From: Alphaproteobacteria bacterium
Lineage (GTDB): Bacteria > Pseudomonadota > Alphaproteobacteria > CAAGCB01 > CAG-977
Reading direction: 5' to 3'
Assembly: GCA_900768185.1 (NCBI GenBank)
Contig: CAAGCB010000029.1
Span: 74,575-138,574, forward strand
Length of the DNA: 64,000 bases
Part shown: positions 1 to 64,000 of the stretch, one piece after another
Layout: each line of letters begins with the position of its first letter
How positions within the stretch are numbered: position 1 is the first letter of the stretch
The notes under the pieces: model-generated
What the model was told of the DNA's origin: nothing
Databases searched by the model: none
Seen by the model: the letters and a program-made list of their open reading frames with translations, nothing else
Translations under genes and position numbers: made by a program

Positions 1-442
1 TGTCGTTGTCGATGTAGGAACGACCGTCCTTGACGGAAATTGCGCCGAACGCGCAAGCCGTCGTGCAGGGACGCGCGACGCAACCGCGACACAGATCGGT
101 GACGTAGATGCGAGTCGGACCGCAGCCTTTGCACGCCGAATCGATGACGGTCATGACCGTCGCGTCGGGCTTTTCGCGTTTTAGAGCGCGGCGCGCATAT
201 TCGGACAGGGGTGTTTTGTCGTCGTCGTCCTCGACGGAGCCGCCCATGGCGGCGATGGCGCGTTCGCGCAGGACGGCGCGTTCTTTGTGAATGCAGCAAC
301 GATAGGGCACTTCCGCGTGTTTGGGGCGCATATCGAACGGCAAATCGTCGGCTTTCTTTTCCAATTCGTCCGCCATGAACGCTTTGAGCAAGCGAACCAT
401 GACTTCGCGTCGCAAAAGGACGGTGTTGGCTTCTGTCGGCAT
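1..442 (-). CDS. 4Fe-4S cluster protein, 5' portion only (gene runs off the window start); possibly [FeFe]-hydrogenase-family or other Fe-S oxidoreductase
   Basis: Manual reverse-strand translation from the ATG at 442..440 gives MPTEANTVLLRREVMVRLLKAF...CKGCGPTRIYVTDLCRGCVARPCTTACAFGAISV with Cys-rich ferredoxin-like motifs. A GAGGA RBS lies 6 nt upstream. The gene is divergent from rex. It is absent from the ORF track because there is no in-window stop. Confidence 0.5.
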   Translation of the reverse strand, partial: MPTEANTVLLRREVMVRLLKAFMADELEKKADDLPFDMRPKHAEVPYRCCIHKERAVLRERAIAAMGGSVEDDDDKTPLSEYARRALKREKPDATVMTVIDSACKGCGPTRIYVTDLCRGCVARPCTTACAFGAISVKDGRSYIDND

Positions 443-636
443 GTTTATCCTCTATTTCCAGCAGTTGATGAAATTCAAACCCGCGCCGTTTTTATCGGAC
501 GGCAAAACGGTTCGGTTTAGGCGGAATCTAGCCTAACGACGACCAAAAAGCAACACTTTGCAAGATTCCGTGCTGGATTTTTTTAGTCGATTCGCCTAAA
601 ATCGCCGTTGTTCGCTTGTTGAAACCGGATAAGGAA

Positions 637-1266
637 ATGAAAAAGGAAATATCGGAAAAAGTGCTGGGGCGTCTGACCCTGTATCACAGCATTTTGATTG
701 AATGCATCGAAAACGGCACGGACACGATTTCCAGTTCGCAAATCGCCGCGCGTCTGCGTATTGACGATTCCCAAGTGCGCAAGGATTTCAAACTGCTGAA
801 CAACGAAGGACGCGGACGCGTCGGCTACCATGTCCCCGATCTGAAAGATTCGATCGAAGACACGCTGGGGTTCAAGACGACCAAAGACGCCGTCATCGTC
901 GGCGCGGGACATTTGGGGCAGGCGCTGGCGAAATATACGGCGTTCAACGACTACGGGCTGAACATTCACGCGCTGTTCGACACGGACGAGGGAAAAATCG
1001 GCGCGGCGATCAACGGTAAAAGGATTTTCGACATTTCCGAACTGCCCGCGCTGATGCGCGCGCAGGGCATCGAAATCGCCATTTTGACCGTTCCCGGGGC
1101 GTGCGCGCAGCAGACGGCGGATTTTTTGACGAAAGCCGATGTCAAATACATCTGGAATTTCACGCCCGCCGTGTTAAAAGTCCCCGACGATGTCAAAGTC
1201 TGGAACGAAAACCTGATTGCCAGCTTTTTGCAATTCGCCTGCCGCGATTTCCAAAAGGAAGACTGA
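637..1266 (+). CDS. rex: Redox-sensing transcriptional repressor Rex
   Basis: N-terminal wHTH (LGRLTLYHSILIE...ISSSQIAARL) plus a C-terminal NAD(H) Rossmann fold (VIVGAGHLGQALA, ILTVPG, NFTP). There is collinear similarity to B. subtilis Rex. The ATG at 637 with an AAGGA RBS is preferred over the track's TTG at 616. Confidence 0.85.
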   Translation: MKKEISEKVLGRLTLYHSILIECIENGTDTISSSQIAARLRIDDSQVRKDFKLLNNEGRGRVGYHVPDLKDSIEDTLGFKTTKDAVIVGAGHLGQALAKYTAFNDYGLNIHALFDTDEGKIGAAINGKRIFDISELPALMRAQGIEIAILTVPGACAQQTADFLTKADVKYIWNFTPAVLKVPDDVKVWNENLIASFLQFACRDFQKED

Positions 1267-1278
1267 GCTTTTCCGGCT

Positions 1279-2523
1279 TTATTTTTCAAACAAAGCCGCC
1301 AGTTCCATGTGCGGCGTGAACACGAACTGGTCGACGGGGCGCAGGCGCGTCAAACGGTAGCCGCCGCGTATCAGGATTTCGGCGTCGCGCACGAAACTGA
1401 CCGGATTGCACGAAACGGCGACGACGCGAGGGACGTCCGTCGCGGCGATTTGTTCGCATTGGGCTTTCGCGCCGGCGCGGGGCGGGTCGAACACGACGGC
1501 GTCGTATTCATACAGCTCGTCGGGGTAAAGCGGCGTTTTGAACAGGTCGCGTTCCATTGTTTCGACGCGTCCTTCGCTTGCTTTACGCAAAGCCGCCAAA
1601 GCTTGCGGGGCGTTGTCGGTTCCTTTGACGATCCGCTTTTTCCGCATCAGGGGCAGGGTGAATGTTCCCGCGCCGCAAAACAGGTCGCAGACGCGTTTCG
1701 ATTTGCCGGCGTATTCAACGACGGATTGCGTCAGCGCGTCTTGTCCCGCGACGCTCGGCTGTAAAAAACAGCCCGCGGGCGGCTTGATCGTAAAATCGCC
1801 CGCCTTGATTTCCGGCGCGCGCAAGACCGCCAGCGGTTCGGCGTCCGCGCGTTCGTTCGTTCGCCACGAAATCCGCGCCGCGCCGACGGATTCGGCAAAT
1901 GCCGCCGCGCTTTGCCGCCAGTCGAAATCGGGTTCAAACGGCAGAGTCAGCAAAATGTCCGCCCCGACTTCCGTCATTAAAACATACGCGTCGCCGACGC
2001 CTGCTTTTTTCGGATAGGTGCGTCCGGCATCGCATATAAAAGCCCGCAACGGTTGAATCAGCGCCGATAGAGCGGGAACAAGAACCGGACATCTTTCCAT
2101 TTCGACAATTCGATCGCTTTGCCGCGCGTTGAATCCGAAACGGCGCGTCCGTCCGTTCCAATAAACGGCGAAGCCGGCGCGGCGGCGGGCGTTGATCGGA
2201 GCGAAAAACGGTTCGTCAAATTCGGGCAGATCGCCGATCGAGGAGAGGGTTTCTTTGAAAAAGTGCAGTTTGAAACGGCGGTAAGCGTCCGCGTTCAAAT
2301 GTTGCAGAACGCACCCCCCGCATTCGCCAAAGCACGGACAAAGCGGCGCGACGCGGTCGGGGGAGGGCGTTCGCACGCCGGTCAATCGGGCGCGACCGCC
2401 GCCGATGATTTCGTATTCAACCGTTTCGTCCGGCAGAACGCCCGCGACAAAGACGTTTCCACATTCGCTTTTGATCAGACCGTCGCCTTGACGACCCAAG
2501 TCGAAAACTTTTCCCAGCGGCAT
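1279..2523 (-). CDS. rlmD: 23S rRNA (uracil-5-)-methyltransferase RlmD/RumA family
   Basis: N-terminal TRAM domain, Fe-S cysteines (CPCFGECGGC), and SAM motif DLFCGAGTFTLPL. Confidence 0.8.
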   Translation of the reverse strand: MPLGKVFDLGRQGDGLIKSECGNVFVAGVLPDETVEYEIIGGGRARLTGVRTPSPDRVAPLCPCFGECGGCVLQHLNADAYRRFKLHFFKETLSSIGDLPEFDEPFFAPINARRRAGFAVYWNGRTRRFGFNARQSDRIVEMERCPVLVPALSALIQPLRAFICDAGRTYPKKAGVGDAYVLMTEVGADILLTLPFEPDFDWRQSAAAFAESVGAARISWRTNERADAEPLAVLRAPEIKAGDFTIKPPAGCFLQPSVAGQDALTQSVVEYAGKSKRVCDLFCGAGTFTLPLMRKKRIVKGTDNAPQALAALRKASEGRVETMERDLFKTPLYPDELYEYDAVVFDPPRAGAKAQCEQIAATDVPRVVAVSCNPVSFVRDAEILIRGGYRLTRLRPVDQFVFTPHMELAALFEK

Positions 2524-2589
2524 TGTTTTTTTCCTGTATTTTAGTGACGCTTTGCGGCTACACTATACCCAAACAAACGGGGGATTCCA

Positions 2590-3222
2590 ATGCTGAATAT
2601 TCTGATTGCCGACGATCACGAGCTTTTCTTGGACGGCTTGCGCATGGTGTTGGGGGATTTGGACGATGAAATGCAAATCGATACGGTGCGCAATCATTTG
2701 GAATTGCAGGAAAAAGCGGACGGTAAGACGCCGTACGACCTGATTTTGACGGATTTGGCGATGCCGGGGCTGAATTGGCATGAATCTCTGCGGCGGTTGA
2801 AAGAACATTATCCCAACGTGCCGATCGTTGTCTTGTCCGCCGTGTCCGATCCCGAAAACGTGTTGCAAGCCATTGATATCGGCGCGTCCGGATTCATTCC
2901 GAAAACATCGTCGGCGAAAATCATTCTCAGCGCGTTGCATTTGGTTTTGTCGGGCGGACTTTATTTGCCGTCGGAACTGCTGAATCTGGCAAACAAGGAA
3001 GAAACGGCGCCCCCCGCCGACCACAAAGGACCTTTGACCCCGCGGCAACTGGACGTTCTGCGCCTGATGGGGCAAAGCAAACCGAACAAAATCATCGCTC
3101 GCGAACTGGATTTGTCCGAAGGGACGGTCAAACTGCACGTCACCGCGATTTTAAAAGCGCTTGACGTCACAAACCGGACGGGGGCGGTGATCGCGGGTAA
3201 AAAACTGGGACTGATCGACTGA
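2590..3222 (+). CDS. Two-component response regulator, NarL/FixJ (LuxR-HTH) family; no cognate kinase adjacent
   Basis: Receiver domain (ILIADDH...LILTDLAMPG) plus a C-terminal LuxR-type HTH (LTPRQLDVLRLMGQSKPNKIIARELDLSEGTVKLH). Confidence 0.8.
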   Translation: MLNILIADDHELFLDGLRMVLGDLDDEMQIDTVRNHLELQEKADGKTPYDLILTDLAMPGLNWHESLRRLKEHYPNVPIVVLSAVSDPENVLQAIDIGASGFIPKTSSAKIILSALHLVLSGGLYLPSELLNLANKEETAPPADHKGPLTPRQLDVLRLMGQSKPNKIIARELDLSEGTVKLHVTAILKALDVTNRTGAVIAGKKLGLID

Positions 3223-3235
3223 CGGAAAAACAACC

Positions 3236-4030
3236 ATGACTGACAACGGCAATACGAAAAAATCAAACTCTCCCGCCGCAAAAGCGCCGCCCGTCGTTAA
3301 AACGGACGATGACGTCGCGGAAGAAAAACGAACGGTCGCCGGAGCGCGCAAACCGCCCTTGATGAAAAAGAAAAAAGATGTTCCGGAATATTTGCGGTCC
3401 GTGTACGCGGGGCGGTATTTTCAACCCGTCTTGGCGTCGTGGCTGGACGGGGATATCCCTGCGGAAATTCTGACGCTGTTCTGCACAAAAAAACTGACGA
3501 AAGCCGTTACGGACGAAATTATCGAAGGCGATTCCGTCCTGCAACTGGGGTTGGGATCGGGCGGTTTTGAAACAGCCGTATCCGCCAAAATGAACGGAAA
3601 AGGCAAGTACGTTATCGAAGATTTGTCGTCTTCGCATGCCGCCGCCGCCGAATATCGCATCTCCCCGTGGCTGAACGCCGCCATCAAAGAACGCGATTTC
3701 ACCGTCAACGACGAAAAACGCTATGACGTTGTCATCGGCTGGTTCACGCTGCACGAATTGCCCGACGACAGAAAAAAAGCCGTTCTGAAACGCGCTTGCA
3801 ATGCGTTGAAACCGGACGGCAAAATGATTTTTATCGATTATTCCAAGCCTAAAAAATTCCACCCGTTCGGCTGGTTTGTCAAAATGTTCAACCGTTTGTT
3901 CGAACCGTTCGCCGAAAGCTTGTGGTACAACGAAATCGAAAGCTTCGCCCCCGCCGTCGACAACCTGATATGGGCGAAAAAAACGTACTGCGGCGACATG
4001 TATCAGTGCGTTATCGCGCAAAAACGCTGA
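3236..4030 (+). CDS. Class I SAM-methyltransferase-fold protein with degenerate motif I and a Lys-rich N-terminus (RquA-like?)
   Basis: Motif I-like VLQLGLGSGGF, with Q where MTases have D/E. The post-I acidic residue is in YVIEDL, and motif II/III-like is DVVIGWFTLHEL...LKPDGKMIF. The N-terminal ~50 aa are K/P/A-rich. Confidence 0.5.
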   Translation: MTDNGNTKKSNSPAAKAPPVVKTDDDVAEEKRTVAGARKPPLMKKKKDVPEYLRSVYAGRYFQPVLASWLDGDIPAEILTLFCTKKLTKAVTDEIIEGDSVLQLGLGSGGFETAVSAKMNGKGKYVIEDLSSSHAAAAEYRISPWLNAAIKERDFTVNDEKRYDVVIGWFTLHELPDDRKKAVLKRACNALKPDGKMIFIDYSKPKKFHPFGWFVKMFNRLFEPFAESLWYNEIESFAPAVDNLIWAKKTYCGDMYQCVIAQKR

Positions 4031-4110
4031 TATCCGAGATAAAAAATCACAAAACGCTTGAAAATTTCTTTTAATATTACATAATGTTATTAAAAGAAAG
4101 GAGGAAAAGC

Positions 4111-4428
4111 ATGACGAAAACGGACGTCCAACGTGTGTCGCCGCGCAAAAAAAAGGTCGAAAAGGATTTTTCCCCCGCGGAAATGGGGGACTATTTGATT
4201 TCGACGGTCAGGGAAGTGATAGAGGTCGCGCGCAAACCCGTACCCGTTTTGGATAAAAACGGGACGCCGACGGGGGCGGTCGAATACCAGTCTGCGACGG
4301 TGTTAAAGGCGTGCGAGCTGATGGCGAAACTGATGGGAACGATTCGGGAAACGGACGCGAAGGGCGTTTCGGTGCAAATTGTTTCCTATCGCGACGCGGA
4401 CAATGACGGCGCGCCGGAACAGGCGTAA
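4111..4428 (+). CDS. Phage terminase small subunit-like protein (Terminase_2-like C-terminal signature), orphan
   Basis: An AGGAGG RBS lies 6 nt before the ATG at 4111. The C-terminal VLKACELMAKLMGTIRETDAKGVSVQIV resembles the TerS signature (KAxELLGKHLGMF.D+VE). The promoter region 4031..4110 is AT-rich. No other phage genes are nearby. Confidence 0.35.
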   Translation: MTKTDVQRVSPRKKKVEKDFSPAEMGDYLISTVREVIEVARKPVPVLDKNGTPTGAVEYQSATVLKACELMAKLMGTIRETDAKGVSVQIVSYRDADNDGAPEQA

Positions 4429-4440
4429 AAAAAACGCTCG

Positions 4441-4480
4441 CCGATTTTTTTCGGCGGGCGTTTGTTTTGAAAACGGCGGA
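4441..4480. terminator. Bidirectional rho-independent terminator between the TerS-like gene and gcrA
   Basis: Stem ACGCTCGCCGA / TCGGCGGGCGT (1 mismatch), loop TTTTTTT, followed by TTGTTTTG. Confidence 0.5.
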
Positions 4481-4484
4481 CGAT

Positions 4485-4940
4485 TCAGCGCGACGATTTT
4501 GTCGTGACATAAGCCATTTCGGCGTGTTCGGCGCAATAAGGCTTGTCGGGCAACGCCTGCTTTCCGCAGAAGTGAAAGTCTGCGTCCTTCGGGTCGCCGA
4601 TCGGCCAGCGGCAGGACGTCATCGTCAAATCGTTGACGGTGAACAATTTTTTCTTTTCTTTTTTATCGGCTGATTTTTTTGCGGGCGCGGGTTTGGCGTC
4701 AACGGTTTTCTTTACTTCCGCGGCTTTTTCCCGTTCGACGGGGGCGGTCGCGGGCTGTTCCGGTTGCGGTTCGTCTTCGCCGCGGCGAATGGGGGACGGT
4801 CTGCTGTCCAATTTCAAACGGTGCGCTTTGCCGACGACGGCGTTTTTCGATACGCCCAGCGCTTTGCCGATTTCACCCGTCGTCAAGCCTTGATCCCACA
4901 ATTTTTTCAGTTCTTCAACCTGTTCGTCCGTCCAACCCAT
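4485..4940 (-). CDS. gcrA: Cell-cycle regulator GcrA
   Basis: MGWTDEQVEELKKLWDQGLTTGEIGKALGVSKNAVVGKAHRLKL plus C-terminal CRWPIGDP...FCG...YCAEH, the hallmark GcrA architecture. Confidence 0.85.
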   Translation of the reverse strand: MGWTDEQVEELKKLWDQGLTTGEIGKALGVSKNAVVGKAHRLKLDSRPSPIRRGEDEPQPEQPATAPVEREKAAEVKKTVDAKPAPAKKSADKKEKKKLFTVNDLTMTSCRWPIGDPKDADFHFCGKQALPDKPYCAEHAEMAYVTTKSSR

Positions 4941-4964
4941 GAACGTGTCCTTTCGTTAATCGCG

Positions 4965-6278
4965 TCAGTAGATGCCGTACACGGGGGTTTCCATGTACAT
5001 AATGTCCCCCGCCTTTAAAGCTTGCTGGATTTTATCACTATAATTTTTTACCGCAAGCAGGTTTTCTCGCGTCGTTGTGTACAACCCGACGAAAAGCTGT
5101 ATGCTTTCCCATGAAATCTGGCGGTCGCGCGGGGACAGAACGTCGAACGATTTGGGCGGACGTTTGTATCTGCGCCAAGTGCCGACGTTCAGGGCGATGG
5201 CGGGGCTCATCTTTGCGACTCGGCGCGCTTTGATGATTTTATCGGCGGTGATCGCCCACGATTCGGGGGTGAAGCCCGTTTGCGCCAGCGTTTCGCGGAA
5301 AGTGTCCCGATATTTTTCGGGCATGCGTCCGATTTTGTCAGCCAGCGTCTGCATCGGATTCAGCAGTTCGCCCATCAAATTGTTGTCGCTGAGCGACATG
5401 TCGCGCAACGTTGTGTGAAATTCGTCAAACCTGTCGTCGCCGAACGCGCGTTTCAAATCGTCGAAAGACGTCAGCGCGGCTTCGACGTCGCCTTCGGTCA
5501 GCGGGGACGTTTGCGTGACTTTTTTCGCGGGGGTTTGCGGGCGCACGACGCGGTTGAATGCTGTTCCCGATTGATACGCCTCGGGCGACGGCATGGAATA
5601 TTTTTTCAGCAAAGTCGGATTGTGCAGATCGAACAGATCCGACGGTTTGGTGTTTTCGTCAATGGTGACGACCTTGTTAAATCCCTTGAAATCGCTGCTT
5701 TCGACGCGTGAAGTCGTTGTCCACGCTTCGGGCATCAGGATAATGTACAGGTAGGTCGACATGTACTGACCGTATTTTTCGGCGTATTCTTTCATTTGCG
5801 GGGCGATGCGCGTCGGGAATTTTCCGCGCGTCGCCTTGATTGCGGGAATGTTCCGGATACGGTCGGGAACATAGGGCATGTCGTTGATGAACGGTCCGAC
5901 GTACTGGTACGCGTAATCGGGCAGCATTTGCAGCAGGCGGTAGATGTCGTCTTCCATCTGTTCGCGCTGCTGCAGCAAAGCGTCGACGCCGCCCGGAAAA
6001 GACTTTTCAATCGATTCGGCAAGGGCGGAATAAATTTTTCCCTGATCGACGGCTTCCACTTTGCGGTCTTTATCGTTGCGTTTCAGGTTTTCCCGCACGC
6101 TTTCCAGCAGACCTTTCAGCCGTCCGCCCGCACGTCGCCGGGATTCCGAAAAAACGGGAACGGCGGGAGGCTGTTCGGGCTTGACCGCCGTGACTTCCAG
6201 CGGCTGCCAATTCAGCCGTTCCTGCGCGAACGCGGGGACGACGGTGAAAAACAACAAAAGGGCGGCGGCTTTTTTCAT
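4965..6278 (-). CDS. Secreted hypothetical protein (437 aa, signal peptide)
   Basis: The start is trimmed to MKKAAALLLFFTVVPAFAQE (ATG 6278..6276), which overlaps the upstream gene's stop as TGATG. No domain is recognised. The gene ends 24 nt before the gcrA start. Confidence 0.55.
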   Translation of the reverse strand: MKKAAALLLFFTVVPAFAQERLNWQPLEVTAVKPEQPPAVPVFSESRRRAGGRLKGLLESVRENLKRNDKDRKVEAVDQGKIYSALAESIEKSFPGGVDALLQQREQMEDDIYRLLQMLPDYAYQYVGPFINDMPYVPDRIRNIPAIKATRGKFPTRIAPQMKEYAEKYGQYMSTYLYIILMPEAWTTTSRVESSDFKGFNKVVTIDENTKPSDLFDLHNPTLLKKYSMPSPEAYQSGTAFNRVVRPQTPAKKVTQTSPLTEGDVEAALTSFDDLKRAFGDDRFDEFHTTLRDMSLSDNNLMGELLNPMQTLADKIGRMPEKYRDTFRETLAQTGFTPESWAITADKIIKARRVAKMSPAIALNVGTWRRYKRPPKSFDVLSPRDRQISWESIQLFVGLYTTTRENLLAVKNYSDKIQQALKAGDIMYMETPVYGIY

Positions 6279-7693
6279 CAAGGTTTCTGCACCCTTACCG
6301 TAAAGTTCAGAACGCTTTGTCCCTTGGCGGGAATTTTGACCGTCCATTCCGCCTGACGCGCGTTTTTCGTTTCATAGGGCAGCGACGATGACGACACCGA
6401 CCACTGATTTGAAAACGTCTGACCGTATTTGACGGAAACGGGAATGTCCTTGGCGTTTTTAAAGGTCAGGGAATAGCTGGCTTCGTACGCTTTGGGGGAA
6501 AAAGCCGTGTACGCCGTTTCCCTGCCCGAAACGGTGACGTCGAACGCGTTGCCCAGATGCAGTTTGATTTTGCCGTTTTCGGGCGTGTGGGAAATACGGT
6601 CTTCGCCGACGAAAAACATGTTCTTTTTCGCGTTCGCCTTGTAGACGCGAATTGTTCCCGCCGGCAGGGCAAGTCCCAGATTCGCGGCTTTGGTGTTGTC
6701 GAATTCCAAAACGACTTCGGCGTTGCGGTCGGGCGTTTCACCCGAAAAAGAATCGCCGCGGTACACGGGCAGAACGTCGGCGAACCGGTATTCCTTGCCG
6801 ACCTTGACGTTTGACGCCGACAGCAGGGCAAGCTGCTTCGTCTGGTTCGATTCGATATCCGTTTTGCGTCCCAAAGTGTACAGGTGGTAGTCCATGACCT
6901 GTTCTTCCGCCATGGCGTTGTCCGCCGTCGGCGCCGCCGCCAGCATCAGCCCTTTGGCTCTGAACGCGCGGGGACGGACGGGAAGGACGCGGTTGACCGA
7001 TCCCGCCATGAATCGAATGTCGGCGTTTTTATACGCGGCGCCCGACGTGTTCGTCAGTGTCACCCACCCGTTCAGATTTAAAGCGTCCTCGGCGGCGTTC
7101 AGTTCGGCGACGTAATCGGCGCGCCAGCTCAGTCCGTTTGTCAGATAGCTGAGTTCCAAATCGCGGTCGCCCGCCGTTTCGGCGACGACGCTGATGCTCA
7201 GTGTCGGCTGGTCGTGCAGGTCGGTGGGGACGTCGGGGAAAATCAGTCGTCCGTTGTAATCGGTTTCGATTCTGTCCCCGATTTTCAGCACAAGCCCCGC
7301 GTCAACGGATAAAATTTCGGCGTTTTCAATCGTTTTTTTACCGCTGAGATAATGCGTGTCGATAACTTGGATCTCTTTGCCCAGAAACTTGCGCAACAGG
7401 GATTCGCGCGACAAAAGGTCAAAGTTGAAATTCTGTTCGCGCACCGAAACGCCGTCGCCGTCCAGCAAAGCCGTTTCCGGCTGGATTTGAGCCGAAACCC
7501 CGCGAAACGACAGCGTCGAAACGCCCGCGGGCAAATTGACGGCGCGGGAATCCCTGACCAGCCCCAGCCCGTTGTTGTACACGGTGACGTTCAGCGATTT
7601 GACGGCGCTTTCGTCGATTCTGATGTTCGCCAAAGCAATCCGTCCCGACAGGCAGGCGGCTGTCAAAGCCAATAAAGCGACGCGTTTTTTCAT
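6278..7693 (-). CDS. Secreted/lipoprotein DUF4139-like protein
   Basis: Signal peptide MKKRVALLALTAACLSG. Long beta-rich sequence (VTVYNNGLGLVRD...) resembles the DUF4140/DUF4139 family. Translationally coupled to the downstream gene. Confidence 0.5.
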   Translation of the reverse strand: MKKRVALLALTAACLSGRIALANIRIDESAVKSLNVTVYNNGLGLVRDSRAVNLPAGVSTLSFRGVSAQIQPETALLDGDGVSVREQNFNFDLLSRESLLRKFLGKEIQVIDTHYLSGKKTIENAEILSVDAGLVLKIGDRIETDYNGRLIFPDVPTDLHDQPTLSISVVAETAGDRDLELSYLTNGLSWRADYVAELNAAEDALNLNGWVTLTNTSGAAYKNADIRFMAGSVNRVLPVRPRAFRAKGLMLAAAPTADNAMAEEQVMDYHLYTLGRKTDIESNQTKQLALLSASNVKVGKEYRFADVLPVYRGDSFSGETPDRNAEVVLEFDNTKAANLGLALPAGTIRVYKANAKKNMFFVGEDRISHTPENGKIKLHLGNAFDVTVSGRETAYTAFSPKAYEASYSLTFKNAKDIPVSVKYGQTFSNQWSVSSSSLPYETKNARQAEWTVKIPAKGQSVLNFTVRVQKP

Positions 7694-7768
7694 GTCGACA
7701 CCCCCGTTTGAAATGAAATCCCGAATATTTTAAAGGCGCGAAGCCCCGTTCGCAAGAATATTCCGCAG

Positions 7769-7783
7769 ATTGTGAATCACAAT
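7769..7783. promoter_or_regulatory. 15-bp perfect palindrome ATTGTGAATCACAAT centred on a GANTC (GAATC) site in a divergent promoter region
   Basis: Read directly from the sequence. It lies 76-90 nt upstream of the DUF4139-437aa(-gcrA?) operon and about 70 nt upstream of ugd. A GAATATTC palindrome lies 7 nt upstream. Confidence 0.3.
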
Positions 7784-7851
7784 AAGGTTTGCACCTTGTT
7801 TGAAAAAAAAGTATAACCGAAAAAACTTAACCCATTTGGCAGGAGTGTCGC

Positions 7852-9150
7852 ATGAAAGTCGGAATCATCGGAACGGGATATGTCGGGTTGCCTACGGGCG
7901 TCGGTTTGGCGACGCTGGGGCATGATGTCGTGTGCATTGACGCGGTCGCCGAAAAAATCGATTCGTTGAAAGCGGGAAAAATCACGCTGTTTGAAGACGG
8001 GTTGGAGGAACTGTTCCGCAAAGCCGTCGAATCGGGACGTCTGCGCTTTACCTGTTCAATGAAAGAGGGCGTCGGTAACGCCGATGTCGTCATTTTGGCG
8101 GTTGGCACGCCCCCGCACCCCGTCACCAAAGAAGCCGACATGAAATATATTCACGCCGCCGCGCGCGAATTGGCGCAATATCTGACGGGATACACCGTCG
8201 TCGCCAATAAATCGACCGTTCCCGTCGGCACGGGCGACGCCGTCGACCGAATGATTCGGGACGTCAACCCCGCCGCCGATTTCGATGTCGTTTCCCTGCC
8301 GGAATTTCTGCGCGAAGGCTTCGCCGTGCACGACTTTTTCAATCCCGATCGCGTGATTGTCGGCGCGAACACGGAAAAAGCCGCAAACGTCATCAAAGAA
8401 TTGTATGCGCCGTTCGGGGAAAAGGCGCGTATGCTGTTCGTCAAACGCCGTTCGTCCGAAACGATCAAATACGCGTCAAACGCTTTTCTGGCGATGAAGA
8501 TCAACTATATCAACGAAATGGCGAATTTCTGCGAAAAATCAGGCGCCGACGTGTTCGAGGTCGCCAAAGGCATGGGCATGGACACCCGCATCGGGGCTAA
8601 ATTCCTGAACCCCGGTCCGGGATACGGCGGATCGTGTTTTCCGAAGGACACCAACGCGATGGCGTACATGGCGCGCGGATACGGCGTTGAAATGTCGCTG
8701 ATCGAAACGACGATCCGGCAAAACGACGCGCGCAAAACGCAGATGGCGGAGCGGATTTTGAACGCGGTCGCCGATATCGAAAATCCGAAAATCGCCGTTT
8801 TGGGCTTGGCGTTCAAAGGCGGCACGGACGATTGCCGCGAAAGCCCCGCGATGGAAATCGTCGGCGCTTTGCTGAAACGCGGCGCGGACGTCGCCGCTTT
8901 CGATCCCAAGGCGATGGATAACGCCAAAAAGCTGGTCGGGGATAAAATCAAGTACGCCGCCGATGCGTTTGATGCCGCGCGGGGGGCTGATGTCGTCGCC
9001 GTTTTAACGGAATGGGTCGATTTCAAATCGTTGGATTTGGCACGGTTGAAAACCGAAATGAAAACGCCGCGGATCGTCGATTTGCGCAATCTGCTGGATA
9101 AAGACGAAGCCGTGAAGCTGGGATTTTCCTATGTCGGAATCGGACGCTGA
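7852..9150 (+). CDS. ugd: UDP-glucose 6-dehydrogenase
   Basis: N-terminal NAD-binding GTGYVGLPTG, catalytic GYGGSCFPKDT, and an AGGAG RBS. Confidence 0.85.
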   Translation: MKVGIIGTGYVGLPTGVGLATLGHDVVCIDAVAEKIDSLKAGKITLFEDGLEELFRKAVESGRLRFTCSMKEGVGNADVVILAVGTPPHPVTKEADMKYIHAAARELAQYLTGYTVVANKSTVPVGTGDAVDRMIRDVNPAADFDVVSLPEFLREGFAVHDFFNPDRVIVGANTEKAANVIKELYAPFGEKARMLFVKRRSSETIKYASNAFLAMKINYINEMANFCEKSGADVFEVAKGMGMDTRIGAKFLNPGPGYGGSCFPKDTNAMAYMARGYGVEMSLIETTIRQNDARKTQMAERILNAVADIENPKIAVLGLAFKGGTDDCRESPAMEIVGALLKRGADVAAFDPKAMDNAKKLVGDKIKYAADAFDAARGADVVAVLTEWVDFKSLDLARLKTEMKTPRIVDLRNLLDKDEAVKLGFSYVGIGR

Positions 9151-9157
9151 CGATTGC

Positions 9158-9186
9158 TTGAAAAACAGACGAAAATACGGTATAAT
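9158..9186 (+). promoter_or_regulatory. Sigma70-like promoter for the SAS module
   Basis: TTGAAA (9158..9163), a 17-nt spacer, then TATAAT (9181..9186), 42 nt upstream of the ATG at 9229. Confidence 0.45.
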
Positions 9187-9228
9187 TCCGCTGTGAAAAA
9201 TGTTCCGCAAGGTGAAAGGCGGTAAAAA

Positions 9229-9879
9229 ATGGTGGAAAGAAAAATTCCGGAAACCTTGGACGAGGCGTACAAGCTGGCGGCGGAAGCAAAGCCCGCTTTG
9301 GACTCTTTCGGCGAACGGCTGGCTGAACGCCTCGGGTGCGAATTTCAATCCGCGCCGTTGAAGGGACGCGAACGCGCCGAGGAAAAGCTGAAAACGAAAT
9401 ACCGCGGCGATATGTCGCAATTACAGGATTTGGCGCGCGGACGATTGATTTGCGACACTTTGGAACAAATCGACGAAGTGAAAAAAATCATTGAAGCCCA
9501 TGTCAAACCCGTTCGCGCCGTGGATCGCATGGACAAGCCGACCGAAAACGGCTACCGTGATGTAAAATACGTTTTGCCCGCGCCGAACGGCGGCGTCGTC
9601 GAAATGCAGATTCAGCTGAGGGATTTGGATCGCGCTGACAAGATGACCCATAAGGAATACGAAAAAATCCGCGCCATTACCGCAGGGGCGAAAGATCGTC
9701 CGTTGACGGAAGCCGAACAAAAAGAAATCGCTCTGCGTCAGAAACGCTGCAAGGAGCTGTACGTCAACGCCGCGCTTGATTACAACAAACGCACGACGGG
9801 ACGCAAGTTGAAAGTTGAAGGAAAGCCGCAGTCGGCTCTGATGTTGCAAGCGAAAAACGCAAAGATCGGAGGGCGCTGA
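9229..9879 (+). CDS. RelA/SpoT-domain nucleotidyltransferase (small alarmone synthetase-like; toxSAS candidate)
   Basis: SAS synthetase motifs in order: KGRERAEEKLKTKYRG (G-loop-like R/K cluster), DLARGRLIC (D-x-x-G-x-R), GYRDVKYVL (GY+S.H-like) and VVEMQIQLRDL (EIQIRT-like). The protein is 216 aa and single-domain. Confidence 0.6.
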   Translation: MVERKIPETLDEAYKLAAEAKPALDSFGERLAERLGCEFQSAPLKGRERAEEKLKTKYRGDMSQLQDLARGRLICDTLEQIDEVKKIIEAHVKPVRAVDRMDKPTENGYRDVKYVLPAPNGGVVEMQIQLRDLDRADKMTHKEYEKIRAITAGAKDRPLTEAEQKEIALRQKRCKELYVNAALDYNKRTTGRKLKVEGKPQSALMLQAKNAKIGGR

Positions 9880-10073
9880 TGGGAAAAGTGACGGTTCGTT
9901 ATTTCAAGGTCGGGGTCGTTCCCGTCAAAATTGAATACACCGAATACGGCGCGCGGGCGGCGTATGTGATGGCAGACGGCGCGTTTAAAATCGACAACGC
10001 CTATATCGCCGAGGTCGCCCGGGGCGAAGATGTCGAGGAACTGACCAAGGCGGCGTTTGAAAAGCTGCTTTAA
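9879..10073 (+). CDS. 64-aa hypothetical protein translationally coupled to the SAS gene (candidate antitoxin/partner)
   Basis: The start overlaps the SAS stop as TGATG. GC3 is about 69%, consistent with coding. No recognisable domain. Confidence 0.5.
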   Translation: MGKVTVRYFKVGVVPVKIEYTEYGARAAYVMADGAFKIDNAYIAEVARGEDVEELTKAAFEKLL

Positions 10074-10107
10074 ATTCAAGCCTTTTTCAATCGTTTTCAT
10101 CATTTTC

Positions 10108-10140
10108 GGGGGACAAAAACATTTTGTCCCCCGTTTTTAT
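10108..10140 (+). terminator. Rho-independent terminator after the SAS module
   Basis: Perfect 11-bp stem GGGGGACAAAA / TTTTGTCCCCC with a 3-nt loop, followed by GTTTTTAT. Confidence 0.65.
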
Positions 10141-10149
10141 ATTGCCCGA

Positions 10150-10414
10150 AAAAGCGGAATTTGACTATACTGCCTCTATTCCCGCCTTAAAAGCGGGACA
10201 GCGCCTTGGCGGGCGCTGAGCCGTGAGAAGCTCTTTTCAAGAAACAGGCGTTTGATATGAACGCCGTAATCCGTTTCGCATAGCGTGAAACGGAATTGTA
10301 TCCCCGATTCGTTTGAAGGTCGGGGAGGTTTTGGCGTATGTTCAGAAGCCCCGATTTGAATCGGAACGCTTTAAAGGTCAAACGATGACATACTATCACT
10401 AAACCGTCATCGTT
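10150..10414. repeat. About 260-nt tract of at least 8 consecutive short GC-rich stem-loops (REP/BIME-like array or structured RNA)
   Basis: Hairpins read from the sequence: CCCGC/GCGGG, AGCGCC/GGCGCT, GAGC/GCTC, GGCGTT/AACGCC, CCGTTTC/GAAACGG, CCCCGA/TCGGGG, CCGATT/AATCGG and ACGATGAC/GTCATCGT. Two near-repeat units CCCCGATT(CG)TTTGAA are present. No tRNA T-loop is present. Confidence 0.3.
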
Positions 10415-10760
10415 CGATTCCCCTTTTTTTTGAATGTTTTGCGGGCTTGGGACGGTTGGCGGCGTCGCGGGATCGTTTCAGCTGTTCAAGCGTTTTGTGT
10501 TTGCGCGGAATGACGACTTGCGTCAGGGAAAAGTCCCTGTCCTGAAACCGCGTCGCCTGCAATTCGACGCCGAACCGTTTGGCGATTTCGGACTGGCGCA
10601 AGCGCATTTGCTCGATTTCCCGCCGGTTGAACTCCAACCGTTTCAAGTTGTTGTTCAGTTTCAAAATAAAGTGAATGTGTTTATGCCGTTGATGACGGTG
10701 CGCGGCGGAGAATTGTCGCTGAAATACGAAGGACGTTTTAAAAAGGATTACGCCGATCAC
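10407..10760 (-). pseudogene. HUH-family (IS200/IS605 TnpA or REP-associated tyrosine transposase-like) remnant, N-terminally truncated
   Basis: HxH-hydrophobic motif HKHIHFIL, then downstream LQATRFQDRDFSL resembling the RAYT WQxRFxDHxIR region. Only about 25 aa precede HxH where about 60 are expected. GC3 on the minus strand is higher than for the antisense plus-strand ORF in the same phase. Adjacent to the stem-loop array. Confidence 0.3.
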
Positions 10761-10824
10761 ACGGGTATGGTGAATCTGAAAGTGAATTTCTGATTCCCGA
10801 ATCTTTTGTCGGAGAGAAAGGCGT

Positions 10825-12261
10825 TTATAAAAAAGGCGGGGAAAACATGCCCAACGCGTCGACGATGTCGGACGCCGTTAAATTACGGCGGTTGACGGTT
10901 TCGGCGGCGCGGGAATGCAGATGTACGCCCGCGCAGGCGGCTTCGAACGGGGGCATGGCTTTTGACAGCATGGCGCCGATGACGCCGCTTAAAACGTCGC
11001 CGCTGCCCGCCGTCGCCAGATTGAACGCCGTCGTCACGTTGACGACCGCGCGTCCGTCGGGGGCGGCGATGACGGTGTCGGCGCCTTTGAGCACGACAAC
11101 GCAATTCAGCGTTTTTGCGGCACTCATGGCTTGTTTCAATTTGCTTTTTTCCGTCATGTCGGGGAACAGACGGGAAAATTCGCCCGAATGCGGCGTGATG
11201 ACGGCGCGGGACAAATCTTTGACGCTTTTGACGAAAGGCAGGGCGCCCGCGTCGGCGACAAAGGGCTTTTTCGATGCGGAAAGCGCGTTCAGCATTTCTT
11301 TGGCGCGGGGTGTTTCCTTTAACCCCATGCCGATGACGGCGGCGGAAATTTTGCGGCTGTCCAGTTGGGTTTTGAAAGTTTCGGGCGTGTCGGCGGGCAG
11401 AACGACCGTTTCGGCGTCAAGGGCGAAAACGTCCTGTCGCGCCGCGTCGCAGGATACGCCGACCCAGCCCGCCCCTGCGCGCCGCGCCGCCGCGACGGTC
11501 AATCGGGCGGCTCCGGTCATTTCTCCCGCGCGCACCAACACCGCGCCGCGGGAATACTTGTTATCCGAGGGGGCGGCGGCGGGAACTGAAAACAGATCGG
11601 GTGTGTTTTCGAACAGAAACGGATTTTGACGGGCTACGATTTCATCGGGAACGCCGATCGGGCAAACGACCAAATCGCCGACGCGCTCGCGTGCGGGATA
11701 AAGGAAATGTCCGATTTTCGGGCGGCAGAACGTGACGGTCATGTCGCAAAAAGGCGCCGTTCCCGCGATTTCGCCCGTGTCGGCGACGACGCCGCTGGGA
11801 ATGTCCAAAGCGCAACACGGCACGTCCGTTTCGTTTAAAGCGTTGAAAAAATCGCTCAGGTCGCCGGAAATCGGGCGCGACAGTCCGATTCCGAACACGG
11901 CGTCGACGAACAGCCCGTTCAGCCGCCGCATCTCGTCCAATCGCTTGAACGACGGCGGGCGGACGGAACCTTTGAACAGATCGGCGTGATGACGCGCGGC
12001 AGGGGACATTTTTTGTTCGTCGCCGACAAAGGCGACCTCGACAAACCAGCCGCGCCGGCGCAACAGACGGGCGACGACAAATCCGTCTCCGCCGTTGTTG
12101 CCCGCGCCGCACAAAACGATGACGGGGCGTTTGCCGTATCTGCGCGCGATTTGGCAGGCGGCGGCGAAGCCCGCGTTTTCCATCAGTTGAATTTCAGGGA
12201 TAAAGCGTTCGCGCGTTTCCTTGTCCGCCGCGTACATTTGTTCGGTCGTCAAAATTTCCAT
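10825..12261 (-). CDS. nnr: Bifunctional NAD(P)H-hydrate repair enzyme Nnr (epimerase + dehydratase)
   Basis: N-terminal YjeF_N (VLCGAGNNGGDGFVVARLL) plus a C-terminal carbohydrate-kinase-like dehydratase domain (GDVLSGVIGAMLS). Confidence 0.8.
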   Translation of the reverse strand: MEILTTEQMYAADKETRERFIPEIQLMENAGFAAACQIARRYGKRPVIVLCGAGNNGGDGFVVARLLRRRGWFVEVAFVGDEQKMSPAARHHADLFKGSVRPPSFKRLDEMRRLNGLFVDAVFGIGLSRPISGDLSDFFNALNETDVPCCALDIPSGVVADTGEIAGTAPFCDMTVTFCRPKIGHFLYPARERVGDLVVCPIGVPDEIVARQNPFLFENTPDLFSVPAAAPSDNKYSRGAVLVRAGEMTGAARLTVAAARRAGAGWVGVSCDAARQDVFALDAETVVLPADTPETFKTQLDSRKISAAVIGMGLKETPRAKEMLNALSASKKPFVADAGALPFVKSVKDLSRAVITPHSGEFSRLFPDMTEKSKLKQAMSAAKTLNCVVVLKGADTVIAAPDGRAVVNVTTAFNLATAGSGDVLSGVIGAMLSKAMPPFEAACAGVHLHSRAAETVNRRNLTASDIVDALGMFSPPFL

Positions 12262-12339
12262 GTCGGGCTTCCTTGATTAGTGTTTGTTAATCTTTGCCCA
12301 TTATACTTCATTCGATTCAAATGTGGGGAGTTTTAATCC

Positions 12340-12960
12340 ATGTCGGTCAGAACGCCTGAAAACGTCAAGATTTTAGAAAAGAAAACGCTGTATAAAAAGT
12401 TTTTCGAAGTGGACGAATACACGTTCGAATATCCGTTGTACAACGGAAAAATGAGCTCGCCCGTTTCCTATGAGGTCATGGAACGCGGCAACGCCGTGGG
12501 CGTTCTTTTGTACGACCCCGATCGTGAAAAGCTGGTTTTTGTCGAACAGTTCCGTGTCGGCGTGTTTTTCGCGGGCGATCCCGAACCGTGGTTGCTGGAA
12601 TGTCCGGCGGGCATTATGGATCACAAAGGCGAAATGCCCGAAGCCGTCGCCGTTCGCGAAGCCAAAGAAGAAACGGGGGAAACCGTCGCGGATCTTGAAC
12701 CGATCGTGTCGTATTATTCTTCGCCGGGCGGTCTTTCCGAAAAAATACACCTGTTTTGCGGGCGCGTCGATTCCGAACGCGCCGCCGCCTACGCCGGATT
12801 GGAATGCGAAAACGAGGATATCCGCGTCGTCGTACTGCCCGTCGCCGAAGCGGAGCAAATGCTGACGGCGGGAAAATTCGTCAACGCCCTGACGATTATC
12901 GCCATGCAATGGTTTATGCTGAACAAAGACAAACTTCGTCAAAAATGGGGGGTGAAATGA
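12340..12960 (+). CDS. nudF: ADP-ribose pyrophosphatase (Nudix)
   Basis: Nudix box GIMDHKGEMPEAVAVREAKEETGE. Confidence 0.75.
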   Translation: MSVRTPENVKILEKKTLYKKFFEVDEYTFEYPLYNGKMSSPVSYEVMERGNAVGVLLYDPDREKLVFVEQFRVGVFFAGDPEPWLLECPAGIMDHKGEMPEAVAVREAKEETGETVADLEPIVSYYSSPGGLSEKIHLFCGRVDSERAAAYAGLECENEDIRVVVLPVAEAEQMLTAGKFVNALTIIAMQWFMLNKDKLRQKWGVK

Positions 12961-14096
12961 AAATGCGCCGTTCTGTATCCCGTTCTGTCAGTCTTGCCGT
13001 TTTAACTTTGTCAGCGGTGATTTGCGGGTGTTCGTCACCGGGGGATTCCCTGTTTAAAACGAATACGGAAAGATCGATTCTGAAATGGTCGACCGGAAAT
13101 TACGAAGACGCCGTCCACTATGCGCAAAAGGCTTTGCAGGACGAACCCGACGACGCTTACGCGATGATGGTCGCGGGGTTGTCCTATGAACGTCTGGGGT
13201 ATCCGAATCGGGCGCGCGCCTTTTACGAACAGGCGGCGCACACGGAAGGCGACGCCGTCGGCGTGTTCGGTTCGATCCGCAATACTCCCGCCGAGGAGGT
13301 TAAAAAAGCCGCCGCAGAACGATTGAACGCGTTGACGCTGACGAAAAATCCGATCGCCGTCGTCAATTCCGAAACGCAAACGGCTGTTTTTACTCCCGCC
13401 GCCTATGCCGAAGCGCGCGCCGCCGGTCAAACGACCTCTGCCGAAACGGTTAAAGGCGGACTGGACATGCTGACCGAAGGCGACCGCAATCTGGTAATGC
13501 GTTTTTTGACGTTTATCCGTTTGCGCGATGAAAAATATGTGACCGAAGACGAATGGCAAAAACGCCGCGCCGTCAATTTGGGCGGATTGCTGCCCTATAC
13601 GCTGACGCCCGCGGGCAAGGGCATGGATTTGCCGGCTCCGACGGGGGACGCCATTATCGGGCGGCTGAACGCGTTGCGTGAAGCGTTGGAAATGCGCGCC
13701 ATAACGCCTCGCGAACATGCCGCCGAACGCGAAATCATCTTGGAGGCTCTGCTGCCCGCCGAACCGTTTTACCGCATGAAGCCGCAACCCGTTCCGCAAG
13801 ATTTGTTGCAGGGCGCGACGGCTTTGCGCCGGATTGAAACTTTGCGGAATTTGGGGCTGATCACTTCGGCGGAAGCCAAAAAGGAAAAAGCCGCCGTCGA
13901 AAAACTGACGTATGCCAAAATCGGTATGACCGGGGCGGACGGGCAATCCAGACCCGAAGTGTCGAAATGTATTCAAAAATGCGTTTCCGCTCCCGCGTCG
14001 CCTTGTCCCGCGGCAAAGAAAACGCCTGTAAAGAAAAAATCCGCCGCCGTTAAAAAGAAAACGGTGAAGAAAGCTCTGCCCGCCTGTCCGTGCTAG
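12957..14096 (+). CDS. TPR-containing lipoprotein with Lys-rich C-terminus
   Basis: The ATG at 12957 overlaps the nudF stop as ATGA. Signal and lipobox are MKMRRSVSRSVSLAVLTLSAVICGC. TPR-like YEDAVHYAQKALQDEPDDAYAMMVAGLSYERLGY. C-terminus KKTPVKKKSAAVKKKTVKK. The track's 12756 start is a spurious extension. Confidence 0.55.
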   Translation: MKMRRSVSRSVSLAVLTLSAVICGCSSPGDSLFKTNTERSILKWSTGNYEDAVHYAQKALQDEPDDAYAMMVAGLSYERLGYPNRARAFYEQAAHTEGDAVGVFGSIRNTPAEEVKKAAAERLNALTLTKNPIAVVNSETQTAVFTPAAYAEARAAGQTTSAETVKGGLDMLTEGDRNLVMRFLTFIRLRDEKYVTEDEWQKRRAVNLGGLLPYTLTPAGKGMDLPAPTGDAIIGRLNALREALEMRAITPREHAAEREIILEALLPAEPFYRMKPQPVPQDLLQGATALRRIETLRNLGLITSAEAKKEKAAVEKLTYAKIGMTGADGQSRPEVSKCIQKCVSAPASPCPAAKKTPVKKKSAAVKKKTVKKALPACPC

Positions 14097-14123
14097 AGGT
14101 GGAGAAAAACGGCGATTAAAAAA

Positions 14124-14150
14124 AACGGAAAGCGTTATCTTTCCGTTTTT
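14124..14150. terminator. Bidirectional terminator hairpin overlapping the ankyrin gene stop
   Basis: AACGGAAAG-cgttat-CTTTCCGTT followed by TTTTCGTTTTC. Confidence 0.45.
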
Positions 14151-14707
14151 TCGTTTTCAACCGGTTCGTTCTCTGCCGGTTCGTCGTCTTCGGGACGATA
14201 GAGATTGAACAGAACGGCGACATGATGGTTTTTCAATTTCGGATTCCGGCGCAGATACTCATAGGGCGTTTTGCCTAAAATATCGGTGGTGTTTTGATCC
14301 GATTTGTTGTTCAGCAACAGGCGGACGACATCGGGATTGGTGTTGTACCGCGCGGCGAAAAACAAAGGCGTCCACCCCGTGTCCGGCGTTTTGGCGTTCA
14401 CGTCGGCGCCGTTTTCTATCAGCCAATAGGATACGGCGGGATCCGGATTGTACATCGCCGCCAGCATCAAAACGCTGCGCCCGCGATCGTCGCGCGCGTT
14501 CACATCGGCGCCGCGTTCGATGACGGGGGCGATCGTGTAAATGTTTGTTTTCGGATTTTGCACGGCGAAAATCAGCGGCACAAAACCCGACAGATCGCTT
14601 TCGGGCAGTTCGGCGGGGTGTTGGGCGGCGGCGGAAACGGCGGTCAGCGCGGCAACAAAAAAGCCCGCGCAAAAATGACGGGCTTTTCTAACGTGTTTGA
14701 AAAACAC
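14135..14707 (-). CDS. Secreted ankyrin-repeat protein
   Basis: Signal peptide plus repeated ankyrin motifs (TPLFFAARYNTNPDVVRLLLNN, RSVLMLAAMYNPDPAVSYWLIENGADVNA, TNIYTIAPVIERGADVNARD). Confidence 0.7.
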   Translation of the reverse strand: MFFKHVRKARHFCAGFFVAALTAVSAAAQHPAELPESDLSGFVPLIFAVQNPKTNIYTIAPVIERGADVNARDDRGRSVLMLAAMYNPDPAVSYWLIENGADVNAKTPDTGWTPLFFAARYNTNPDVVRLLLNNKSDQNTTDILGKTPYEYLRRNPKLKNHHVAVLFNLYRPEDDEPAENEPVENEKTER

Positions 14708-14713
14708 GGCGAA

Positions 14714-14881
14714 TCAGCGCATTTTCGTTTCTTTGAAAACGACGTGCTTGCGCGCTTTCGGGTCATATTTCTTCAACTGAAGTTTTTCCGTTTTTGTGCG
14801 CGGATTTTTCTTCGTCGTATAGAAATATCCCGTTCCGGCGGTGCTTTCCAGCTTAATCTGCAATGTAGCGGGTTTTGCCAT
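14714..14881 (-). CDS. rpmG: 50S ribosomal protein L33 (C- form)
   Basis: [53 protein letters not shown]. The start is trimmed to the ATG at 14881..14879. No Cys zinc ribbon. Confidence 0.85.
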
Positions 14882-14929
14882 GACAAACCATTCCCTTAAA
14901 AAAATCAAAAACGATAGTCAAAAAATACC

Positions 14930-16459
14930 CTATTTTTCCATTGAGTCAAGCGAAAAATAAGTTAGCGCGCGTTCGTAGGCGTCCGGATTTGTCAAAAGCA
15001 GTTTTGCGACTTCGTCTTCGACGGGGTTGTCGGATCGGGGGCGGGGCGGGCAGGCTTGCAACGCGCGGCGTTTGGCATCGTCGTTTCCCGTGCGCCACGG
15101 TTTCAGACGGGTTTGCGGGCGGGGCAGATTGTCGATTGTCGACAGCGCCGCGTCCGCCGTGCAGATGTTCGGATAGATGCCGTATCCCTGCGGCGAGTAT
15201 CCCGACGGCAGGTGATAAGTCGCCCATGTCAGATGGATTTCGCCGCCGTCGGGCAGGGTGTCGTTCGCTTGAATCACGCCTTTGCCGAACGTCGGGGTGC
15301 CGATGACGACGCCGTGGCGGTATTCCTGCAAAACGCCCGCGAAAAATTCCGCGCTGGACGCCGTTTTCGCGTCGACCAGCAAAGCGATGGGATAGACGGG
15401 GCGATTGTTTTTTTCGGTTGAGGTGTAAGTTTGTTCCGTTTCGGGGGCGCGTCCCGTCGTTTTAATGACGCGCAGTCCCTCGGGCAGAAACATATCGGCG
15501 CACAAAACGGCTTGACGCAACAAACCGCCCGTGTTTCCCCGCAAATCGATAATCAGCCCTTTGACGCCCAGCATGCGGGCTTTGTTCAGGGCAAAAGCCA
15601 GTCCCGCCGCCGCGCGTTCGGAAAAAGCCGCTATTTTAATCGTCATCAGCGCGTTTTTTTCGTCAAAGAAATACGTTACGGGCGAAGACGAAACGGGCTT
15701 GCGCTTCAGCGTGCGGGTTTGCGTTCTGCCGTCTTTGCGCAGGGTCAGAAAGGCGTCCGATCCCGCTTCGCCGCGCAACAGGTTCAGAACCTCGACGCGG
15801 GACAGGGTTGACACGGGACGGCTGTCGATCGCCGCGATTCTGTCGCCAACCGTCAGATCGGACTGCGCCGCCGCGCCGTCGGGCAAAATCGACGTGATTT
15901 CCAGATATTTGCCGACGCGGCGGTAGGCGATGCCGATGCTTGCCGGATTTTTCAGCGGGGTCAATTCCGTCGGATCCGCGCCCGTGTAGTGCGAATATGA
16001 ATCGATTTTAGCCAGCGCCGCGTTCAAAAAGATGTTGTAAAATTCTTCCGCGTCCGCCGCTCGCGCTTTGGGGGAATAGGGGCGGGCTTCGACCGTCGCC
16101 GCCAAAATCAGACGCGACCAGCCCGCGCAATCCGAATCGTCGGGGGCGGAAAAGCTTTTCAGAATTTTGTCTGCGCCGAGAATCAAAACGCGTTTGCCGT
16201 CTTTGACAATGCGGATTTTATTGTCGATGGTCGACAAGGCTTTGACGCTTTCGAACGCCAATTCGCCCGCCGACACGGGAAACAGCGATTTTCGCGTAAT
16301 CAGTTCGCACGCCGCCTGCATGTTTTTCTGCATGCGCGCGACGGGAAAGCGGGAATCCAGCAGCACCGTTTCCCACCACACGGGAATGTCAGCCGTTTTC
16401 CCCGTTATCGGAAACAGCGACAACATCGTTCCCAGCGCGATGGACGGCAGACGACGCAT
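14930..16459 (-). CDS. ctp: Carboxy-terminal processing peptidase, S41 family (PDZ + S41)
   Basis: IIDLRGNTGGLL S41 motif, with a PDZ-like region upstream (GIAYRRVGKYLEITSILPDGAAA) and a signal peptide. Confidence 0.75.
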   Translation of the reverse strand: MRRLPSIALGTMLSLFPITGKTADIPVWWETVLLDSRFPVARMQKNMQAACELITRKSLFPVSAGELAFESVKALSTIDNKIRIVKDGKRVLILGADKILKSFSAPDDSDCAGWSRLILAATVEARPYSPKARAADAEEFYNIFLNAALAKIDSYSHYTGADPTELTPLKNPASIGIAYRRVGKYLEITSILPDGAAAQSDLTVGDRIAAIDSRPVSTLSRVEVLNLLRGEAGSDAFLTLRKDGRTQTRTLKRKPVSSSPVTYFFDEKNALMTIKIAAFSERAAAGLAFALNKARMLGVKGLIIDLRGNTGGLLRQAVLCADMFLPEGLRVIKTTGRAPETEQTYTSTEKNNRPVYPIALLVDAKTASSAEFFAGVLQEYRHGVVIGTPTFGKGVIQANDTLPDGGEIHLTWATYHLPSGYSPQGYGIYPNICTADAALSTIDNLPRPQTRLKPWRTGNDDAKRRALQACPPRPRSDNPVEDEVAKLLLTNPDAYERALTYFSLDSMEK

Positions 16460-16461
16460 AT

Positions 16462-18735
16462 TTATTTCCTTTTGCTTTTTTTATGTTTCGGCGCAAAGGG
16501 CTTTTTATTGTTTCCGCGCTTTTTTCCCCCGCGTTTCGATTTCGGCAAAGCGTTTTTTTCGGGGCGGCGGAATTTTTTTTCGCCGGAATCCAGAATGTGA
16601 AACAGCAGTCCGCCCGTGATGGGCGACGCTTCCGCCAGCGTCATGAAAACATGTTCGCCCAGTTCATAGGAAATACCTGTCGACGATCCGAACAGACGAT
16701 GGCGTTCTTCGTCGTGGACGTAATAATCGTGGGGCAGAGTCGATATGGGAATCAAACCGTCCGCGCCGATGTCGTCCACGGTGACGAACAGTCCGAAACG
16801 GCTGACACCGTTGACGACGCCCCCGAATCGTTCGCCGATTCTGTCTTTCAGATAAGCGGACAGATAGCGTTCTTCGGCATCGCGTTCGGCGGCGGCGGCG
16901 CGGCGTTCCGTCGCGGAAATGTGTTCGCCCAGATCTTCCATGTCGCAGGAGATGTCGCCGTTTTCGTCCAAAAGACCGTCGTTCCCCAGCCTTAGAGCGG
17001 AAATCAATCCGCGGTGAACCAGTAAATCGGCATAGCGGCGGATCGGGGACGTGAAATGCGCGTATTTTTCCAAAGCCAGCCCGAAATGCCCCAGATTTTC
17101 GGGGCTGTAGCGCGCTTGGCTTTGCGTCCGCAAAATCAGTTCGTTGACCATGCCCGCGCGCGGGGAACCGCGCACCTTGTCCAAAACGGCGTTGATGTCG
17201 TCATTACGCAGTTTGCCGATTTTGCCCGCTTTAATCCCCAACGTTCCCAAGAACGTCTGCAAAGCGGCGGCTTTTTCGGCGCTTGGCGGTTCGTGGACGC
17301 GGTACATCGCGGGGACGCCCTTTTCCTCCAGCGTTTCGGCGGCGGCGACATTCGCCAGAATCATAAATTCTTCAACCGTTTTGTGGCTGTCCAGCCGTTC
17401 GCGCGGGGTAATCGAAGCCACTTGTCCGTTTTCGTCCAGCTTGATTTCGCGTTCGACAACGTCCAAATCCAGTGCGCCGCGTTTTTCCCGCGCGGCATTC
17501 AAAACCAGAAAAGCCCCGCGCAAATCCGTGATGTGACGGCGCAGGTCTTCGTTCATTTCGGGCAGTTCGCCGTCGTAGACCCGCTGAACTTCGTGATAAT
17601 TCAGACGGGCGGCGGAACGCATCATCGCGCGGACGAATTTTTTGGATACCAACCGCCCTTTCTTGTCGATACGCATGTCGGCGGCAATACACGGGCGATC
17701 TTCGGCAGGGCGCAGGGAACACAAATCCGCCGACAGTTTTTCGGGCAGCATCGGCACGCACCGATCGGGGAAATAGACGGAGTTGCCGCGTTCGCGCGCG
17801 CTGTCGTCCAGAGGCGTTCCGGGACGCACGAAATACGCCACGTCGGCGATGGCGACAATGATATGCCAGCCGTTCGGATTGTCTTTGTTTTCGTCGGGTT
17901 CGGCAAACACGGCGTCGTCGAAATCGCGCGCGTCTTCGCCGTCGATGGTGACAAGGGGAACGGCGCGCAAATCGGTGCGGCGTTTCATGTCGGGCAGTTT
18001 CGATTTTTCCGCCTGCTTTAACGCTTCGGGTGAAAATTCGGTCGGTATGGCATGCAAATGCAACGCAATCAGGCTGGCGGCGCGCGGATCGTCCGCTTTG
18101 CCGACGATTTGCACGACGCGCGCGCGTCTGACCGGAGCGTTGAACGCCGATCCGAAAATTTCAGCGATGACGACATCGCCGTTTTTGGCTTTGCCCGCGT
18201 GATCCGAATCGACGATATAGTTTTGATGCAGACGGCGGTCGACGGAAACGATGCGTCCGCCTTTGCCCGATGTCGTGTCAAACACGCCGACGACGCGTTC
18301 GGGTTTGGCGGACAAGCGGCGAATCACCGCGCCGTGAAAGAACTTTTTGCCCTTTGGCGTCAGTTTCAACAAAACCAGATCCCCTTCGGCGGGGGGAGGG
18401 CGCAAACGTCCCAAATCGGTGATCAGAATTTGCGGTTTCGGCGTCGGTTTGTCCCAAATCAAAGGGCGCGCGACCAATTCGCCGTCCGAATCCGATCCCG
18501 TGATTTCGCATTGACAATATTCGGGCAGACCATCGACCGGAATCGTTTTTTTACCCGTCGAAAAGTCGATTTTCCCCGATGTTTTCAGTTCTTTGAGCAT
18601 GTCCTTCAGCTTTGCCCTGTCGTCGCCTTTGATGTGAAAGGCGCGGGCGATTTCGCGTTTGCCGACGCCGGCGTTTTCATTTAAAAACGCGACCAAATCG
18701 TCCATTCCGGGCAGGGGGGCTTTGGTTTTGCTCAT
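16462..18735 (-). CDS. rnr: Ribonuclease R with Lys-rich C-terminal tail
   Basis: RNB catalytic region (DFDDAVF...DRCVPMLPE) and S1 domain. C-terminus KRGGKKRGNNKKPFAPKHKKSKRK. Confidence 0.85.
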   Translation of the reverse strand: MSKTKAPLPGMDDLVAFLNENAGVGKREIARAFHIKGDDRAKLKDMLKELKTSGKIDFSTGKKTIPVDGLPEYCQCEITGSDSDGELVARPLIWDKPTPKPQILITDLGRLRPPPAEGDLVLLKLTPKGKKFFHGAVIRRLSAKPERVVGVFDTTSGKGGRIVSVDRRLHQNYIVDSDHAGKAKNGDVVIAEIFGSAFNAPVRRARVVQIVGKADDPRAASLIALHLHAIPTEFSPEALKQAEKSKLPDMKRRTDLRAVPLVTIDGEDARDFDDAVFAEPDENKDNPNGWHIIVAIADVAYFVRPGTPLDDSARERGNSVYFPDRCVPMLPEKLSADLCSLRPAEDRPCIAADMRIDKKGRLVSKKFVRAMMRSAARLNYHEVQRVYDGELPEMNEDLRRHITDLRGAFLVLNAAREKRGALDLDVVEREIKLDENGQVASITPRERLDSHKTVEEFMILANVAAAETLEEKGVPAMYRVHEPPSAEKAAALQTFLGTLGIKAGKIGKLRNDDINAVLDKVRGSPRAGMVNELILRTQSQARYSPENLGHFGLALEKYAHFTSPIRRYADLLVHRGLISALRLGNDGLLDENGDISCDMEDLGEHISATERRAAAAERDAEERYLSAYLKDRIGERFGGVVNGVSRFGLFVTVDDIGADGLIPISTLPHDYYVHDEERHRLFGSSTGISYELGEHVFMTLAEASPITGGLLFHILDSGEKKFRRPEKNALPKSKRGGKKRGNNKKPFAPKHKKSKRK

Positions 18736-21353
18736 TCCTTTTTCGCCTTGGCTGTTTTTCCTGTTGTTTTCTTAGTCGTCTTTTTCTTTGCCGCTGCGGT
18801 TGTCTTTTTTGTCGTCGCCGTTTTCTTGGCGGCGGCTTTGGGCTGTTTTTCGGCTTTTGCCGCCAGCAGGGCGACGGCTTCGTCCATGGTCGGCAGACGG
18901 TTTTCGTCGCGAAGGGCTTTCGGAATCGACGCGATGACGGAACCGTGTTTGATGTAGGGACCGAAACGACCCGATCCGACGGTGACGGGCTTGCCGTCCG
19001 CGGGGTGCGCGCCGATTTCCTGCGGCGGCGTCTTTTCTTTGACGTTTGCCAGCAATTCCAGCGCGCGGGGCAGGTTGATCGTCAGAACGTTGTCAGCCGC
19101 CGTCAGGGATTTGAACGTCGAACCGATTTTCAAATAGGGACCGAAACGCCCGATGCCCGCTTGGATCTCCTGCCCGTTGTCGGGGTTGACCCCCAGCGTC
19201 CGCGGCAGGGCGAGCAAGGCGACCGCCTGTTCCAGCGTCACGTCGGCGGGGGGCATGTTGCGGGGCAGCGAAGTGCGTTTCACCGTAGATTTTTCTTTCT
19301 TTTCGCCTTTCGCGGCTTTGGGGGTGTCTTTGCCCTGCTGGACGTACCAGCCGTAGGGTCCCTTGCGCAAAACGACGTTTTCGCCGTCATGCGTTCCCAA
19401 TTCGCGCAGATCCGGTTCGTCCGCCGATTTTTCTTCGGTCGTCTGTCCGCCGAACGGGCGCGTGTAGCGGCATTCGGGATAGTTGGAACACCCGATGAAC
19501 GCGCCGAATTTCCCGATTTTCAAGCTCAGTCTGCCGCCTTTGGTCGCGCCGCATTCGGGGCAGACGCGGTCGGCGGGGTTCGGGAACAGATGTTCGGACA
19601 GGCTTTCTTCCAGCCGATTCAAAACGTCCGTAATCGTCAGCGGTTCGACGTTTTTGACCGTCGCGTCGAACTGCGCCCAAAATTCGCGCAACAAAGCTTT
19701 CCAGTCCATTTTGTCGGCGGATACGTCGTCCAGCGCGTTTTCCAGATCCGCCGTAAAGTCGTACTGGACGTATTTGTTGAAGAAGTTTTCCATGAACGCC
19801 GTCACGATGCGTCCGCGGTCTTCGGGAATAAAGCGGCGTTTTTCCAAACGGACATAGTTCCGTTCCTGCAAAACGGACAGGATCGACGCGTAGGTGGAAG
19901 GACGCCCGATTCCCAGTTCTTCCAGTTTTTTGACCAGACTGGCTTCGGAATAGCGGGGCGGCGGCTGGGTGAAGTGCTGTTCGGGGCGGACGGATTTCAG
20001 ATCCAGCGATTCGCCCGTCGTCATTTTGGGCAAAATGGCGCCGTTTTCTTCGTCGCCGTCGTCTGGATCCTCGTGATAGACGCGCAGGAAACCGTCAAAG
20101 GAAACGGCTTGTCCCGTGGCGCGCAAAACGATTTTCCCGTCGCGGGACGGGCAGTCGACCGCCATCTTGTCGATTTCCGCGCTTTGCATCTGCGACGCCA
20201 GAGCGCGTTTGTAAATCAGTTCGTACAGGGCTTTCATGTCCTTGTTCAGATACCGCGCCATCTGTTCGGGGCGGCGGTGCAGGGACGTGGGACGGATCGC
20301 CTCGTGCGCTTCCTGCGCGTTTTTGACATTGTTTTTATAATAGCGGGGCTTTTCGGGCAGATATTTGTCCCCGAAATCGTCGGCGATGACCGACCGCGAT
20401 TCGGCGATTGCTTCTTGCGCCATCTGAATGCCGTCGGTACGCATATAGGTGATCAAGCCGACCGTATCGCCGCCGATATCGATCCCTTCGTACAGCTGTT
20501 GCGCCAGCTGCATCGTCTTTTTCGCGGAAAAGAACAGTTTGCGCGCCGCTTCCTGCTGCAAAGTGGAAGTCGTGAACGGGGGGGCGGGGGAACGCTTGAC
20601 CGTTTTGCGCTCAATTTCGCCGACGTCGAAGTTCGCGGATTCGATTTTCTTTTGCGCCGCCTTGGCGTCGGTTTCGTTCGTCAAGGTGAACTTGGCGACT
20701 TTTTTGCCGTCCAAAACGGACAGATGCGCGGTGAACATGTCCGCGCGCGGCGTCAAAAAATCGGAATCGATCGTCCAGTATTCCTGCGCTTTGAACGATT
20801 CGATTTCGTTTTCGCGGTCGCAGACCAGACGCAGGGCGACGGACTGCACGCGTCCCGCGGAACGGCTGCCCGGCAGTTTGCGCCACAAAACGGGCGAAAT
20901 CGTAAAGCCGACCAGATAGTCCAAAGCACGGCGCGCCAAATACGCGTCCACCAAAGGCATGTCGACTTCGCGCGGATTTTTCATGGCGTTGGTGACGGCG
21001 GCTTTGGTGATTTCGTTGAACACGACGCGTTTTAAAATTTTGCCTTTCAGCTTGCCGCGCTTGGTCAGTTCCTGCGCGACGTGCCACGCGATGGCTTCCC
21101 CCTCTCTGTCGGGGTCGGTGGCGAGATAGACGGTGTCGGCTTTGGCGACGGCGGAGGCGATGGCTTTGATGTGTTTTTCGTCCTTCGGCTCGATCGCCCA
21201 GTCCATGGCGAAATCCTCGTCCGGTCGCACCGATCCGTTTTTGGCGGGCAAGTCGCGGATATGCCCGAAACTGGCGATCACCTCGTAGTTGTTGCCCAGA
21301 TATTTGTTGATGGTTTTCGCTTTCGCGGGGGATTCGACGATCACAACGTCCAT
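18732..21353 (-). CDS. topA: DNA topoisomerase I with Lys-rich C-terminal tail
   Basis: TOPRIM start MDVVIVESPAKAKTINKYLG, Zn-ribbon CPECG region, and a C-terminal KKTATTKKTTAAAKKKTTKK tail. Confidence 0.9.
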   Translation of the reverse strand: MDVVIVESPAKAKTINKYLGNNYEVIASFGHIRDLPAKNGSVRPDEDFAMDWAIEPKDEKHIKAIASAVAKADTVYLATDPDREGEAIAWHVAQELTKRGKLKGKILKRVVFNEITKAAVTNAMKNPREVDMPLVDAYLARRALDYLVGFTISPVLWRKLPGSRSAGRVQSVALRLVCDRENEIESFKAQEYWTIDSDFLTPRADMFTAHLSVLDGKKVAKFTLTNETDAKAAQKKIESANFDVGEIERKTVKRSPAPPFTTSTLQQEAARKLFFSAKKTMQLAQQLYEGIDIGGDTVGLITYMRTDGIQMAQEAIAESRSVIADDFGDKYLPEKPRYYKNNVKNAQEAHEAIRPTSLHRRPEQMARYLNKDMKALYELIYKRALASQMQSAEIDKMAVDCPSRDGKIVLRATGQAVSFDGFLRVYHEDPDDGDEENGAILPKMTTGESLDLKSVRPEQHFTQPPPRYSEASLVKKLEELGIGRPSTYASILSVLQERNYVRLEKRRFIPEDRGRIVTAFMENFFNKYVQYDFTADLENALDDVSADKMDWKALLREFWAQFDATVKNVEPLTITDVLNRLEESLSEHLFPNPADRVCPECGATKGGRLSLKIGKFGAFIGCSNYPECRYTRPFGGQTTEEKSADEPDLRELGTHDGENVVLRKGPYGWYVQQGKDTPKAAKGEKKEKSTVKRTSLPRNMPPADVTLEQAVALLALPRTLGVNPDNGQEIQAGIGRFGPYLKIGSTFKSLTAADNVLTINLPRALELLANVKEKTPPQEIGAHPADGKPVTVGSGRFGPYIKHGSVIASIPKALRDENRLPTMDEAVALLAAKAEKQPKAAAKKTATTKKTTAAAKKKTTKKTTGKTAKAKKE

Positions 21354-21365
21354 AACCGTAAGCCT

Positions 21366-22490
21366 TTACAAAGAAATAACACGCAAAACCCTGTTGCCGG
21401 GCAGGCGTTCGATCTGCCCCGCCAGTTCCAATTCCACTAATAAAACCGAAATCGCGTCCGCTGGCAAGCCCGTTTCGCGAATCAAAAGGTCGATTTCAAC
21501 GGGCGCGCCGTCCAGCAACGATAAAACCCTGTTCCTGTCCGTGTCGTCGGGTTCGGACGGCAAAGCGGGCGGGATTGGCGGATCGGATCGGATAAAAGCC
21601 TTTTCCGACAGGGAAAACAACGGCGCCGATTGCAGATGTTCGATGATATCCGAAGCGTTTTCGACCAACGGCGCGCCGTTTTTAATCAAATGGTTGACGC
21701 CTTTGGCGCGGTCGTCCGTCGGCGTCGCGGGGACGGCGAACACGTCCTTGCCCTGTTCCAGCGCTTTGTTCGCCGTAATCAGCGAACCTGAACGCAGAGC
21801 GGCCTCGATGACGACCAAGCCGATCGACAGTCCGGAAATGATGCGGTTTCTTTGCGGAAAATTCGACGGTTGCGGTTTGGCGTGCAACGGATATTCGGAT
21901 ACCAATGCCCCCTTTTCGCGGATTTCATCGTAAAGTTTGCGATTCTGTTCCGGATAGGGAATGTCAATACCCGTTCCCAGAACGGCTGTGGTTGACGCGC
22001 GGGGGGTGTTCGCCTGCAACGCGCCGAAATGCGCCGCCCCGTCAATGCCCGAAGCCATGCCCGACACGGTGCCGTAGCCCGCCAAAGCCAGCTCGCGCGC
22101 CATGTTGCGGGCGATTTCGCGTCCGTTCAGCGACGCGTTACGCGTGCCGACGATCGCGATTTGCGGCGATTTCAACAGGCTTTTATCCCCCAAAACCGTC
22201 AAAACGGGAGGGGCGTCCGGCAAAACGGAAAGTCGGTCGGGGTAATCGTTTTCCCCCAGAAAAATCATTTCCGCGCCGAATTTTTCAACCGCCGCGTATT
22301 CGCGTTCGGCATCGTCCGCGGAACAAATCCGCAACGGTTTTTTCATGCCGCCGCGGCGCGCTTTTTCGGGCAGGGCGTCCAGAGCTTCCGCCGCGGTTTT
22401 AAAGTGTTTCGTCAAAACGCGGAACGTGACCGCCCCGACATTTTCGGAACGGAACAAACGCAGACGGTCGATTTTTTCCGCGTAATTCAA
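21366..22490 (-). CDS. dprA: DNA processing protein DprA
   Basis: Rossmann core GMASGIDGAAHFGAL. The track start is TTG, so the true start is uncertain. Confidence 0.8.
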   Translation of the reverse strand: MNYAEKIDRLRLFRSENVGAVTFRVLTKHFKTAAEALDALPEKARRGGMKKPLRICSADDAEREYAAVEKFGAEMIFLGENDYPDRLSVLPDAPPVLTVLGDKSLLKSPQIAIVGTRNASLNGREIARNMARELALAGYGTVSGMASGIDGAAHFGALQANTPRASTTAVLGTGIDIPYPEQNRKLYDEIREKGALVSEYPLHAKPQPSNFPQRNRIISGLSIGLVVIEAALRSGSLITANKALEQGKDVFAVPATPTDDRAKGVNHLIKNGAPLVENASDIIEHLQSAPLFSLSEKAFIRSDPPIPPALPSEPDDTDRNRVLSLLDGAPVEIDLLIRETGLPADAISVLLVELELAGQIERLPGNRVLRVISL

Positions 22491-22494
22491 AACG

Positions 22495-23115
22495 TCATTC
22501 CGCCTTTTTCTTCAATTTGATTTTGCTTTCCTCGCCATGAATCAGACGGGCGATGTTCGACCGGTGGCGAATGACGGAAAGCACCGCCAGAAAGCCGTAA
22601 AACCACACAAATTCCGGCGTGGCGAAGAAATGCGCGTACACGGGCGCCAAAATCAGCGCGGTCAGCGCGGACAGCGACGAATAACGGAAAACCAGCGCCA
22701 TGACCAGCCATGTCGCGCACGCCAGCAATCCCGCCTGCCAGCATGTCGCCAGCAACATGCCCAGCGTCGCGGCGACGCCTTTGCCGCCCTTGAATTTCAG
22801 CCAGACGGGAAAGTTGTGTCCCAACACGCCCGCCGTGCCCGCGATCAGCGCCGCGGTGTCGCTGACGCCGTCTTCGGGAACGCAGTAATAAGCGATGCCC
22901 GCCGCCAAAGCGGCTTTCCCCGAATCGAACAGCAGTGTCAGCAAAGCCAGATCCTTGCGTCCCGTGCGCAAAACGTTCGTCGCGCCGATGTTGCCCGATC
23001 CGATCTTGCGGATATCGCCCAATCCCGCCAAACGCGTAAAGACGATGCCGAACGGGATCGAACCCAACAGGTAGCCCAGAACACCCGATAAAACAAGAAG
23101 AGTCGTGTCGCTCAT
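22495..23115 (-). CDS. plsY: Glycerol-3-phosphate acyltransferase PlsY
   Basis: GSGNIGATNVLRTG motif; multi-pass membrane protein. Confidence 0.85.
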   Translation of the reverse strand: MSDTTLLVLSGVLGYLLGSIPFGIVFTRLAGLGDIRKIGSGNIGATNVLRTGRKDLALLTLLFDSGKAALAAGIAYYCVPEDGVSDTAALIAGTAGVLGHNFPVWLKFKGGKGVAATLGMLLATCWQAGLLACATWLVMALVFRYSSLSALTALILAPVYAHFFATPEFVWFYGFLAVLSVIRHRSNIARLIHGEESKIKLKKKAE

Positions 23116-24128
23116 AGCGTATTCTCCGGTAAATGGTTTTGGACAGAGGATATAACCTTATTGACCGCTTCTGCAACTGTTTTGAATGAAACGTCCGGCA
23201 AAAGCGCGGTTTCCGTCAACGTTCTTCGCCACGCCGCCGCGCCCGCGCACCCTTTGAACAAATTCAGCCAGTGACGCGTGACGGCATGGGGACGGACGCC
23301 CGCCTCCATTTGTTTTTGCAGATAGGGCAACATCGCGCGAACGGCGTCCGTCCTTGACACGACGGGGGTCGGTTCGCCGAAAATTTCCCGATCGGCGTCC
23401 GCCAGCATGTACGGATCGCCGTATGCCGCCCGCCCGATCATCACGCCGTCAACGCGATTTAAATGCGTCTTTGCCGCGTCAAGGGAAGCGATGTCGCCGT
23501 TGATTGAAACCGTCAATTCGGGAAAAGCCTCTTTGAACCGGTAGACCAGATCGTAATTCAGCCGCAGTCGTTCCCTGTTTTGTTTCGGGGTAAATCCTTT
23601 TAATCTGGCTTTGCGCGCGTGGACGATGATTTCGCGGCACCCCGCGTTTTCCGCCAGTTCCGCGCATCGGCATAAATCGTCGAATCCGTCGGAATCGGGC
23701 GTCGTTTCTTCCAGGGCGATGCGGGTTTTCAAAGAAACGGGAACGTCCGAATTTTCAATCATCGCCCGCAGGCAGTCGGCGATCCGTTCGGGATCGCGGC
23801 GCAAAGCCGCCCCGAAACAGCCGGCAGAAACGCGTTCGGACGGACAGCCCGCGTTTAAATTCACGCCGTCGCAGTGAAAGGCTTTGGCGATTTGGCAGGC
23901 TTTGCCCAGCAGGTCGGGATCCGATCCGCCCAGTTGCAAAATCAGCGGGTGTTCCGCATCGTCGTGGGACAACAGTTTTTCCGCGTCGCCGAAGACGATC
24001 GCTTGCGCCGTGACCATTTCGCTGTACAACAAAACGCGCCGCGTCAGCCGGCGGACGAAATAGCGGAAATGTCTGTCCGTCCAATCCATCATCGGGGCGA
24101 CGGACAGACGCGAAGCGGGGAAAGTCAT
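23112..24128 (-). CDS. dusA: tRNA-dihydrouridine synthase A
   Basis: TIM-barrel Dus family (APMMDWTDRHFRYFVR, NLNAGCP). Overlaps plsY by 4 nt. Confidence 0.8.
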   Translation of the reverse strand: MTFPASRLSVAPMMDWTDRHFRYFVRRLTRRVLLYSEMVTAQAIVFGDAEKLLSHDDAEHPLILQLGGSDPDLLGKACQIAKAFHCDGVNLNAGCPSERVSAGCFGAALRRDPERIADCLRAMIENSDVPVSLKTRIALEETTPDSDGFDDLCRCAELAENAGCREIIVHARKARLKGFTPKQNRERLRLNYDLVYRFKEAFPELTVSINGDIASLDAAKTHLNRVDGVMIGRAAYGDPYMLADADREIFGEPTPVVSRTDAVRAMLPYLQKQMEAGVRPHAVTRHWLNLFKGCAGAAAWRRTLTETALLPDVSFKTVAEAVNKVISSVQNHLPENTL

Positions 24129-25096
24129 GGCAAATTCGCCAGATATTTCAGCAGCATTTCCTTGAACGGTTCCCTGTCGACCTTGTGCGTCACCAGACAG
24201 TTGCGTTTGGATCCCTCGTCAAAGGTCGTCATTCCGAATTTTTCGTCGCCGGAATCCGTATTGACGTGAACCGTGCCGTATCTGCCCGAAAACAGGGCGG
24301 GACGGATCAGACAGCCGACCGCGCACGGATCGTACAGTGAAGTTCCCGTTTCCGGAGCGACGCCGTCCTTGCGCGTTTGCGCCTGATGCGCGGAAAGGAC
24401 TTTGGCTGTTTTTTCCAACAGATCCGCGCTCATCGCCGCGCAGCGCGTGTTCAAATCGCGCATTTTTTCGATAAAGACTTTGTCCGCGGTCGCCTGCATG
24501 CCGACTTCCATCGGAATGACGGTCACGCGTTCCGCCGTGTCGAAAACGATTTGCGCCGCGTGCGGGTCGGCAAGCATGTTAAATTCGGCGTACGGCGTCG
24601 AATTTCCGCGCGGTCCGTCTTCGCAGAACGCGCCGCCCATGATGATCAGTTCGCGGATTCTGGAAACGGTCTTCGGTTCTTTTAAAAAGACCGTGGCGAT
24701 GTTCGTCAAAGGACCGATCGCTATGATCGACACTTCGCGTTCGGGGGATTTCATCAGCGTGTCGATAATAAAGTCGACGGCGTTTTCGTTTTCGCTTTCG
24801 GCGCTCGGCGCACCGAAATCCAATCCCGCCAATCCGTCCGTGCCGTGCACCCATTCGGCGTTGAGCGTCGGACGTTTCAGAGGGCGGTCGCACCCTTTGT
24901 ACACGGGAATGTCGGTGTGCCACGCGAAACCGCATACGCGCCGCGCGTTCAATTCGGCTTTGTCGACCGTGACGTTGCCGTTGACGGCGGTGATGCCGAC
25001 GATGTCCAAATCGGGATCCGCCATCGCCATGAACAAAGCGATCGCGTCGTCAATGCCCGGATCGGTGTCGATGATGATTTTTGTTTTCGCGCTCAT
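24125..25096 (-). CDS. Ribonucleoside hydrolase (IunH/RihA family)
   Basis: N-terminal Ca-binding signature IIIDTDPGIDDAIALFMA. Confidence 0.8.
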   Translation of the reverse strand: MSAKTKIIIDTDPGIDDAIALFMAMADPDLDIVGITAVNGNVTVDKAELNARRVCGFAWHTDIPVYKGCDRPLKRPTLNAEWVHGTDGLAGLDFGAPSAESENENAVDFIIDTLMKSPEREVSIIAIGPLTNIATVFLKEPKTVSRIRELIIMGGAFCEDGPRGNSTPYAEFNMLADPHAAQIVFDTAERVTVIPMEVGMQATADKVFIEKMRDLNTRCAAMSADLLEKTAKVLSAHQAQTRKDGVAPETGTSLYDPCAVGCLIRPALFSGRYGTVHVNTDSGDEKFGMTTFDEGSKRNCLVTHKVDREPFKEMLLKYLANLP

Positions 25097-25254
25097 GTCA
25101 AATTCCCCGCGTTTTTATAAAAAGCGTTTTGAAAATATAGGGCGTCGGCAAAGAAATCAATTCTTTTATTATCCGGCTGACGACCGGATCGCATGGGGAA
25201 AAAGCCGCTGTTTTTCGTTCCGTCGACCGGCGGTCGCAAACCTTTTTTCGATGC

Positions 25255-25608
25255 TTATTTTGGCTTACCGTTCTTTTTCAGCGGCGCGGCGCCCGAACGG
25301 ACGACGGTTTCGACCTGTCGGCGCGCGGGGTTGAACACGATGACGCGATCGCCGTCAAAAGCCGATTCGATATGCAGGCACAGCCTTTCGCCGCATGGCA
25401 GGACGGCTTTGATTTTTTCCTTGTCAGCCGTCAGATTCAGATAAACGGTCGGCACGCCGTCGACGGCAACGACGGATTTGTTCTTTCCCGTAATCAGTTT
25501 CGGGGTTGATTTATAGTTCAGCAGACCGTACACGATGCCGCTCATCGTCAAAAAAATCAAAAACGTGATGATGCCGATCAGCAGTTTCAAATAAGCGACT
25601 TTGTTCAT
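25255..25608 (-). CDS. Small membrane-anchored hypothetical protein (117 aa)
   Basis: Trimmed to MNKVAYLKLLIGIITFLIFLTMSGIVYGLL (ATG 25608..25606). Single N-terminal TM helix. Divergent from rluD. Confidence 0.4.
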   Translation of the reverse strand: MNKVAYLKLLIGIITFLIFLTMSGIVYGLLNYKSTPKLITGKNKSVVAVDGVPTVYLNLTADKEKIKAVLPCGERLCLHIESAFDGDRVIVFNPARRQVETVVRSGAAPLKKNGKPK

Positions 25609-25714
25609 GGCGCGGTCTCCCTGTTGCGTTTCCTTTTTATAACCGAAAAGAAAAAAAACGGAAAGCGCAAAAAAATCAGGCGAATATTTTGTCGGCGTGT
25701 GGTACAGTCGGCGC

Positions 25715-26680
25715 ATGACCGAAAACGCCGTTATCATCCCCCCCGCCGTTACCCCCGCCGAAGCCGGAACGCGGCTGGACAAATGGCTGGCTTTACGCAC
25801 CGAACTGTCGCGCAGCAGGGTTTCCGCCCTGATTGAACGGGGTGCGGTGTCGTCGAACGACGCCGTCGTTTCGAATCAAGATCGCAAAACCGTCGCGGGC
25901 GAAGTCTATCGCATTGAAATTCCAAAGCCTGCCGCCGCCGCGCCCGAAGCGCAGGAAATCCCGCTTGACATCGTGTATGAAGACGCCGATCTGCTGGTTT
26001 TGAACAAACCCGCGGGTATGGTCGTCCACCCCGCGGCGGGTAATCGCGACGGAACTTTGGTGAACGCGCTTTTAGCGTACTGCAAGGATTCGCTGTCGGG
26101 AATCGGCGGCGTCGCGCGCCCCGGAATCGTGCATCGGCTGGACAAGGACACCAGCGGACTGATGGTCGTCGCCAAAAACGACGCGGCGCATAACGGATTG
26201 TCTGCGCAGTTCGCGGTACACAGTCTGGAACGGCGCTATCTGGCGTTGGTGTGGGGGCGTATCAATCCCGTTCAAGGCGTGATTGAAACGCAAATCGGGC
26301 GAAGTCCCCTGAACAGGCAGAAAATGGCTGTTTTGAAAACGGGGGGCAAACGCGCCGAAACGCATTACCGCACGCTGGCGACCTTTGAGGGGGGGGCGGT
26401 CAGTCTGGTGGAATGTTCGCTGAAAACGGGACGCACGCATCAGGTGCGCGTTCACATGACGGCGCTGGGACACCCGCTTTTGGGGGACGGGGTGTACGGT
26501 AAAACGCCCAAAGCCGCCAAAACGGAATCGTTGAAAACGGCGGCGGCGTTTCCGCGTCAGGCGCTTCATTCCTATAAAATATGTTTTGAACACCCGTCGA
26601 CAGGCGAAACGATGCGATTCGAACTGCCTTTGCCGTCCGACATGCAATCAATCGTTGATTCTTTGTCTAAAGACGGCTGA
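25715..26680 (+). CDS. rluD: 23S rRNA pseudouridine synthase, RluA/RluD family
   Basis: S4 domain followed by catalytic HRLDKDTSGLMVVAKN. The ATG at 25715 is preferred over the track's GTG at 25697. Confidence 0.8.
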   Translation: MTENAVIIPPAVTPAEAGTRLDKWLALRTELSRSRVSALIERGAVSSNDAVVSNQDRKTVAGEVYRIEIPKPAAAAPEAQEIPLDIVYEDADLLVLNKPAGMVVHPAAGNRDGTLVNALLAYCKDSLSGIGGVARPGIVHRLDKDTSGLMVVAKNDAAHNGLSAQFAVHSLERRYLALVWGRINPVQGVIETQIGRSPLNRQKMAVLKTGGKRAETHYRTLATFEGGAVSLVECSLKTGRTHQVRVHMTALGHPLLGDGVYGKTPKAAKTESLKTAAAFPRQALHSYKICFEHPSTGETMRFELPLPSDMQSIVDSLSKDG

Positions 26681-26740
26681 AAACCGTTTCGTCGCCGGAC
26701 AAAGCGCGTGTTTTTTTTCGTTTTTTTTGGAAAACACGAA

Positions 26741-26770
26741 AAGCCCGCAAAAATGCAGGCTTTTTCTTTG
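26741..26770. terminator. Putative bidirectional terminator between rluD and rpmJ
   Basis: AAAAGCCCGCA-aaaa-TGCAGGCTTTTT, with one mismatch in the stem. Confidence 0.4.
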
Positions 26771-26789
26771 TTTGGAAAATCCGTTCTGA

Positions 26790-26915
26790 TTAGCCCTGAC
26801 GAGCCTTCATGCGCGGATTTTTCTTGTTAATGATGTACACGCGCCCTTTTCTGCGGACGATTTTGCAATCTTTGTCGCGCAATTTGGCGGATTTCAGGGA
26901 ATTACGAACTTTCAT
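26790..26915 (-). CDS. rpmJ: 50S ribosomal protein L36 (C- form)
   Basis: [41 protein letters not shown] is the last 41 aa of track ORF 26790..27128. The upstream part is a spurious extension. Confidence 0.8.
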
Positions 26916-26955
26916 AACACAATCCTCAAACTTAACTGTCTTCAAAAGAAGATAG

Positions 26956-26985
26956 GTGACAATACAAAGAATGTCGGGTATTGTC
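26956..26985. promoter_or_regulatory. Inverted repeat TGACAATAC-N12-GTATTGTCA in the rpmJ / lipoprotein divergent promoter region
   Basis: Perfect 9-bp arms read from the sequence, 41-70 nt upstream of both divergent starts. Confidence 0.25.
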
Positions 26986-27027
26986 AATCCATAAAGAGGC
27001 GATTTTTTCGCCGGAAGGAGTTTTTTT

Positions 27028-27801
27028 ATGCGAACGGTTTTTCTTTTTATGATTTTGCCCGCGCTGGCTTCGTGCGTTTTCGTTCCCGAAGAGGTTTTCC
27101 TGTCCAAAGGATTGAATGAAATGCACACGCCCGCGCGTTCTTATTCGATTCAGCCGCCGCCTCCCGACCGCATTTTCGCGGGAACGGAAACCGTGTACAG
27201 AAACAATTACGTCTTGAACGAAACCGCGTCGGTCAAGGTCGGCGACATTCTGTTGCGCGAACAGGCTTTCCGCAAAGACAAAACGATTCTGAGCGAAATG
27301 ACGCTGGATCGCGACGTCGTGTTTAAAATCGGAACAGATGAAATCAAACTGCCCGCCAAGCGATACAAAATCTACGGCACCTTTGAAATGGGCGGGGAAA
27401 AGTATTACGTTCTGCCCAAAGTCGGACATTACTATTTTCTGGCGGATATGAACGGCTTTTTGCAGACGCGCTATTTGTACGATATCAAAAACAGCAAACG
27501 CGTGACGATTTTTCCCGACAAAGCCGCCTATTCGCCCGTGTCGGCGAAGCTGAAGCGCGCGACGCGCGAACAGACGGCGACGTTGCCGTTCAGCGATTTC
27601 GAAGTGATCTACGACGGTATCAAAAACAATCAGATCGTGTTGTTCTACAAGGATTCCGTTCCCGGAACGAACGGCGGAACGGGCAGTTTCGACACGCTGT
27701 CTTTTCCCGCCGACGCGACGATGATTTCCGTCGCGGGACGCCTGATTCGCATCATTCGCGCGGACAGAGAGCAGATCACCTATATCGTCGTCAAAGAATA
27801 A
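27028..27801 (+). CDS. Hypothetical lipoprotein
   Basis: Signal and lipobox [16 protein letters not shown]. No recognised domain. Confidence 0.5.
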
Positions 27802-27818
27802 CCCGCTTTCGGGCGCGG

Positions 27819-27853
27819 GGCGGCGTCGATTCCGTTGACGCCGCCTTTGTGCT
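27819..27853 (+). terminator. Rho-independent terminator
   Basis: GGCGGCGTC-gattccgtt-GACGCCGCC followed by TTTGTGCTT. Confidence 0.5.
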
Positions 27854-27959
27854 TAAAAATAAAAGAATAAACAACAACTTGCGGAAAAAAGACGTTGACG
27901 CGCCCGAAACGAATCGGGCAAACTGTTTATGTGTTTGAATATAAACGGGGAAAACGACG

Positions 27960-29516
27960 ATGAAGCTGGAAATTTTAATGGCTCTGGGCGGGCTGTTGTT
28001 GTTAATGTGTGTGTTTGCCAACCGTATTTCCAGTAAATTGGGGATTCCGTCTTTGCTGGTTTTTCTGGCGGTCGGCATGATTGCGGGATCCGACGGCGCG
28101 GGGATTCAATTTTATTCCGCGGAATTAAGCAATTACATCGGGTCGTTCGCTTTGGCGTTCATTTTGTTTTCGGGCGGACTGGAATCGAACTGGTCGTCTA
28201 TCAAAAGCGTCTTGGGACGCGGCACTTTGCTGGCGACGGCGGGGGTGGCTTTGACGGCTCTGTTTATGTTTCTGCTGTCTTATTATGTTTTGGAAATGTC
28301 GTTCGCAATCGCTTTGCTGCTCAGCGTCATTCTGTCGTCGACGGACGCGCCCGCCGTGTTCAATATCCTCAGGACGAACGGGCTTTATCTGAACAATCCG
28401 AAATTAAAGTCGGTTCTGGAATACGAATCGGGGTCGAACGATCCGATGGCGGTGATTCTGTCCGTCGGGGCGATCGCCTATCTGACGGCGGGGGACGGTT
28501 TTTCGGTGTCGAAACTGTCTGTGATGCTGGTGCTGCAAATGGGGTTGGGAACGTTGCTGGGGTACGGTCTGGGCGTGCTCGCTTTGGCGTTTTTGAAAAA
28601 GTTTTCTTTTGTGTATCAAGGACTTTACCCCGTTTTCGGCGTCAGTATCGTGTGCTTGATCTTTTCGTTGACGCAGCTGATCGGGGGAAGCGGGTATCTG
28701 GCGCTGTATATTGCGGGCATTGTTTTGGGCAACGCGTCGTATCCCTATAAAAACCCGTTCATTCAGTTTCAATCCGCGCTGTCGTGGGTGATGCAGATTT
28801 TGATGTTCCTGACGTTGGGATTGTTTGTGAACCCCAAGGAATTGGGGGGATTGTTCGGAACGGCTTTAAGCGCGACGGTCTGTCTGATCATGGTGGCGCG
28901 CCCGCTGGCGGTGTTCGCTTGTCTGGCGAAAAGCGACTATACCCGCAGCGAAAAGCTGTTTATCAGCTGGGCGGGGTTGAAAGGCGCCGTGCCGATTATT
29001 TTGGCGACGTATCCGTTAATGAACCATATCGAAGGCGCGCGGGAACTGTTCAATGTGATTTTCTTTTTGGTTATCGTGTCCGTTTTGCTGCAAGGTCAGA
29101 CGCTGGCTTCTCTGGCGCGTTTTTTGAATCTCAGTCACGAAACGCCGACACCCGAGGAATTGCGCGAGATGGGCGAGCCGATCGGCAGACCGTCGGGAGA
29201 AGGGGAACCGCGAATCTTCATTTCCGTCAAATCGACCGTTTCGCGCTTGGTCATGGAAATCATCAGGGTACTGTTCGTTCATGTCGACTGGCGGATTCAC
29301 GATGAAAGCGCGGAAACGGACATGTCCGACGGACGCCGTCGCTGGAATCGGATAAAACGCCGCGGATACGCGATGCTGGAACGGATCCACGCCTATTGCG
29401 CCGAAACGGATAAAGCCGAAGCCCAACGCAAAGCCGACGAGGAAGTCGAACGCAAAAAATCCGACGGCAAGCCGATGTTTGTCCGCTTGCGCCATTTGGA
29501 TCGCGACCGCAAATAA
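27960..29516 (+). CDS. nhaP2: K+/H+ (Na+/H+) antiporter, CPA1 NhaP2/CvrA family
   Basis: N-terminus ILMALGGLLLLMCVFANRISSKLGIPSLLVFLAVGMIAGSDG. About 12 TM helices plus a C-terminal regulatory domain. Confidence 0.8.
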   Translation: MKLEILMALGGLLLLMCVFANRISSKLGIPSLLVFLAVGMIAGSDGAGIQFYSAELSNYIGSFALAFILFSGGLESNWSSIKSVLGRGTLLATAGVALTALFMFLLSYYVLEMSFAIALLLSVILSSTDAPAVFNILRTNGLYLNNPKLKSVLEYESGSNDPMAVILSVGAIAYLTAGDGFSVSKLSVMLVLQMGLGTLLGYGLGVLALAFLKKFSFVYQGLYPVFGVSIVCLIFSLTQLIGGSGYLALYIAGIVLGNASYPYKNPFIQFQSALSWVMQILMFLTLGLFVNPKELGGLFGTALSATVCLIMVARPLAVFACLAKSDYTRSEKLFISWAGLKGAVPIILATYPLMNHIEGARELFNVIFFLVIVSVLLQGQTLASLARFLNLSHETPTPEELREMGEPIGRPSGEGEPRIFISVKSTVSRLVMEIIRVLFVHVDWRIHDESAETDMSDGRRRWNRIKRRGYAMLERIHAYCAETDKAEAQRKADEEVERKKSDGKPMFVRLRHLDRDRK

Positions 29517-29594
29517 AAATAAAAGGGCGGTTCGGGTTGACGCGGCGTTCCGTTCGGCGTAAGAACGGCTTGTCATAATTTTACGGAGCTTGAA

Positions 29595-30416
29595 ATGTCG
29601 GAATGCAATCACGATTGCGCGTCCTGCCATGCGAAATGCGGCGAACGCAGGGAAATTCAAAAGGATGCGCCGAAGCCGTCCTCTAAAATTAAAAAAGTGA
29701 TCGGAGTCGTCAGCGGCAAAGGCGGCGTCGGCAAGTCGTCCGTCGCGTCCATGCTGGCGGTGGAGATGAACCGTCGCGGACACAAAACGGCGATTCTGGA
29801 CGCCGACATCACGGGACCGTCCATACCCCGCGCGTTCGGCGTGACGCAAAAGGCTTTCGGCGGTAAAGACGGCATTTTTCCCGCGGAAACGGACGGCGGC
29901 ATCGAAATCATGTCGATCAATATGCTGTTGGAACACGACGACGATCCCGTTTTGTGGCGCGGAGCCGTCATCAGTGGAACGGTGCGTCAGTTTTGGACGG
30001 ACGTTTTATGGGGCGATGTCGATATGATGTTCGTCGATATGCCGCCCGGAACGGGGGACGTGCCGCTGACGGTTTTCCAGTCTTTGCCTGTTGACGGCAT
30101 TATTGTTGTGACTTCGCCGCAGGAACTGGTGTCGATGATTGTCGGCAAAGCGGTTAAAATGGCGCAGATGATGAACATTCCCGTGATCGGTCTGGTCGAA
30201 AACATGTCGTATTTCAAATGTCCGGATTGCGGCGGGGAATTTGAAATTTTCGGCAAATCGCATTTAAAGAAAACGGCGGTTGAATACGGTATCGAACACA
30301 CGGCTCGTCTGCCGATCGATCCCGCCGTCGCGGCGTTGTGCGACGCCGGTAAAATCGAAGAAGCCGACACGACGGCAATCGCTTCGATGGTCGACGTTTT
30401 GGAAAAAATGATCTGA
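29595..30416 (+). CDS. apbC: Fe-S cluster carrier ATPase ApbC/Mrp (NBP35 family)
   Basis: N-terminal Cys cluster CNHDCASCHAKC, P-loop GKGGVGKSS, and CPDCG motif. Confidence 0.8.
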   Translation: MSECNHDCASCHAKCGERREIQKDAPKPSSKIKKVIGVVSGKGGVGKSSVASMLAVEMNRRGHKTAILDADITGPSIPRAFGVTQKAFGGKDGIFPAETDGGIEIMSINMLLEHDDDPVLWRGAVISGTVRQFWTDVLWGDVDMMFVDMPPGTGDVPLTVFQSLPVDGIIVVTSPQELVSMIVGKAVKMAQMMNIPVIGLVENMSYFKCPDCGGEFEIFGKSHLKKTAVEYGIEHTARLPIDPAVAALCDAGKIEEADTTAIASMVDVLEKMI

Positions 30417-30489
30417 TCGTTTTTCAATTCGAAAACAACACAGCCCGTCGAATGGAAATCGGCGGGCTGTCGCGTTTGTCGAATCTTCG

Positions 30490-33171
30490 TCAATCCGACA
30501 GGGATTTCGACACCAGTTCAAAGACGTTTTTGCTCAGTCCCTTTTTCGCCAGAACTTTTTGCAAAGCGGCTTTCATCATTTCCTGCCGTTTCGCGTCAAA
30601 CCGTTTCCAGCGCATCATCGGACGCACCATGTGGCACGCCATTTGCGGGTTGAATTCGTCAACCTTGATTGCCATTTCGGCGGCAAGAGCGTATCCCGAT
30701 CCGTCCGCTTTGTGAAATTCCGGCTGGTTGTAGGCGAAACCGCCCATCAGCGAACGCAGTTTGTTCGGGTTTTTGATGTTGAAAGCGGGGTGTTCCATCA
30801 GTTTTCTGACAACCGAAACCGCGTCGGGGCGGTCGGCGCAGGCGCAGGAAAACAGCCATTTGTTGATGACGCCGTCGTCGTGTTTGTAATGCTGATAGAA
30901 ATCCTCCATGATTTCGTCGCGCTTCGGGTCTTTGGAATTGGAACAGATGTTCATCGCCGCCAGTTTATCGGACATGTTGTCGGCGTCGAAATACTGCTTT
31001 TGCACCATTTGGTCGATTTCTTCGATTTCCAGATTGCCGAGGAACGACAAAGCCATGTTTTTCAGCGACCGTTTCGCCGCGTCCGTCGTTGTGAAGCGGT
31101 ATGGTTCGCCGCCGGTGTCGTTTTCGCGGTACACCGTCAGCAGTTCCTGTTTGTAGTGCGTCGCCAGCGTTTTTTTGATTTGAGCGCGCACAACGTGAAT
31201 CGCGTCGACATCGACGATGTCCATCTTTTCCGCCATGTAGTTTTCTTGCGGCAGGGTGATCAGACGCGCGATATAGGCGGGATTTTCCGTCTTGTTGGTC
31301 AGGTATTCGCCCCACAGCGCAATATATTCGGGAGCCAAAGCGGGTTCTTTTTCGCCGTTTTGAAACTCTTTGATCATCTGCAGCATCAGTTTGATCGCGT
31401 ATTGCTGCGACGCGTCCCAGCGGTTGAACAGGTCTGAATCGAACCGCGCCTGATGAATCCGCTGTTCGTCGGTGTAATTCATCTGAAAATTGATCGGTGC
31501 GGTAAAGTCGCGGTTGGCGGACAGGACGGGGGCTTCGGCGACATCAACGAACGTGAACGTCTGTTCGGGTTCGCGCAAAACGATGATGCGCGACGTTCCC
31601 GCCGCTTTTTCCTCGCCCTCCGACCGCAAAGGCATGTCCTTGCCGTCCGCGCCGATCAAGCCGATTCCCAGCGGAATCACGAACGGCAGTTTTTCGGGCT
31701 GGTTCGGCGTGGGCTTTGTTTCCTGTTTCAGCGTCAGGACGTATTTTTTCGCCGCCGCGTCATAGGTCGCGGACGCCGTTACGGTCGGCGTTCCCGCCTG
31801 CGAATACCAGCGTTTGAACTGCGTCAGATCGGCGTGGTTGGCGTCTTCCTGACATTTGGCGAAATCGTCGATCGTCACCGCCTGTCCGTCGTGGCGCGTA
31901 AAGTACAGCGCGCAGCCTTTCAGGAAATTTTCCTTGCCGAACAGCTTTTCGTACATGCGAATGACCTCCGCGCCCTTGTCGTAGACGGTCGCGGTGTAGT
32001 AGTTGTTGATTTCCAGATAGGCTTCGGGACGAACCGGATGCGCCAAGGGACCGGCGTCTTCGGGGAACTGGCGGGTGCGCAGATCAAACACGTCGTTGAT
32101 GCGGTTCAGGGAACGGTTGTGCATGTCGCGCGAAAATTCCTGATCGCGATAGACGGTGAAGCCTTCTTTTAAAGACAGGTTGAACCAGTCGCGCGCGGTC
32201 ACGCGGTCGCCCGACCAGTTGTGGAAATATTCGTGGGCGATGACGCCTTCGACATGGGCGAAATCGATGTCCGTGCCGACGTCTTTGTTCACCAGCGCGC
32301 AGGACGTGTTAAAGATGTTCAGCCCCTTGTTTTCCATCGCGCCCATGTTGAAATAGGACACGGCGACGATGTTGAACAGATCGAGGTCGTATTCCAGTCC
32401 GAACACGTCTTCGTCCCATTTCATCGCGCGCTTTAACGATTCCAACGCGAAAGACGCCTGATTTTCATAACCGTGTTCGACGTAAATGCCCAGCTTGACG
32501 TCGCGTCCCGATTTCGTTTTATAGGTGTCGTGCAGGGACGCCAGATCTCCGCCGACAACGGCGAACAGATAGCTCGGTTTTTTAAAAGGATCGCGCCAGA
32601 CGACCTTGTGGCGTCCGTCGGGCAGATCCGCCGTTTCGATCGGATTTCCGTTCGACAGCAGAACGGGGTATTTTTTCTTGTCCGCGATCAGGGTCGTGGT
32701 GAAGCTGCTCATCACGTCGGGGTGGTCGGGATAATAGGTGATGCAGCGGAAACCTTCGGGTTCGTTCTGTGTGCAGAGCGTGCCGTTGGAATAGTACAAC
32801 CCTTCCAGCCATGTGTTGGCTTTGGGGTGGATTTCCGTGCCGATTCGCAACGTGAATTTTTCGGGAGGATTGAAAATAATCAGCGATTTGGGCGTGACTT
32901 CGTATTCGTCGGGGGCAAGGTCGCGTCCGTCCATTTCAATATATTTGAACGTCAGACGGTTGCCGTCCAGAACCAACGGGCGCACCCCCGTCGAACGGTC
33001 GTAATCGCTGACGACGCGCAGGGTCGAATCCACTTGCGTGTCGTCTTCGTCCAGATCGAAAATCAAATCGATCGAATCGATTTTAAAATCGGGTTTTTTG
33101 TAATCTTTCAGATATTTCATCTGCGGCTTTTGCGCCGTGCCGTTTTCAAACATGCGTATCCTCTTTGCCAA
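30490..33171 (-). CDS. pepN: Aminopeptidase N (M1 family)
   Basis: GAMENKGLNIFN and HEYFHNWSGDRVT...E zinc motif. 893 aa. Confidence 0.9.
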   Translation of the reverse strand: MAKRIRMFENGTAQKPQMKYLKDYKKPDFKIDSIDLIFDLDEDDTQVDSTLRVVSDYDRSTGVRPLVLDGNRLTFKYIEMDGRDLAPDEYEVTPKSLIIFNPPEKFTLRIGTEIHPKANTWLEGLYYSNGTLCTQNEPEGFRCITYYPDHPDVMSSFTTTLIADKKKYPVLLSNGNPIETADLPDGRHKVVWRDPFKKPSYLFAVVGGDLASLHDTYKTKSGRDVKLGIYVEHGYENQASFALESLKRAMKWDEDVFGLEYDLDLFNIVAVSYFNMGAMENKGLNIFNTSCALVNKDVGTDIDFAHVEGVIAHEYFHNWSGDRVTARDWFNLSLKEGFTVYRDQEFSRDMHNRSLNRINDVFDLRTRQFPEDAGPLAHPVRPEAYLEINNYYTATVYDKGAEVIRMYEKLFGKENFLKGCALYFTRHDGQAVTIDDFAKCQEDANHADLTQFKRWYSQAGTPTVTASATYDAAAKKYVLTLKQETKPTPNQPEKLPFVIPLGIGLIGADGKDMPLRSEGEEKAAGTSRIIVLREPEQTFTFVDVAEAPVLSANRDFTAPINFQMNYTDEQRIHQARFDSDLFNRWDASQQYAIKLMLQMIKEFQNGEKEPALAPEYIALWGEYLTNKTENPAYIARLITLPQENYMAEKMDIVDVDAIHVVRAQIKKTLATHYKQELLTVYRENDTGGEPYRFTTTDAAKRSLKNMALSFLGNLEIEEIDQMVQKQYFDADNMSDKLAAMNICSNSKDPKRDEIMEDFYQHYKHDDGVINKWLFSCACADRPDAVSVVRKLMEHPAFNIKNPNKLRSLMGGFAYNQPEFHKADGSGYALAAEMAIKVDEFNPQMACHMVRPMMRWKRFDAKRQEMMKAALQKVLAKKGLSKNVFELVSKSLSD

Positions 33172-33226
33172 GTTTTTTTCTTAATTACTTAGCCTATTTT
33201 CCGGTTAAATCAAGGGAAATAAAAGT

Positions 33227-33856
33227 TTATTTCAAGCGCACCGTTCGGCTGACGTAAGGTTCCGCGCCGTATCGGTTGTTTCCGAAGCTGCCCTTTGCCA
33301 GACACAGATACAGGCAGAACAGCGCCGACAGGCACAAAAGCGCGATGAACGCCCAAACGCCGGCGGCGGGCACGCCCTTTAACACGCCCGAATAGACCAG
33401 CGTCAGAAACAGCGTCTGGCATAGCGTGAACACCAGCCAAAAGGCGGAACCGTCGGAATCGTGGAAACGCTTGATCAAAACGGCGCAAAAAACGTAAAAC
33501 GACAAAACGCCGCCCGTAATCGACAGCGTCGCCGATCCCGCCAGCGTCGCGCACAAGACGGGCAGGGGCAGAATCAACGCCGCCGAAGCCAGAAAAATGA
33601 TCAGCTGATCGCGCGATATCCGTCCGCGCGGGGAAAACAAAAACCAGAACAGCCAGTCAAGCTTGGCTTTAATCGGGGTGGACAATATGTACACGTCGAC
33701 GCACGCGTCGTTTTCGATTTCGAAATCGACCAGCGCGCCTTCCAGCGGAACGCCCGCGCGGCAAGCCGACATGGCGAACGCGCGTCGCGTGCCGTCGTCC
33801 CCGCGAATCAATCCCGAATCCGATTTCAAATCCACGTTTAAAACAATGCCCCGCAT
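33227..33856 (-). CDS. DUF805-family inner-membrane protein with about 60-aa N-terminal soluble extension
   Basis: Trimmed to the ATG at 33856 (MRGIVLNVDLKSDSGLIRGDDG...). The DUF805-like core has RISRDQLIIFLA...KRFHDSDGSAFW...GNNRYG. Confidence 0.55.
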   Translation of the reverse strand: MRGIVLNVDLKSDSGLIRGDDGTRRAFAMSACRAGVPLEGALVDFEIENDACVDVYILSTPIKAKLDWLFWFLFSPRGRISRDQLIIFLASAALILPLPVLCATLAGSATLSITGGVLSFYVFCAVLIKRFHDSDGSAFWLVFTLCQTLFLTLVYSGVLKGVPAAGVWAFIALLCLSALFCLYLCLAKGSFGNNRYGAEPYVSRTVRLK

Positions 33857-33930
33857 GGTGTCCCCCGTAAAATAAAGTTGCTTTTTTCGTCGGATATGCC
33901 TTAGCTTTCTTTGAAAAGGCGATTTAATCA

Positions 33931-34935
33931 ATGACTCTAACCGAAAAACTTGCAAAATGGTATGAAAAAAACGGACGCGATTTGCCGTGGCGCGCAAAAG
34001 GCGGCGCCCACCCCGATCCTTATGCCGTCTGGGTATCCGAAATCATGCTGCAACAAACGACGGTGAAAACCGTTCTGCCGTATTTCGACCGCTTTATGAA
34101 GCGTTTTCCGACCGTGCGGGATTTGGCGGCGGCGGAAACGGACGAGGTGTTGCTGTACTGGCAGGGGCTGGGATACTACACGCGCGCCCGCAAGCTGCAC
34201 GAATGCGCCAAGGCGGTCGTTGAACATCATAACGGCAGGTTTCCCGCGGATCGCGGCGAATTAAAACGTCTGCCGGGAATCGGGGCGTACACGTCCGCGG
34301 CGATTGCGTCGTTCGGATTCAATCAGTCCGAAGCTGTCGTCGACGGCAATGTCGTTCGCGTGCTGACCCGATTGAACGGGTGGACGGATCCCGTTTCGCA
34401 AATCGCGGATAAAATCGAATCGTTCGCCGTCGATCTGACCCGCGCGTCCCGATGCCCCGCCGATCACGCTTCGGCGATGATGGATCTGGGGGCGACGGTT
34501 TGCGCGCCGCGCACGCCCTTGTGCGCTTTTTGCCCGTGGCGCGGCGATTGTCGGGCGTTCAAAGACGGCTCGGTCGACCGGATTCCGAATATCGCAAAGC
34601 TGAAAAAATCCGTTAAAAAAGGTTATGTGTTCTGGATCGAAAACGACGCTGACGAAGTTTTTATCCGCAAACGCGCGGAAAAGGGGTTGTTGTCGGGGCT
34701 GACGGAATTTCCGTGGAATACGGACGAAAGCCTGCCGTTTCCGGCGGATTGGGTCGTGACGGACAAAACGGTCAAACATGTTTTTACGCATTTCGACCTG
34801 ACGTTGACGATCGTCCGGACACGGGCGCGCGCCGTTCCCGATTCCGACGGCTTTTTCGTTTCGCCGTCGCGGTTCGGGGACTATCCGTTTTCGACGCTGA
34901 TGAAAAAAGTTATCGCCAAAGCAAAAAAAATCTGA
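33931..34935 (+). CDS. mutY: A/G-specific adenine DNA glycosylase MutY
   Basis: HhH-GPD (VSEIMLQQTTVKTVLPYFDRF), 4Fe-4S loop CAPRTPLCAFCPWRGDC, and a C-terminal NUDIX-like domain. Confidence 0.85.
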   Translation: MTLTEKLAKWYEKNGRDLPWRAKGGAHPDPYAVWVSEIMLQQTTVKTVLPYFDRFMKRFPTVRDLAAAETDEVLLYWQGLGYYTRARKLHECAKAVVEHHNGRFPADRGELKRLPGIGAYTSAAIASFGFNQSEAVVDGNVVRVLTRLNGWTDPVSQIADKIESFAVDLTRASRCPADHASAMMDLGATVCAPRTPLCAFCPWRGDCRAFKDGSVDRIPNIAKLKKSVKKGYVFWIENDADEVFIRKRAEKGLLSGLTEFPWNTDESLPFPADWVVTDKTVKHVFTHFDLTLTIVRTRARAVPDSDGFFVSPSRFGDYPFSTLMKKVIAKAKKI

Positions 34936-35014
34936 TGCTTGTAAAAAAAAAAGTTTGACGAGTCAATCTTTTTGGGGTATTCATATTTTATAAAGTTTGA
35001 AAAGGCAAACAATT

Positions 35015-35653
35015 ATGTCTGATAAATACGACTCTGTAGAAAGCGCGATAAAATTCATTGAAAACGCGTATGACCGCGGCGGGCGGTATCTGGTGGACGG
35101 GCGTCCGAGATACACCGCGCACGCCGTCAGAATGGAAGACGAAACGGGATTGACGGGCATCGCCGGACGCTACAAATTCGTCGGGGGAAAAGAGGCGGCT
35201 TTCGCCGAATACGACTATCGCAAACGGTTTTTGAAATATTCGACCGCCGCCGGCTTTATGAAGTCGGACGATCCGATCGCCAGACAGGCGGGGGAAACGT
35301 TCAAATCCGAAATGCCCGCCGCGCTGGACGAAATGAACCGCGAAATCGGCGAACTGGCGAAATTGAATCCCGAATTGAAGAATTTGAATTACAATAAAAA
35401 TCACGTTGTGGAAACGTACCGCGCGCTGATCGGCATCACGTCGCAGTACAATGTCGACGACATTAACGCCTATCTGCACAATTACCGCACGGGAAAAAAG
35501 AACTTTGACGTTTTGAACCGCGCCGAAAAAATCAGCAAGGCGACCGGAATCCGTTTCGGCTGGCAACCTGCGGCAAAAACGATGGACAAAATCGAACGGC
35601 AACTGGCGGCGCGTCAAATCGCGATGACGAAACGCGCCGAAGTTTCCAGATAA
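35015..35653 (+). CDS. Hypothetical protein (212 aa), no recognised domain
   Basis: The ATG at 35015 is preferred over the track's TTG at 34997. Protein-like composition, and a strong terminator follows. Confidence 0.45.
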   Translation: MSDKYDSVESAIKFIENAYDRGGRYLVDGRPRYTAHAVRMEDETGLTGIAGRYKFVGGKEAAFAEYDYRKRFLKYSTAAGFMKSDDPIARQAGETFKSEMPAALDEMNREIGELAKLNPELKNLNYNKNHVVETYRALIGITSQYNVDDINAYLHNYRTGKKNFDVLNRAEKISKATGIRFGWQPAAKTMDKIERQLAARQIAMTKRAEVSR

Positions 35654-35688
35654 AACGGCATTTAACTTCCTCCAAGAAGTATGACGAA

Positions 35689-35732
35689 GAAAAGACCGGA
35701 GGCGACGCTTTCCGGTCTTTTCTTTATTTTTT
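35689..35732. terminator. Bidirectional rho-independent terminator between the hypothetical gene and pepF
   Basis: GAAAAGACCGGA-ggcgacgctt-TCCGGTCTTTTC followed by TTTATTTTTT. Confidence 0.65.
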
Positions 35733-35738
35733 CGGAAT

Positions 35739-37571
35739 TTATCTGCCCGCGGATTTCGCCTGTTTCAGCAAAACGGGGGACGTTTTCGTCCTGTCCATGC
35801 CCAACGTTCCGGTCAGGAGCTCCAGCTTGTCGACGTAACCTTTCATCATGCCCAGTCCCTGTTTCCAAAAATCGGGTTTGGACGTGTCCAGTCCGAACGG
35901 TTCCAACAGCTTGGAATAATGCTCGGTCGAACCCTTTGACAGCATTTCCTTGTATTTTTTCGGGAAATCCTTGACTGCGCCGTCTTCGTACGTTTTGTAC
36001 AGCGACGCCGTCAGACATTCGCCGAACGCGTAGCCGTACACATAAAACGGCGTGCGCAGCAAATGCGGCACGTCAGCCCACGACGACGACGTGCGATCGT
36101 CGTTTTCGACGGCGGGTCCCAGCATGGCGCGCTGCGTTTTCGTCCAAATGCCGTTTAAATCCCGCGCGTCAACCTTTCCCAGTTTTCGCACGGCGTCGTG
36201 AACGTCCGTTTCGTAATGATGCAGGGCGACTTGCCGGAACGTCGTCAGCATGACGCGCGTCATCTTGTCGGACAGCAGGGCGAAACGCCGTTTCGGGTCG
36301 GTTTCGTTCTTCAGCATTTGGTTGAACGCCAGCGTTTCGCCGAAAATCGACGCGGTTTCTTCCATCGTGACGGGCATGTTCATTCCCAGAGAACCGTTTT
36401 TCTTCGCCAGTTCGTAATGAATGCCGTGTCCCAGTTCGTGCGCCAAAGCCAGAACGTCGTTCGTCGTACCGTTGAAATTCATTTTAATGCAGGCTTTGCC
36501 GTTCGCGACGGGTTGAGCGTATTCTCCGCCTTCTTTTCCCGCGCGGGGTTCGGCGTCGATGCGCTTTTCGTCAAAGAACGCCTGCGCGATGTCCCCCATT
36601 TCGGAATCGAAGCCGCGATAGGCGGACAGGACGATGTCTTTCGCTTCGTCAAAAGTGTAGCGGCGCGGTTCGACGCCGGCGACGGGCGCGTTTCTGTCCC
36701 AGTATCCGATTTTACCGCGTCCCAGCCATTTGGCTTTCAGCGCGTAGAAACGGTGCGCGACGTCGGGGGCGGAATCGTCGACGGACGAAACCAACGCGTC
36801 GACGACGCCGTTTTCGACGCCGTTTGATCTGTTGCGTTCCTCGACGGGGGATTTGAAACCGGACAGATCGTCGGAAACCTGCTTCGCGCGCGCGACGGTC
36901 GTTACGATTTTCGCGAAAACGTCGCCGCGGCTTTTATATCCGTCGTTCAGCGCCAGTCCCGCTTTCAGTCTGTCGCCGGCGTCGGCGGAATAGGACAGCG
37001 CGTACAGCGTGTCCGCCGTGACCCTTTCGCCGTTCAGTTCAAAGCCGATGCCGCCGCACGTTTTGTCGTACAGGCGCAAAGCCCGCCGCGCGTCGCCGTC
37101 CGCGCGATCCAGTTTTTTCGCCTGTGCGGCGGTCGGGGTCGGGCGTTTTTGCGCGCGCGCCCGTTCAATCCAAAAAGCGAAACGGCGGGCTTGCGGCGTC
37201 GTTGTCAGGCGGGACAGCTTTTCTTCGGGCATGTCGGCGATTTCGGATTCGAAAAATCCGATTTTGTCATAGATTTTTTGGGTCTTTTCGGTTGTCTTTT
37301 CGTAAAAGGCGGCGACATCGTCCGAATCCGTCGCGACGGAATAGCGCATGTAGGCGAACGCGTCGACCTTTTCGACGTCGGCGTTCAATCGGTCGTAATC
37401 AATCAGCATTTTTCCGAAATCGGCGGGCGTCATGTTCGCGATCCCGCCGCGTCCGCGCCGTTCGAAACGCTTCGCCCGCAATTCAGCCGCCGCCAAATCC
37501 GCGTCGATCGCCGGATCGTCGATCGATTTGTACAAAAAACTCAGATCCCAACGGGGAGGCGTCGCCGACAT
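35739..37571 (-). CDS. pepF: Oligoendopeptidase F (M3B)
   Basis: HELGHGIHYELA zinc motif. 610 aa. Confidence 0.85.
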   Translation of the reverse strand: MSATPPRWDLSFLYKSIDDPAIDADLAAAELRAKRFERRGRGGIANMTPADFGKMLIDYDRLNADVEKVDAFAYMRYSVATDSDDVAAFYEKTTEKTQKIYDKIGFFESEIADMPEEKLSRLTTTPQARRFAFWIERARAQKRPTPTAAQAKKLDRADGDARRALRLYDKTCGGIGFELNGERVTADTLYALSYSADAGDRLKAGLALNDGYKSRGDVFAKIVTTVARAKQVSDDLSGFKSPVEERNRSNGVENGVVDALVSSVDDSAPDVAHRFYALKAKWLGRGKIGYWDRNAPVAGVEPRRYTFDEAKDIVLSAYRGFDSEMGDIAQAFFDEKRIDAEPRAGKEGGEYAQPVANGKACIKMNFNGTTNDVLALAHELGHGIHYELAKKNGSLGMNMPVTMEETASIFGETLAFNQMLKNETDPKRRFALLSDKMTRVMLTTFRQVALHHYETDVHDAVRKLGKVDARDLNGIWTKTQRAMLGPAVENDDRTSSSWADVPHLLRTPFYVYGYAFGECLTASLYKTYEDGAVKDFPKKYKEMLSKGSTEHYSKLLEPFGLDTSKPDFWKQGLGMMKGYVDKLELLTGTLGMDRTKTSPVLLKQAKSAGR

Positions 37572-37599
37572 TCAAATCCCTTTCGGTAAAAGAAACGGG

Positions 37600-38484
37600 T
37601 TATTTTACCACGGATCCCGAAATACCGGAAAGATTTTTTTCGTCTTTTTCCGCTTCCCGCGCCAAAGACAGCAGGGTTACGCCGACGCGGCGGTTTTGCG
37701 GGGCTTTCGGATCTTTTTTCAAAAGCGGTTCCGTGGCGGCTTTACCGACGACGCGCACGATTTTTTCGTCTTTGACGCCCAGCGCGATCAGGCGGCGGCG
37801 GAAAGCCAAAGCCCGCCGCGACGACAGTTCCCAGTTTGATTCTCCGTTTTTCCCGATAAACGGCGCGGCGTCCGTGTGTCCTTCAATCGCCAATTTATGG
37901 GGCATCTGTTTCAAAACATTCGCCAGCAACGCGGTCAGCCGTTCTCCGTTCGGCGTCAAAACGTCAGATCCGACCATGAAAATCGACTGTTCCAGCCGAT
38001 CCGTCAGCTGAATGTTCAGTCCGTCTTTCGATCTGTTGATGATCAGGCTGTCGTGCAGTTCCATCAACGCGGGATCGGACTGCATGGCTTCCATTAACGC
38101 GATTCGGGCGCGGTCAAACAATTCCTTTTCGATTTCGACCAGCCGTTTCGCGTCGGGTGAAAAAACGGGATATTCGTTGGAACCGTCAAATCCGACAAAA
38201 GGAAAAGCTTGCGGCGCCGCCGCCGTTTCCAGACTTTCCGTGCCGCCCGTCAAAATGGAAACGCCGCCCGCCGTTGACGAGTTCATAATCGATCCCGTCG
38301 TGAAATACTGGGCGATGCCCGCTTTTTGTTCTTTGCTGGCGGTTTGCAAAATCCACATCAGCAGGAAAAAAGCCATCATCGCCGTCATGAAATCGGCGTA
38401 AGCGACTTTCCACGATCCGCCGTGGGCGTCGTGTTTGCCTTTTTTAATCCGTTTGACGACGATCGGACGGTTGTTGTCGGTCAT
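37600..38484 (-). CDS. motB: Flagellar motor stator protein MotB
   Basis: Trimmed to the ATG at 38484 (MTDNNRPIVVKRIKKGKHDAHGGSWKVAYADFMTAMMAFFLLMWIL). C-terminal OmpA-like domain. Confidence 0.8.
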   Translation of the reverse strand: MTDNNRPIVVKRIKKGKHDAHGGSWKVAYADFMTAMMAFFLLMWILQTASKEQKAGIAQYFTTGSIMNSSTAGGVSILTGGTESLETAAAPQAFPFVGFDGSNEYPVFSPDAKRLVEIEKELFDRARIALMEAMQSDPALMELHDSLIINRSKDGLNIQLTDRLEQSIFMVGSDVLTPNGERLTALLANVLKQMPHKLAIEGHTDAAPFIGKNGESNWELSSRRALAFRRRLIALGVKDEKIVRVVGKAATEPLLKKDPKAPQNRRVGVTLLSLAREAEKDEKNLSGISGSVVK

Positions 38485-38494
38485 GGTAAAATCC

Positions 38495-39346
38495 TTATAT
38501 TTTTTCGCATGCCGCGTCCAGTTCGGCGAATGTCGGACGGATTTCGGGCGGCAGGGACTTGCGCGCGAATTCGATGGATACCTGCGGGGCGTAACCTTCA
38601 ATGTGTCCCATCAGGGCGGTTTTGATCAGCGTCAGGTATTCCAGTTCCGGCGTCGCCGTGTTGCCGACCGCGGCGGACAGAGGGGCGACAAAACCGTAAG
38701 CCATCAGCACGCCGAAAAACGTCCCGACCAAAGCGGCGCCGATCAGGTTGCCCAAGACTTCGGGCGGTTCGTTCAGCGCGCCCATCGTGTGAATGACGCC
38801 TAAAACCGCGGCGACGATGCCCAGTCCCGGCAAAGCGTCCGCCACGCGGTTCAACGCCGTCGACATCGCTTCCTTTTCATGCGCGATGCCGTCCATTTCC
38901 GAATCGATGACGGATTCGACTTCGTGCGGCGTCAGCGATCCGAATGTCAGCAGACGCATGTAACCCGTCATGAAATCCATGGCTTCGCGGTTTTTGACGA
39001 TTTGAGGGAATTGTTTGAAGACGTCGCTGCTTTCCGGTTTTTCGATATGGGATTCCAGAATCATGTTGCCTTTGGCGCGCGCCAGTTTGAAAAAGGAATA
39101 CAGCATCAAAAGCGCGTCCAGATAGCTTTTTTTGTCATAGCGCGGTTTGGAAAAAACGCGGGGCAGGGTTTTCAGCGTGCCGAACACGACCGCGGGCGGA
39201 TTGGAAATCAAAAAAGAGCCGAACGCCGCGCCGCCGATGATGACAAATTCACCGGGCTGCCATAACACGTTTAAATGTCCGCCGCCCCACAGATAACCGC
39301 CGACAACGCTGCCCGCGACAACCAATAATCCGATTAAAGGAAACAT
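38495..39346 (-). CDS. motA: Flagellar motor stator protein MotA
   Basis: MFPLIGLLVVAGSVVGGYLWGGGHLNVLWQPGEFVIIGGAAFG, 4-TM MotA/TolQ/ExbB family, immediately upstream of motB. Confidence 0.85.
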   Translation of the reverse strand: MFPLIGLLVVAGSVVGGYLWGGGHLNVLWQPGEFVIIGGAAFGSFLISNPPAVVFGTLKTLPRVFSKPRYDKKSYLDALLMLYSFFKLARAKGNMILESHIEKPESSDVFKQFPQIVKNREAMDFMTGYMRLLTFGSLTPHEVESVIDSEMDGIAHEKEAMSTALNRVADALPGLGIVAAVLGVIHTMGALNEPPEVLGNLIGAALVGTFFGVLMAYGFVAPLSAAVGNTATPELEYLTLIKTALMGHIEGYAPQVSIEFARKSLPPEIRPTFAELDAACEKI

Positions 39347-39464
39347 TCGGCACTCCTTTCCGATTTGCGCTTTTGTGAAAAAACAACGCGTTTTTTAAAG
39401 CATTTTTTGCAAATTGTTCTTAAAAATATCCTAAGAACTTTGATAAAAAGAAAGGAAGCGTTTA

Positions 39465-40889
39465 ATGACGGCGCGGGAAATCACGGAAAAATTGTTCTTT
39501 GAACGTCTGGACAAGACGCGGGCAAAAAAAATCGTTCAAGACGCTCTGGCGGGGTGCGACGACGGCGAGTTGTTTTTGGAACACGGCTGTTCCGAACGGT
39601 TGACGCTGGACGACGGACGGATTAAAACGGCGGCGTTTGATTCGGCGTCCGGTTTCGGATTGCGCGCGCTGTCGGGCGAAGCCTGCGCCTATGCGATTTC
39701 GAACGAAACGGACGAAGCCGCTTTGAAACGTGCGGCGCAAAGCGTCCGTCCCGTCGGGGCGGGGGCGAACGGGACGCTTTATTTGCCGGAAATCAAAGCG
39801 GCGAAACCGCTCTACGTCGACGCCAATCCGCTGTCGCTGACGCCTTTCGCGGACAAGGTCGCGCTGATGGGGGCGATCGACGCCTATCTGCGCGCCAAGG
39901 ATCCGCGCGTCGTTCAGGTGTCAGCCGTTCTGTCGGGCGAATGGCGCGCGGTTAAAATCCTGCGCGCCGACGGATCGGAAGCCCAAGACGTCCGTCCTTT
40001 GGTCAATCTGATGATTTCCGTCGTCGTTAAACGGGGCGACCGCATGGAAAGCGGTTCTTACGGTTCGGGCGGACGGTTCGTTTATGATCGCCTGATTGCG
40101 GAAAAGGCGTGGAAAGCGTCCGCCGACGAGGCGTTGCGGGCGGCTTTGGTCAATCTGGAATCCGTTCCCGCCCCCGCGGGCGAACTGCCTGTCGTTCTGG
40201 GCAACGGCTGGTGCGGCGTTTTATTGCACGAAGCGGTCGGTCACGGGTTGGAGGGGGATTTCAACCGCAAGGGATCGTCCGTCTTTTCCGGAAAAATCGG
40301 CGAACGGGTGGCGGCAAAGGGCATAACGGTCGTCGACGACGGCACTTTGCCCGACAGACGCGGGTCAATCACCGTCGACGATGAAGGAACGCCGTCGCAA
40401 AGAACCGTTTTAATCGAAGACGGCGTTTTGAAAAACTATATGCTGGATCGCATGAACGCGCGATTGACGAACCGAACCCCGACGGGAAACGGTCGGCGGG
40501 AATCCTATGCCTGCGCGCCGCAGGTGCGTATGACGAACACGTTTATGACGGCGGGGGACAAGGAACCCGACGAACTGATCGCGTCGGTGAAAAAAGGCGT
40601 CTACGCCAAATCGTTCCACGGCGGGCAGGTCGACATCACGTCGGGAAAATTCGTTTTCACGTCGGCGGAGGCGTATCTGATCGAAAACGGCAAAATCACC
40701 GTCCCGATCAAGGACGCGACGCTGATCGGCAGCGGTATCGAGGTGATGAACGCCATTGACATGGTGGCAAAGGACGCGTGTCTGGATCAGGGGATCGGTT
40801 CGTGCGGCAAAGGCGGACAGACCGTTCCCGTCGGCGTCGGTCAGCCGTCCGCGCGTATTTCGAAAATCACCGTCGGCGGGTGCGGATAA
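39465..40889 (+). CDS. tldD: Metalloprotease TldD
   Basis: HEAVGHGLEGDFNRKGSS motif. 474 aa. Confidence 0.85.
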   Translation: MTAREITEKLFFERLDKTRAKKIVQDALAGCDDGELFLEHGCSERLTLDDGRIKTAAFDSASGFGLRALSGEACAYAISNETDEAALKRAAQSVRPVGAGANGTLYLPEIKAAKPLYVDANPLSLTPFADKVALMGAIDAYLRAKDPRVVQVSAVLSGEWRAVKILRADGSEAQDVRPLVNLMISVVVKRGDRMESGSYGSGGRFVYDRLIAEKAWKASADEALRAALVNLESVPAPAGELPVVLGNGWCGVLLHEAVGHGLEGDFNRKGSSVFSGKIGERVAAKGITVVDDGTLPDRRGSITVDDEGTPSQRTVLIEDGVLKNYMLDRMNARLTNRTPTGNGRRESYACAPQVRMTNTFMTAGDKEPDELIASVKKGVYAKSFHGGQVDITSGKFVFTSAEAYLIENGKITVPIKDATLIGSGIEVMNAIDMVAKDACLDQGIGSCGKGGQTVPVGVGQPSARISKITVGGCG

Positions 40890-40957
40890 CCGTCAGTTCT
40901 TGACGACAGGGCGCGATTTGCTTATCCTTTTGCCAAATTTTGCAAAAGGATATAAAC

Positions 40958-42742
40958 ATGTACGCTTTTTATAAAAGGCACGAATATCTGTTCATCGCGC
41001 TGTTCGTTTTGATCGCGCAGGCGCCGTTGCTGTTCATGACAAACGATTTTTATCCCGACACGGACAACTATACCCACGCGCGGCGCGTGCTGGATTTCCT
41101 GATGTCGAAAACGTGGGCGGAAACGCCGTACATGCATTCGAACTATCCGTTCGGCGAAGTGTTGCATTTTACCCGCATCACCGATCTTTTATGGATTTTG
41201 TTCACTTTGCCCCTGATGCCGTTCATGGCGTTGAAAGACGCCGTTTTCTACGGCGGCTACGTTTATCAGGCGGGTATGCTCGTTCTGTCCGCGCTGTCGC
41301 TGGTGTGGGGGGCGAAACCGCTGTGCGGTCCGATCGTGCGTCTGATCGGCGTGTGTTTGTTCTTTGTCCAGCCGTCCGTATCCGAAACCTATATTTTCAT
41401 CAAGCCGGATCATCACGTTTTGGTCGCGTTCCTGACATTTCTGACGGTGGGCGGATTGATTCGCGCGGTGATCGACAAACAGGCGTCCGCGGCGAAAACG
41501 GCGGGAATCGCGGCGGCGCTGTGCTTGTGGGCGTCGGTCGAAGGGGTGCTGATCTATTACGGTTTGCTGGCGTCGCTGGCGTTGCTGTACGTCGTCGGCA
41601 GGGCGGAGATTAAAACGATATCCGTGTTTTGTATGACGGCGTTTTTCACCGCGTTGGCGTGTCTGGTCGTCAATCCGCCGTTCGAAGGCTTCTTCAATCC
41701 CGACAACGGACGGTTGTCTTTTCTGACGGTGTCCGCGTGGGGGCTGACCGCCGTTGCGATGGCGATCGCCGCGGAATGGGACGGGCGGGGCAAGTCGGCG
41801 ACCCCGTGGCGCAAGCTGTCCGTGCTGACCGTTTTGGCGGCGGCGTTCGGCGGATTGTTGCTGGCGGTCTTTTCGCCGTCGGTTGTTTTCGCACCGCATT
41901 TCCCCGACATCATTAACGAAATCTGGGCGAAAGATATTGCCGAATTGCAGCCCGCGACCAAAGAACCGCTGATTTTCTTTTTAGGGGCGTTCTCGTCCGT
42001 TCTGGCTTTGCTTGTCGGGGCGGCGGTGTATAAAATCTGTCCCGAAAAACAGCGCGCGGTTCTGGTTCTGGTCGCCGTTCCGCTGCTGTCGCTGACGGGG
42101 CTGGCGATGACGGTCATTCGTTACTCGCGCTTGTCGTCGCTGTTTTCGCCGTATGTTTTTATGGTGGCTTTTTCCCTGCGCGCGGACAAATATGTTTGTT
42201 CCGAACGCAAACGCGGGGCGTTTTTGTGGGGTGTCTATGTTTTGTTCGCGCTGTATCTGGGGGCGAACTACCATTCCGTGCGTTATGCCATGGGACTGCG
42301 TCGTCCGCCGTTTAATCTGGTCAAGCCCTATCTGCCCGCCGGCGAAGGAAGCGTTCTGTCGGACACGTCGTCGGGACCCGAAATCATCTGGAATCTAGAC
42401 GAAAAAGTCATCGGGACGCCCTATCACCGCAATATCGAAGGCATCGTTGACGATTACATCGCCCTGTTTTCGAACAATCCCGACGAAATGGTCGCCATGC
42501 TGAAAAAACATCGCGTCAAGGCGATTCTGATTTACGCCGAACTGCCGGGGCAGCCGACTTTGTTTTACGATATGCGGTATCGGTACGCTTTTTTTGAAAA
42601 TGCCGATAAAACGGACACTTTGATGTTGAAAATCGTTTCGAACAAGGATTTGCCTTGCGGCGTGACCGAAGAACTGAATACGCCGGCGCCGTTTTTGCTT
42701 TATACCGTCGATTTATCAAAATGTTCAAACAAGGCGGAATAA
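40958..42742 (+). CDS. GT-C-fold multi-pass membrane protein (STT3/ArnT-like glycosyltransferase?), 594 aa
   Basis: The first extracytoplasmic loop motif FYPDTDNYTHARRVLDFL resembles the D-x-D/E-x-x-Y...R loop of GT-C transferases. More than 11 TM helices and about 150-aa C-terminal soluble domain. No WWDYG motif. The ATG at 40958 with an AAGGA RBS is preferred over the track's TTG. Confidence 0.45.
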   Translation: MYAFYKRHEYLFIALFVLIAQAPLLFMTNDFYPDTDNYTHARRVLDFLMSKTWAETPYMHSNYPFGEVLHFTRITDLLWILFTLPLMPFMALKDAVFYGGYVYQAGMLVLSALSLVWGAKPLCGPIVRLIGVCLFFVQPSVSETYIFIKPDHHVLVAFLTFLTVGGLIRAVIDKQASAAKTAGIAAALCLWASVEGVLIYYGLLASLALLYVVGRAEIKTISVFCMTAFFTALACLVVNPPFEGFFNPDNGRLSFLTVSAWGLTAVAMAIAAEWDGRGKSATPWRKLSVLTVLAAAFGGLLLAVFSPSVVFAPHFPDIINEIWAKDIAELQPATKEPLIFFLGAFSSVLALLVGAAVYKICPEKQRAVLVLVAVPLLSLTGLAMTVIRYSRLSSLFSPYVFMVAFSLRADKYVCSERKRGAFLWGVYVLFALYLGANYHSVRYAMGLRRPPFNLVKPYLPAGEGSVLSDTSSGPEIIWNLDEKVIGTPYHRNIEGIVDDYIALFSNNPDEMVAMLKKHRVKAILIYAELPGQPTLFYDMRYRYAFFENADKTDTLMLKIVSNKDLPCGVTEELNTPAPFLLYTVDLSKCSNKAE

Positions 42743-42808
42743 AGTTTTCGACAAAAGAAAAATTTTCTGCTATAATGTGTCCAAATTTGCTGTATGGGGG
42801 AGGAAACT

Positions 42809-43786
42809 ATGACCGATAAAAAGAACGTCTGTCTGGTCGTCAGCGACATTGACAATACGATCGCCGACAAATTCGGCGCATGGGGCAATTCGCTGGATCA
42901 CGCTCTGGACGCTTTGGCGCGTCTGCATAAACGCGACCGCGCTGACATAGAGCGGGATTTGCTGGCGCACGTTCCCGACAGCATGAAGCATATTTCGGGA
43001 CCCTATATCGGCAAGGATCTGCGCATGGACGTCGCGCTGACGCCGTCAATGAAACCGACTTCGCCCGAAATGGAACGCGAGCAGGAAAAAATTTTCCATC
43101 AGTGGGACAAGGAAAAAAGCGTCGCCGAACTGTACGAAGGATCGGCGGCGACTATCCGCAAAATCAAGGCGTCCGGCGCAAAATTCGTTTTATACACGGA
43201 TTCGCGCGAATCCGTGTGCGTTCCGCGTCTGGCAAAGATGGGCATCACGGCTGACATGCTGGACGGGCTGTACGTCCTGCCCGATTTGAAGGACGGTAAA
43301 GTCATTCACAAGCCCGTTCAAGGCAAAGCCGCCGAATTTCGCGCCGCGCTGGGCGACAAGCTGGTCGTTCTGGATCCCAAAACGAACAAACCCAATCCTA
43401 AAAACATGCAGCGGATTTTGGACGATATGGGCGTTAAAGACCCGTCAACCGCGGTTATGGTCGGCGACAATATCCGTTCCGACGGCACGGCGGCGGTCGT
43501 GCTGGGCATGAATTACGCGTGGCAAAAGGGCGGCACGGTCATTGACGACGCGACGATGCGATGCTACAAAACGTTTTGTCAGGATCCGAATTACAAGCTG
43601 ACGACGGCGGAACATTTGGGGCAGATGAACGATTCCAACCGTCCGACCGAGGTTTTGGAAAGCTTTGTCGATATGAACAAGCATTACCGTTTCATGTCGC
43701 AAAACGCTTTGGAACAGACGAAAGCGACCGGAAAGCAAAAAATCAATCCCGCCGTCGTGCGCGGTTTGATTTCCAAAAACAGATAA
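42809..43786 (+). CDS. HAD-superfamily hydrolase
   Basis: Motif I VVSDIDNTI (DxDxT) and motif IV MVGDNIRSD. The second ATG (42809) is used because GGGGAGGAA between the two ATGs acts as its RBS. A TATAAT promoter lies upstream. Confidence 0.6.
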   Translation: MTDKKNVCLVVSDIDNTIADKFGAWGNSLDHALDALARLHKRDRADIERDLLAHVPDSMKHISGPYIGKDLRMDVALTPSMKPTSPEMEREQEKIFHQWDKEKSVAELYEGSAATIRKIKASGAKFVLYTDSRESVCVPRLAKMGITADMLDGLYVLPDLKDGKVIHKPVQGKAAEFRAALGDKLVVLDPKTNKPNPKNMQRILDDMGVKDPSTAVMVGDNIRSDGTAAVVLGMNYAWQKGGTVIDDATMRCYKTFCQDPNYKLTTAEHLGQMNDSNRPTEVLESFVDMNKHYRFMSQNALEQTKATGKQKINPAVVRGLISKNR

Positions 43787-43798
43787 AACCGCGGAATT

Positions 43799-44128
43799 AT
43801 GAGCGAAGAAAAAGAAACGTCGAACGGCGAACAACGGACGGATTACGCCAAAGCGTCTTTCGATATGCTAAAGCGGCTGTGCGACGAATTAAATCGGGCG
43901 CAGTTGCTGAAATACATTGAACTGGTGAGCAACCCGAAAAAATTGTTCTGGCTGAATTTCCTTTCCGGACTGGCGAAAGGATTGGGGTTGACGATCGGGA
44001 CGGCGATTGTGTTAACAATTCTGTTCAAAGTCACCCGACACATCATTTCGCTGAACATTCCGTATATCACGGTATGGGTGTCCGAATGGATTTCGCAGGT
44101 GTCGACGTTGTTGCGCGCAGGTAAATAG
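43799..44128 (+). CDS. Small membrane protein (109 aa), hypothetical
   Basis: Central TM segment LFWLNFLSGLAKGLGLTIGTAIVLTILF. Confidence 0.4.
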   Translation: MSEEKETSNGEQRTDYAKASFDMLKRLCDELNRAQLLKYIELVSNPKKLFWLNFLSGLAKGLGLTIGTAIVLTILFKVTRHIISLNIPYITVWVSEWISQVSTLLRAGK

Positions 44129-44138
44129 AGAGGTTTAA

Positions 44139-44951
44139 ATGGGTGGTAAATTGTTGTTGGCGGCGTTGCTGGCGGCGGTCGCTCCGGCGGCGGCGGAAGA
44201 TTGCGGCGAAAACGAATGCGAACTGCCGCCCGTTCAGATGGCGATTGCGTCGGGGACGGCGCGCGAAATGTTTGAAAACGCTTTTGATTTGATGGATGTA
44301 AACAGCGACGGGTATGTTTCGGAAAACGAATTTAAGCATTTTGTCGACGGAATCGCCGCGAACGGCTTGTTGACTCCCGAACAAAAGGCGGAAAAGAAAA
44401 AACGCGTGGCGGGCATGTTTGATCAATTCGACGTCAACGGCGACAAACGACTGGACAGGGAGGAATTCCTTGCGCTGATCGGCAAGGAAGCCGAATACGG
44501 CGTCGCCGAACGGCAAAACCAAATAGAGGCGTTCGCCAAAGATCCCGAATTGGCGATGAAAAAAATGGACGAGGCTTTGAACAGGCTGGACGCGCTGTCC
44601 AAAAAGATGGATTCCATGTCGACGGAAGAAATGGCGAATAATTTTTTAACGAATATTTCTGGTGACATCGCCGATGAAAACTGGTTTCAGATGGACGCGA
44701 ACAAAGACGGGTGCGTGACAAAGGACGAATACGTCGCCTATATGACGAAACCGCAGCCCGCGGGGACGGATCCCATGCTGAACATCACCGGGGAAGAAGC
44801 GGGAATCGGCTATGATGAAGAAAAGAAAGCCAAGCCGAATTGCCTGACAAAGCAGGAATATTTGCGAAATTACAACGAAATGATGTCGGTGGATATCGAC
44901 AAGCTGTTGGCTGACGAGGCGAAAGACGACGCCGCGGCAAACGGGGGTTAG
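44139..44951 (+). CDS. Secreted EF-hand calcium-binding protein
   Basis: Signal peptide MGGKLLLAALLAAVAPAAA. EF-hand loops DVNSDGYVSENE, DVNGDKRLDREE and DANKDGCVTKDE. Confidence 0.6.
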   Translation: MGGKLLLAALLAAVAPAAAEDCGENECELPPVQMAIASGTAREMFENAFDLMDVNSDGYVSENEFKHFVDGIAANGLLTPEQKAEKKKRVAGMFDQFDVNGDKRLDREEFLALIGKEAEYGVAERQNQIEAFAKDPELAMKKMDEALNRLDALSKKMDSMSTEEMANNFLTNISGDIADENWFQMDANKDGCVTKDEYVAYMTKPQPAGTDPMLNITGEEAGIGYDEEKKAKPNCLTKQEYLRNYNEMMSVDIDKLLADEAKDDAAANGG

Positions 44952-46312
44952 TATTTTCCCCCCGCCGCCTTGCAGATATAGTTTTCGTATTTGATCAGCT
45001 GGTATTTTTGTTTGACCAGATCCTTTTTGCCCGCGTTTTCGGAACGCGCGGCTTCCAACAAATCTTTCAAATCCGATTTCCCGACGGCGTAACGTTCGCG
45101 GTAATACGCGGTGACATCTGCTTTGTTCAAAACGTTTTCCTGCGTGTTCGCATAAATTTCCCGCGTTTTTTCATAGGCGAACGCGTAATACGACAGTTCG
45201 TTCAACGCTTGAGTCAGCGCGTCTTTGAAATCAATCAGCGCGATTTGATAGTCGGCTTCCGAAATCCTGACGTTGTTTTTAACGCGGTTCCAATCCAAAA
45301 ACGGCAGGTTCAGCGACACGCTGCCCAGCAAATAGGGAAAATCGAACGTGGATTTCGCGTGTTCCGACGACGACCCGACCGCGCCTTTCAGCGAAATCGA
45401 CGGGTACCAGTTCTTTTCTTCGGCTTTCATGGACGAAAACGCTTTTTTCAACCGGTATTGCGTCGCCGCCAAATCGGGACGGTTCGCCAGAACGGCAACG
45501 GGCGCGTCCAAATTGATCGTCAGCGGTTTTTGCGTCAAAAGCGATCCGAGCCGCAGGTCAAGTTCGTCGGTCGGTTTCAGATTCAGGACGTTGCGCAGGC
45601 TTTGTTCCATTTCCTTGTATTGCGTTTGCGCGTCGAACAAGGCGTTTTCTTCGGAAATCAGGCTTTGGCGCGCCTGCGCGACCTCCAGTCTGTCGATTTT
45701 TCCGCCGTTGAAGCGTTCTTCGGCGATGTTCAGGATTTCACGGTAGGCGACGACGTTGCGTTTCGACAAATTAATCGTGTCGCGCAGATATTCCAGATTG
45801 AAATACAGATCGATCACGCTGTTGACCAACGCCAGCTTCGCGCTGTTTCGGTCTTGGATCGTCGCTTTCAGTGCAAATTCCTGCGCGTCGCGGGCGTCGC
45901 CGATTTTACCGTACAAATCCAGTTCGTAGTTCAGAGCCGGTTCGCCGGAAAAGTTGTTTGTCGAATCCCGCCCCTTGTTCAGCTGTTTTTGCGACGACGC
46001 GCCCAGCGACGCGGTCATGGTCGGGAACAGATCGGATTGTTTGATGTTCAGAGAATACAGCTCTTTTTGAATGTTCAGCGCCGCTTTCAGATAGTCGGGG
46101 TTGTTGGCGATAGCCAAATCGACCAGACGGTTCAGACCGCTGTTGCCGTATTCCGTCCACCATTCGCGGTTCACCGGAAATTTTTCCTGAATTTCCCGCG
46201 TGTAGTTCAATTCCGTTCGCAAATCGGGAACGTCGTATTTTCCCGAAACGCACCCTGTCGTCATCAAAACGGTTGTCGTCAACAAAATGGAAATAAAAGT
46301 TTTCTTTTTCAT
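44948..46312 (-). CDS. Efflux outer-membrane lipoprotein (TolC/NodT family)
   Basis: Trimmed to MKKKTFISILLTTTVLMTTGC (ATG 46312..46310, lipobox). Outer membrane factor repeats. The last gene of the marR-macA-macB-OMP operon. Confidence 0.8.
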   Translation of the reverse strand: MKKKTFISILLTTTVLMTTGCVSGKYDVPDLRTELNYTREIQEKFPVNREWWTEYGNSGLNRLVDLAIANNPDYLKAALNIQKELYSLNIKQSDLFPTMTASLGASSQKQLNKGRDSTNNFSGEPALNYELDLYGKIGDARDAQEFALKATIQDRNSAKLALVNSVIDLYFNLEYLRDTINLSKRNVVAYREILNIAEERFNGGKIDRLEVAQARQSLISEENALFDAQTQYKEMEQSLRNVLNLKPTDELDLRLGSLLTQKPLTINLDAPVAVLANRPDLAATQYRLKKAFSSMKAEEKNWYPSISLKGAVGSSSEHAKSTFDFPYLLGSVSLNLPFLDWNRVKNNVRISEADYQIALIDFKDALTQALNELSYYAFAYEKTREIYANTQENVLNKADVTAYYRERYAVGKSDLKDLLEAARSENAGKKDLVKQKYQLIKYENYICKAAGGKY

Positions 46313-46313
46313 G

Positions 46314-48254
46314 TCATTCACTCGCCAATGCGTCAATGGGGTTCAGGTTCGAGGCGTTCTTGGCGGGCATATACCCGAACAAGATGCCGATGGAGGAAGA
46401 ACACGTCAGCGCCAGCACAATGGAAGCGGTCGAAAAATCCATGCCGAAATTTGACGCGAACGTGTTGACCAGCGCGCCCAAAATCAGGGACGCCGATACG
46501 CCCAGCGCGCCGCCGACAATGCAAATCAAAACGGATTCGATCAGGAATTGCAGTAAAATGTCGCGCTGTTTCGCGCCGATCGCCATTCGGATTCCGATCT
46601 CGCGCGTGCGTTCCGTTACGGAAACAAGCATGATGTTCATCACGCCGATGCCGCCGACGATCAGAGAAATGACTGCGATGCTGGCAATCAGCAGGCGCAT
46701 GGTCTGCGTCGTGCTTTCGATTGTTTGTTTGATGCTGTCCGTGTTGATCATAAAAAAGTCTTTTTTGCCGTGACGGACGGTCAAGATATTTTCAATGCTG
46801 TCTTCGGCGACCTGCGATTTGACGTTATCGCTGATGCGCACGGTAATCGAATTGATATCCTTGCCGCCCGTGACTTTGTACATCGCGGTCGTGTACGGCA
46901 CCCACAGATTCATGCTTTCGGACATCGGACCGGGGGAGTTGTCTTTTTCCGTCAAGCCGATGATTTTCAATGGTTTTTTGTTGAAAATCAAAACCTTGCC
47001 GATCGGGTTCGGATCGTCGGCGAAGATTTCTTTGCGCGTGTTGTCGTCAATGACGACGACGGAATCGGCGTGTTTGACCTCGTCGGCGGAAAACGTCCGC
47101 CCCATCGCGATTTTTTTACCCTTGACATCGAAATAGGCGCGATCGACGCCGCGCAGGGACGCCGTGACCGATTCCCCCGTGTACACCAAAGTGCCGCTTG
47201 CCGACACGTTCGGACTGGCGTTTTTGATAAAGCTTTGACGCGCCAGAAATTCGGAATCGCTGATTTTCAGAGTCTTGACGCGGGCGGAATGGCGATCGCC
47301 GAAGCCTTTGCCGGGCAAGATGTCGATCGTGTTCGTTCCCATCGAGCTGATGCGTTCCATGATCTTGGCTTGGGACGCGTTGCCCAGCGCGACGACGGAC
47401 ACGACCGACGCGATGCCGATGATGATGCCCAGCATGGTTAAAAGCGACCGCATTTTGTTCGCCAGAATCGAATGCACCGACATGGAAAAAGATTCGGTGA
47501 AGCTGTAACGGAATTCCGCCAGACGACTGCGTTTCACTTTGGGACCGGCGTCGGTCAGGTCGTGAAAATCGCTTTGTTTGCGGGTGTCCGAAATGACGCG
47601 TCCGTCTTTGATTTCAATGACGCGATCCGCTTGGGCGGCGATGTGCGCGTCGTGCGTGACCATGATGATTGTGTGTCCGCGCCGATGCAGGTTTTTGATG
47701 ATTTCCATAACGGTTTCGCCGCTTTTGGAATCCAGCGCGCCCGTCGGTTCGTCCGCCAGAATGATGTCGCCGCCGTTCATCAGCGCGCGCGCGATGCTGA
47801 CGCGCTGCTGCTGACCGCCCGACAGCTGGTTCGGTTTGTTGCCCAGACGGTCGCCCAGATCCAGCCCGTTCAGCAATTCTTTGGCGCGCGAAACGCGATC
47901 CGCTTTGCCGACGCCCGAATAAACGGCGGGCAGGGCGGCGTTTTCCACGGCGTCCAAATTCGATAAAAGATTGTAACGCTGGAAGATAAAGCCGAACGTC
48001 TTGCAGCGCAAAGCCGCCTGTTCGTCCTTTGTCATGCGGGCGACTTCGACGCCGTTGATTTTGTACGATCCCGATGTCGGAACGTCCAGACACCCGATGA
48101 TGTTCATCAGCGTCGATTTCCCCGAACCGGATTGCCCGATGATGGCGACGAAGTCCCCTTTTTCAACGGCGAAATCAACGTCTTTCAAAACATGGGTGCG
48201 ATTGCCTTCCTGTCCGAAATATTTGTTGATTCCGGATAATTCAATGATTTTCAT
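46314..48254 (-). CDS. macB: Macrolide-type ABC exporter ATPase/permease MacB
   Basis: Walker A GQSGSGKST, signature LSGGQQQRV, and C-terminal FtsX-like permease. Trimmed to MKIIELSGINKYFG (ATG 48254), since the track start is a spurious extension. Confidence 0.85.
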   Translation of the reverse strand: MKIIELSGINKYFGQEGNRTHVLKDVDFAVEKGDFVAIIGQSGSGKSTLMNIIGCLDVPTSGSYKINGVEVARMTKDEQAALRCKTFGFIFQRYNLLSNLDAVENAALPAVYSGVGKADRVSRAKELLNGLDLGDRLGNKPNQLSGGQQQRVSIARALMNGGDIILADEPTGALDSKSGETVMEIIKNLHRRGHTIIMVTHDAHIAAQADRVIEIKDGRVISDTRKQSDFHDLTDAGPKVKRSRLAEFRYSFTESFSMSVHSILANKMRSLLTMLGIIIGIASVVSVVALGNASQAKIMERISSMGTNTIDILPGKGFGDRHSARVKTLKISDSEFLARQSFIKNASPNVSASGTLVYTGESVTASLRGVDRAYFDVKGKKIAMGRTFSADEVKHADSVVVIDDNTRKEIFADDPNPIGKVLIFNKKPLKIIGLTEKDNSPGPMSESMNLWVPYTTAMYKVTGGKDINSITVRISDNVKSQVAEDSIENILTVRHGKKDFFMINTDSIKQTIESTTQTMRLLIASIAVISLIVGGIGVMNIMLVSVTERTREIGIRMAIGAKQRDILLQFLIESVLICIVGGALGVSASLILGALVNTFASNFGMDFSTASIVLALTCSSSIGILFGYMPAKNASNLNPIDALASE

Positions 48255-48255
48255 C

Positions 48256-49425
48256 TCAGAATCCTCCGGGGCGTTTGAATTTGTCCTTTTTGCCGGCGAC
48301 TTCGGCGGCGGAAAGTTTGGCGATGACGACGGTTTCGCCTTCGGACACGCCGTTCGTGACGGCGATTTCGACGCCGTCCGACAATCCCGTTTCGACGAAC
48401 CGTTTTTCAACGGCGCCCTCCGGCGTCAGGAGGTCGACATAACTTTTTCCGTTTTCCTTTTTGACCGCCAGAACGGGAACGGACAAAGCGTTTTCGTCCG
48501 CGTCGACGTAAATGACGTTTTGCGTCGTCATGCCGATGCGCAAAGCCCCGTCGTCGTTCGGAACGACCAATCTGCCGTAATAGTATATCGCTTCGCTGGA
48601 TCCGACGACTTCGGTATATTCGCCGTTGGTCAGCAGCGTCAGCCCCGGATCAATGGATTTCAGCGTCGTTTCATACACCCGATCGGGATTGCTCAGAACG
48701 GTGTAGGTGACGCGCGCGCCCGTTTTAATGTTGCCGATATCGCCTTCGGAAATTTCGATCAGGATTTCCATTTTCGACAAATCGGCGATTTGAACGATGG
48801 TCGGCGTGTTCATCGCGGCGTTGACCGTCTGCCCCTTTTTGACGGGAACGGAAACGATGATGCCGTCCAGCGGCGCTGTGATTTTCGTGTAGCCCAAGTT
48901 CGTTTGCGCCGTGTTCAGCGCCAGTTCCGTTTCGGCGATGGACGCTTCCAATTCGGTGGTTTTGGCTTTCGCGGTTTCAAACGCGTTGTCGGCGTTTTCC
49001 AAATCTTCTTCGCTGGCGGCGTCGCGCCGACGCAGGCGTTGCGTGCGTTCGAACTGTTTTTCGGCGATTTTGCGCGATATCTTCGCGGCGTCCAGCTGGG
49101 CTTTCAAACTGGTCAGTTTGGCTTTGGTGCTGTTCACGTCGTTTTCCTGCGTCGTCGAATCGATTTGGGCGATCAAAGCGCCTTTTTTAATTTTCTGACC
49201 GACTTTGACGGGCAGGCTTTCTATTTTTCCGGACGTTTGCGCGCCGACCGTCACCAGTTCGATCGCTTTGACTTCGCCCGTGGCGTTGACGACTTTTTCG
49301 ATGTTTTTGCGCGACACGCGTTCCGTGATGTAAGAAACGGGTTCCTCTTTGAAGAAAGAATTATAGCCGGCGATGGCGGCAGCCGCGGCAATCACGGTGA
49401 AAATCAAGATTTTTTTCGTGGACAT
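48256..49425 (-). CDS. macA: Membrane fusion protein MacA (HlyD family)
   Basis: Signal-anchor, coiled-coil (KAKLTSLKAQLDAAKISRKIAEKQFERTQRL), and beta-barrel/lipoyl domains. The stop lies 1 nt from the macB start. Confidence 0.8.
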   Translation of the reverse strand: MSTKKILIFTVIAAAAAIAGYNSFFKEEPVSYITERVSRKNIEKVVNATGEVKAIELVTVGAQTSGKIESLPVKVGQKIKKGALIAQIDSTTQENDVNSTKAKLTSLKAQLDAAKISRKIAEKQFERTQRLRRRDAASEEDLENADNAFETAKAKTTELEASIAETELALNTAQTNLGYTKITAPLDGIIVSVPVKKGQTVNAAMNTPTIVQIADLSKMEILIEISEGDIGNIKTGARVTYTVLSNPDRVYETTLKSIDPGLTLLTNGEYTEVVGSSEAIYYYGRLVVPNDDGALRIGMTTQNVIYVDADENALSVPVLAVKKENGKSYVDLLTPEGAVEKRFVETGLSDGVEIAVTNGVSEGETVVIAKLSAAEVAGKKDKFKRPGGF

Positions 49426-49428
49426 GAG

Positions 49429-49875
49429 TTATTCCTTTACGACCAGTTCCAAAACGTCGTTGACGTTTTTCAGGCTTTGCGCCAGTTTTTCCAAATCAGC
49501 GTCGGACAAAACCGACAGCAGATCCCGCATGACGGATTCTCCGCGGGATTTATGCGCGTCAATCGCCTTTTCGCCGGCGGGGGTGACAAAATAATAAGTG
49601 TTGCGGCGGTTTTCAGGGTCGATTTCGCGTCCGATCAGTCCCGCTTTTTCCAGCTTGGCGTACAGCATGCACAGATTTTGCGGGGAATGCCCCGTTTTCG
49701 CCGCGATGTCTTTCAGCTTTGATTTGCCGACTTCGCGCAAATCGTCCAGTAAGAACACCTGTTGCGGACGCAGCGCGTCATTTTCCGTCACAGCGCGGTC
49801 GAACATCATTTTGCCGAATTTCCGGTGATTGTTCAGCAGCCTGATAAATTCGGGCATGAAACAACTGTTTGCCAT
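49429..49875 (-). CDS. MarR-family transcriptional regulator
   Basis: wHTH DIAAKTGHSPQNLCMLYAKLEKAGLIGREIDPENRR. First gene of the efflux operon. Confidence 0.8.
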   Translation of the reverse strand: MANSCFMPEFIRLLNNHRKFGKMMFDRAVTENDALRPQQVFLLDDLREVGKSKLKDIAAKTGHSPQNLCMLYAKLEKAGLIGREIDPENRRNTYYFVTPAGEKAIDAHKSRGESVMRDLLSVLSDADLEKLAQSLKNVNDVLELVVKE

Positions 49876-49894
49876 CAGATTTTTCCTTTCAACC

Positions 49895-49921
49895 GTTAAA
49901 CGATTTAACGTTTAAACGATT
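49895..49921. promoter_or_regulatory. Putative MarR operator: overlapping inverted and direct repeats
   Basis: TTAAACG-atttaa-CGTTTAA inverted repeat, perfect palindrome CGTTTAAACG, and direct repeat TTAAACGATT x2, 20-46 nt upstream of the marR start. Confidence 0.35.
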
Positions 49922-49979
49922 GAAGTCGAAAAAACTTGCGCGACAATCGAAAAAAATTCAAAAAATCGGACGGGGAAGG

Positions 49980-50636
49980 TCAGCCCAGCATTTCCATCAG
50001 GTCGCGCACGGCGTCGGACGTGCTTTGCGCGACGCCTTTCAGCGTTTTATCCAACATATAGCATGGCGTTGAGATGATTTTGTTTTTGCGGTCGACGCAC
50101 ACCTGCGCGGCGGAACAGATTTCCGGAATGCCGCCCATGGCTTTGATCGCCATAGATGTTTCGGGATCGTTGCCGATCGTGACGGTGACGCCTTTTAACA
50201 CACGGGCGATCAAAACGGGGGCGATGCATAGGGCGACGATCGGTTTTTTCGCCGCGTGCATTTCCCGAATCACGCGTTCAACGTCGGGATTGACGGAACA
50301 GTCTTTGCCTTTGCGCGCGAAATCGCACAAGTTTAAAATGACGCCCATTCCCCCCGGAAACAGGATTGCGTCGTAAGCATCGGCTTTAAACAGCCGCAAC
50401 AGGGAAATGTCGCCGCGCGCGATTCGGGCGGATTCGGCGGGCATGCGGCGAATTTCGTTTGCGGGTTGTTTCGTCGCGTGGTTCATCACGACGCTTTGTT
50501 CGCCTTCGGGCGCGAAACAGCGGTAGATCCCGCCCTGCTGTTCGATCGCCAGCATGGCGGTGACGGCTTCGTGGATTTCGGAACCGTCCATAACGCCGCA
50601 ACCCGACAAAACGACGGCGATTTTTTTCGTGTTCAT
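49980..50636 (-). CDS. elbB: DJ-1/PfpI-family protein ElbB (glutamine amidotransferase-like class 1)
   Basis: MNTKKIAVVLSGCGVMDGSEIHEAV with a Cys nucleophile elbow. Trimmed to the ATG at 50636. Confidence 0.7.
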   Translation of the reverse strand: MNTKKIAVVLSGCGVMDGSEIHEAVTAMLAIEQQGGIYRCFAPEGEQSVVMNHATKQPANEIRRMPAESARIARGDISLLRLFKADAYDAILFPGGMGVILNLCDFARKGKDCSVNPDVERVIREMHAAKKPIVALCIAPVLIARVLKGVTVTIGNDPETSMAIKAMGGIPEICSAAQVCVDRKNKIISTPCYMLDKTLKGVAQSTSDAVRDLMEMLG

Positions 50637-50737
50637 GTGCAACTCCTCACACCGTGGAAAATCTTTGGTATTGTAATTATATTGATAAGTTGTATTTATA
50701 TACGACAATCGTAAGGCATTCAAGAACGGAGAAAGCT

Positions 50738-52132
50738 TTGAAATACGTCAGTACGCGGGGAAAGGCTCCCGCAATCGGATTTGAAGACGTGCTGCTGGCG
50801 GGCTTGGCGCCCGACGGCGGATTGTATGTTCCCGAAAGCTATCCGCGGTTTTCCGTGGAAAAGATGCGGGAGATGCGATCGCTGAGTTATGCGGAATTGG
50901 CGGCGGAGGTCATGGCGCCCTTTACCGAAGGGTGCATCGATAAAAACGACCTGCTGCAAATCGCCGAACAGGCGTACCGCGGGTTTTCGCACGCCGCCGT
51001 CGCGCCGTTGAAACAAATCAAGGACGGACTGTGGGTGATGGAGCTGTTTTACGGTCCGACGCTGGCGTTCAAAGATTATGCCCTGCAAATCGTCGGACGC
51101 ATGTTCGATCTGGTTCTGAAACGGTCGAACCGCCGCATCACGATTGTCGGCGCGACGTCCGGCGACACGGGATCCGCCGCGATCGAAGCGTGCAAGGGGT
51201 GTGAAAATCTGGATATCTTTATCCTGCACCCCTATAACCGCGTGTCGGAAGTCCAGCGCCGTCAAATGACGACGACCATCGCGCCGAACGTCTTTAACAT
51301 CGCGCTGGAAGGCACGTTTGACGATTGTCAGTCGATCGTCAAAGCCTTGTTCGCCGACGAGGCTTTCCGCCGCGCGCACAATCTGTCGGCGGTCAATTCG
51401 ATCAACTGGGCGCGCATTATGGCGCAGGTCGTCTATTACTTCCGCGCCGCGTTGGCTTTGGGCGCGCCCGATCGCGCCGTGTCGTTCGCCGTTCCGACGG
51501 GCAATTTCGGCAATATTTTTGCCGGCTATGTCGCCATGCGTATGGGGTTGCCCGTCAAAAATCTGATTTTGGGATCGAACGAAAACGACATTTTGCCCAG
51601 ATTTTTGGAAACGGGAACAATGGAAAAGCGCGATGTCAAGCCGTCCATCAGCCCGTCAATGGACATTCAGGTGTCGTCGAACTTTGAACGCCTGCTGTTT
51701 GAAATGCAGGATCGCGACGCGCGCGAAGTCGCCCGTTTGATGGATAGTTTCAAATACGAAAAAGTCTATTCCGTTTCCGCGGACGTGCTGAAAAAAATCA
51801 AAGCGACGTTCAGCGGTCTGCGTTGCACGGACGTCGACACAAAAGCGGAAATCGGCAGAATTTACAAGCTGTCGGGCGAAATCGTCGATCCGCATTCGGC
51901 GATCGGTTTCGCCGCCGCCGAACGGTTTTGCGAAAAAGAAACCCCCTGCGTCGTTCTGGCAACCGCGCACCCCGCCAAATTTCCGTTGCCGGTGCATGAA
52001 GCGACCGGCGTGACGCCCGTCCTGCCGCCTCGTTTGTCCGATCTGACGACCAGACGCGAAAGCTTCACCGTTTTGCCCAACCGACAGGATTCCATTAAAT
52101 ACTTTATCGAAACTTCGGCAAGAAAGGTCTGA
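50738..52132 (+). CDS. thrC: Threonine synthase
   Basis: Starts LKYVSTRGKAP (TTG at 50738, GGAGA RBS). PLP Lys in TLAFKDYALQ. Confidence 0.85.
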   Translation: MKYVSTRGKAPAIGFEDVLLAGLAPDGGLYVPESYPRFSVEKMREMRSLSYAELAAEVMAPFTEGCIDKNDLLQIAEQAYRGFSHAAVAPLKQIKDGLWVMELFYGPTLAFKDYALQIVGRMFDLVLKRSNRRITIVGATSGDTGSAAIEACKGCENLDIFILHPYNRVSEVQRRQMTTTIAPNVFNIALEGTFDDCQSIVKALFADEAFRRAHNLSAVNSINWARIMAQVVYYFRAALALGAPDRAVSFAVPTGNFGNIFAGYVAMRMGLPVKNLILGSNENDILPRFLETGTMEKRDVKPSISPSMDIQVSSNFERLLFEMQDRDAREVARLMDSFKYEKVYSVSADVLKKIKATFSGLRCTDVDTKAEIGRIYKLSGEIVDPHSAIGFAAAERFCEKETPCVVLATAHPAKFPLPVHEATGVTPVLPPRLSDLTTRRESFTVLPNRQDSIKYFIETSARKV

Positions 52133-52136
52133 CATC

Positions 52137-53393
52137 ATGGCGGCTGAAACAACGACTTTGGCGAACGGAATGCGTGTCGTCACCGACAAAATGGCGGAGC
52201 TGGACACTGTTTCTTTGGGAATTTGGGTCGGTGTCGGTTCAATGTTCGAACCGGCGGAAATCAACGGCGTTTCGCATTTGCTGGAACACATGGCTTTTAA
52301 AGGCACGACCACCCGCACCGCGCGTCAAATCGCCGAGGAAATCGAAAACGTCGGCGGATACATCAACGCCTGCACGTCGCGCGAAACGACGTCGTTCTAT
52401 ATCAAGGTTTTAAAAGAGGACGCCGCGCTCGCGGTCGACATTCTGGCGGACATTCTGCAAAATTCGACATTCGATCCCGAGGAGTTCGGACGCGAAAAAA
52501 CGGTCGTTTTGCAGGAAATCAGTCAGTCGATCGATACGCCTGACGACATCGTGTTCGACTATTTCCAATCCACCGCTTTTCCCGACCAGCCTGTCGGACG
52601 TCCCGTTTTGGGCAGCGTCGAAACCGTGACGGGCATCAGCCGCGAAACGCTGGATTCGTATATGAAAACGAACTACACGCCGCAAAGAATGGTCGCGGCG
52701 GCAAGCGGCAACATCGACCACGCCGAATTTACGCGTTTAATTGAAAACGCGTTCGGAAAACTGACGGACAGGCAGGGGCTGACGGCGCCCGACGCCGTGT
52801 ACGCCGGCGGCGAATACCGTGAAAACAAATCGCTGGAACAGGTCAATCTGGTGCTGGGCTTTCCCGGCGTTTCCGTGACGGGCGACGATTACTACGCCGC
52901 GCACGTTCTCTCCACGATTCTGGGCGGCGGCATGTCTTCGCGCTTGTTTCAGGAAATTCGCGAAAAGCGCGGGTTGGTGTATTCGGTATATTCCTTTAAC
53001 GCGGCGGCGACGAACGGCGGACTGTTCGGCGTGTACGCGGGAACGGGCAAAAAAGAGGCGGCGGAACTGATGCCCGTTTTGTGCGATGAATTGCAAAAGG
53101 TGCGTCAGTCCGTGACCGAGGAGGAGTTCTTGCGCGCGAAAGCCCAACTGAAGGCGGGGGTTTTGATGGCGTTGGAACACCCGACCGCGCGTTCGGAACA
53201 GAACGCGGGGCATTTGCTGACGTTCGGACGCCTGTTGCCCAAGGAGGAAATTCTGCAAAAAATCGCCGATACGACAGTGGACGGGGTGGTTTCTTTGGCG
53301 AACAGGATTTTTTCGCAAAAGCCGACGCTGGCGGGGCTGGGACCCGTTAAACACGTCATGAGTTACGAAAAACTGGTCGACCGTTTGAAATAA
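52137..53393 (+). CDS. M16-family zinc peptidase (MPP/PqqL-like)
   Basis: Inverted zinc motif HLLEHMAFKGT. Confidence 0.8.
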   Translation: MAAETTTLANGMRVVTDKMAELDTVSLGIWVGVGSMFEPAEINGVSHLLEHMAFKGTTTRTARQIAEEIENVGGYINACTSRETTSFYIKVLKEDAALAVDILADILQNSTFDPEEFGREKTVVLQEISQSIDTPDDIVFDYFQSTAFPDQPVGRPVLGSVETVTGISRETLDSYMKTNYTPQRMVAAASGNIDHAEFTRLIENAFGKLTDRQGLTAPDAVYAGGEYRENKSLEQVNLVLGFPGVSVTGDDYYAAHVLSTILGGGMSSRLFQEIREKRGLVYSVYSFNAAATNGGLFGVYAGTGKKEAAELMPVLCDELQKVRQSVTEEEFLRAKAQLKAGVLMALEHPTARSEQNAGHLLTFGRLLPKEEILQKIADTTVDGVVSLANRIFSQKPTLAGLGPVKHVMSYEKLVDRLK

Positions 53394-53402
53394 GGAAACG
53401 CC

Positions 53403-53585
53403 ATGGAAAAAGATGATGAAATCCTGTTGCAGATGTTCGCTGTCGGCAACGCGATGAAAGTCACCGCCGTTCATGTCGCAACGGGAACGGAGATCTGCTT
53501 TATGGCGCCGAAAAACACGCCGATGGCGTCTTTGAAAAAATTGGCGCGCGGCAAACTGGAATACGTTTTGAACAAAAACGCTTAG
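53403..53585 (+). CDS. Small hypothetical protein (60 aa)
   Basis: AAGGA RBS, GC3 about 67%. No recognised domain. Confidence 0.4.
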   Translation: MEKDDEILLQMFAVGNAMKVTAVHVATGTEICFMAPKNTPMASLKKLARGKLEYVLNKNA

Positions 53586-53641
53586 CAAACGCCGTTAAAG
53601 TGTGCTAAAAAACGGAAAATCTTTTTGAAAGGAACGAGTCT

Positions 53642-54082
53642 ATGTCGAATGTTATCGCTTTGGCGTCGGATCACGGCGGCTTTGAATTGAAAAACATGCT
53701 GGTCGAAAAATTGAAAAAGGACGGCTTCGACGTTCTGGATTTGGGGACGCACACGACGGATTCCGTCGATTATCCGGATATCGCCGCGCTGATGGCGGAC
53801 GCGATCAAAACGGGCAAAGCCGAACGCGGCATTCTGCTGTGCGGCACCGGCATCGGCATCAGCATCGCCGCCAACCGCTTTCCGTTCATTCGCGCCGCGC
53901 TGGTGCATGACGCTTTCGGCGCGCGCCTGTGCCGTCAGCACAACAACGCCAACGTTTTGGTGATGGGCGGGCGCAACACGGGCGTCGAAGTCGCTTTCGA
54001 ATGCGTCGACATCTTCTTGAACACGGAATTTCTGGGCGGGCGTCACGAACGCCGCGTCGAAAAACTGTCCCACATGTGCTGA
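53642..54082 (+). CDS. rpiB: Ribose-5-phosphate isomerase B
   Basis: [15 protein letters not shown]. Confidence 0.85.
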
Positions 54083-54092
54083 AAGGATTGAA

Positions 54093-55379
54093 ATGACGAA
54101 TCCGTTTTTCACAACCGATTTAAAAGACGCCGATCCGGAAATCTACGACGGCATTGTCAAGGAATTGCGCCGCCAGCAAAGTCAGATCGAACTGATCGCG
54201 TCGGAAAACATCGTGTCCAAAGCCGTTTTGCAGGCACAGGGATCGATCTTGACCAACAAATACGCCGAAGGATACAGCGGCAGACGTTACTACGGCGGGT
54301 GCGAGTTTGTCGATATCGCGGAAAATCTGGCGATTGAACGCGCGAAAAAACTGTTTGACGCGGATTTTGTCAACGTTCAGCCGCATTCGGGCGCACAGGC
54401 GAACGGCGCGGTTCAGCTGGCTTTGTTGCAGCCGGGGGACACGCTGATGGGCATGTCGTTGTCCGCGGGCGGTCATTTGACGCACGGCGCGGCGCCGGCG
54501 CTGTCGGGCAAGTGGTTCCATGCGGTGCAATACGGTGTGCGCAAAGACGACGGACGCATTGATTTCGACGAGGTCGAACGGCTGGCGAAAGAAAACAAGC
54601 CTAAACTGATTATCGCGGGCGGGTCGGCGTACCCCCGCGCGATCGACTTTGCGAAATTTCGCGCGATCGCGGACGAAGTCGGCGCGATTTTAATGGTCGA
54701 CATGGCGCATTTCGCCGGATTGGTCGCGGGCGGCGTGCATGAAAACCCGCTGAAATACGCCGATATCGTGACGACGACGACGCACAAGACTTTGCGCGGT
54801 CCGCGCGGCGGCATGATTCTGACCAATCGCGAGGATTTGGCAAAGAAAATCAATTCCGCCGTTTTCCCCGGATTGCAGGGCGGACCTTTGATGCATGTCA
54901 TCGCTGCCAAAGCCGTCGCTTTGGGCGAAGCGCTGAAGCCGGAATTTAAGGAATACGCGAAAAACGTCGTCGCGAACGCCAAGGTTTTAGGCGAAACGTT
55001 GACGGCGCGCGGGCTGAATCTGGTGTCAGGCGGTACGGACACGCATTTGGTGCTGGTCGATTTGCGTCCGAAACGCTTGACGGGCAAGCTGGCGGAAAAA
55101 AGTCTGGAACGCGCGCACATGACGTGCAACAAAAACGGCATTCCGTTCGATCCGGAAAAACCGACCGTCACGTCGGGCATTCGTTTGGGAACGCCCGCCG
55201 GAACGACGCGCGGCTTTAAAGTCGAGGAGTTCAAACTGATCGGCAATCTGATCGGCGACGTTTTGGACGCATTGTCCGAAAACGGCGAAGACAATTCGGC
55301 GGCGGAGGAAAAAGCCGCCAAAACGGTTGTCGATTTGTGCGCGAAATTCCCGATTTACGAAGGGCTGGCGGAGGATTGA
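54093..55379 (+). CDS. glyA: Serine hydroxymethyltransferase
   Basis: PLP site [14 protein letters not shown]. Confidence 0.9.
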
Positions 55380-55382
55380 TTT

Positions 55383-55862
55383 ATGCGCTGTCCCTTTTGC
55401 GGATTTGAAGAAACGCAGGTAAAGGATTCGCGTCCCAGCGAAGACGATTCCGCTATTCGCAGACGGCGGTTCTGCCCCGCCTGCGGATCGCGGTTCACGA
55501 CGTTTGAACGCGTTCAGTTGCGCGAATTGACCGTGATTAAAAAAGACAAAAGCAAAATGCCGTTCGACCGCGAAAAATTGCAGCGCTCGATTACCGTCGC
55601 CGTCAGAAAACGTCCCATCGCCCCCGAACAGGTCGAATTGATCGTCAACGGCATTCAGCGCAAATTGGAAGTGTCGGGCGAAAATGAAATCCCGTCCGTT
55701 CAGATCGGCGAATTGGTGATGGAGGCGCTGTCCGCGCTGGATCCCGTCGCCTACGTCCGGTTCGCGTCGGTTTATCGCGATTTCAGGGAAGCCAAGGATT
55801 TTAAAGCTTTTATCAGCAGTTTGGAAGCCGTCGCAAAGGCGGGAACCCTTAAAGGAGAATGA
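55383..55862 (+). CDS. nrdR: Transcriptional repressor NrdR
   Basis: MRCPFCG...FCPACG zinc ribbon plus ATP-cone. Confidence 0.9.
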
Positions 55863-55863
55863 T

Positions 55864-56343
55864 ATGTCTAAAATAAAGACCAACCGCAGTTCATCGCGCT
55901 TGGCGGCTGTTCAGGCGCTGTATCAGCTTGCTTTCGGCGGAAAAACGGTCGACGAAATCGCCCGCGATTTTGCGGCGGGCAATATCGGACGCGAAGTTAT
56001 CGACGAAAACGAAGACGAAGGAACGGAAACGTTCGTCCCCGTCATGCCCGCCGAACCGACCTTGTTTGCGGGAATCTTGGCGTCCTATGCCCAAAACGCC
56101 GACTCTATCAACGAAATGATCAATTCGTCTTTGGCGGAAAACAGAACGCCCGAAAGCGTCGAAATAACGTTGCGCGCGATTTGGCAGGCGGGGATCGCCG
56201 AATTGATGGCGTATCCCGAAACGCCCGTCGCCATCATTATTTCGGAATACATCGACATTGCCAAAAGTTTCTATTCGGGCGCGGAAGCCAAAGTCACGAA
56301 CGGAATTTTGGACAAGATTGCGAAAATTTTGCGCGAATCCTGA
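55864..56343 (+). CDS. nusB: Transcription antitermination factor NusB
   Basis: RLAAVQALYQL... NusB fold. Confidence 0.8.
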   Translation: MSKIKTNRSSSRLAAVQALYQLAFGGKTVDEIARDFAAGNIGREVIDENEDEGTETFVPVMPAEPTLFAGILASYAQNADSINEMINSSLAENRTPESVEITLRAIWQAGIAELMAYPETPVAIIISEYIDIAKSFYSGAEAKVTNGILDKIAKILRES

Positions 56344-56374
56344 TTTTAAAAATCAATCGCAGATTGCTATTTTG

Positions 56375-56408
56375 TGTGCCGGAATGCTTTTTCGGCACAT
56401 TTTTTTTC
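56375..56408 (+). terminator. Rho-independent terminator after nusB
   Basis: TGTGCCG-gaatgcttttt-CGGCACA followed by TTTTTTTT. Confidence 0.6.
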
Positions 56409-56494
56409 TATTTTGGAAAAAAATGCAATTTTTATCTTGGTAATAAAATCTTAAAGATGTAAATTTATCATAACTTTCCGAAGGATATGAGAAT

Positions 56495-56854
56495 ATGAAA
56501 AAAGTCATTCAGGAAAAACTGTATTTCGCGTTTCGCGACGCCGACGGCGTCCCCGCTTTTACGATTAAAACGTATGACGGCGAACCGGTGAATCCGCGTT
56601 TTTTGGTCAACGCCGACAATCATGTGTTTTTATTGCGCCGTCCGGAACAGGTGATTATGCTGGATAATTTGGGGGCGGAGTTCTATCCCGTTCTGACGCA
56701 CGCGTCAAAAGTCCGCTTCGTCGAAACGCCGGAAGATTCGTCCGAAATCGTGCGGCAGTACGATATCCCCGTCACGCTGTGCGAAACGGCGTCGCTGGTC
56801 GGAAAGCTGATAGTTCCCGCCGACGACGGCGTGTCAATGCAACAGACGGCTTAG
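56495..56854 (+). CDS. Hypothetical protein (119 aa)
   Basis: AAGGA RBS. An AT-rich promoter region precedes it. No recognised domain. Confidence 0.45.
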   Translation: MKKVIQEKLYFAFRDADGVPAFTIKTYDGEPVNPRFLVNADNHVFLLRRPEQVIMLDNLGAEFYPVLTHASKVRFVETPEDSSEIVRQYDIPVTLCETASLVGKLIVPADDGVSMQQTA

Positions 56855-57093
56855 GTGCGGGAAAAATAATCGTATCTGTCCGAAAAGACGGTCGAATCGG
56901 CGGCGTTTATGTCGTCGATTTCGTTTTTCAGGGGTAACAGAAAATCAAAATATAAATCGTCCAGTCCGGTCAGATAATCCGACAAGCTTCCCGTTTCCAG
57001 CGTGTCGTCCAATCGTTCGGCGACGGTGCGGCAGGCGGTGTGATTGTCGATAATCCGTTCGATTGTTTCCAAATCCCGTTTTGCGTTTGACAT
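56851..57093 (-). CDS. Acidic hypothetical protein (80 aa), convergent and overlapping the preceding gene by 4 nt
   Basis: RBS AAAAGGAAAAG. Putative promoter TTGACT-N16-TAACAT upstream. Confidence 0.4.
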   Translation of the reverse strand: MSNAKRDLETIERIIDNHTACRTVAERLDDTLETGSLSDYLTGLDDLYFDFLLPLKNEIDDINAADSTVFSDRYDYFSRT

Positions 57094-57160
57094 CGTTTCT
57101 TTTCCTTTTTAATAACGATATGTTATTTTTTTAATAAAAAAAGTCAAGCGCGGCAAAACA

Positions 57161-57191
57161 AAAAGCCGGAAACGCGCGGTTTCCGGCTTTT
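57161..57191 (-). terminator. Rho-independent terminator for the OMP beta-barrel gene
   Basis: Perfect 13-bp stem AAAAGCCGGAAAC / GTTTCCGGCTTTT with loop GCGCG. Confidence 0.6.
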
Positions 57192-57207
57192 CGTTCAGGC
57201 GAAGCGA

Positions 57208-57756
57208 TTAAAACGCGAATCGGACGCCGCCGTAAAATTCGTTGGATTTGACGTCTTTTCCCAAATCTTGAAAACGGTAACCGACGTCAAGCGTCCAGTC
57301 GCGCGACAGTTCATAGCCGACGCCGACGCCGCCCGCCCACGAAAATTTATAGTGTGTTTTCGATGAAACGTCAGCCACTTTCATTTTCAGCCGCGACGCG
57401 CCGATGCCCAGATTGACAAACGGTTTCAGCGCCATATCGGTCGGAATGTCGTAATATCCGTTGACCATCAAACTCATCGTGTCGTTTTCGTGTTCACGCC
57501 CCGCGTGCCGTTTTTTGATTTTGTCGCGGTAAGTGTAATCCAGTTCGGCGCGCATCGCGTCCAGCTGCATGCCCATGGCGACGGATCCTTCCCAAGCATT
57601 CTTTTTAATGTGGTTTTTCAGCATCGCCACACCGGATCTGACGGCGATATAGGGGCGGTCGCCGCACGGTGTCTGCGCCGCGGCGTCGTTGACGCCCGTC
57701 GCGGCAAGGGCGACGGCGAAACCGATGGACCCCAACAAAGCTTTTTTGATAAACAT
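57208..57756 (-). CDS. Small outer-membrane beta-barrel protein (OmpA-like TM / OmpW-opacity family)
   Basis: Signal peptide ending AAAQ, alternating beta-strand pattern, and C-terminal aromatic GGVRFAF. Confidence 0.7.
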   Translation of the reverse strand: MFIKKALLGSIGFAVALAATGVNDAAAQTPCGDRPYIAVRSGVAMLKNHIKKNAWEGSVAMGMQLDAMRAELDYTYRDKIKKRHAGREHENDTMSLMVNGYYDIPTDMALKPFVNLGIGASRLKMKVADVSSKTHYKFSWAGGVGVGYELSRDWTLDVGYRFQDLGKDVKSNEFYGGVRFAF

Positions 57757-57847
57757 GTTATTCTCCTTTTCCGTTATGAATATTACAAAGAAGCAGTTTT
57801 AAAAAAGGCGCTTCATAACAGTATATGTTAGTGTTTTGACGCGTTTT

Positions 57848-57872
57848 GTCATTATGCCATTTAAGGCATAAT
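57848..57872. promoter_or_regulatory. Motif GTCATTATGCCAT containing palindrome ATTATGCC-N6-GGCATAAT; a second copy (GTCATAATGGCAT) lies at 58860..58872
   Basis: Read from the sequence. The two copies flank the XRE-led three-gene module. Confidence 0.3.
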
Positions 57873-58202
57873 ACTTTTGTTTCTGATTGCTTTACGTTCG
57901 GGTATGTTTTGTTCCGGCAGATATTTTTCCAGATCAAGATCGTGCTTGATAACCGACATTTTGCGGCAATCGATTTCTTTGTATGTGTAAAAGTCGTATT
58001 TGCGCTTCAATTCCGCCCAAACGGAATTGGGGTGCCTGCGCTGTTTCAAAGACGTGTCTTTGACATAGCGTTTCAGCAGGTATGTATCCGATATCGGGGA
58101 AATGCAACCTTCGGTTGCATAAAAAGCTCCGTCATAATTTTGACGGGAAGGCGGGATTAAAAAAAGAGTGACAAAGCGACGGTGGCGGCGACAAGTCCCC
58201 AA
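57861..58202 (-). CDS. Hypothetical 113-aa protein (TTG start), third gene of the XRE module
   Basis: Minus-strand frame with K/E/D-rich protein-like composition (YATEGCISPISDTYLLKRYVKDTSLKQRRHPNSVWAELKRKYDFYTYKEIDC). Only TTG is available as a start (AGAGG 2 nt upstream). AT-richer DNA. Confidence 0.3.
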   Translation of the reverse strand: MGTCRRHRRFVTLFLIPPSRQNYDGAFYATEGCISPISDTYLLKRYVKDTSLKQRRHPNSVWAELKRKYDFYTYKEIDCRKMSVIKHDLDLEKYLPEQNIPERKAIRNKSIMP

Positions 58203-58429
58203 CCTCTGCCCGATTTCGCGGTTTTGGCGCAGGAACGCGCTTTATCCGCGGAAATCACGTTATTGTTTCCCGTGACGTTGATTTGCACGGTTTTGCCGTC
58301 GGCGACGGATTCGGTCGTCCGCCCCTCATCGCCGTCCGACGGTTCGTTCAGCAAATTTCGCAACTGCGCCATTCGGGCGTCAAAAGTGTCCGACCGTAGT
58401 CGGTTTGGTCGATTATCTTGTATCATCAT
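58157..58429 (-). CDS. 90-aa protein with C-terminal TM anchor, translationally coupled to the XRE regulator
   Basis: Start MMIQDNRPN (ATG 58429..58427) overlaps the XRE stop as ATGA. AGAGG RBS. C-terminal WGLVAATVALSLFF. Confidence 0.4.
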   Translation of the reverse strand: MMIQDNRPNRLRSDTFDARMAQLRNLLNEPSDGDEGRTTESVADGKTVQINVTGNNNVISADKARSCAKTAKSGRGWGLVAATVALSLFF

Positions 58430-58827
58430 GCAACAGCCTCTATAACCCATTCGATTGCTTTTTGAGCGTTTTCCGCCGATTCCGTGACGATGATGTCGTA
58501 CACGACGGCGACGATGCGGGCGGTTTGTTCCGCCGAAAAAGTTTTGCGTTTGGTTTGTTCGTATTTTTTCAAAAACAGAACGGCGTTTTCCAACGCGGTT
58601 TTATCGATTTTCGGCAACTCCGCGGGGGAACTTTGTTCAAACCCGTACAGCCAGTCGGGCGTGACCCCGAATGTGCGGCAGATTTTGCAAAACATTGCCC
58701 CGTCGGGTTCGCGTTTGTCCTTTAGATACTGGTTCAGCCGACTTTGGCTGATGTTCAGTTGATCCGCCGCCCGTTGCTGAGTCAATCCCAGTTGCGCGAT
58801 TCGTTGTTGTAAGCGTTCACCAATCAT
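58426..58827 (-). CDS. XRE-family (Cro/C1-type HTH) transcriptional regulator
   Basis: MIGERLQQRIAQLGLTQQRAADQLNISQSRLNQYLKDKREP HTH_3. Trimmed to the ATG at 58827 with an AAGGA RBS. Confidence 0.7.
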   Translation of the reverse strand: MIGERLQQRIAQLGLTQQRAADQLNISQSRLNQYLKDKREPDGAMFCKICRTFGVTPDWLYGFEQSSPAELPKIDKTALENAVLFLKKYEQTKRKTFSAEQTARIVAVVYDIIVTESAENAQKAIEWVIEAVA

Positions 58828-58969
58828 AACGGTCCTTTTGTTGGAATTAACCCGCAACAGTCATAATGGCATATTTTATCACGGAAATGAATTAACTATT
58901 TGTTGTTGACATTATAAACATAACGTGATAAACAGGGCGTGTTGAAGCAATTTTAACTATGGAGGAAAA

Positions 58970-59413
58970 ATGGAAAAGCCTGTTGCAAAAATCAAAAGAA
59001 TCAGTGAAAAAACAACGTTGATCAAGATGTATGAAAAAGGAAAGCTGGGAAAAACGCCGACGGCGGAAAACCGTTTGCGGGCGGGTGTTCGTTTCGCGGC
59101 GGACTGGCGCGCGTCGTTGTTCAATCCTAAAATCACCCGAAATTATGACAGATTGTTTGTGCGGGGCGGAAAAAACGGGGCTGATGCGCCGGATTGGCGG
59201 TGTGACGCCGCCGATCGTTACCTGCGCGCGCTGAAACGGCTGGGGAGTTTCGGCGTCTATGCGCGGCATTTTCTGCGCGACGAGGGCAATATTCGCGAAT
59301 TTTTGCTGAAATATCCGGTTCTGAACGGAACGAAAGCTACCTATGCCGCCGTTTATCGGGCAATCAACGCGATGCTGGACGAACTGGACGATTTTTACCG
59401 TTCTGAAAAATAA
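58970..59413 (+). CDS. Hypothetical protein (147 aa), divergent from the XRE regulator
   Basis: GGAGG RBS. No recognised domain. The divergent promoter region contains TTGACA. Confidence 0.45.
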   Translation: MEKPVAKIKRISEKTTLIKMYEKGKLGKTPTAENRLRAGVRFAADWRASLFNPKITRNYDRLFVRGGKNGADAPDWRCDAADRYLRALKRLGSFGVYARHFLRDEGNIREFLLKYPVLNGTKATYAAVYRAINAMLDELDDFYRSEK

Positions 59414-59469
59414 AGGGTGGTCTTCGCCGTTTTTTGGTATATCCTTGGGAAAAACAACAGGCGGTCGAG

Positions 59470-59964
59470 ATGAAAGACTTTTTGAAACTGATTTTTTTCG
59501 GCGTGGTCAAAACGCCCAAGCTGGAAATGTTTAATCCCGCGAACGGCGAACGTAAAAGCGTATCGTCAAACTCGTTTGATTTGACTGTTTTGCTGGTCGG
59601 CGGATTTTTCGGTTTGCCGCTTTTTTTTAAACGGCTGTGGGGGTGGGCGTGGCTGATGTTCGCGCTGACGACGGTTCAGCTGCTTTCTTTTTATGAAAAG
59701 CTGAAACAGGTTTTGAACGCCGCGACGCCCGAAGATTATTACGCTTTTACCGAAAGTTCCCCCGCGGACGACGCGGCGGGGGCGGCTTTGCTGGTTCTGT
59801 CCGTTCTTTTGTCGTTCAAAGCCAATAAATGGGCGGTGGAGCGTTTGTTGAAAAAAGGCTGGCGTTTCGAACGTCCCGAAGACAAAGCCGTCGTTGCCGC
59901 CGTTAAAAAATGGCACATTTCGAAACACTGTCTGAAACGGTCCGAAACGGTCGAACGGTTGTGA
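59470..59964 (+). CDS. DUF2628-like two-TM membrane protein
   Basis: SFDLTVLLVGGFFGLPLFFKRLWGWAWLMFAL resembles the DUF2628 signature (NW.AFLFGP.W.LYRKMW). The ATG at 59470 is preferred over the track's TTG at 59434. Confidence 0.5.
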   Translation: MKDFLKLIFFGVVKTPKLEMFNPANGERKSVSSNSFDLTVLLVGGFFGLPLFFKRLWGWAWLMFALTTVQLLSFYEKLKQVLNAATPEDYYAFTESSPADDAAGAALLVLSVLLSFKANKWAVERLLKKGWRFERPEDKAVVAAVKKWHISKHCLKRSETVERL

Positions 59965-59974
59965 CAATCCGCTT

Positions 59975-61906
59975 CTATCCGTCTTTTCCCCGCCGCCAGA
60001 CGGTCAGTTCCGATTCGGGCGCGTTCAGGTGGCGTCTGTAAATGTGCAAATTTTCCAAAACGCGCTGGACATAGTTGCGCGTTTCCGCAAACGGTATGCT
60101 TTCGATCCAGTCGACGGGGTCGACGTCTTCGTGCGGGCGTCCGAACGCTTTGAGCCAGCGGTTCACATTCGTCGGTCCGGCGTTGTACGCGGCGATCGCC
60201 AAAATATACGATCCGCCGTAGCGTTTCAGCAAATCGCCGATATAGGCGCTGCCCAATTCCACATTGAAATCGGGATCGGCGTTCAGTTTTTGGACGGAAA
60301 AGCCTTTGCGTTTCTTTTTTGCCATCTGTTTGGCGGTCGCCGGCATGATCTGCATCAATCCGCGCGCGCCGGCGGGGGAAACCGCATGCGACGCGAAACT
60401 GCTTTCCTGACGGATAATCGACAGCACCAGAGCCGTTTCCGTGCGTTCGTCGTGGCGCAAATCTTTGACGGGATACCCCAGTGAAACGATGTCTATGCCG
60501 TTTTGGCGGGCGCGCCGCGCAATGGCGACCGCCAAATCTTCGCGCTTTAAATCCTCGTTGAGCAAATGCGCCAAAGCCGATACGGCGGCGGGCGTCGTCG
60601 CGTCCAGAAACAAACGGGTGGCGAACACGCCGACCAGATCGTGCATCTGCGCGTCTTGCAGGATTTTCATGACGGCATACAGCTCGCTTTGCCGGATTTT
60701 TTTCGACAGCGCGGCGTCGACGGGGTGTTCGGCGGGCAGGGCGGCGACGGTCGTTCCCAGCTTGATCGCCGCCAGTTGTCCGTAAATCGTCGTGATGTGA
60801 CGCGCCGCTTTTTGATAATTTTCGTCGGCTTTTGATTTTTTGCCGATCGCTTCGTAAGTCCTGCCCAGCCAGTATCCTGCGCGCGCGACGCTCATCGGCG
60901 ACGACACGGCGGCAAGCATTGTTTTGAAATGGCGCAGGGCGTCGTCGTTCTTTTTCAACCGGCGCAGGGCGATCCAGCCCGCCGTCCATTCGGCGTCGGC
61001 GAAATCCGCGCCTTTGGTCAGATTGTGGTTTTTGGCGATTTGATAGGCGGTTTTATAGTCCTTTTCGCTTAAAAACTGGCGAATCAGATTGGTTCGTTCC
61101 GTCCACCAAACGGAACGGTTTTGTTTGTCGGGATCGATATCGTGCAACAGTTTCGCCGCGGCGGAATATTTTTTGTTCACGCGCAGCCAGCGCAACAGGT
61201 CGAAAGACGCGTCCGCGTCCAGTTGCTGACTTTCGGGCAGATTTTTAAATTCTCTTTGCGCGTTTTTCCTGTTGGCGACGAAATCGGCGCGCACCTGCGC
61301 CAAGGCTCGGTCGCGGCTGTTCATTTTGGGAAACAGGGCGCGCGCTTTGGCGTGTTTGCGTTCGTTCAGCAGTTTTCGGGCGCGCAGATCGAAATCGCGT
61401 TCGTCCAGCAGAAAAAACAGCCGTTCGCGCACCAGATCGGCTTCTTCGTCGCTCAAATCGCTTTTGTTCCACAGGGAATGAAGCATCGGAACGGCTTTTT
61501 CCCATTCTTTACGCCGCATCAAAATGTCGGCGTAAGCCAGCACGGCGCGCGCCGAAACGGGCGGGTGGCGGCAAAACCATTTTTCCAGCGCCGCCTCGTC
61601 GCCCTTTTCCAGCAAAGCCTGTTCGGCGTTACGGCGAATCATGTAGACGCGCGGCCAGTTCGGGTTTTTCTTCATAAACCGTTGCGCGGCGTTGAAATCA
61701 ATCGTTTGGTTCGCATCTGTCAGCGAAAACCAGTCGATCAGTTTGATCAGCGTCGGGTCTTTTGTTTCCCTGGCTTTGGCAAACGCCGCCGGATAATCCC
61801 GCGCGGCGGCGGATTTGACGGCGTCAATGCGGGACTGCGACGTGGCTGCGAAACAGGCGGGCGCCGCGAAAAAGCACAAACAAAACAGCAAAACGCGGCG
61901 TTTCAC
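59975..61906 (-). CDS. slt: Soluble lytic murein transglycosylase (Slt70-like)
   Basis: Signal peptide, superhelical N-terminal domain, and lysozyme-like domain with ARGLMQIMPATA. Confidence 0.85.
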   Translation of the reverse strand: MKRRVLLFCLCFFAAPACFAATSQSRIDAVKSAAARDYPAAFAKARETKDPTLIKLIDWFSLTDANQTIDFNAAQRFMKKNPNWPRVYMIRRNAEQALLEKGDEAALEKWFCRHPPVSARAVLAYADILMRRKEWEKAVPMLHSLWNKSDLSDEEADLVRERLFFLLDERDFDLRARKLLNERKHAKARALFPKMNSRDRALAQVRADFVANRKNAQREFKNLPESQQLDADASFDLLRWLRVNKKYSAAAKLLHDIDPDKQNRSVWWTERTNLIRQFLSEKDYKTAYQIAKNHNLTKGADFADAEWTAGWIALRRLKKNDDALRHFKTMLAAVSSPMSVARAGYWLGRTYEAIGKKSKADENYQKAARHITTIYGQLAAIKLGTTVAALPAEHPVDAALSKKIRQSELYAVMKILQDAQMHDLVGVFATRLFLDATTPAAVSALAHLLNEDLKREDLAVAIARRARQNGIDIVSLGYPVKDLRHDERTETALVLSIIRQESSFASHAVSPAGARGLMQIMPATAKQMAKKKRKGFSVQKLNADPDFNVELGSAYIGDLLKRYGGSYILAIAAYNAGPTNVNRWLKAFGRPHEDVDPVDWIESIPFAETRNYVQRVLENLHIYRRHLNAPESELTVWRRGKDG

Positions 61907-62016
61907 TTTTTTCCTTTCGTCGAAATTATGATACCGCTTTTATTTTTGTGGCATTTATTTTAAGATACGGTTAATTTGATAAATTGTTTTTTTAACCCTT
62001 TTGACGCAGGAGGTCT

Positions 62017-62895
62017 TTGATGTTCACGGGGCTTTTCACCGCTTTGATTACGCCGTTTGAAAACGGGCGGATCGATTTGGACGCTTTCGCGCGCCTGATT
62101 GAATTTCAAATCAAGTCGGGGGTTGACGGGGTTGTCGTTTGCGGCACGACGGGCGAAAGCGCCGTCATGACGCCGCGCGAATATGAAACGGTGGTGGACG
62201 CGTGCGTCAAACAGGTCGCCGGACGCGTTCCCGTCATTGTCGGAACGGGCGGCAACAACACGGTCAAGGTTGTCGAAAACACTTTGTTCGCGCAAAAGGC
62301 GGGGGCGGATGCGGCTTTGATCGTTACGCCGTATTACAACAAACCGACGCAAGAGGGACTCTATTTGCATTTCAAAGCCGTTCACGATGCGACGGATCTG
62401 CCGATTATTCTGTACAACGTGCCGGGGCGCACGGGCGTGTGCCTGACGGTTGAAACCGTCGCCCGTCTGTCCGGTTTGCCGCGCGTCGTCGGAATCAAAG
62501 ACGCGACCCCCGATATCATGCGTCCGCTGAAAATCAGAAAACGGGTCGGCGGGGATTTCTCGATTCTGTCGGGCGAAGACGCCAGCATCGTCGCTTTTCT
62601 GGCGCATGGCGGCGACGGGTGCATTTCCGTGACGGCGAATGTCGCGCCCGCTTTGTGCGCGGGGATACATCGCGCGTGGGCGGCGGGCGATCGCGCCGAA
62701 CTGGAGCGTTTACGCGATTTGCTGGTCGACCTGCACGACGCGATGTTTGTCGAAACGAACCCGTGTCCCGTGAAATTCGCGGCGGCGCAACTGGGGTTCG
62801 GCGACGGGTCGGTGCGTCTGCCTCTGTGCGGGATTTCCGAAAAATCGAAGGAAACCGTTTTGGCGGCGATGCGTCAGACGGGATTGGCGGAGTAG
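62017..62895 (+). CDS. dapA: 4-hydroxy-tetrahydrodipicolinate synthase
   Basis: GVVVCGTTGES...; TIM-barrel DapA family. Confidence 0.9.
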   Translation: MMFTGLFTALITPFENGRIDLDAFARLIEFQIKSGVDGVVVCGTTGESAVMTPREYETVVDACVKQVAGRVPVIVGTGGNNTVKVVENTLFAQKAGADAALIVTPYYNKPTQEGLYLHFKAVHDATDLPIILYNVPGRTGVCLTVETVARLSGLPRVVGIKDATPDIMRPLKIRKRVGGDFSILSGEDASIVAFLAHGGDGCISVTANVAPALCAGIHRAWAAGDRAELERLRDLLVDLHDAMFVETNPCPVKFAAAQLGFGDGSVRLPLCGISEKSKETVLAAMRQTGLAE

Positions 62896-62898
62896 ATC

Positions 62899-63384
62899 AT
62901 GCCCGCGAAAAAAACATCGACATTGATCAGCACGGGGACGGTCGCCAAAAACAGAAAGGCGGGCTTTAACTACGCGATCGAGGAAACGATTGAAGCCGGC
63001 TTGATTCTGACGGGGGCGGAGGTCAAATCCCTGCGGCAGGGACGCGCCAGCATCAACGAAGCCTACGCCGCCGCGCAGGAAGGCGGCATCTACCTGTTGA
63101 ACGCAACGATTTTGGAATACGGATCGATCGGCTATGTGAAGCACACCGCCGCCCGCCCGCGTCAACTGCTGCTGCATAAAAAAGAGGTGAAGCGGCTGAC
63201 GGGCGCCATCGCGCGCAAAGGCTACACGCTGATTCCGCTGGAGCTGTATTTCAACGCGCGCGGCATCGCGAAAATCAAGCTGGGACTGGGTGTCGGAAAG
63301 AACAACGTCGACCGCCGCGAAGATATTAAAAAACGCGATTGGGATCGCGAAAAACGCCGTTTGCTGAAAGGCGGCGGATTTTAG
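62899..63384 (+). CDS. smpB: SsrA-binding protein SmpB
   Basis: KNRKAGFNYAIEETIEAGLILTGAEVKSLR. Confidence 0.9.
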   Translation: MPAKKTSTLISTGTVAKNRKAGFNYAIEETIEAGLILTGAEVKSLRQGRASINEAYAAAQEGGIYLLNATILEYGSIGYVKHTAARPRQLLLHKKEVKRLTGAIARKGYTLIPLELYFNARGIAKIKLGLGVGKNNVDRREDIKKRDWDREKRRLLKGGGF

Positions 63385-63446
63385 TTTTTGCTTTTTTATC
63401 GATTTTGTGCTTTCTTAAAACGGTTTTATGGAACAAGGATTGAAAC

Positions 63447-64000
63447 ATGCAGAATTTACAGGAAAAAATCAAAGATATCCTCCTGTTGACGGACGAAGAC
63501 ATTGAGCTCCTGTTGCGCGGCGATTTGAAAACGCTGATGGTGCAAAACAAAGAAGCCGCCGTCCGCGTCGGAATCGCCTACGGAACGGTTTTGGTGGTGG
63601 TGCTGGTGTTTTTGTTGCTGTTTTCCGTGATGGGCGCGTTCGGCAAGGTTCTGCTCAGTTTCATCATGTTCGGCGGATTGTTCGGCGCCGCGTTTCTGGC
63701 GGGCGAGAAAAACGTGCTGAAAGCGACGAAATATCCCGCTTTTTCCTATTTTTTCCTGTTTGTTTTCGCCGTGATGGCGTGGTCGATGTTTTCCGACGTT
63801 ATGTCGGGCGGCGGTTTCCTGTCCAATCTGCTGGCGGTTTTGATCGTCGGCGGACTGGGATTCGGCGCGTACACTCTGCGCGAAAAAGCGCGCGAACGCG
63901 GTATCGCGACAATTCAGCTGACGATGGTCGCGCTGTTACTGGGGGCGTTTTTGCTGTCGTTGCAGGTGGCGGGCGTTCAGGTCGGTCGGGATAATGAATT
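63447..64000 (+). CDS. Hypothetical multi-TM membrane protein, 5' portion only (runs off the window end)
   Basis: Manual translation from the ATG at 63447 stays open to position 64000 (MQNLQEKIKDILLLTDEDIELLLRGDLKTLMVQNKEAAVRVGIAYGTVLVVVLVFLLLF...). Not in the ORF track because there is no stop. Track ORF 63779..63994 is an alternate frame. Confidence 0.45.
   Translation, partial: MQNLQEKIKDILLLTDEDIELLLRGDLKTLMVQNKEAAVRVGIAYGTVLVVVLVFLLLFSVMGAFGKVLLSFIMFGGLFGAAFLAGEKNVLKATKYPAFSYFFLFVFAVMAWSMFSDVMSGGGFLSNLLAVLIVGGLGFGAYTLREKARERGIATIQLTMVALLLGAFLLSLQVAGVQVGRDNE

Follow-up and report, generated by a model that had tools for sequence, protein, structure and literature searches.

[quoted passage not shown] In the SPP1/SF6 type (G1P; Terminase_2, PF03592) the protein has 145–195 aa, and its gene lies directly upstream of the gene for the large subunit (TerL). 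The GTA of Caulobacter crescentus is said, in work by Tran and Le from 2024 (cited in PMC12946183), to be controlled by activation plus antitermination. The best described small terminase of a GTA is gp1 of the Rhodobacter capsulatus element (RcGTA), which has ~100 aa, lacks a DNA-binding domain and carries its oligomerisation region at the start; it has been proposed that losing such a domain removes sequence specificity, so that host DNA can be packaged at random (Sherlock et al. 2019, PMC6854486). RcGTA gp1 was described as all-helical, with three helices, and modelled on the T4-like 44RR TerS (PMC6854486). Its gene is the first of the head-tail operon, beside TerL, and the RcGTA particle is siphovirus-like. 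FpGTA of Faecalibacterium, a gut-bacterial and probably podovirus-like GTA-like element, is the first such element from a human gut commensal and the first podovirus-like one (Borodovich et al. 2026, PMC12946183). Its TerS has no obvious DNA-binding domain, and its head and packaging genes occupy one locus while tail fibre and lysis genes occupy another (PMC12946183). Here we analysed a 64-kb stretch of alphaproteobacterial DNA (64,000 nucleotides, called the window in the following) that contains a gene for a 105-aa protein. On balance, we think that this gene probably encodes the small terminase of a domesticated, podovirus-derived, GTA-like system that is scattered over several loci in uncultured gut and rumen Alphaproteobacteria. 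Searches of the literature brought up no earlier account of it.

The gene forms a monocistronic unit between a promoter and a terminator of its own (Table 1). The span 4031–4480 assigned to it in the first-pass annotation corresponds to the whole transcription unit, of which only the frame listed in Table 1 is coding. The layout proposed there, a 105-aa ORF with an AGGAGG ribosome-binding site, a promoter and its own terminator, was borne out by the analysis: the promoter agrees with the consensus at 10/12 positions, a quality reached by two sites in the 1.2-kb region scanned against 0.7 expected, and none of 200 shuffled sequences folded as well as the terminator hairpin (dG −25.2 kcal/mol, z −4.0). 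In most orthologues a Shine-Dalgarno-like motif likewise precedes the chosen start codon. An A-run and a T-run flank the hairpin at opposite ends, and the minus-strand version of the terminator was also found by the terminator scan; with these flanks, the terminator can serve both the 105-aa gene and the convergent gcrA.

Table 1. Positions of the features discussed (window coordinates for DNA, residue numbers for the 105-aa protein; the last line refers to a locus of a relative)
Feature	Position	Strand	Description or basis
Conserved upstream element AATCACAAAACG	4045–4056	+	Contains T.ACA half-site; just 5' of −35; kept in most TerS-core promoters
Sigma-70-type promoter	4058–4085	+	TTGAAA (−35), 16-nt spacer, CATAAT (−10); consensus scan, 10/12 positions
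Palindromic operator-like element TA-TTACATAATGTTA-TT	4075–4091; 13-mer 4077–4089	+	6-1-6 palindrome
Shine-Dalgarno AGGAGG	4099–4104	+	6 nt 5' of ATG; read directly from sequence
CDS, 105 aa + stop	4111–4428	+	ORF confirmed
Basic disordered N-terminal tail	residues 1–25		Variable, lysine/arginine-rich
Terminase_2-type oligomerisation core	helix 22–40, beta-hairpin 44–58, helix 61–75		
Conserved strand GVSVQIVSYRD	residues 85–95		
C-terminal tail			Variable, acidic
Bidirectional intrinsic terminator, common to convergent gcrA	4426–4469; core 4432–4463	both	RNA fold, terminator scan
gcrA	4485–4940	−	Pfam GcrA 1.9e-43
Possible second unit, similar promoter	56851–57147	−	Relaxed motif search
Second-unit promoter	TTGACT 57147–57142; TAACATATCGTTA 57125–57113	−	16-nt spacer; one mismatch to operator pattern
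Second-unit ORF, 80 aa	57093–56851	−	Acidic; behind purine-rich ribosome-binding site
Head-tail-lysis cluster of a relative	L064 9678–17413		7.7 kb; flanks tgt/dciA/atp genes and dsbD

Searches of the 105-aa protein against Pfam, PHROG and NCBIfam gave no terminase match, and Terminase_2 was absent even at E values up to 1. The direct HMM scan for PF03592, which had been put forward as a check on the terminase assignment, was thus negative, and more sensitive methods were needed to reveal the homology. A phmmer search of 1.8e9 representatives returned about 20 weak matches (E 1e-7 to 1e-3), and 15 of the 20, when scanned, proved to be Pfam Terminase_2 proteins aligned in their C-terminal half. 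By hhalign, residues 26–82 matched a set of 24 phage TerS over 57 columns with 37% identity (probability 99.1%, E 6.4e-19), and tblastn aligned residues 27–95 at 34% identity with annotated 'terminase small subunit' genes of Klebsiella phages. The resemblance of the C-terminus to small terminases that the first reading had noticed is thus real and extends further than was claimed. A profile of the family itself found only noise among PDB sequences; the phage TerS profile matched the SF6 small terminase structures 3zqp and 3zqq at 6e-25, across the same core region. The single-chain AF2 model consists of helix, hairpin and helix, with pLDDT above 90 for residues 21–70, and the top Foldseek matches in BFVD were enriched in 'terminase small subunit'. 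Across 33 family members 27 residues are invariant, and the core carries the signature ...DYVL.TI.E.VERC.Q..PV.D..G.PTGEY.FD...VLKGCELLGKHLGMF. The strand following the core aligns with the part of the SF6 protein from which its C-terminal beta-barrel is formed.

No HTH was detected in the 105-aa protein by Pfam, and the alignment to phage TerS begins only at residue 26. The full-length phage relatives carry an HTH, and behind their genes come ORFs whose sizes suit a TerL and a portal; the Pfam matches of these relatives span positions 1–75 of the Terminase_2 profile, a part that has no counterpart here. These comparisons establish, at the level of homology, that the predicted protein corresponds to the oligomerisation core of a Terminase_2 (SPP1/SF6-type) small terminase, related to ring-forming proteins, in which a basic tail stands in place of the HTH. 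We refer to it as the TerS core. Its core, predicted as helix, beta-hairpin and helix, is homologous to that of SPP1/SF6 G1P, but at 105 aa the protein is shorter than the proteins of that type and falls below the Pfam PF03592 threshold, and its gene is chromosomal and single-copy and does not have TerL next to it. [quoted passage not shown] As with RcGTA gp1, this is a small, HTH-less TerS of what appears to be a domesticated phage-derived system in Alphaproteobacteria; the gp1 protein, as described, is set apart by being all-helical, whereas the TerS core is of the Terminase_2 type with a beta-hairpin, and the gene studied here is monocistronic and lies apart from TerL.

The protein family numbers 83 clusters. 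Among uncultured Alphaproteobacteria of gut and rumen, 25 species carry the TerS-core gene, mostly in one housekeeping context, and it was single-copy in every locus examined. The order rsmJ, TerS core, ankyrin-rpmG-ctpA-rnr-topA recurs in 17 other loci. Identity between species ranges from 66 to 87%, similar to that of RNase R and TopA, with a median dN/dS of 0.09 and synonymous sites near saturation, and the sequence of the window's own protein (P0228) occurs unchanged on 81 contigs and is listed in 162 blocks of the collection. These data show vertical inheritance of the gene and strong purifying selection on it. A decaying prophage relic or a chance ORF without function, the former raised in the first-pass annotation, might have been suspected from the lack of a standard family match and of phage genes nearby in the window. 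The dN/dS value, the synteny conserved over 25 species, the promoter conserved at the nucleotide level and the identical protein on so many contigs have already refuted this explanation, and we give it next to no weight. As that annotation had stated, no gene for a large terminase, portal or capsid lies nearby: in the parts of the 64-kb window that were checked, Pfam annotation, which covered most of the larger ORFs, gave housekeeping genes only, and tblastn with the TerL, portal, capsid and tail proteins of relatives gave no match within the window.

The position beside gcrA, which had been considered suggestive, looks incidental and without evident meaning, since the two genes adjoin each other only in the window's species and in a single close relative (L009). 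A search of the aligned TerS-core promoters by eye, following the earlier proposal of a CtrA motif, found no conserved CtrA box (TTAA-N7-TTAA) and no conserved GANTC (CcrM) site.

The promoter of the TerS-core gene carries an operator-like palindrome, which overlaps both the −10 hexamer and the predicted start of transcription. With up to 2 mismatches allowed, the window has a single copy of it. The TA and TT flanks are conserved as well, which extends the symmetry. This promoter architecture is kept 5' of TerS-core orthologues in at least 24 other loci with differing upstream neighbours. The composite motif in relatives reads TTGAnn-N13-16-T.ACATWWTGT.A. In about 0.6 Mb of related sequence and in further loci, it was found only before four kinds of gene, namely those for the TerS core, an orphan TerL, a tail fibre and a head cluster; the remaining matches in the related sequence were reverse-strand echoes of the same palindromes. 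We considered whether the palindrome over the −10 hexamer might be the general strong promoter of the lineage and rejected this, as in the same 0.6 Mb it stands only before phage-derived genes. In the head-cluster promoter, a sequence that resembles the conserved upstream element, TAACAAAATGTG, stands immediately 5' of the −35 hexamer. A search of IMG/VR with the promoter pattern gave at least 120 chance matches, none of them with homologues of the element. Intrinsic terminators were found in the leader regions of the operons for TerL, tail fibre and head, and also between genes of the head cluster. The TerS-core gene, unlike these operons, has no leader terminator. A strong promoter without a leader terminator would also fit an abundant protein with another cellular role, which is a point against the packaging reading.

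A relaxed motif search pointed to a possible second unit with a similar promoter in the window (Table 1), which we assign to the same regulon only tentatively. The 80-aa ORF of this unit and a 119-aa ORF, together at 56.5–57.1 kb, had no PHROG match and no homologue in the related loci examined.

The orphan TerL of the relatives has 436–441 aa and matches PHROG_2, 'terminase large subunit', at 1e-27; it gave no Pfam match. It is 78–94% identical between species and keeps every residue that is invariant among the phage TerLs aligned with it. In at least 14 loci it lies 0.5–8 kb from the TerS core, on either strand and as a separate unit. In one relative (L033) a tail fibre (PHROG_1640, 2e-31) and a chaperone (PF16778, 6e-20) stand behind the shared promoter/operator. 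In another (L064) the same promoter/operator precedes a head-tail-lysis cluster that begins with a 107-aa gene followed by the portal (3e-117) and also contains a major head protein (6e-80), tail tubular A (3e-57), tail tubular B (6e-197), an endolysin (1e-47) and scaffold-like and holin-like genes. The chromosomal portal family comprises 20 clusters with a median identity of 78%. The L064 cluster has no terminase, integrase or replication genes, so that a head-tail cluster without its own small terminase, which the first reading had suggested looking for, does exist in relatives. The TerS-core gene, being monocistronic, is not the first gene of a GTA head-tail operon, and this cluster opens with the 107-aa gene and the portal. 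Close accession series suggest that two MAGs hold the TerS core, TerL and portal together (MBO4644262, MBO4644660 and MBO4644843; MBO4520184, MBO4520161 and MBO4521163, in that order) and that a third holds TerL and portal (MBR4127483 and MBR4127772). These TerL, tail-fibre and head-cluster loci are known from relatives only, and a comparison of accession numbers linked the window's own species to no TerL or portal. In the relatives, structural, packaging and lysis genes are present in the host genome without integration or replication modules, and the data for TerS core, TerL and portal point to vertical inheritance and purifying selection across the host clade, both of which are expected of a GTA.

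These partner genes bear on an explanation in which the protein has been exapted by the cell, the TerS-derived ring with its basic tails acting as a nucleoid-associated or other unspecific DNA-binding protein of high abundance or as a regulator of the phage-derived regulon. Such a role would agree with a near-consensus promoter, an AGGAGG sequence and the missing leader terminator, the last of which sets the gene apart from the TerL, head and tail loci, as well as with conservation at the housekeeping level and with the solitary position of the gene among housekeeping genes, with no packaging partner in the window. The C-terminal tail, where TerL-binding segments usually sit, is moreover variable and acidic. 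We nevertheless regard exaptation as unlikely, since in about 0.6 Mb of related sequence the gene has its specific operator in common with the TerL, tail-fibre and head-cluster promoters and with no others, TerL lies on the same contig in at least 14 loci, the accessions suggest a MAG shared with the portal in two cases, and the strand that forms the beta-barrel in SF6 TerS is retained.

The same gene set could also belong to a PBSX-like or tailocin-like particle for killing or lysis, or to a long-lived defective prophage kept for a purpose other than transfer. PBSX packages DNA without transferring it (PMC12946183), and the large internal/ejection proteins of a related prophage are absent from the L064 cluster, so that DNA delivery might be impaired. 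The ejection proteins may, on the other hand, be encoded elsewhere, much as the tail fibre has a separate locus in L033, and purifying selection on both terminase subunits argues that DNA packaging matters. Among the explanations that keep the gene functional, a particle of this kind seems to us the least probable.

Temperate podovirus prophages of related bacteria (L059–L061) have structural modules that are collinear and homologous with the chromosomal cluster, the identities to the chromosomal genes being 65–70% for the capsid, 47% for the portal, 45% and 36% for tail tubular A and B and 73% for TerL. In the prophages these modules are part of a single uninterrupted block, over 20 kb long, that also encodes an integrase, repressors, a primase, Bro-N and large internal proteins. 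Neither the operator motif nor a homologue of the TerS core occurs in them. This includes the prophage whose TerL is closest (73%), where the motif is missing from the region upstream of that TerL. Portals of HTVC010P-type pelagiphages are about 37% identical to the chromosomal portal. In IMG/VR we found no close relative of the TerS core or of the portal, the closest TerS relatives being at most 41% and the closest portals at most 43% identical. A source phage for both terminase genes was also sought and none fits, as the phages with the closest full-length TerS carry unrelated TerLs. Our view of the TerS core and the orphan TerL as cognate partners rests on co-regulation, proximity and co-occurrence and not on shared ancestry.

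The presence of intact prophages with homologous TerL, capsid, portal and tail tubular proteins in related bacteria raises the further possibility that the host genes respond to a phage, the late regulator of a resident or infecting podovirus inducing the host TerS, TerL and structural genes so that they act as a packaging decoy in defence or in a satellite-like diversion of phage capsids to host DNA. Phage late operons classically have a promoter with a terminator directly behind it and need a phage antiterminator (lambda Q at PR'), and no regulator gene was identified in the loci examined. The lack of the operator motif upstream of the prophage TerL and its single exact occurrence in 327 kb of related phage sequence speak against such an induction. 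The chromosomal set, with portal, scaffold, capsid, tail tubular proteins, fibre and lysis cassette, looks self-sufficient. Defence genes usually vary between strains and sit in defence islands, unlike the syntenic core genes described here. We consider a phage-responsive system improbable, a shade more so than exaptation.

The reading that we prefer remains a small terminase of a domesticated, podovirus-derived, GTA-like system. The central proposal of the first-pass annotation, an orphan TerS-like gene possibly belonging to a dispersed GTA, is supported by the homology, the shared operator and the partners in relatives; the dispersed GTA-like character stands, and what needs correcting is the link to an RcGTA-like type, since a T7-type portal and the tail tubular proteins A and B mark the element as podovirus-like and its TerS belongs to the Terminase_2 lineage. 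When the regulon is switched on, TerS rings would bind DNA through their basic tails without sequence preference and recruit TerL, which would cut host DNA and pump it into small T7-like procapsids. Tail-tubular proteins and fibres would complete the particles, and the holin/endolysin cassette would release them. The palindrome shared over the −10 hexamer may imply one dimeric regulator for all loci, and the leader and intergenic terminators may mean that antitermination adds a second gate, as it does in late operons of phages and in the Caulobacter GTA. With no terminator in its leader, TerS would be produced immediately once the operator is vacated, or in larger amounts, in keeping with the 8–11 copies that one ring would take.

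Phage-derived structural operons with terminators both in the leader and internally are a feature apparently shared with the Caulobacter GTA, and they imply that read-through depends on an antitermination factor as well as on the promoter; the promoter signature, with its palindrome over the −10, and the type of particle differ. FpGTA is similar in its gut host, its probably podovirus-like character, its TerS with no obvious DNA-binding domain and its division over loci, but its host belongs to the Firmicutes and its TerS and TerL genes share the main operon, whereas here TerS, TerL, fibre and head-lysis genes form four separate units, each behind the same promoter/operator. FpGTA has particle and packaging data, while the present element is known from genes alone. 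We put forward, as a possibility to which we give slightly less than even weight, that the element represents a third, independently domesticated GTA lineage of Alphaproteobacteria, podovirus-derived and consisting of at least four single-purpose units that only a shared palindromic −10 operator and leader terminators tie together, in which the HTH-less TerS alone escapes the antitermination gate.

For the window itself the outcome is modest: it yields a single small and well-defined gene, to which a function can be assigned with reasonable confidence. The host clade is known solely as metagenome bins and turns up in metagenomes of human gut and rumen, and the scattered genes of the element escape standard tools; the signature of promoter/operator and leader terminator lets the whole regulon be listed and its regulator be sought. 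A system of this kind would add a separate podovirus-type case in Alphaproteobacteria to the few known GTAs, and a second, independent example of the rule drawn from RcGTA that a TerS which loses its DNA-recognition domain becomes part of an unspecific packaging motor (PMC6854486). If the proposal is true, the 17-bp signature would locate every component and the regulator by sequence alone, and these gut bacteria would exchange chromosomal DNA through particles of their own.

The 105-aa gene, called here the TerS core together with its orthologues in relatives, forms a transcription unit complete in itself, with a promoter, a Shine-Dalgarno sequence and a terminator hairpin of its own. Since this hairpin has an A-run on one side and a T-run on the other, it can terminate the TerS core and the convergent gcrA alike. 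Around and upstream of the gene lie Rex, TrmA, a response regulator, a methyltransferase, UDP-glucose dehydrogenase, a RelA/SpoT-domain protein and YjeF, and farther along the window Dus, PepN, MutY, MotAB, TldD, MacAB-TolC, GlyA, NrdR, NusB, an outer-membrane protein and a lytic transglycosylase. There was no phage gene among the annotated genes of the window, the annotated remainder being ordinary chromosome, and tblastn with the large terminase (TerL), portal, capsid and tail proteins of relatives gave no match in it. The first-pass annotation had described just this, a TerS-like ORF with its own signals and no large terminase, portal or capsid gene nearby, and the description was borne out. 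About 6 kb from the TerS core, between the RelA/SpoT-domain gene and yjeF, lies a small variable island that holds an integrase and a GmrSD-type nuclease in one strain and a resolvase with unknown genes in another; the window and the locus L008 of the same species have neither insert.

Coordinates of the window features and of partner genes in related loci (L numbers)
Feature	Locus	Position	Strand	Remarks
TerS-core ORF	window	4111-4428	+	105 aa
TerS-core promoter, TTGAAA-16-CATAAT	window	4058-4085	+	consensus match 10/12
Shine-Dalgarno, AGGAGG	window	4099-4104	+	6 nt 5' of ATG
Terminator hairpin	window	4426-4469		-25.2 kcal/mol, z -4.0; as stable in 0/200 shuffles
gcrA	window	4485-4940		convergent to TerS core; Pfam GcrA 1.9e-43
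14-mer ACAAAACGCTTGAA	window	4047-4063	+	spans upstream element and -35 of TerS-core promoter
14-mer ACAAAACGCTTGAA, second copy	window	10479-10502	-	without -10 palindrome
Variable island	window	~9.9-10.8 kb		
Variable island	L006	16413-19279		
Variable island	L007	16247-19184		
ankyrin, ctpA, rnr, topA, dprA	window	14.1-22.5 kb		
119-aa ORF	window	56495-56854		convergent to 80-aa acidic ORF
Promoter TTGACT-N16-TAACATATCGTTA and 80-aa acidic ORF	window	56851-57147	-	
Orphan TerL	L020	1848-3155		apparently intact
Orphan TerL	L025	6123-7430		apparently intact
Orphan TerL	L062	10001-11305		apparently intact
Head-tail-lysis cluster	L064	9678-17413		7.7 kb; also given as 9567-17413
Terminator-like hairpin within cluster	L064	12343-12424		
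Terminator-like hairpin within cluster	L064	13325-13382		

The family scan proposed with the first-pass annotation came back negative: no terminase family in Pfam, PHROGs or NCBIfam matched the protein at E up to 1, and a profile of the family found nothing among PDB sequences. Sensitive searches did bear out the TerS-likeness that had been noticed. When 1.84 billion representatives were searched exhaustively with phmmer, two members of the family came up first and then about 20 weak matches (whole-library E 4e-7 to 1e-3), proteins of 145-195 aa aligned through their C-terminal halves. [quoted passage not shown] Profile-profile comparison of an alignment of 33 family members with one of 24 phage proteins gave 99.1% probability (E 6.4e-19, query residues 26-82, 37% identity), with YLISTVREVIEVARKPVPVLDKNGTPTGAVEYQSATVLKACELMAKLMGTI aligned to YVL.TI.ETVERC.QAEPV.DK.G..TGEY.FDA..VLKGCELLGKHLGMF, and the phage profile matched the SF6 small terminase crystal structure over its full length (6e-25). 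Among cultured phages, tblastn found Klebsiella phage genes annotated 'terminase small subunit' (34% identity, residues 27-95). Relatives in IMG/VR (26-41% identity) were full-length TerS genes of 149-198 aa with an N-terminal HTH, and most of those inspected had a TerL-sized ORF directly 3', followed by a portal-sized ORF. The AlphaFold model (helix 22-40, hairpin 44-58, helix 61-75; pLDDT above 90) had SF6 TerS as its top PDB match in Foldseek, a weak one (E 0.14), and small terminases were enriched among its BFVD matches; such model-based support for the identity is weaker than that from the sequence searches. What the protein retains of a Terminase_2 small terminase is the oligomerisation core: homologous to that family in this part, it lacks the HTH, scores under the family threshold and has no adjacent TerL. 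Some 25 residues of basic, variable sequence stand in place of the DNA-binding domain, and C-terminal to the core are the conserved strand GVSVQIVSYRD and an acidic tail that varies. In one sub-lineage (L005, L024, L028, L029) the source gene calls and greedy ORF calls gave variants of 139-168 aa with an N-terminal extension of 40-80 residues, starting MES(I/V)LEEAIRK(K/G)KKLRLV... and still without HTH; there the gene follows those of a T4SS coupling protein and a flavoprotein, and in L005 and L028 an alternative TTG start with a strong Shine-Dalgarno sequence lies nearer the core.

A functionless relic, the prophage remnant that the first-pass annotation had allowed for, is excluded by the presence of the gene in 25 species (one genome scanned per species), by synteny over 17 loci and by a median dN/dS of 0.09 over the core, with synonymous sites near saturation. 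For the window gene against its nearest relative dN/dS was 0.044. The family comprises 83 clusters at 90% identity, none of them named, and 27 residues of the core are invariant in its 33 aligned members. Nearly all carriers are uncultured gut or rumen MAGs titled 'Alphaproteobacteria bacterium', 'Rhodospirillales' or 'Rhodospirillaceae', with 'Acetobacter sp. CAG:977' in addition; we take this clade to be the GTDB order RF32. Each locus has one copy, and the 17 syntenic loci have the order rsmJ (divergent), TerS core, ankyrin, rpmG, ctpA, rnr, topA, the relatives placing rpmG between ankyrin and ctpA. The order methyltransferase, TerS core, gcrA is limited to the window's species (window, L006-L008) and L009; in the window the ankyrin-to-topA block lies 10 kb downstream, so the adjacency to gcrA, which had seemed suggestive, was made by local rearrangement. 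Relatives' proteins are 66-87% identical to that of the window, a range shared with RNase R (65-82%) and TopA (74-89%) of these loci, and the ankyrin protein encoded nearby is far less conserved (38-59%). The identical window protein occurs on 81 contigs and is indexed in 162 blocks of the collection. One contig, L031 (CAVCSV010000007.1), is titled 'Limosilactobacillus gorillae isolate ... cleanbin_000006', yet bears the alphaproteobacterial series TerL-rsmJ-TerS core-ankyrin-ctpA-rnr-topA, with a TerL about 94% identical to that of L025; it is probably mis-binned.

Upstream of the orthologues the nucleotides are conserved despite differing upstream genes, as AATCACAAAAyG-cTTGAnn-N13/14-TTACATAATGTTA. 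The 13-mer in these promoters is a 6-1-6 palindrome overlapping the -10 hexamer, its symmetry widened to about 17 bp by conserved flanks TA and TT, and in the window it matches the most frequent form exactly. When related loci (about 0.6 Mb) were searched for the composite signal TTGAnn-N13-16-T.ACATWWTGT.A, only one recurring gene family besides the TerS core stood behind it, encoding 436-441 aa; the remaining matches were reverse-strand echoes of the same palindromes. This protein has no Pfam match and is recognised by PHROG_2 'terminase large subunit' only (1e-27 to 1e-28, residues 4-418), with weak matches to the ATPase domain of P74-26 TerL. Aligned with bona fide phage TerLs, it retains all the invariant residues, among them the stretches HRRAGKDS, VVFSEYS, TPRG, AWDLG.GD, PHD and HDWTSHAADAFRYL, which we take to be ATPase and nuclease motifs. 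On these similarities it is a large terminase, listed in GenBank as 'hypothetical protein' (IJ752_05290, J5787_03040, CCZ21872.1); the table gives examples among others. The gene stands alone at a distance of 0.5-8 kb from the TerS core, flanked at one end by YbaK and TRL genes and at the opposite end by an RND efflux operon or rsmJ, and is 78-94% identical between species. Between its promoter and ribosome-binding site lies a GC-rich hairpin with a U-run (-14.8 to -20.5 kcal/mol), likewise in a more distant CAG:977-type locus; the leader of the TerS core is unstructured (-3.4 kcal/mol). Elsewhere in the window (56851-57147) a similar promoter is followed by a purine-rich ribosome-binding site and an acidic ORF (MSNAKRDLETIERII...), opposite a convergent ORF; neither ORF has a PHROG match or a homologue in the related loci compared, and this could be a further regulon member or a chance match.

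In the locus L033 two genes that lie 2.2 kb downstream of the TerS core stand behind the same combination of promoter, operator and leader terminator; they encode a tail fibre (PHROG_1640 'tail protein', 2e-31; weak Pfam Phage_T7_tail) and a tail-fibre assembly chaperone (PF16778, 6e-20). A TerL 73% identical to the chromosomal one was found in a complete temperate podovirus prophage (L059-L061, contigs up to 622 kb), which encodes integrase, ParE toxin, HTH repressors, primase, Bro-N, TerL, a T7-type portal (PF12236), Bbp19, scaffold protein, capsid (PF19821), tail tubular proteins and large internal proteins (1300-1650 aa), with no recognisable small terminase. Upstream of the prophage TerL are 185-680 nt of non-coding DNA, depending on locus, in which a promoter-like site is immediately preceded by a terminator-like hairpin. 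Searching with the prophage portal led to a separate family of about 497 aa, some titled 'MAG: head-tail connector protein [Alphaproteobacteria bacterium]', which forms 20 clusters of 59-99.8% mutual identity (median 78%). Its context was read from two contigs, L064 and L065, the latter ending within the capsid gene. The L064 cluster is bordered by housekeeping genes, at one end tgt, dciA, a dsbA-like gene and atpI-B-E-F and at the other a Sel1 protein and dsbD, and encodes, in order, a 107-aa protein, portal (3e-117), Bbp19, scaffold-like protein, major head protein (6e-80), tail tubular A (3e-57), tail tubular B (6e-197), internal-virion-like protein, holin-like membrane protein, endolysin (1e-47) and two small membrane proteins; genes for terminase, integrase and replication are absent. 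Its gene order is that of the prophage's structural module (capsid 65-70%, portal 47% identical). Upstream stand TTGACA-N14-TGACATATTGTTG, a 12-bp leader hairpin with U-run and a ribosome-binding site. A head-tail cluster without its own small terminase, as the first-pass annotation had suggested seeking, thus exists in relatives.

At least 14 loci contain both the TerS core and TerL. For the portal, linkage was inferred from GenBank protein accession numbers close in series, which suggest common MAGs: J5716 (TerS core MBO4644262, TerL MBO4644660, portal MBO4644843), J5787 (MBO4520184, MBO4520161 and MBO4521163, respectively) and IKR09 (TerL MBR4127483, portal MBR4127772; TerS core not seen). 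'Acetobacter sp. CAG:977' has both TerL (CCZ21872.1) and the TerS-core gene (L024). That the system is intact in the window's species is argued indirectly by the perfect operator and the low dN/dS of the window gene, the partner genes being seen in relatives.

The best-supported reading of these gene arrangements is a domesticated podovirus whose genes would be dispersed into at least four transcription units, as an element like a gene transfer agent (GTA), its partner units known from relatives. Less probable are a TerS-derived protein that has taken on a cellular role, a decoy or piracy system responding to phages, or a PBSX-like particle without gene transfer. The dispersed GTA locus considered in the first-pass annotation gains support from the common promoter ahead of TerL, fibre and head units, a single control signal that would tie the units together. 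The -10 palindrome implies a dimeric regulator, and the leader and internal terminators imply an extra antitermination step, as in phage late operons. This gate does not apply to the TerS gene, whose leader has no terminator, an exemption that may stem from stoichiometry or from a further function of the protein. No description of the element was found in the searchable literature, and IMG/VR held no close relatives of the TerS core or portal; the nearest cultured-phage portals are those of HTVC010P-type pelagiphages (about 37% identity). Like FpGTA of Faecalibacterium (PMC12946183), the element is gut-borne, podovirus-like and split, but it is alphaproteobacterial and more fragmented. Loss of the HTH has been proposed as the hallmark of GTA-type TerS by Sherlock et al. 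(PMC6854486). The window protein may be likened in function to RcGTA gp1, the small terminase of the Rhodobacter capsulatus GTA, although it comes from a different TerS family and is otherwise organised. The window supplies only one small gene of the dispersed element, and the TerS core would be its small terminase, keeping the ring-forming and TerL-regulating parts and having lost pac-site recognition with the HTH, in place of which the lysine/arginine-rich tail could bind DNA unspecifically.

Follow-up and report, generated by a model that had tools for sequence, protein, structure and literature searches.

toxSAS toxin–antitoxin (TA) loci are defined by their bicistronic, overlapping architecture (PMC7229694). 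In the Tas1/Apk1–Tis1 system of Pseudomonas aeruginosa (PDB 6OX6), a (p)ppApp synthetase serves as a T6SS effector and is accompanied by an immunity protein. Apk2–IapK–Aph1 are MuF polymorphic-toxin modules of temperate phages, as exemplified by an unannotated locus of Bordetella phage PHB04 (MF663786). The FaRel toxSAS TA system of Cellulomonas marina is tricistronic and encodes the SAH antitoxin ATfaRel, the toxin FaRel, and the type II antitoxin AT2faRel, in which a Tis1-like N-terminal domain is joined to a pZFD domain; cytoplasmic FaRel makes (pp)pApp and is neutralised by the Tis1-like domain at the acceptor site (PMC11782079, PMC7229694). RelV-type and exported alarmone synthetases (VpEAS, SaEAS, PDB 8VX3) carry a Sec signal peptide and have no adjacent immunity gene (PMC12691689). 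All members of the Apk1-homolog set that have been characterised are toxic when cytoplasmic, and adjacent immunity genes set toxSAS apart from the exported synthetases (PMC12691689).

The locus described here, from an uncultured gut alphaproteobacterium, lies within a 64-kb window (the whole stretch of DNA that was analysed) and consists of a gene for a stand-alone SAS followed by an overlapping small ORF. It most likely belongs to a kind of TA pair that is already known and does not represent a new type, and the reading which we consider probable is a two-gene, chromosomally fixed toxin–antitoxin (toxin–immunity) module of the toxSAS kind, composed of a stand-alone Apk/Tas1-like toxin and an acidic partner. 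The SAS belongs to the same Apk1-homolog radiation as the exported enzymes, but has neither a signal peptide nor loci in which the partner is missing. Like the Tas1/Apk-type genes, it has a small ORF immediately downstream; unlike Tas1/Apk1, with which it shares about 22–30% identity, it lacks a PAAR delivery domain and a T6SS context. In the PHB04 locus also, an overlapping small ORF (69 aa) comes directly after the toxin gene, although Apk2 is fused to phage-head MuF and an HD-type (p)ppApp hydrolase is usually encoded alongside it. Compared with FaRel, the module would be a minimal two-gene version, with neither the SAH antitoxin nor the pZFD domain.

The 216-aa protein would be a cytoplasmic toxSYNTH-type pyrophosphokinase, which transfers the beta,gamma-pyrophosphate of ATP to the 3'-OH of a purine nucleotide to yield (p)ppApp and/or (p)ppGpp. 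With the very high turnover typical of the Apk/Tas1 clade, such activity would drain ATP and arrest cell growth. The 64-aa protein, produced from the same mRNA by coupled translation, would bind and block the enzyme, most likely by occlusion of the acceptor-nucleotide site as Tis1 does on Tas1, and the likely roles of the module would be abortive-infection defence or addiction. The product itself cannot be inferred from homology, because (p)ppGpp-only as well as dual-product enzymes occur among the Apk1 homologs (PMC12691689) and swaps of the Syn motifs leave specificity unchanged (PMC12226406).

Organization of the SAS–small ORF bicistron

The SAS gene (9229..9879, plus strand; 216 aa, pI 9.35) and the small ORF (9879..10073, plus strand; 64 aa, pI 5.3), the latter encoding a putative antitoxin or immunity protein, lie exactly where the original prediction had placed them, between ugd and nnr (YjeF_N plus Carb_kinase), which were correctly named as the flanking genes. 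The last base of the SAS stop codon TGA (9877–9879) is the first base of the small-ORF ATG (9879–9881), as had been claimed, and a Shine–Dalgarno sequence GGAGGG (9868..9873, plus strand) for the small ORF lies within the SAS gene, near its 3' end. Together, these features imply, as judged from the sequence, translational coupling of the two ORFs. The syntenic orthologs repeatedly show G-rich, Shine–Dalgarno-like runs together with ORFs that abut or overlap, and in loci L003 and L005 the stop and start codons likewise abut or overlap.

Both ORFs behave as real genes under purifying selection, as indicated by dN/dS values against six orthologous loci of 0.12–0.17 for the SAS gene and 0.15–0.31 for the small ORF. 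With a GC3 of 0.66, the small ORF falls among its neighbouring genes (0.62–0.72), in agreement with the coding-like composition originally ascribed to it.

The near-consensus promoter of the original prediction is present as a sigma-70-type promoter-like site (TTGAAA-17-TATAAT; 9158..9186, plus strand) matching 11 of 12 consensus positions, and lies within the 78-nt ugd–SAS spacer, 43 nt upstream of the SAS start codon. As a class, promoter-like sites are not enriched in this region (two observed versus 1.2 expected from shuffles). A promoter of its own is not a constant property of the module, because the ugd–SAS spacer is only 21 nt in the L001-type lineage, in which the SAS pair and housekeeping ugd may be on one transcript. 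The predicted terminator was also found: an intrinsic terminator (10107..10133, or 10107..10143 in its longer delimitation, plus strand) with a 12-bp stem including seven G-C pairs, a 3-nt loop and a T-run closes the bicistron. Its arms are 100% complementary, and short blastn matches to the hairpin region occur in most related loci.

The enzyme and its relatives

RelA_SpoT (PF04607) matches SAS residues 49–140 at 39.9 bits (E=5.7e-10), above the gathering score of 27, and is the only domain found in the Pfam search of the 216-aa protein, which bears out the description as a RelA/SpoT synthetase devoid of hydrolase and regulatory domains. The four synthetase motifs that had been quoted occur verbatim, and the catalytic residues are intact: the Syn1 Lys/Arg residues, the Syn2 Mg-binding Asp and the Syn4 ExQ motif are all present. 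Residues K45, R47, R49, K53, D67, R70, E125, Q127 and H141 are invariant in a 14-sequence family alignment, and H141 is so in a 20-sequence SAS family alignment as well. K45, K53, D67, R70, E125 and Q127 remain unchanged in two alignments extended to remote relatives; the second alignment includes Tas1, the phage Apk2-like toxin and a Photobacterium SAS.

The AF2 model of the SAS (pLDDT 90.2) predicts a catalytic domain and two long C-terminal helices in residues 1–190, followed by a K/R-rich tail (residues ~195–216) modelled with low confidence. The C-terminal helices bear an invariant DRPLT..EQ motif. The N-terminus, MVERKIPETLDEAYKLAAEAK, is hydrophilic and predicted to be helical from residue 10, and neither a signal peptide nor a delivery domain is found in the SAS sequence, suggesting that the enzyme remains in the cytoplasm of the producer.

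Among solved structures, both sequence and fold place the SAS nearest to the toxin domain of the (p)ppApp synthetase Tas1/Apk1. Tas1 (chain 6ox6_A) is matched at E=2e-9 by the single sequence and at E=2e-18 by the family profile, and is the top Foldseek match of the SAS model (E=5.7e-10); 72 PDB chains are matched at E<=0.001, and the top 50 listed are all RSH synthetases. SaEAS is among these fold matches. The HMMER alignment with Tas1 ends before the C-terminal helices of the SAS. The 31% identity to the MuF-type Apk2-like toxin of PHB04 extends over SAS residues 42–201 and includes these helices. Photobacterium SAS genes encoding a signal peptide have 30% identity to the window SAS.

RelQ and RelP rank after Tas1, trailing it about ten-fold in the fold comparison and about 1e11-fold in the profile comparison (RelP E=1.3e-7; RelP/RelQ ~1e-7). 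The NCBIfam SAS equivalogs score only 14–18 bits against cut-offs of at least 320 (GTPPhKinYjbM, 15.7 bits versus 320), indicating that the SAS is not a RelQ/RelP equivalog.

Pairing, inhibition and alternative readings

Several lines of evidence point to a strict coupling of the SAS with the small ORF, as originally proposed. A small-ORF homolog lies directly downstream, abutting or overlapping, in all 22 related loci with a SAS of >50% identity, and the pairing holds also for copies in unrelated neighbourhoods. The divergence of the two proteins is correlated (SAS/partner identities of 75/87, 70/83, 65/61, 61/57, 59/42 and 54/36%). This is the conserved, often overlapping two-gene layout of toxSAS TA modules. 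The pair occurs only in Alphaproteobacteria from gut, rumen and faeces, in about 12 species. Counting against the module reading, remote SAS relatives (~30% identity) stand alone with no partner, and remote relatives of the small protein in soil metagenomes have no SAS beside them; a search for a fused partner copy in longer ones (P0038, P0040–42) by tblastn with the small protein gave no match in their loci.

The sequence of the SAS gene points to exchange of its toxin core. The region 9412..9830 is 68–75% identical to that of the closest genome, although its flanks are 90–98% identical, and is 80–88% identical to that of a more distant lineage. This is a mosaic produced by allelic exchange between lineages, a mode of evolution typical of accessory genes.

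The pair might instead comprise a non-toxic physiological SAS for RelV-like (p)ppGpp/(p)ppApp signalling, with the 64-aa protein as a dedicated regulatory subunit (inhibitor or activator), which we regard as unlikely. The ugd–nnr locus holds the pair in 17 of 22 cases (the exceptions being four horse-faeces loci and a short JGI contig), even though nnr has diverged to 53–80% identity across these genomes; the GC and GC3 of the pair are host-like, and it evolves under purifying selection at a dN/dS close to the value for ugd. These properties would be equally expected of a conserved physiological enzyme. Also consistent with such a role are the 21-nt spacer to ugd in the L001 lineage, the solitary position of the remote P0038 and P0041 among housekeeping genes, the description of Tas1 as a divergent RelV-subfamily homolog (PMC7229694), and the distance of only about ten-fold between RelP/RelQ and Tas1 in Foldseek E-values. 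However, RelV-type enzymes are exported and are toxic if cytoplasmic (PMC12691689), whereas the window SAS has no signal peptide; a small overlapping ORF at every locus is a toxSAS signature (PMC7229694); and the mosaic exchange in the toxin core, the relocated copies beside recombinases and defence genes, and the low NCBIfam equivalog scores argue for the toxin–antitoxin module.

In that module, the acidic partner is probably a Tis1-like antitoxin, its charge being opposite to that of the basic enzyme. The predicted fold has the order beta1–4, helix, beta5, helix. In sequence, the small protein is an orphan, with about 18 representative clusters among 1.84 billion. Profiles built from three alignments of growing diversity matched neither Tis1 nor anything else in the PDB, Pfam gave no match for any of the 20 family members, and Foldseek gave no significant match in the PDB and so does not support a fold match to Tis1. 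The 69-aa protein of phage PHB04 has no detectable sequence similarity to the small protein (hhalign probability 0.1), but it also misses Tis1, and therefore such sequence tests are uninformative for this class of protein. One metagenome scan for distant relatives of the small protein yielded nothing.

A different possibility, to which we assign a low likelihood, is that the 64-aa protein is not Tis1-like but the first of a new class of proteins, with a beta-meander-plus-helix fold, that neutralise or regulate toxSAS enzymes, acting at another site or by another mechanism on a stand-alone Apk-clade enzyme. The enzyme might also use a non-canonical acceptor or act as a conserved physiological switch in gut Alphaproteobacteria. 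Phage triggers would then have imposed an arms-race selection that is reflected in the mosaic toxin core.

If the Apk/Tas1-like toxSAS module is confirmed, it would represent a minimal, delivery-domain-free Apk/Tas1 toxin, paired with an inhibitor of 64 residues and chromosomally fixed in poorly studied gut, rumen and faecal Alphaproteobacteria, and would add the Apk1 clade and a new group of hosts to the range of toxSAS TA modules. It would offer a very small, well-folded inhibitor for structural study of acceptor-site occlusion, and the recombinant toxin core would be a natural experiment on toxin–antitoxin specificity. Even so, the current picture of toxSAS mechanism would be unchanged.

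The original prediction had pointed to FaRel/CapRel/PhRel-type toxins; a translation-targeting toxSAS like FaRel2, CapRel or PhRel, which would pyrophosphorylate the tRNA 3'-CCA while the partner blocks the ATP donor site, is quite improbable. The basic pI of the enzyme and its K/R-rich C-terminal tail speak for it, and Y20-x-x-Y23 of the partner recalls the YXXY motif of pZFD antitoxins (PMC11782079), but the second Tyr varies in the partner family, so that the conserved motif of a pZFD-type antitoxin is lacking. PADLOC PDC-S33 is matched weakly (E=5.8e-7), but the match spans just 70 SAS residues (50–119) against positions 78–150 of a 349-position profile and reflects shared-domain similarity, not a full-length match to PDC-S33. 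Of the subfamilies FaRel, FaRel2, PhRel, PhRel2 and CapRel, assessed by proxy through the CapRel and FaRel2 PDB chains only, neither CapRel nor FaRel2 is reached by the family profile with the threshold relaxed to E<=10, in contrast to Tas1, and both are absent from the Foldseek top 50. Among characterised proteins, Tas1/Apk1 and not these tRNA-modifying toxins comes closest.

A cargo-type antibacterial effector–immunity pair, in which a SAS with no fused delivery domain is delivered by a secretion system encoded elsewhere and the small protein confers immunity, is very improbable: the nearest relative of solved structure is a T6SS effector with its immunity gene directly downstream, alleles of the toxin core have diversified as they typically do at effector–immunity loci, and small-protein relatives on short soil contigs (P0050 scan) have no SAS neighbour, like orphan immunity genes, but the SAS has no PAAR, Rhs, LXG, MuF, DUF4157 or signal-peptide module and begins at the toxin domain (residue 5 aligned to Tas1 residue 244), secretion-system genes are absent from the called neighbours of all loci, and no SAS relatives were found on viral contigs.

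A hydrolase-type immunity gene was also sought within the 64-kb window, and none was found; the sole weak match, the ORF at 35739..37571, was read by eye from its translation as an M3-type oligoendopeptidase (HExxH), not an HD hydrolase.

The region adjoining the pair

A stem-loop array adjacent to the pair was correctly predicted (10172..10400; folding z = -4.4 on both strands), and an Rfam search of 9000..11000 gave no match. The transposase remnant claimed nearby was not borne out: the ORF at 10407..10760 (minus strand) has only sub-threshold Pfam matches (Sipho_tail, E=0.0011; Relaxase, E=0.03). Remnants of DUF5662 or Fic genes were sought in the downstream spacer of the window, and none was found. 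The accessory context that had been proposed holds only in part: the pair mostly keeps its ugd–nnr location and has host-like GC, and it is the slot adjoining the pair that varies, with defence genes in some genomes. In relatives, this slot or the flank carries SoFic (E=8e-45), PDC-S06 (E=4e-84) together with recombinases, or an IS3-type HTH_Tnp_1 gene.

Operon structure and conservation of the gene pair

The SAS gene (9229..9879, + strand, 216 aa) and the small ORF (9879..10073, + strand, 64 aa) were both found where the original prediction had placed them, the SAS stop TGA (9877–9879) and the small-ORF start ATG (9879–9881) having one base in common. A Shine–Dalgarno sequence, GGAGGG (9868–9873, +), is located within the 3' end of the SAS gene, before the small ORF. 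The predicted promoter and perfect terminator were likewise recovered, as the promoter-like site TTGAAA-17-TATAAT (9158..9186, +; 11 of 12 consensus positions) and a perfect 12-bp hairpin stem with a T-run (10107..10133, +). By this sequence evidence, the two genes constitute a bicistronic operon with translational coupling. The expected neighbors ugd and nnr were identified by three UDPG_MGDP_dh domains and by YjeF_N plus Carb_kinase domains, respectively. The dN/dS values against six orthologous loci are 0.12–0.17 for SAS, 0.15–0.31 for the small ORF and 0.09–0.19 for ugd; both ORFs are genuine genes.

A small-ORF homolog lies directly downstream in 21 of 21 fetched loci with SAS of >50% identity, and a short JGI contig (L030) provides a 22nd locus; the proposed check of pair conservation thus revealed the homolog immediately 3' of SAS in all 22 loci, with ATGA, short-overlap or abutting junctions. 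SAS/partner identities run 75/87, 70/83, 65/61, 61/57, 59/42 and 54/36%: the two proteins diverge together, and the partner is an obligatory companion of SAS. Running counter to this, the loci of remote SAS relatives of about 30% identity (P0038–P0042) include no such partner. This SAS-like clade (267–321 aa) is represented at L010 4001..4804 (P0038) and in L011 and L013 (P0041, P0042); Pfam RelA_SpoT at E ≤ 0.01 misses P0038 and P0041, the two tested, and the called neighbors in L010 and L011 are housekeeping-type genes.

Features of the enzyme and its partner

SAS matches Pfam RelA_SpoT, as the prediction required, at 39.9 bits (gathering score 27), which is the sole domain detected. An alignment of 14 family members shows no variation at the Syn-motif residues K45, R47, R49, K53, D67, R70 and R72, nor at G108-Y-R-D111, K113, E125, Q127, H141, Y144, E145 and K146. 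Widened alignments included remote relatives, Tas1 (the Pseudomonas aeruginosa T6SS effector, also called Apk1), a phage Apk2-like toxin and Photobacterium SAS; K45, K53, D67, R70, E125 and Q127 are still invariant after all of these are added. The closest solved protein is the Tas1 toxin domain (6OX6 chain A), matched at E = 2e-9 by the sequence alone and at E = 2e-18 by the family profile; RelP and RelQ follow (1e-7 to 1e-5) and, more weakly still, long RSH enzymes. SAS residue 5 aligns to Tas1 residue 244, the start of the Tas1 toxin domain. NCBIfam equivalogs of housekeeping SAS or RSH score 14–18 bits against cut-offs of 320–947. In the AlphaFold2 model, which is confident overall (pLDDT 90.2), a pair of long helices and a K/R-rich C-terminal tail of low confidence come after a single SYNTH domain; its first-ranked Foldseek match is Tas1 (E = 5.7e-10). 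Neither the PDB sequence search nor the best 50 Foldseek matches included CapRel or FaRel2 chains. Of the predicted FaRel/CapRel/PhRel type, therefore, the stand-alone SAS with a small ORF stood, but the likeness to CapRel or FaRel2 did not, Tas1 being closest. SAS is a SYNTH enzyme of the Apk/Tas1 clade with intact catalytic residues and, bearing no signal peptide or delivery domain, remains cytoplasmic.

For the partner, neither the Pfam, NCBIfam and PADLOC models nor PDB sequence searches gave a match; exhaustive HMMER searching of 1.84 billion representative proteins yielded only 18 proteins at E ≤ 0.001, mostly of 59–105 aa. Its confident model (pLDDT 93.8) runs from four beta-strands through a first helix and a fifth strand to a second helix. 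The partner is acidic (pI 5.3), whereas SAS is basic (pI 9.35). Homologs of 35% identity occur in high-GC soil-metagenome contigs (L027 652..894, L028 624..872) with no SAS neighbor and with differing upstream genes; these may be orphan immunity-like genes or belong to a wider small-domain family.

Distribution and variation of the locus

The SAS family is rare: word-indexed searching across 5.8 billion proteins gave 16–22 clusters, and about 185,000 species genomes included 12 carriers. It is also unannotated, its proteins having no source name or being called "hypothetical protein". Eleven of the 12 carriers, which come from human gut, rumen and horse faeces, bear the label uncultured Alphaproteobacteria or Rhodospirillales. 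The remaining one (L018, CAVCSV010000006.1) is labeled Limosilactobacillus gorillae, but its ugd protein is 81% identical to that of the window and its contig is syntenic with alphaproteobacterial MAG loci, so the bin is probably mislabeled or contaminated.

The pair resides between ugd and nnr-NUDIX in 17 loci, with host-like GC. In two horse-faeces MAGs it is located elsewhere: three recombinase genes and a candidate defence gene (PDC-S06 AAA_13, E = 4e-84) adjoin one copy, and the second has RloB, a trypsin-like protease and a methyltransferase-like gene in its vicinity; in L030 an IS3-type HTH_Tnp_1 gene follows the pair. What separates the small ORF from nnr differs among genomes (L001 5826..7372, L006 5590..9358, L007 5192..5671): DUF5662 by itself, DUF5662 with a Fic protein that fits the SoFic defence model (E = 7.7e-45), or DUF5662 with an autotransporter of 1070 aa, and in the window only a hairpin-rich spacer. 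This slot resembles a local hotspot of integration. The accessory context proposed earlier does not simply hold, given the fixed position in 17 loci and the host-like GC; it is the neighboring slot that varies.

The stem-loop array was confirmed at 10172..10400, just past the operon terminator, with a promoter-like site at 10142..10171: 229 nt with about eight hairpins and a fold z-score of −4.4 on either strand. It has no Rfam match and is missing from the L001 lineage, but its 96% identity with the closest genome, L019, exceeds that of adjacent coding DNA. A small RNA gene is one possible identity for it, a REP-like palindromic array another. The supposed transposase remnant was not borne out: the ORF at 10407..10760 (− strand, 117 aa, with an H-x-H-x-H string) gives only sub-threshold Relaxase (E = 0.03) and Sipho_tail (E = 0.0011) matches, and may instead be a mobilisation-gene remnant. 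The segment 10387..10700 stands in place of about 3 kb found in L019.

Comparison of the window with L019, L007 and L001 revealed a divergence trough within the SAS gene. Nucleotide identity to L019 is 90–96% in ugd and 95–98% downstream of the pair, but only 68–75% in the SAS core (9412..9830); in this core, identity to the L001 lineage, though more distant, reaches 80–88%, higher than in the L001 flanks. This indicates that the toxin core was swapped between lineages by allelic recombination.

Proposed mechanism and known systems

By analogy with characterised Apk1 homologs, all of which are growth-inhibitory pyrophosphate transferases when cytoplasmic (PMC12691689, PMC10083569, PMC12226406), SAS would use ATP to pyrophosphorylate an adenine or guanine nucleotide at its 3'-OH and, unopposed, would inhibit growth. 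Its product may be (p)ppApp, (p)ppGpp or both: some enzymes of the clade make only the first, some only the second and some the two together, and exchanging motifs leaves specificity unchanged (PMC12691689, PMC12226406). The partner would bind and inhibit SAS, most likely by occluding the acceptor site, which has been put forward as the rule where toxSAS make (pp)pApp and have Tis1-like inhibitors (PMC11782079). Neighbor genes, in some relatives only, suggest a defence or addiction role.

A physiological, regulated enzyme would agree with the fixed locus and ordinary selection, but is unlikely, as the clade is known to be toxic, the toxin core is a mosaic and some copies have relocated. More doubtful is a tRNA-modifying toxSAS, which the basic charge of the enzyme might favor, since CapRel or FaRel2 similarity is absent and the partner does not resemble pZFD. 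With the same biochemistry as the favored reading, a cargo effector–immunity module is slightly less probable again, there being neither a delivery module nor a secretion-system context.

A toxin–inhibitor pair would share its working logic with Tas1–Tis1, Apk2–IapK and FaRel–AT2faRel(NTD), and the locus fits the general toxSAS TA definition (PMC7229694); membership in any of the five validated subfamilies is not demonstrable. Apk1 and Apk2 carry a PAAR or MuF domain; SAS has neither and is thus not Apk1 or Apk2. The missing signal peptide and the ever-present partner also set it apart from exported synthetases. The logic of the system is already established; toxSAS gain a new host group here, in a minimal architecture with a sequence-orphan partner.

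Photobacterium sp. DA100 pDA100 (L032) has tandem SAS genes with signal peptides (1235..2023 and 2243..3067), unannotated in the plasmid table and without a small partner; they are of the RelV/exported-synthetase type, about 30% identical to the window enzyme. Known Tis1-like proteins are only about 24% identical to Tis1 (PMC10083569), and sequence comparison is a poor guide to kinship among such small proteins, as a phage example also illustrates. An apparently unrecognised Apk2-type locus occurs in Bordetella phage vB_BbrM_PHB04 (L031; MF663786, record 35166..37431), in the order portal gene, 493-aa "hypothetical protein", overlapping 69-aa ORF and HD_4 hydrolase. The 69-aa protein, at the IapK position, has no sequence match to Tis1 or the partner family; the 493-aa protein has a RelA_SpoT toxin domain at its C-terminal end, and the annotation of the hydrolase reads bifunctional (p)ppGpp synthetase/hydrolase.
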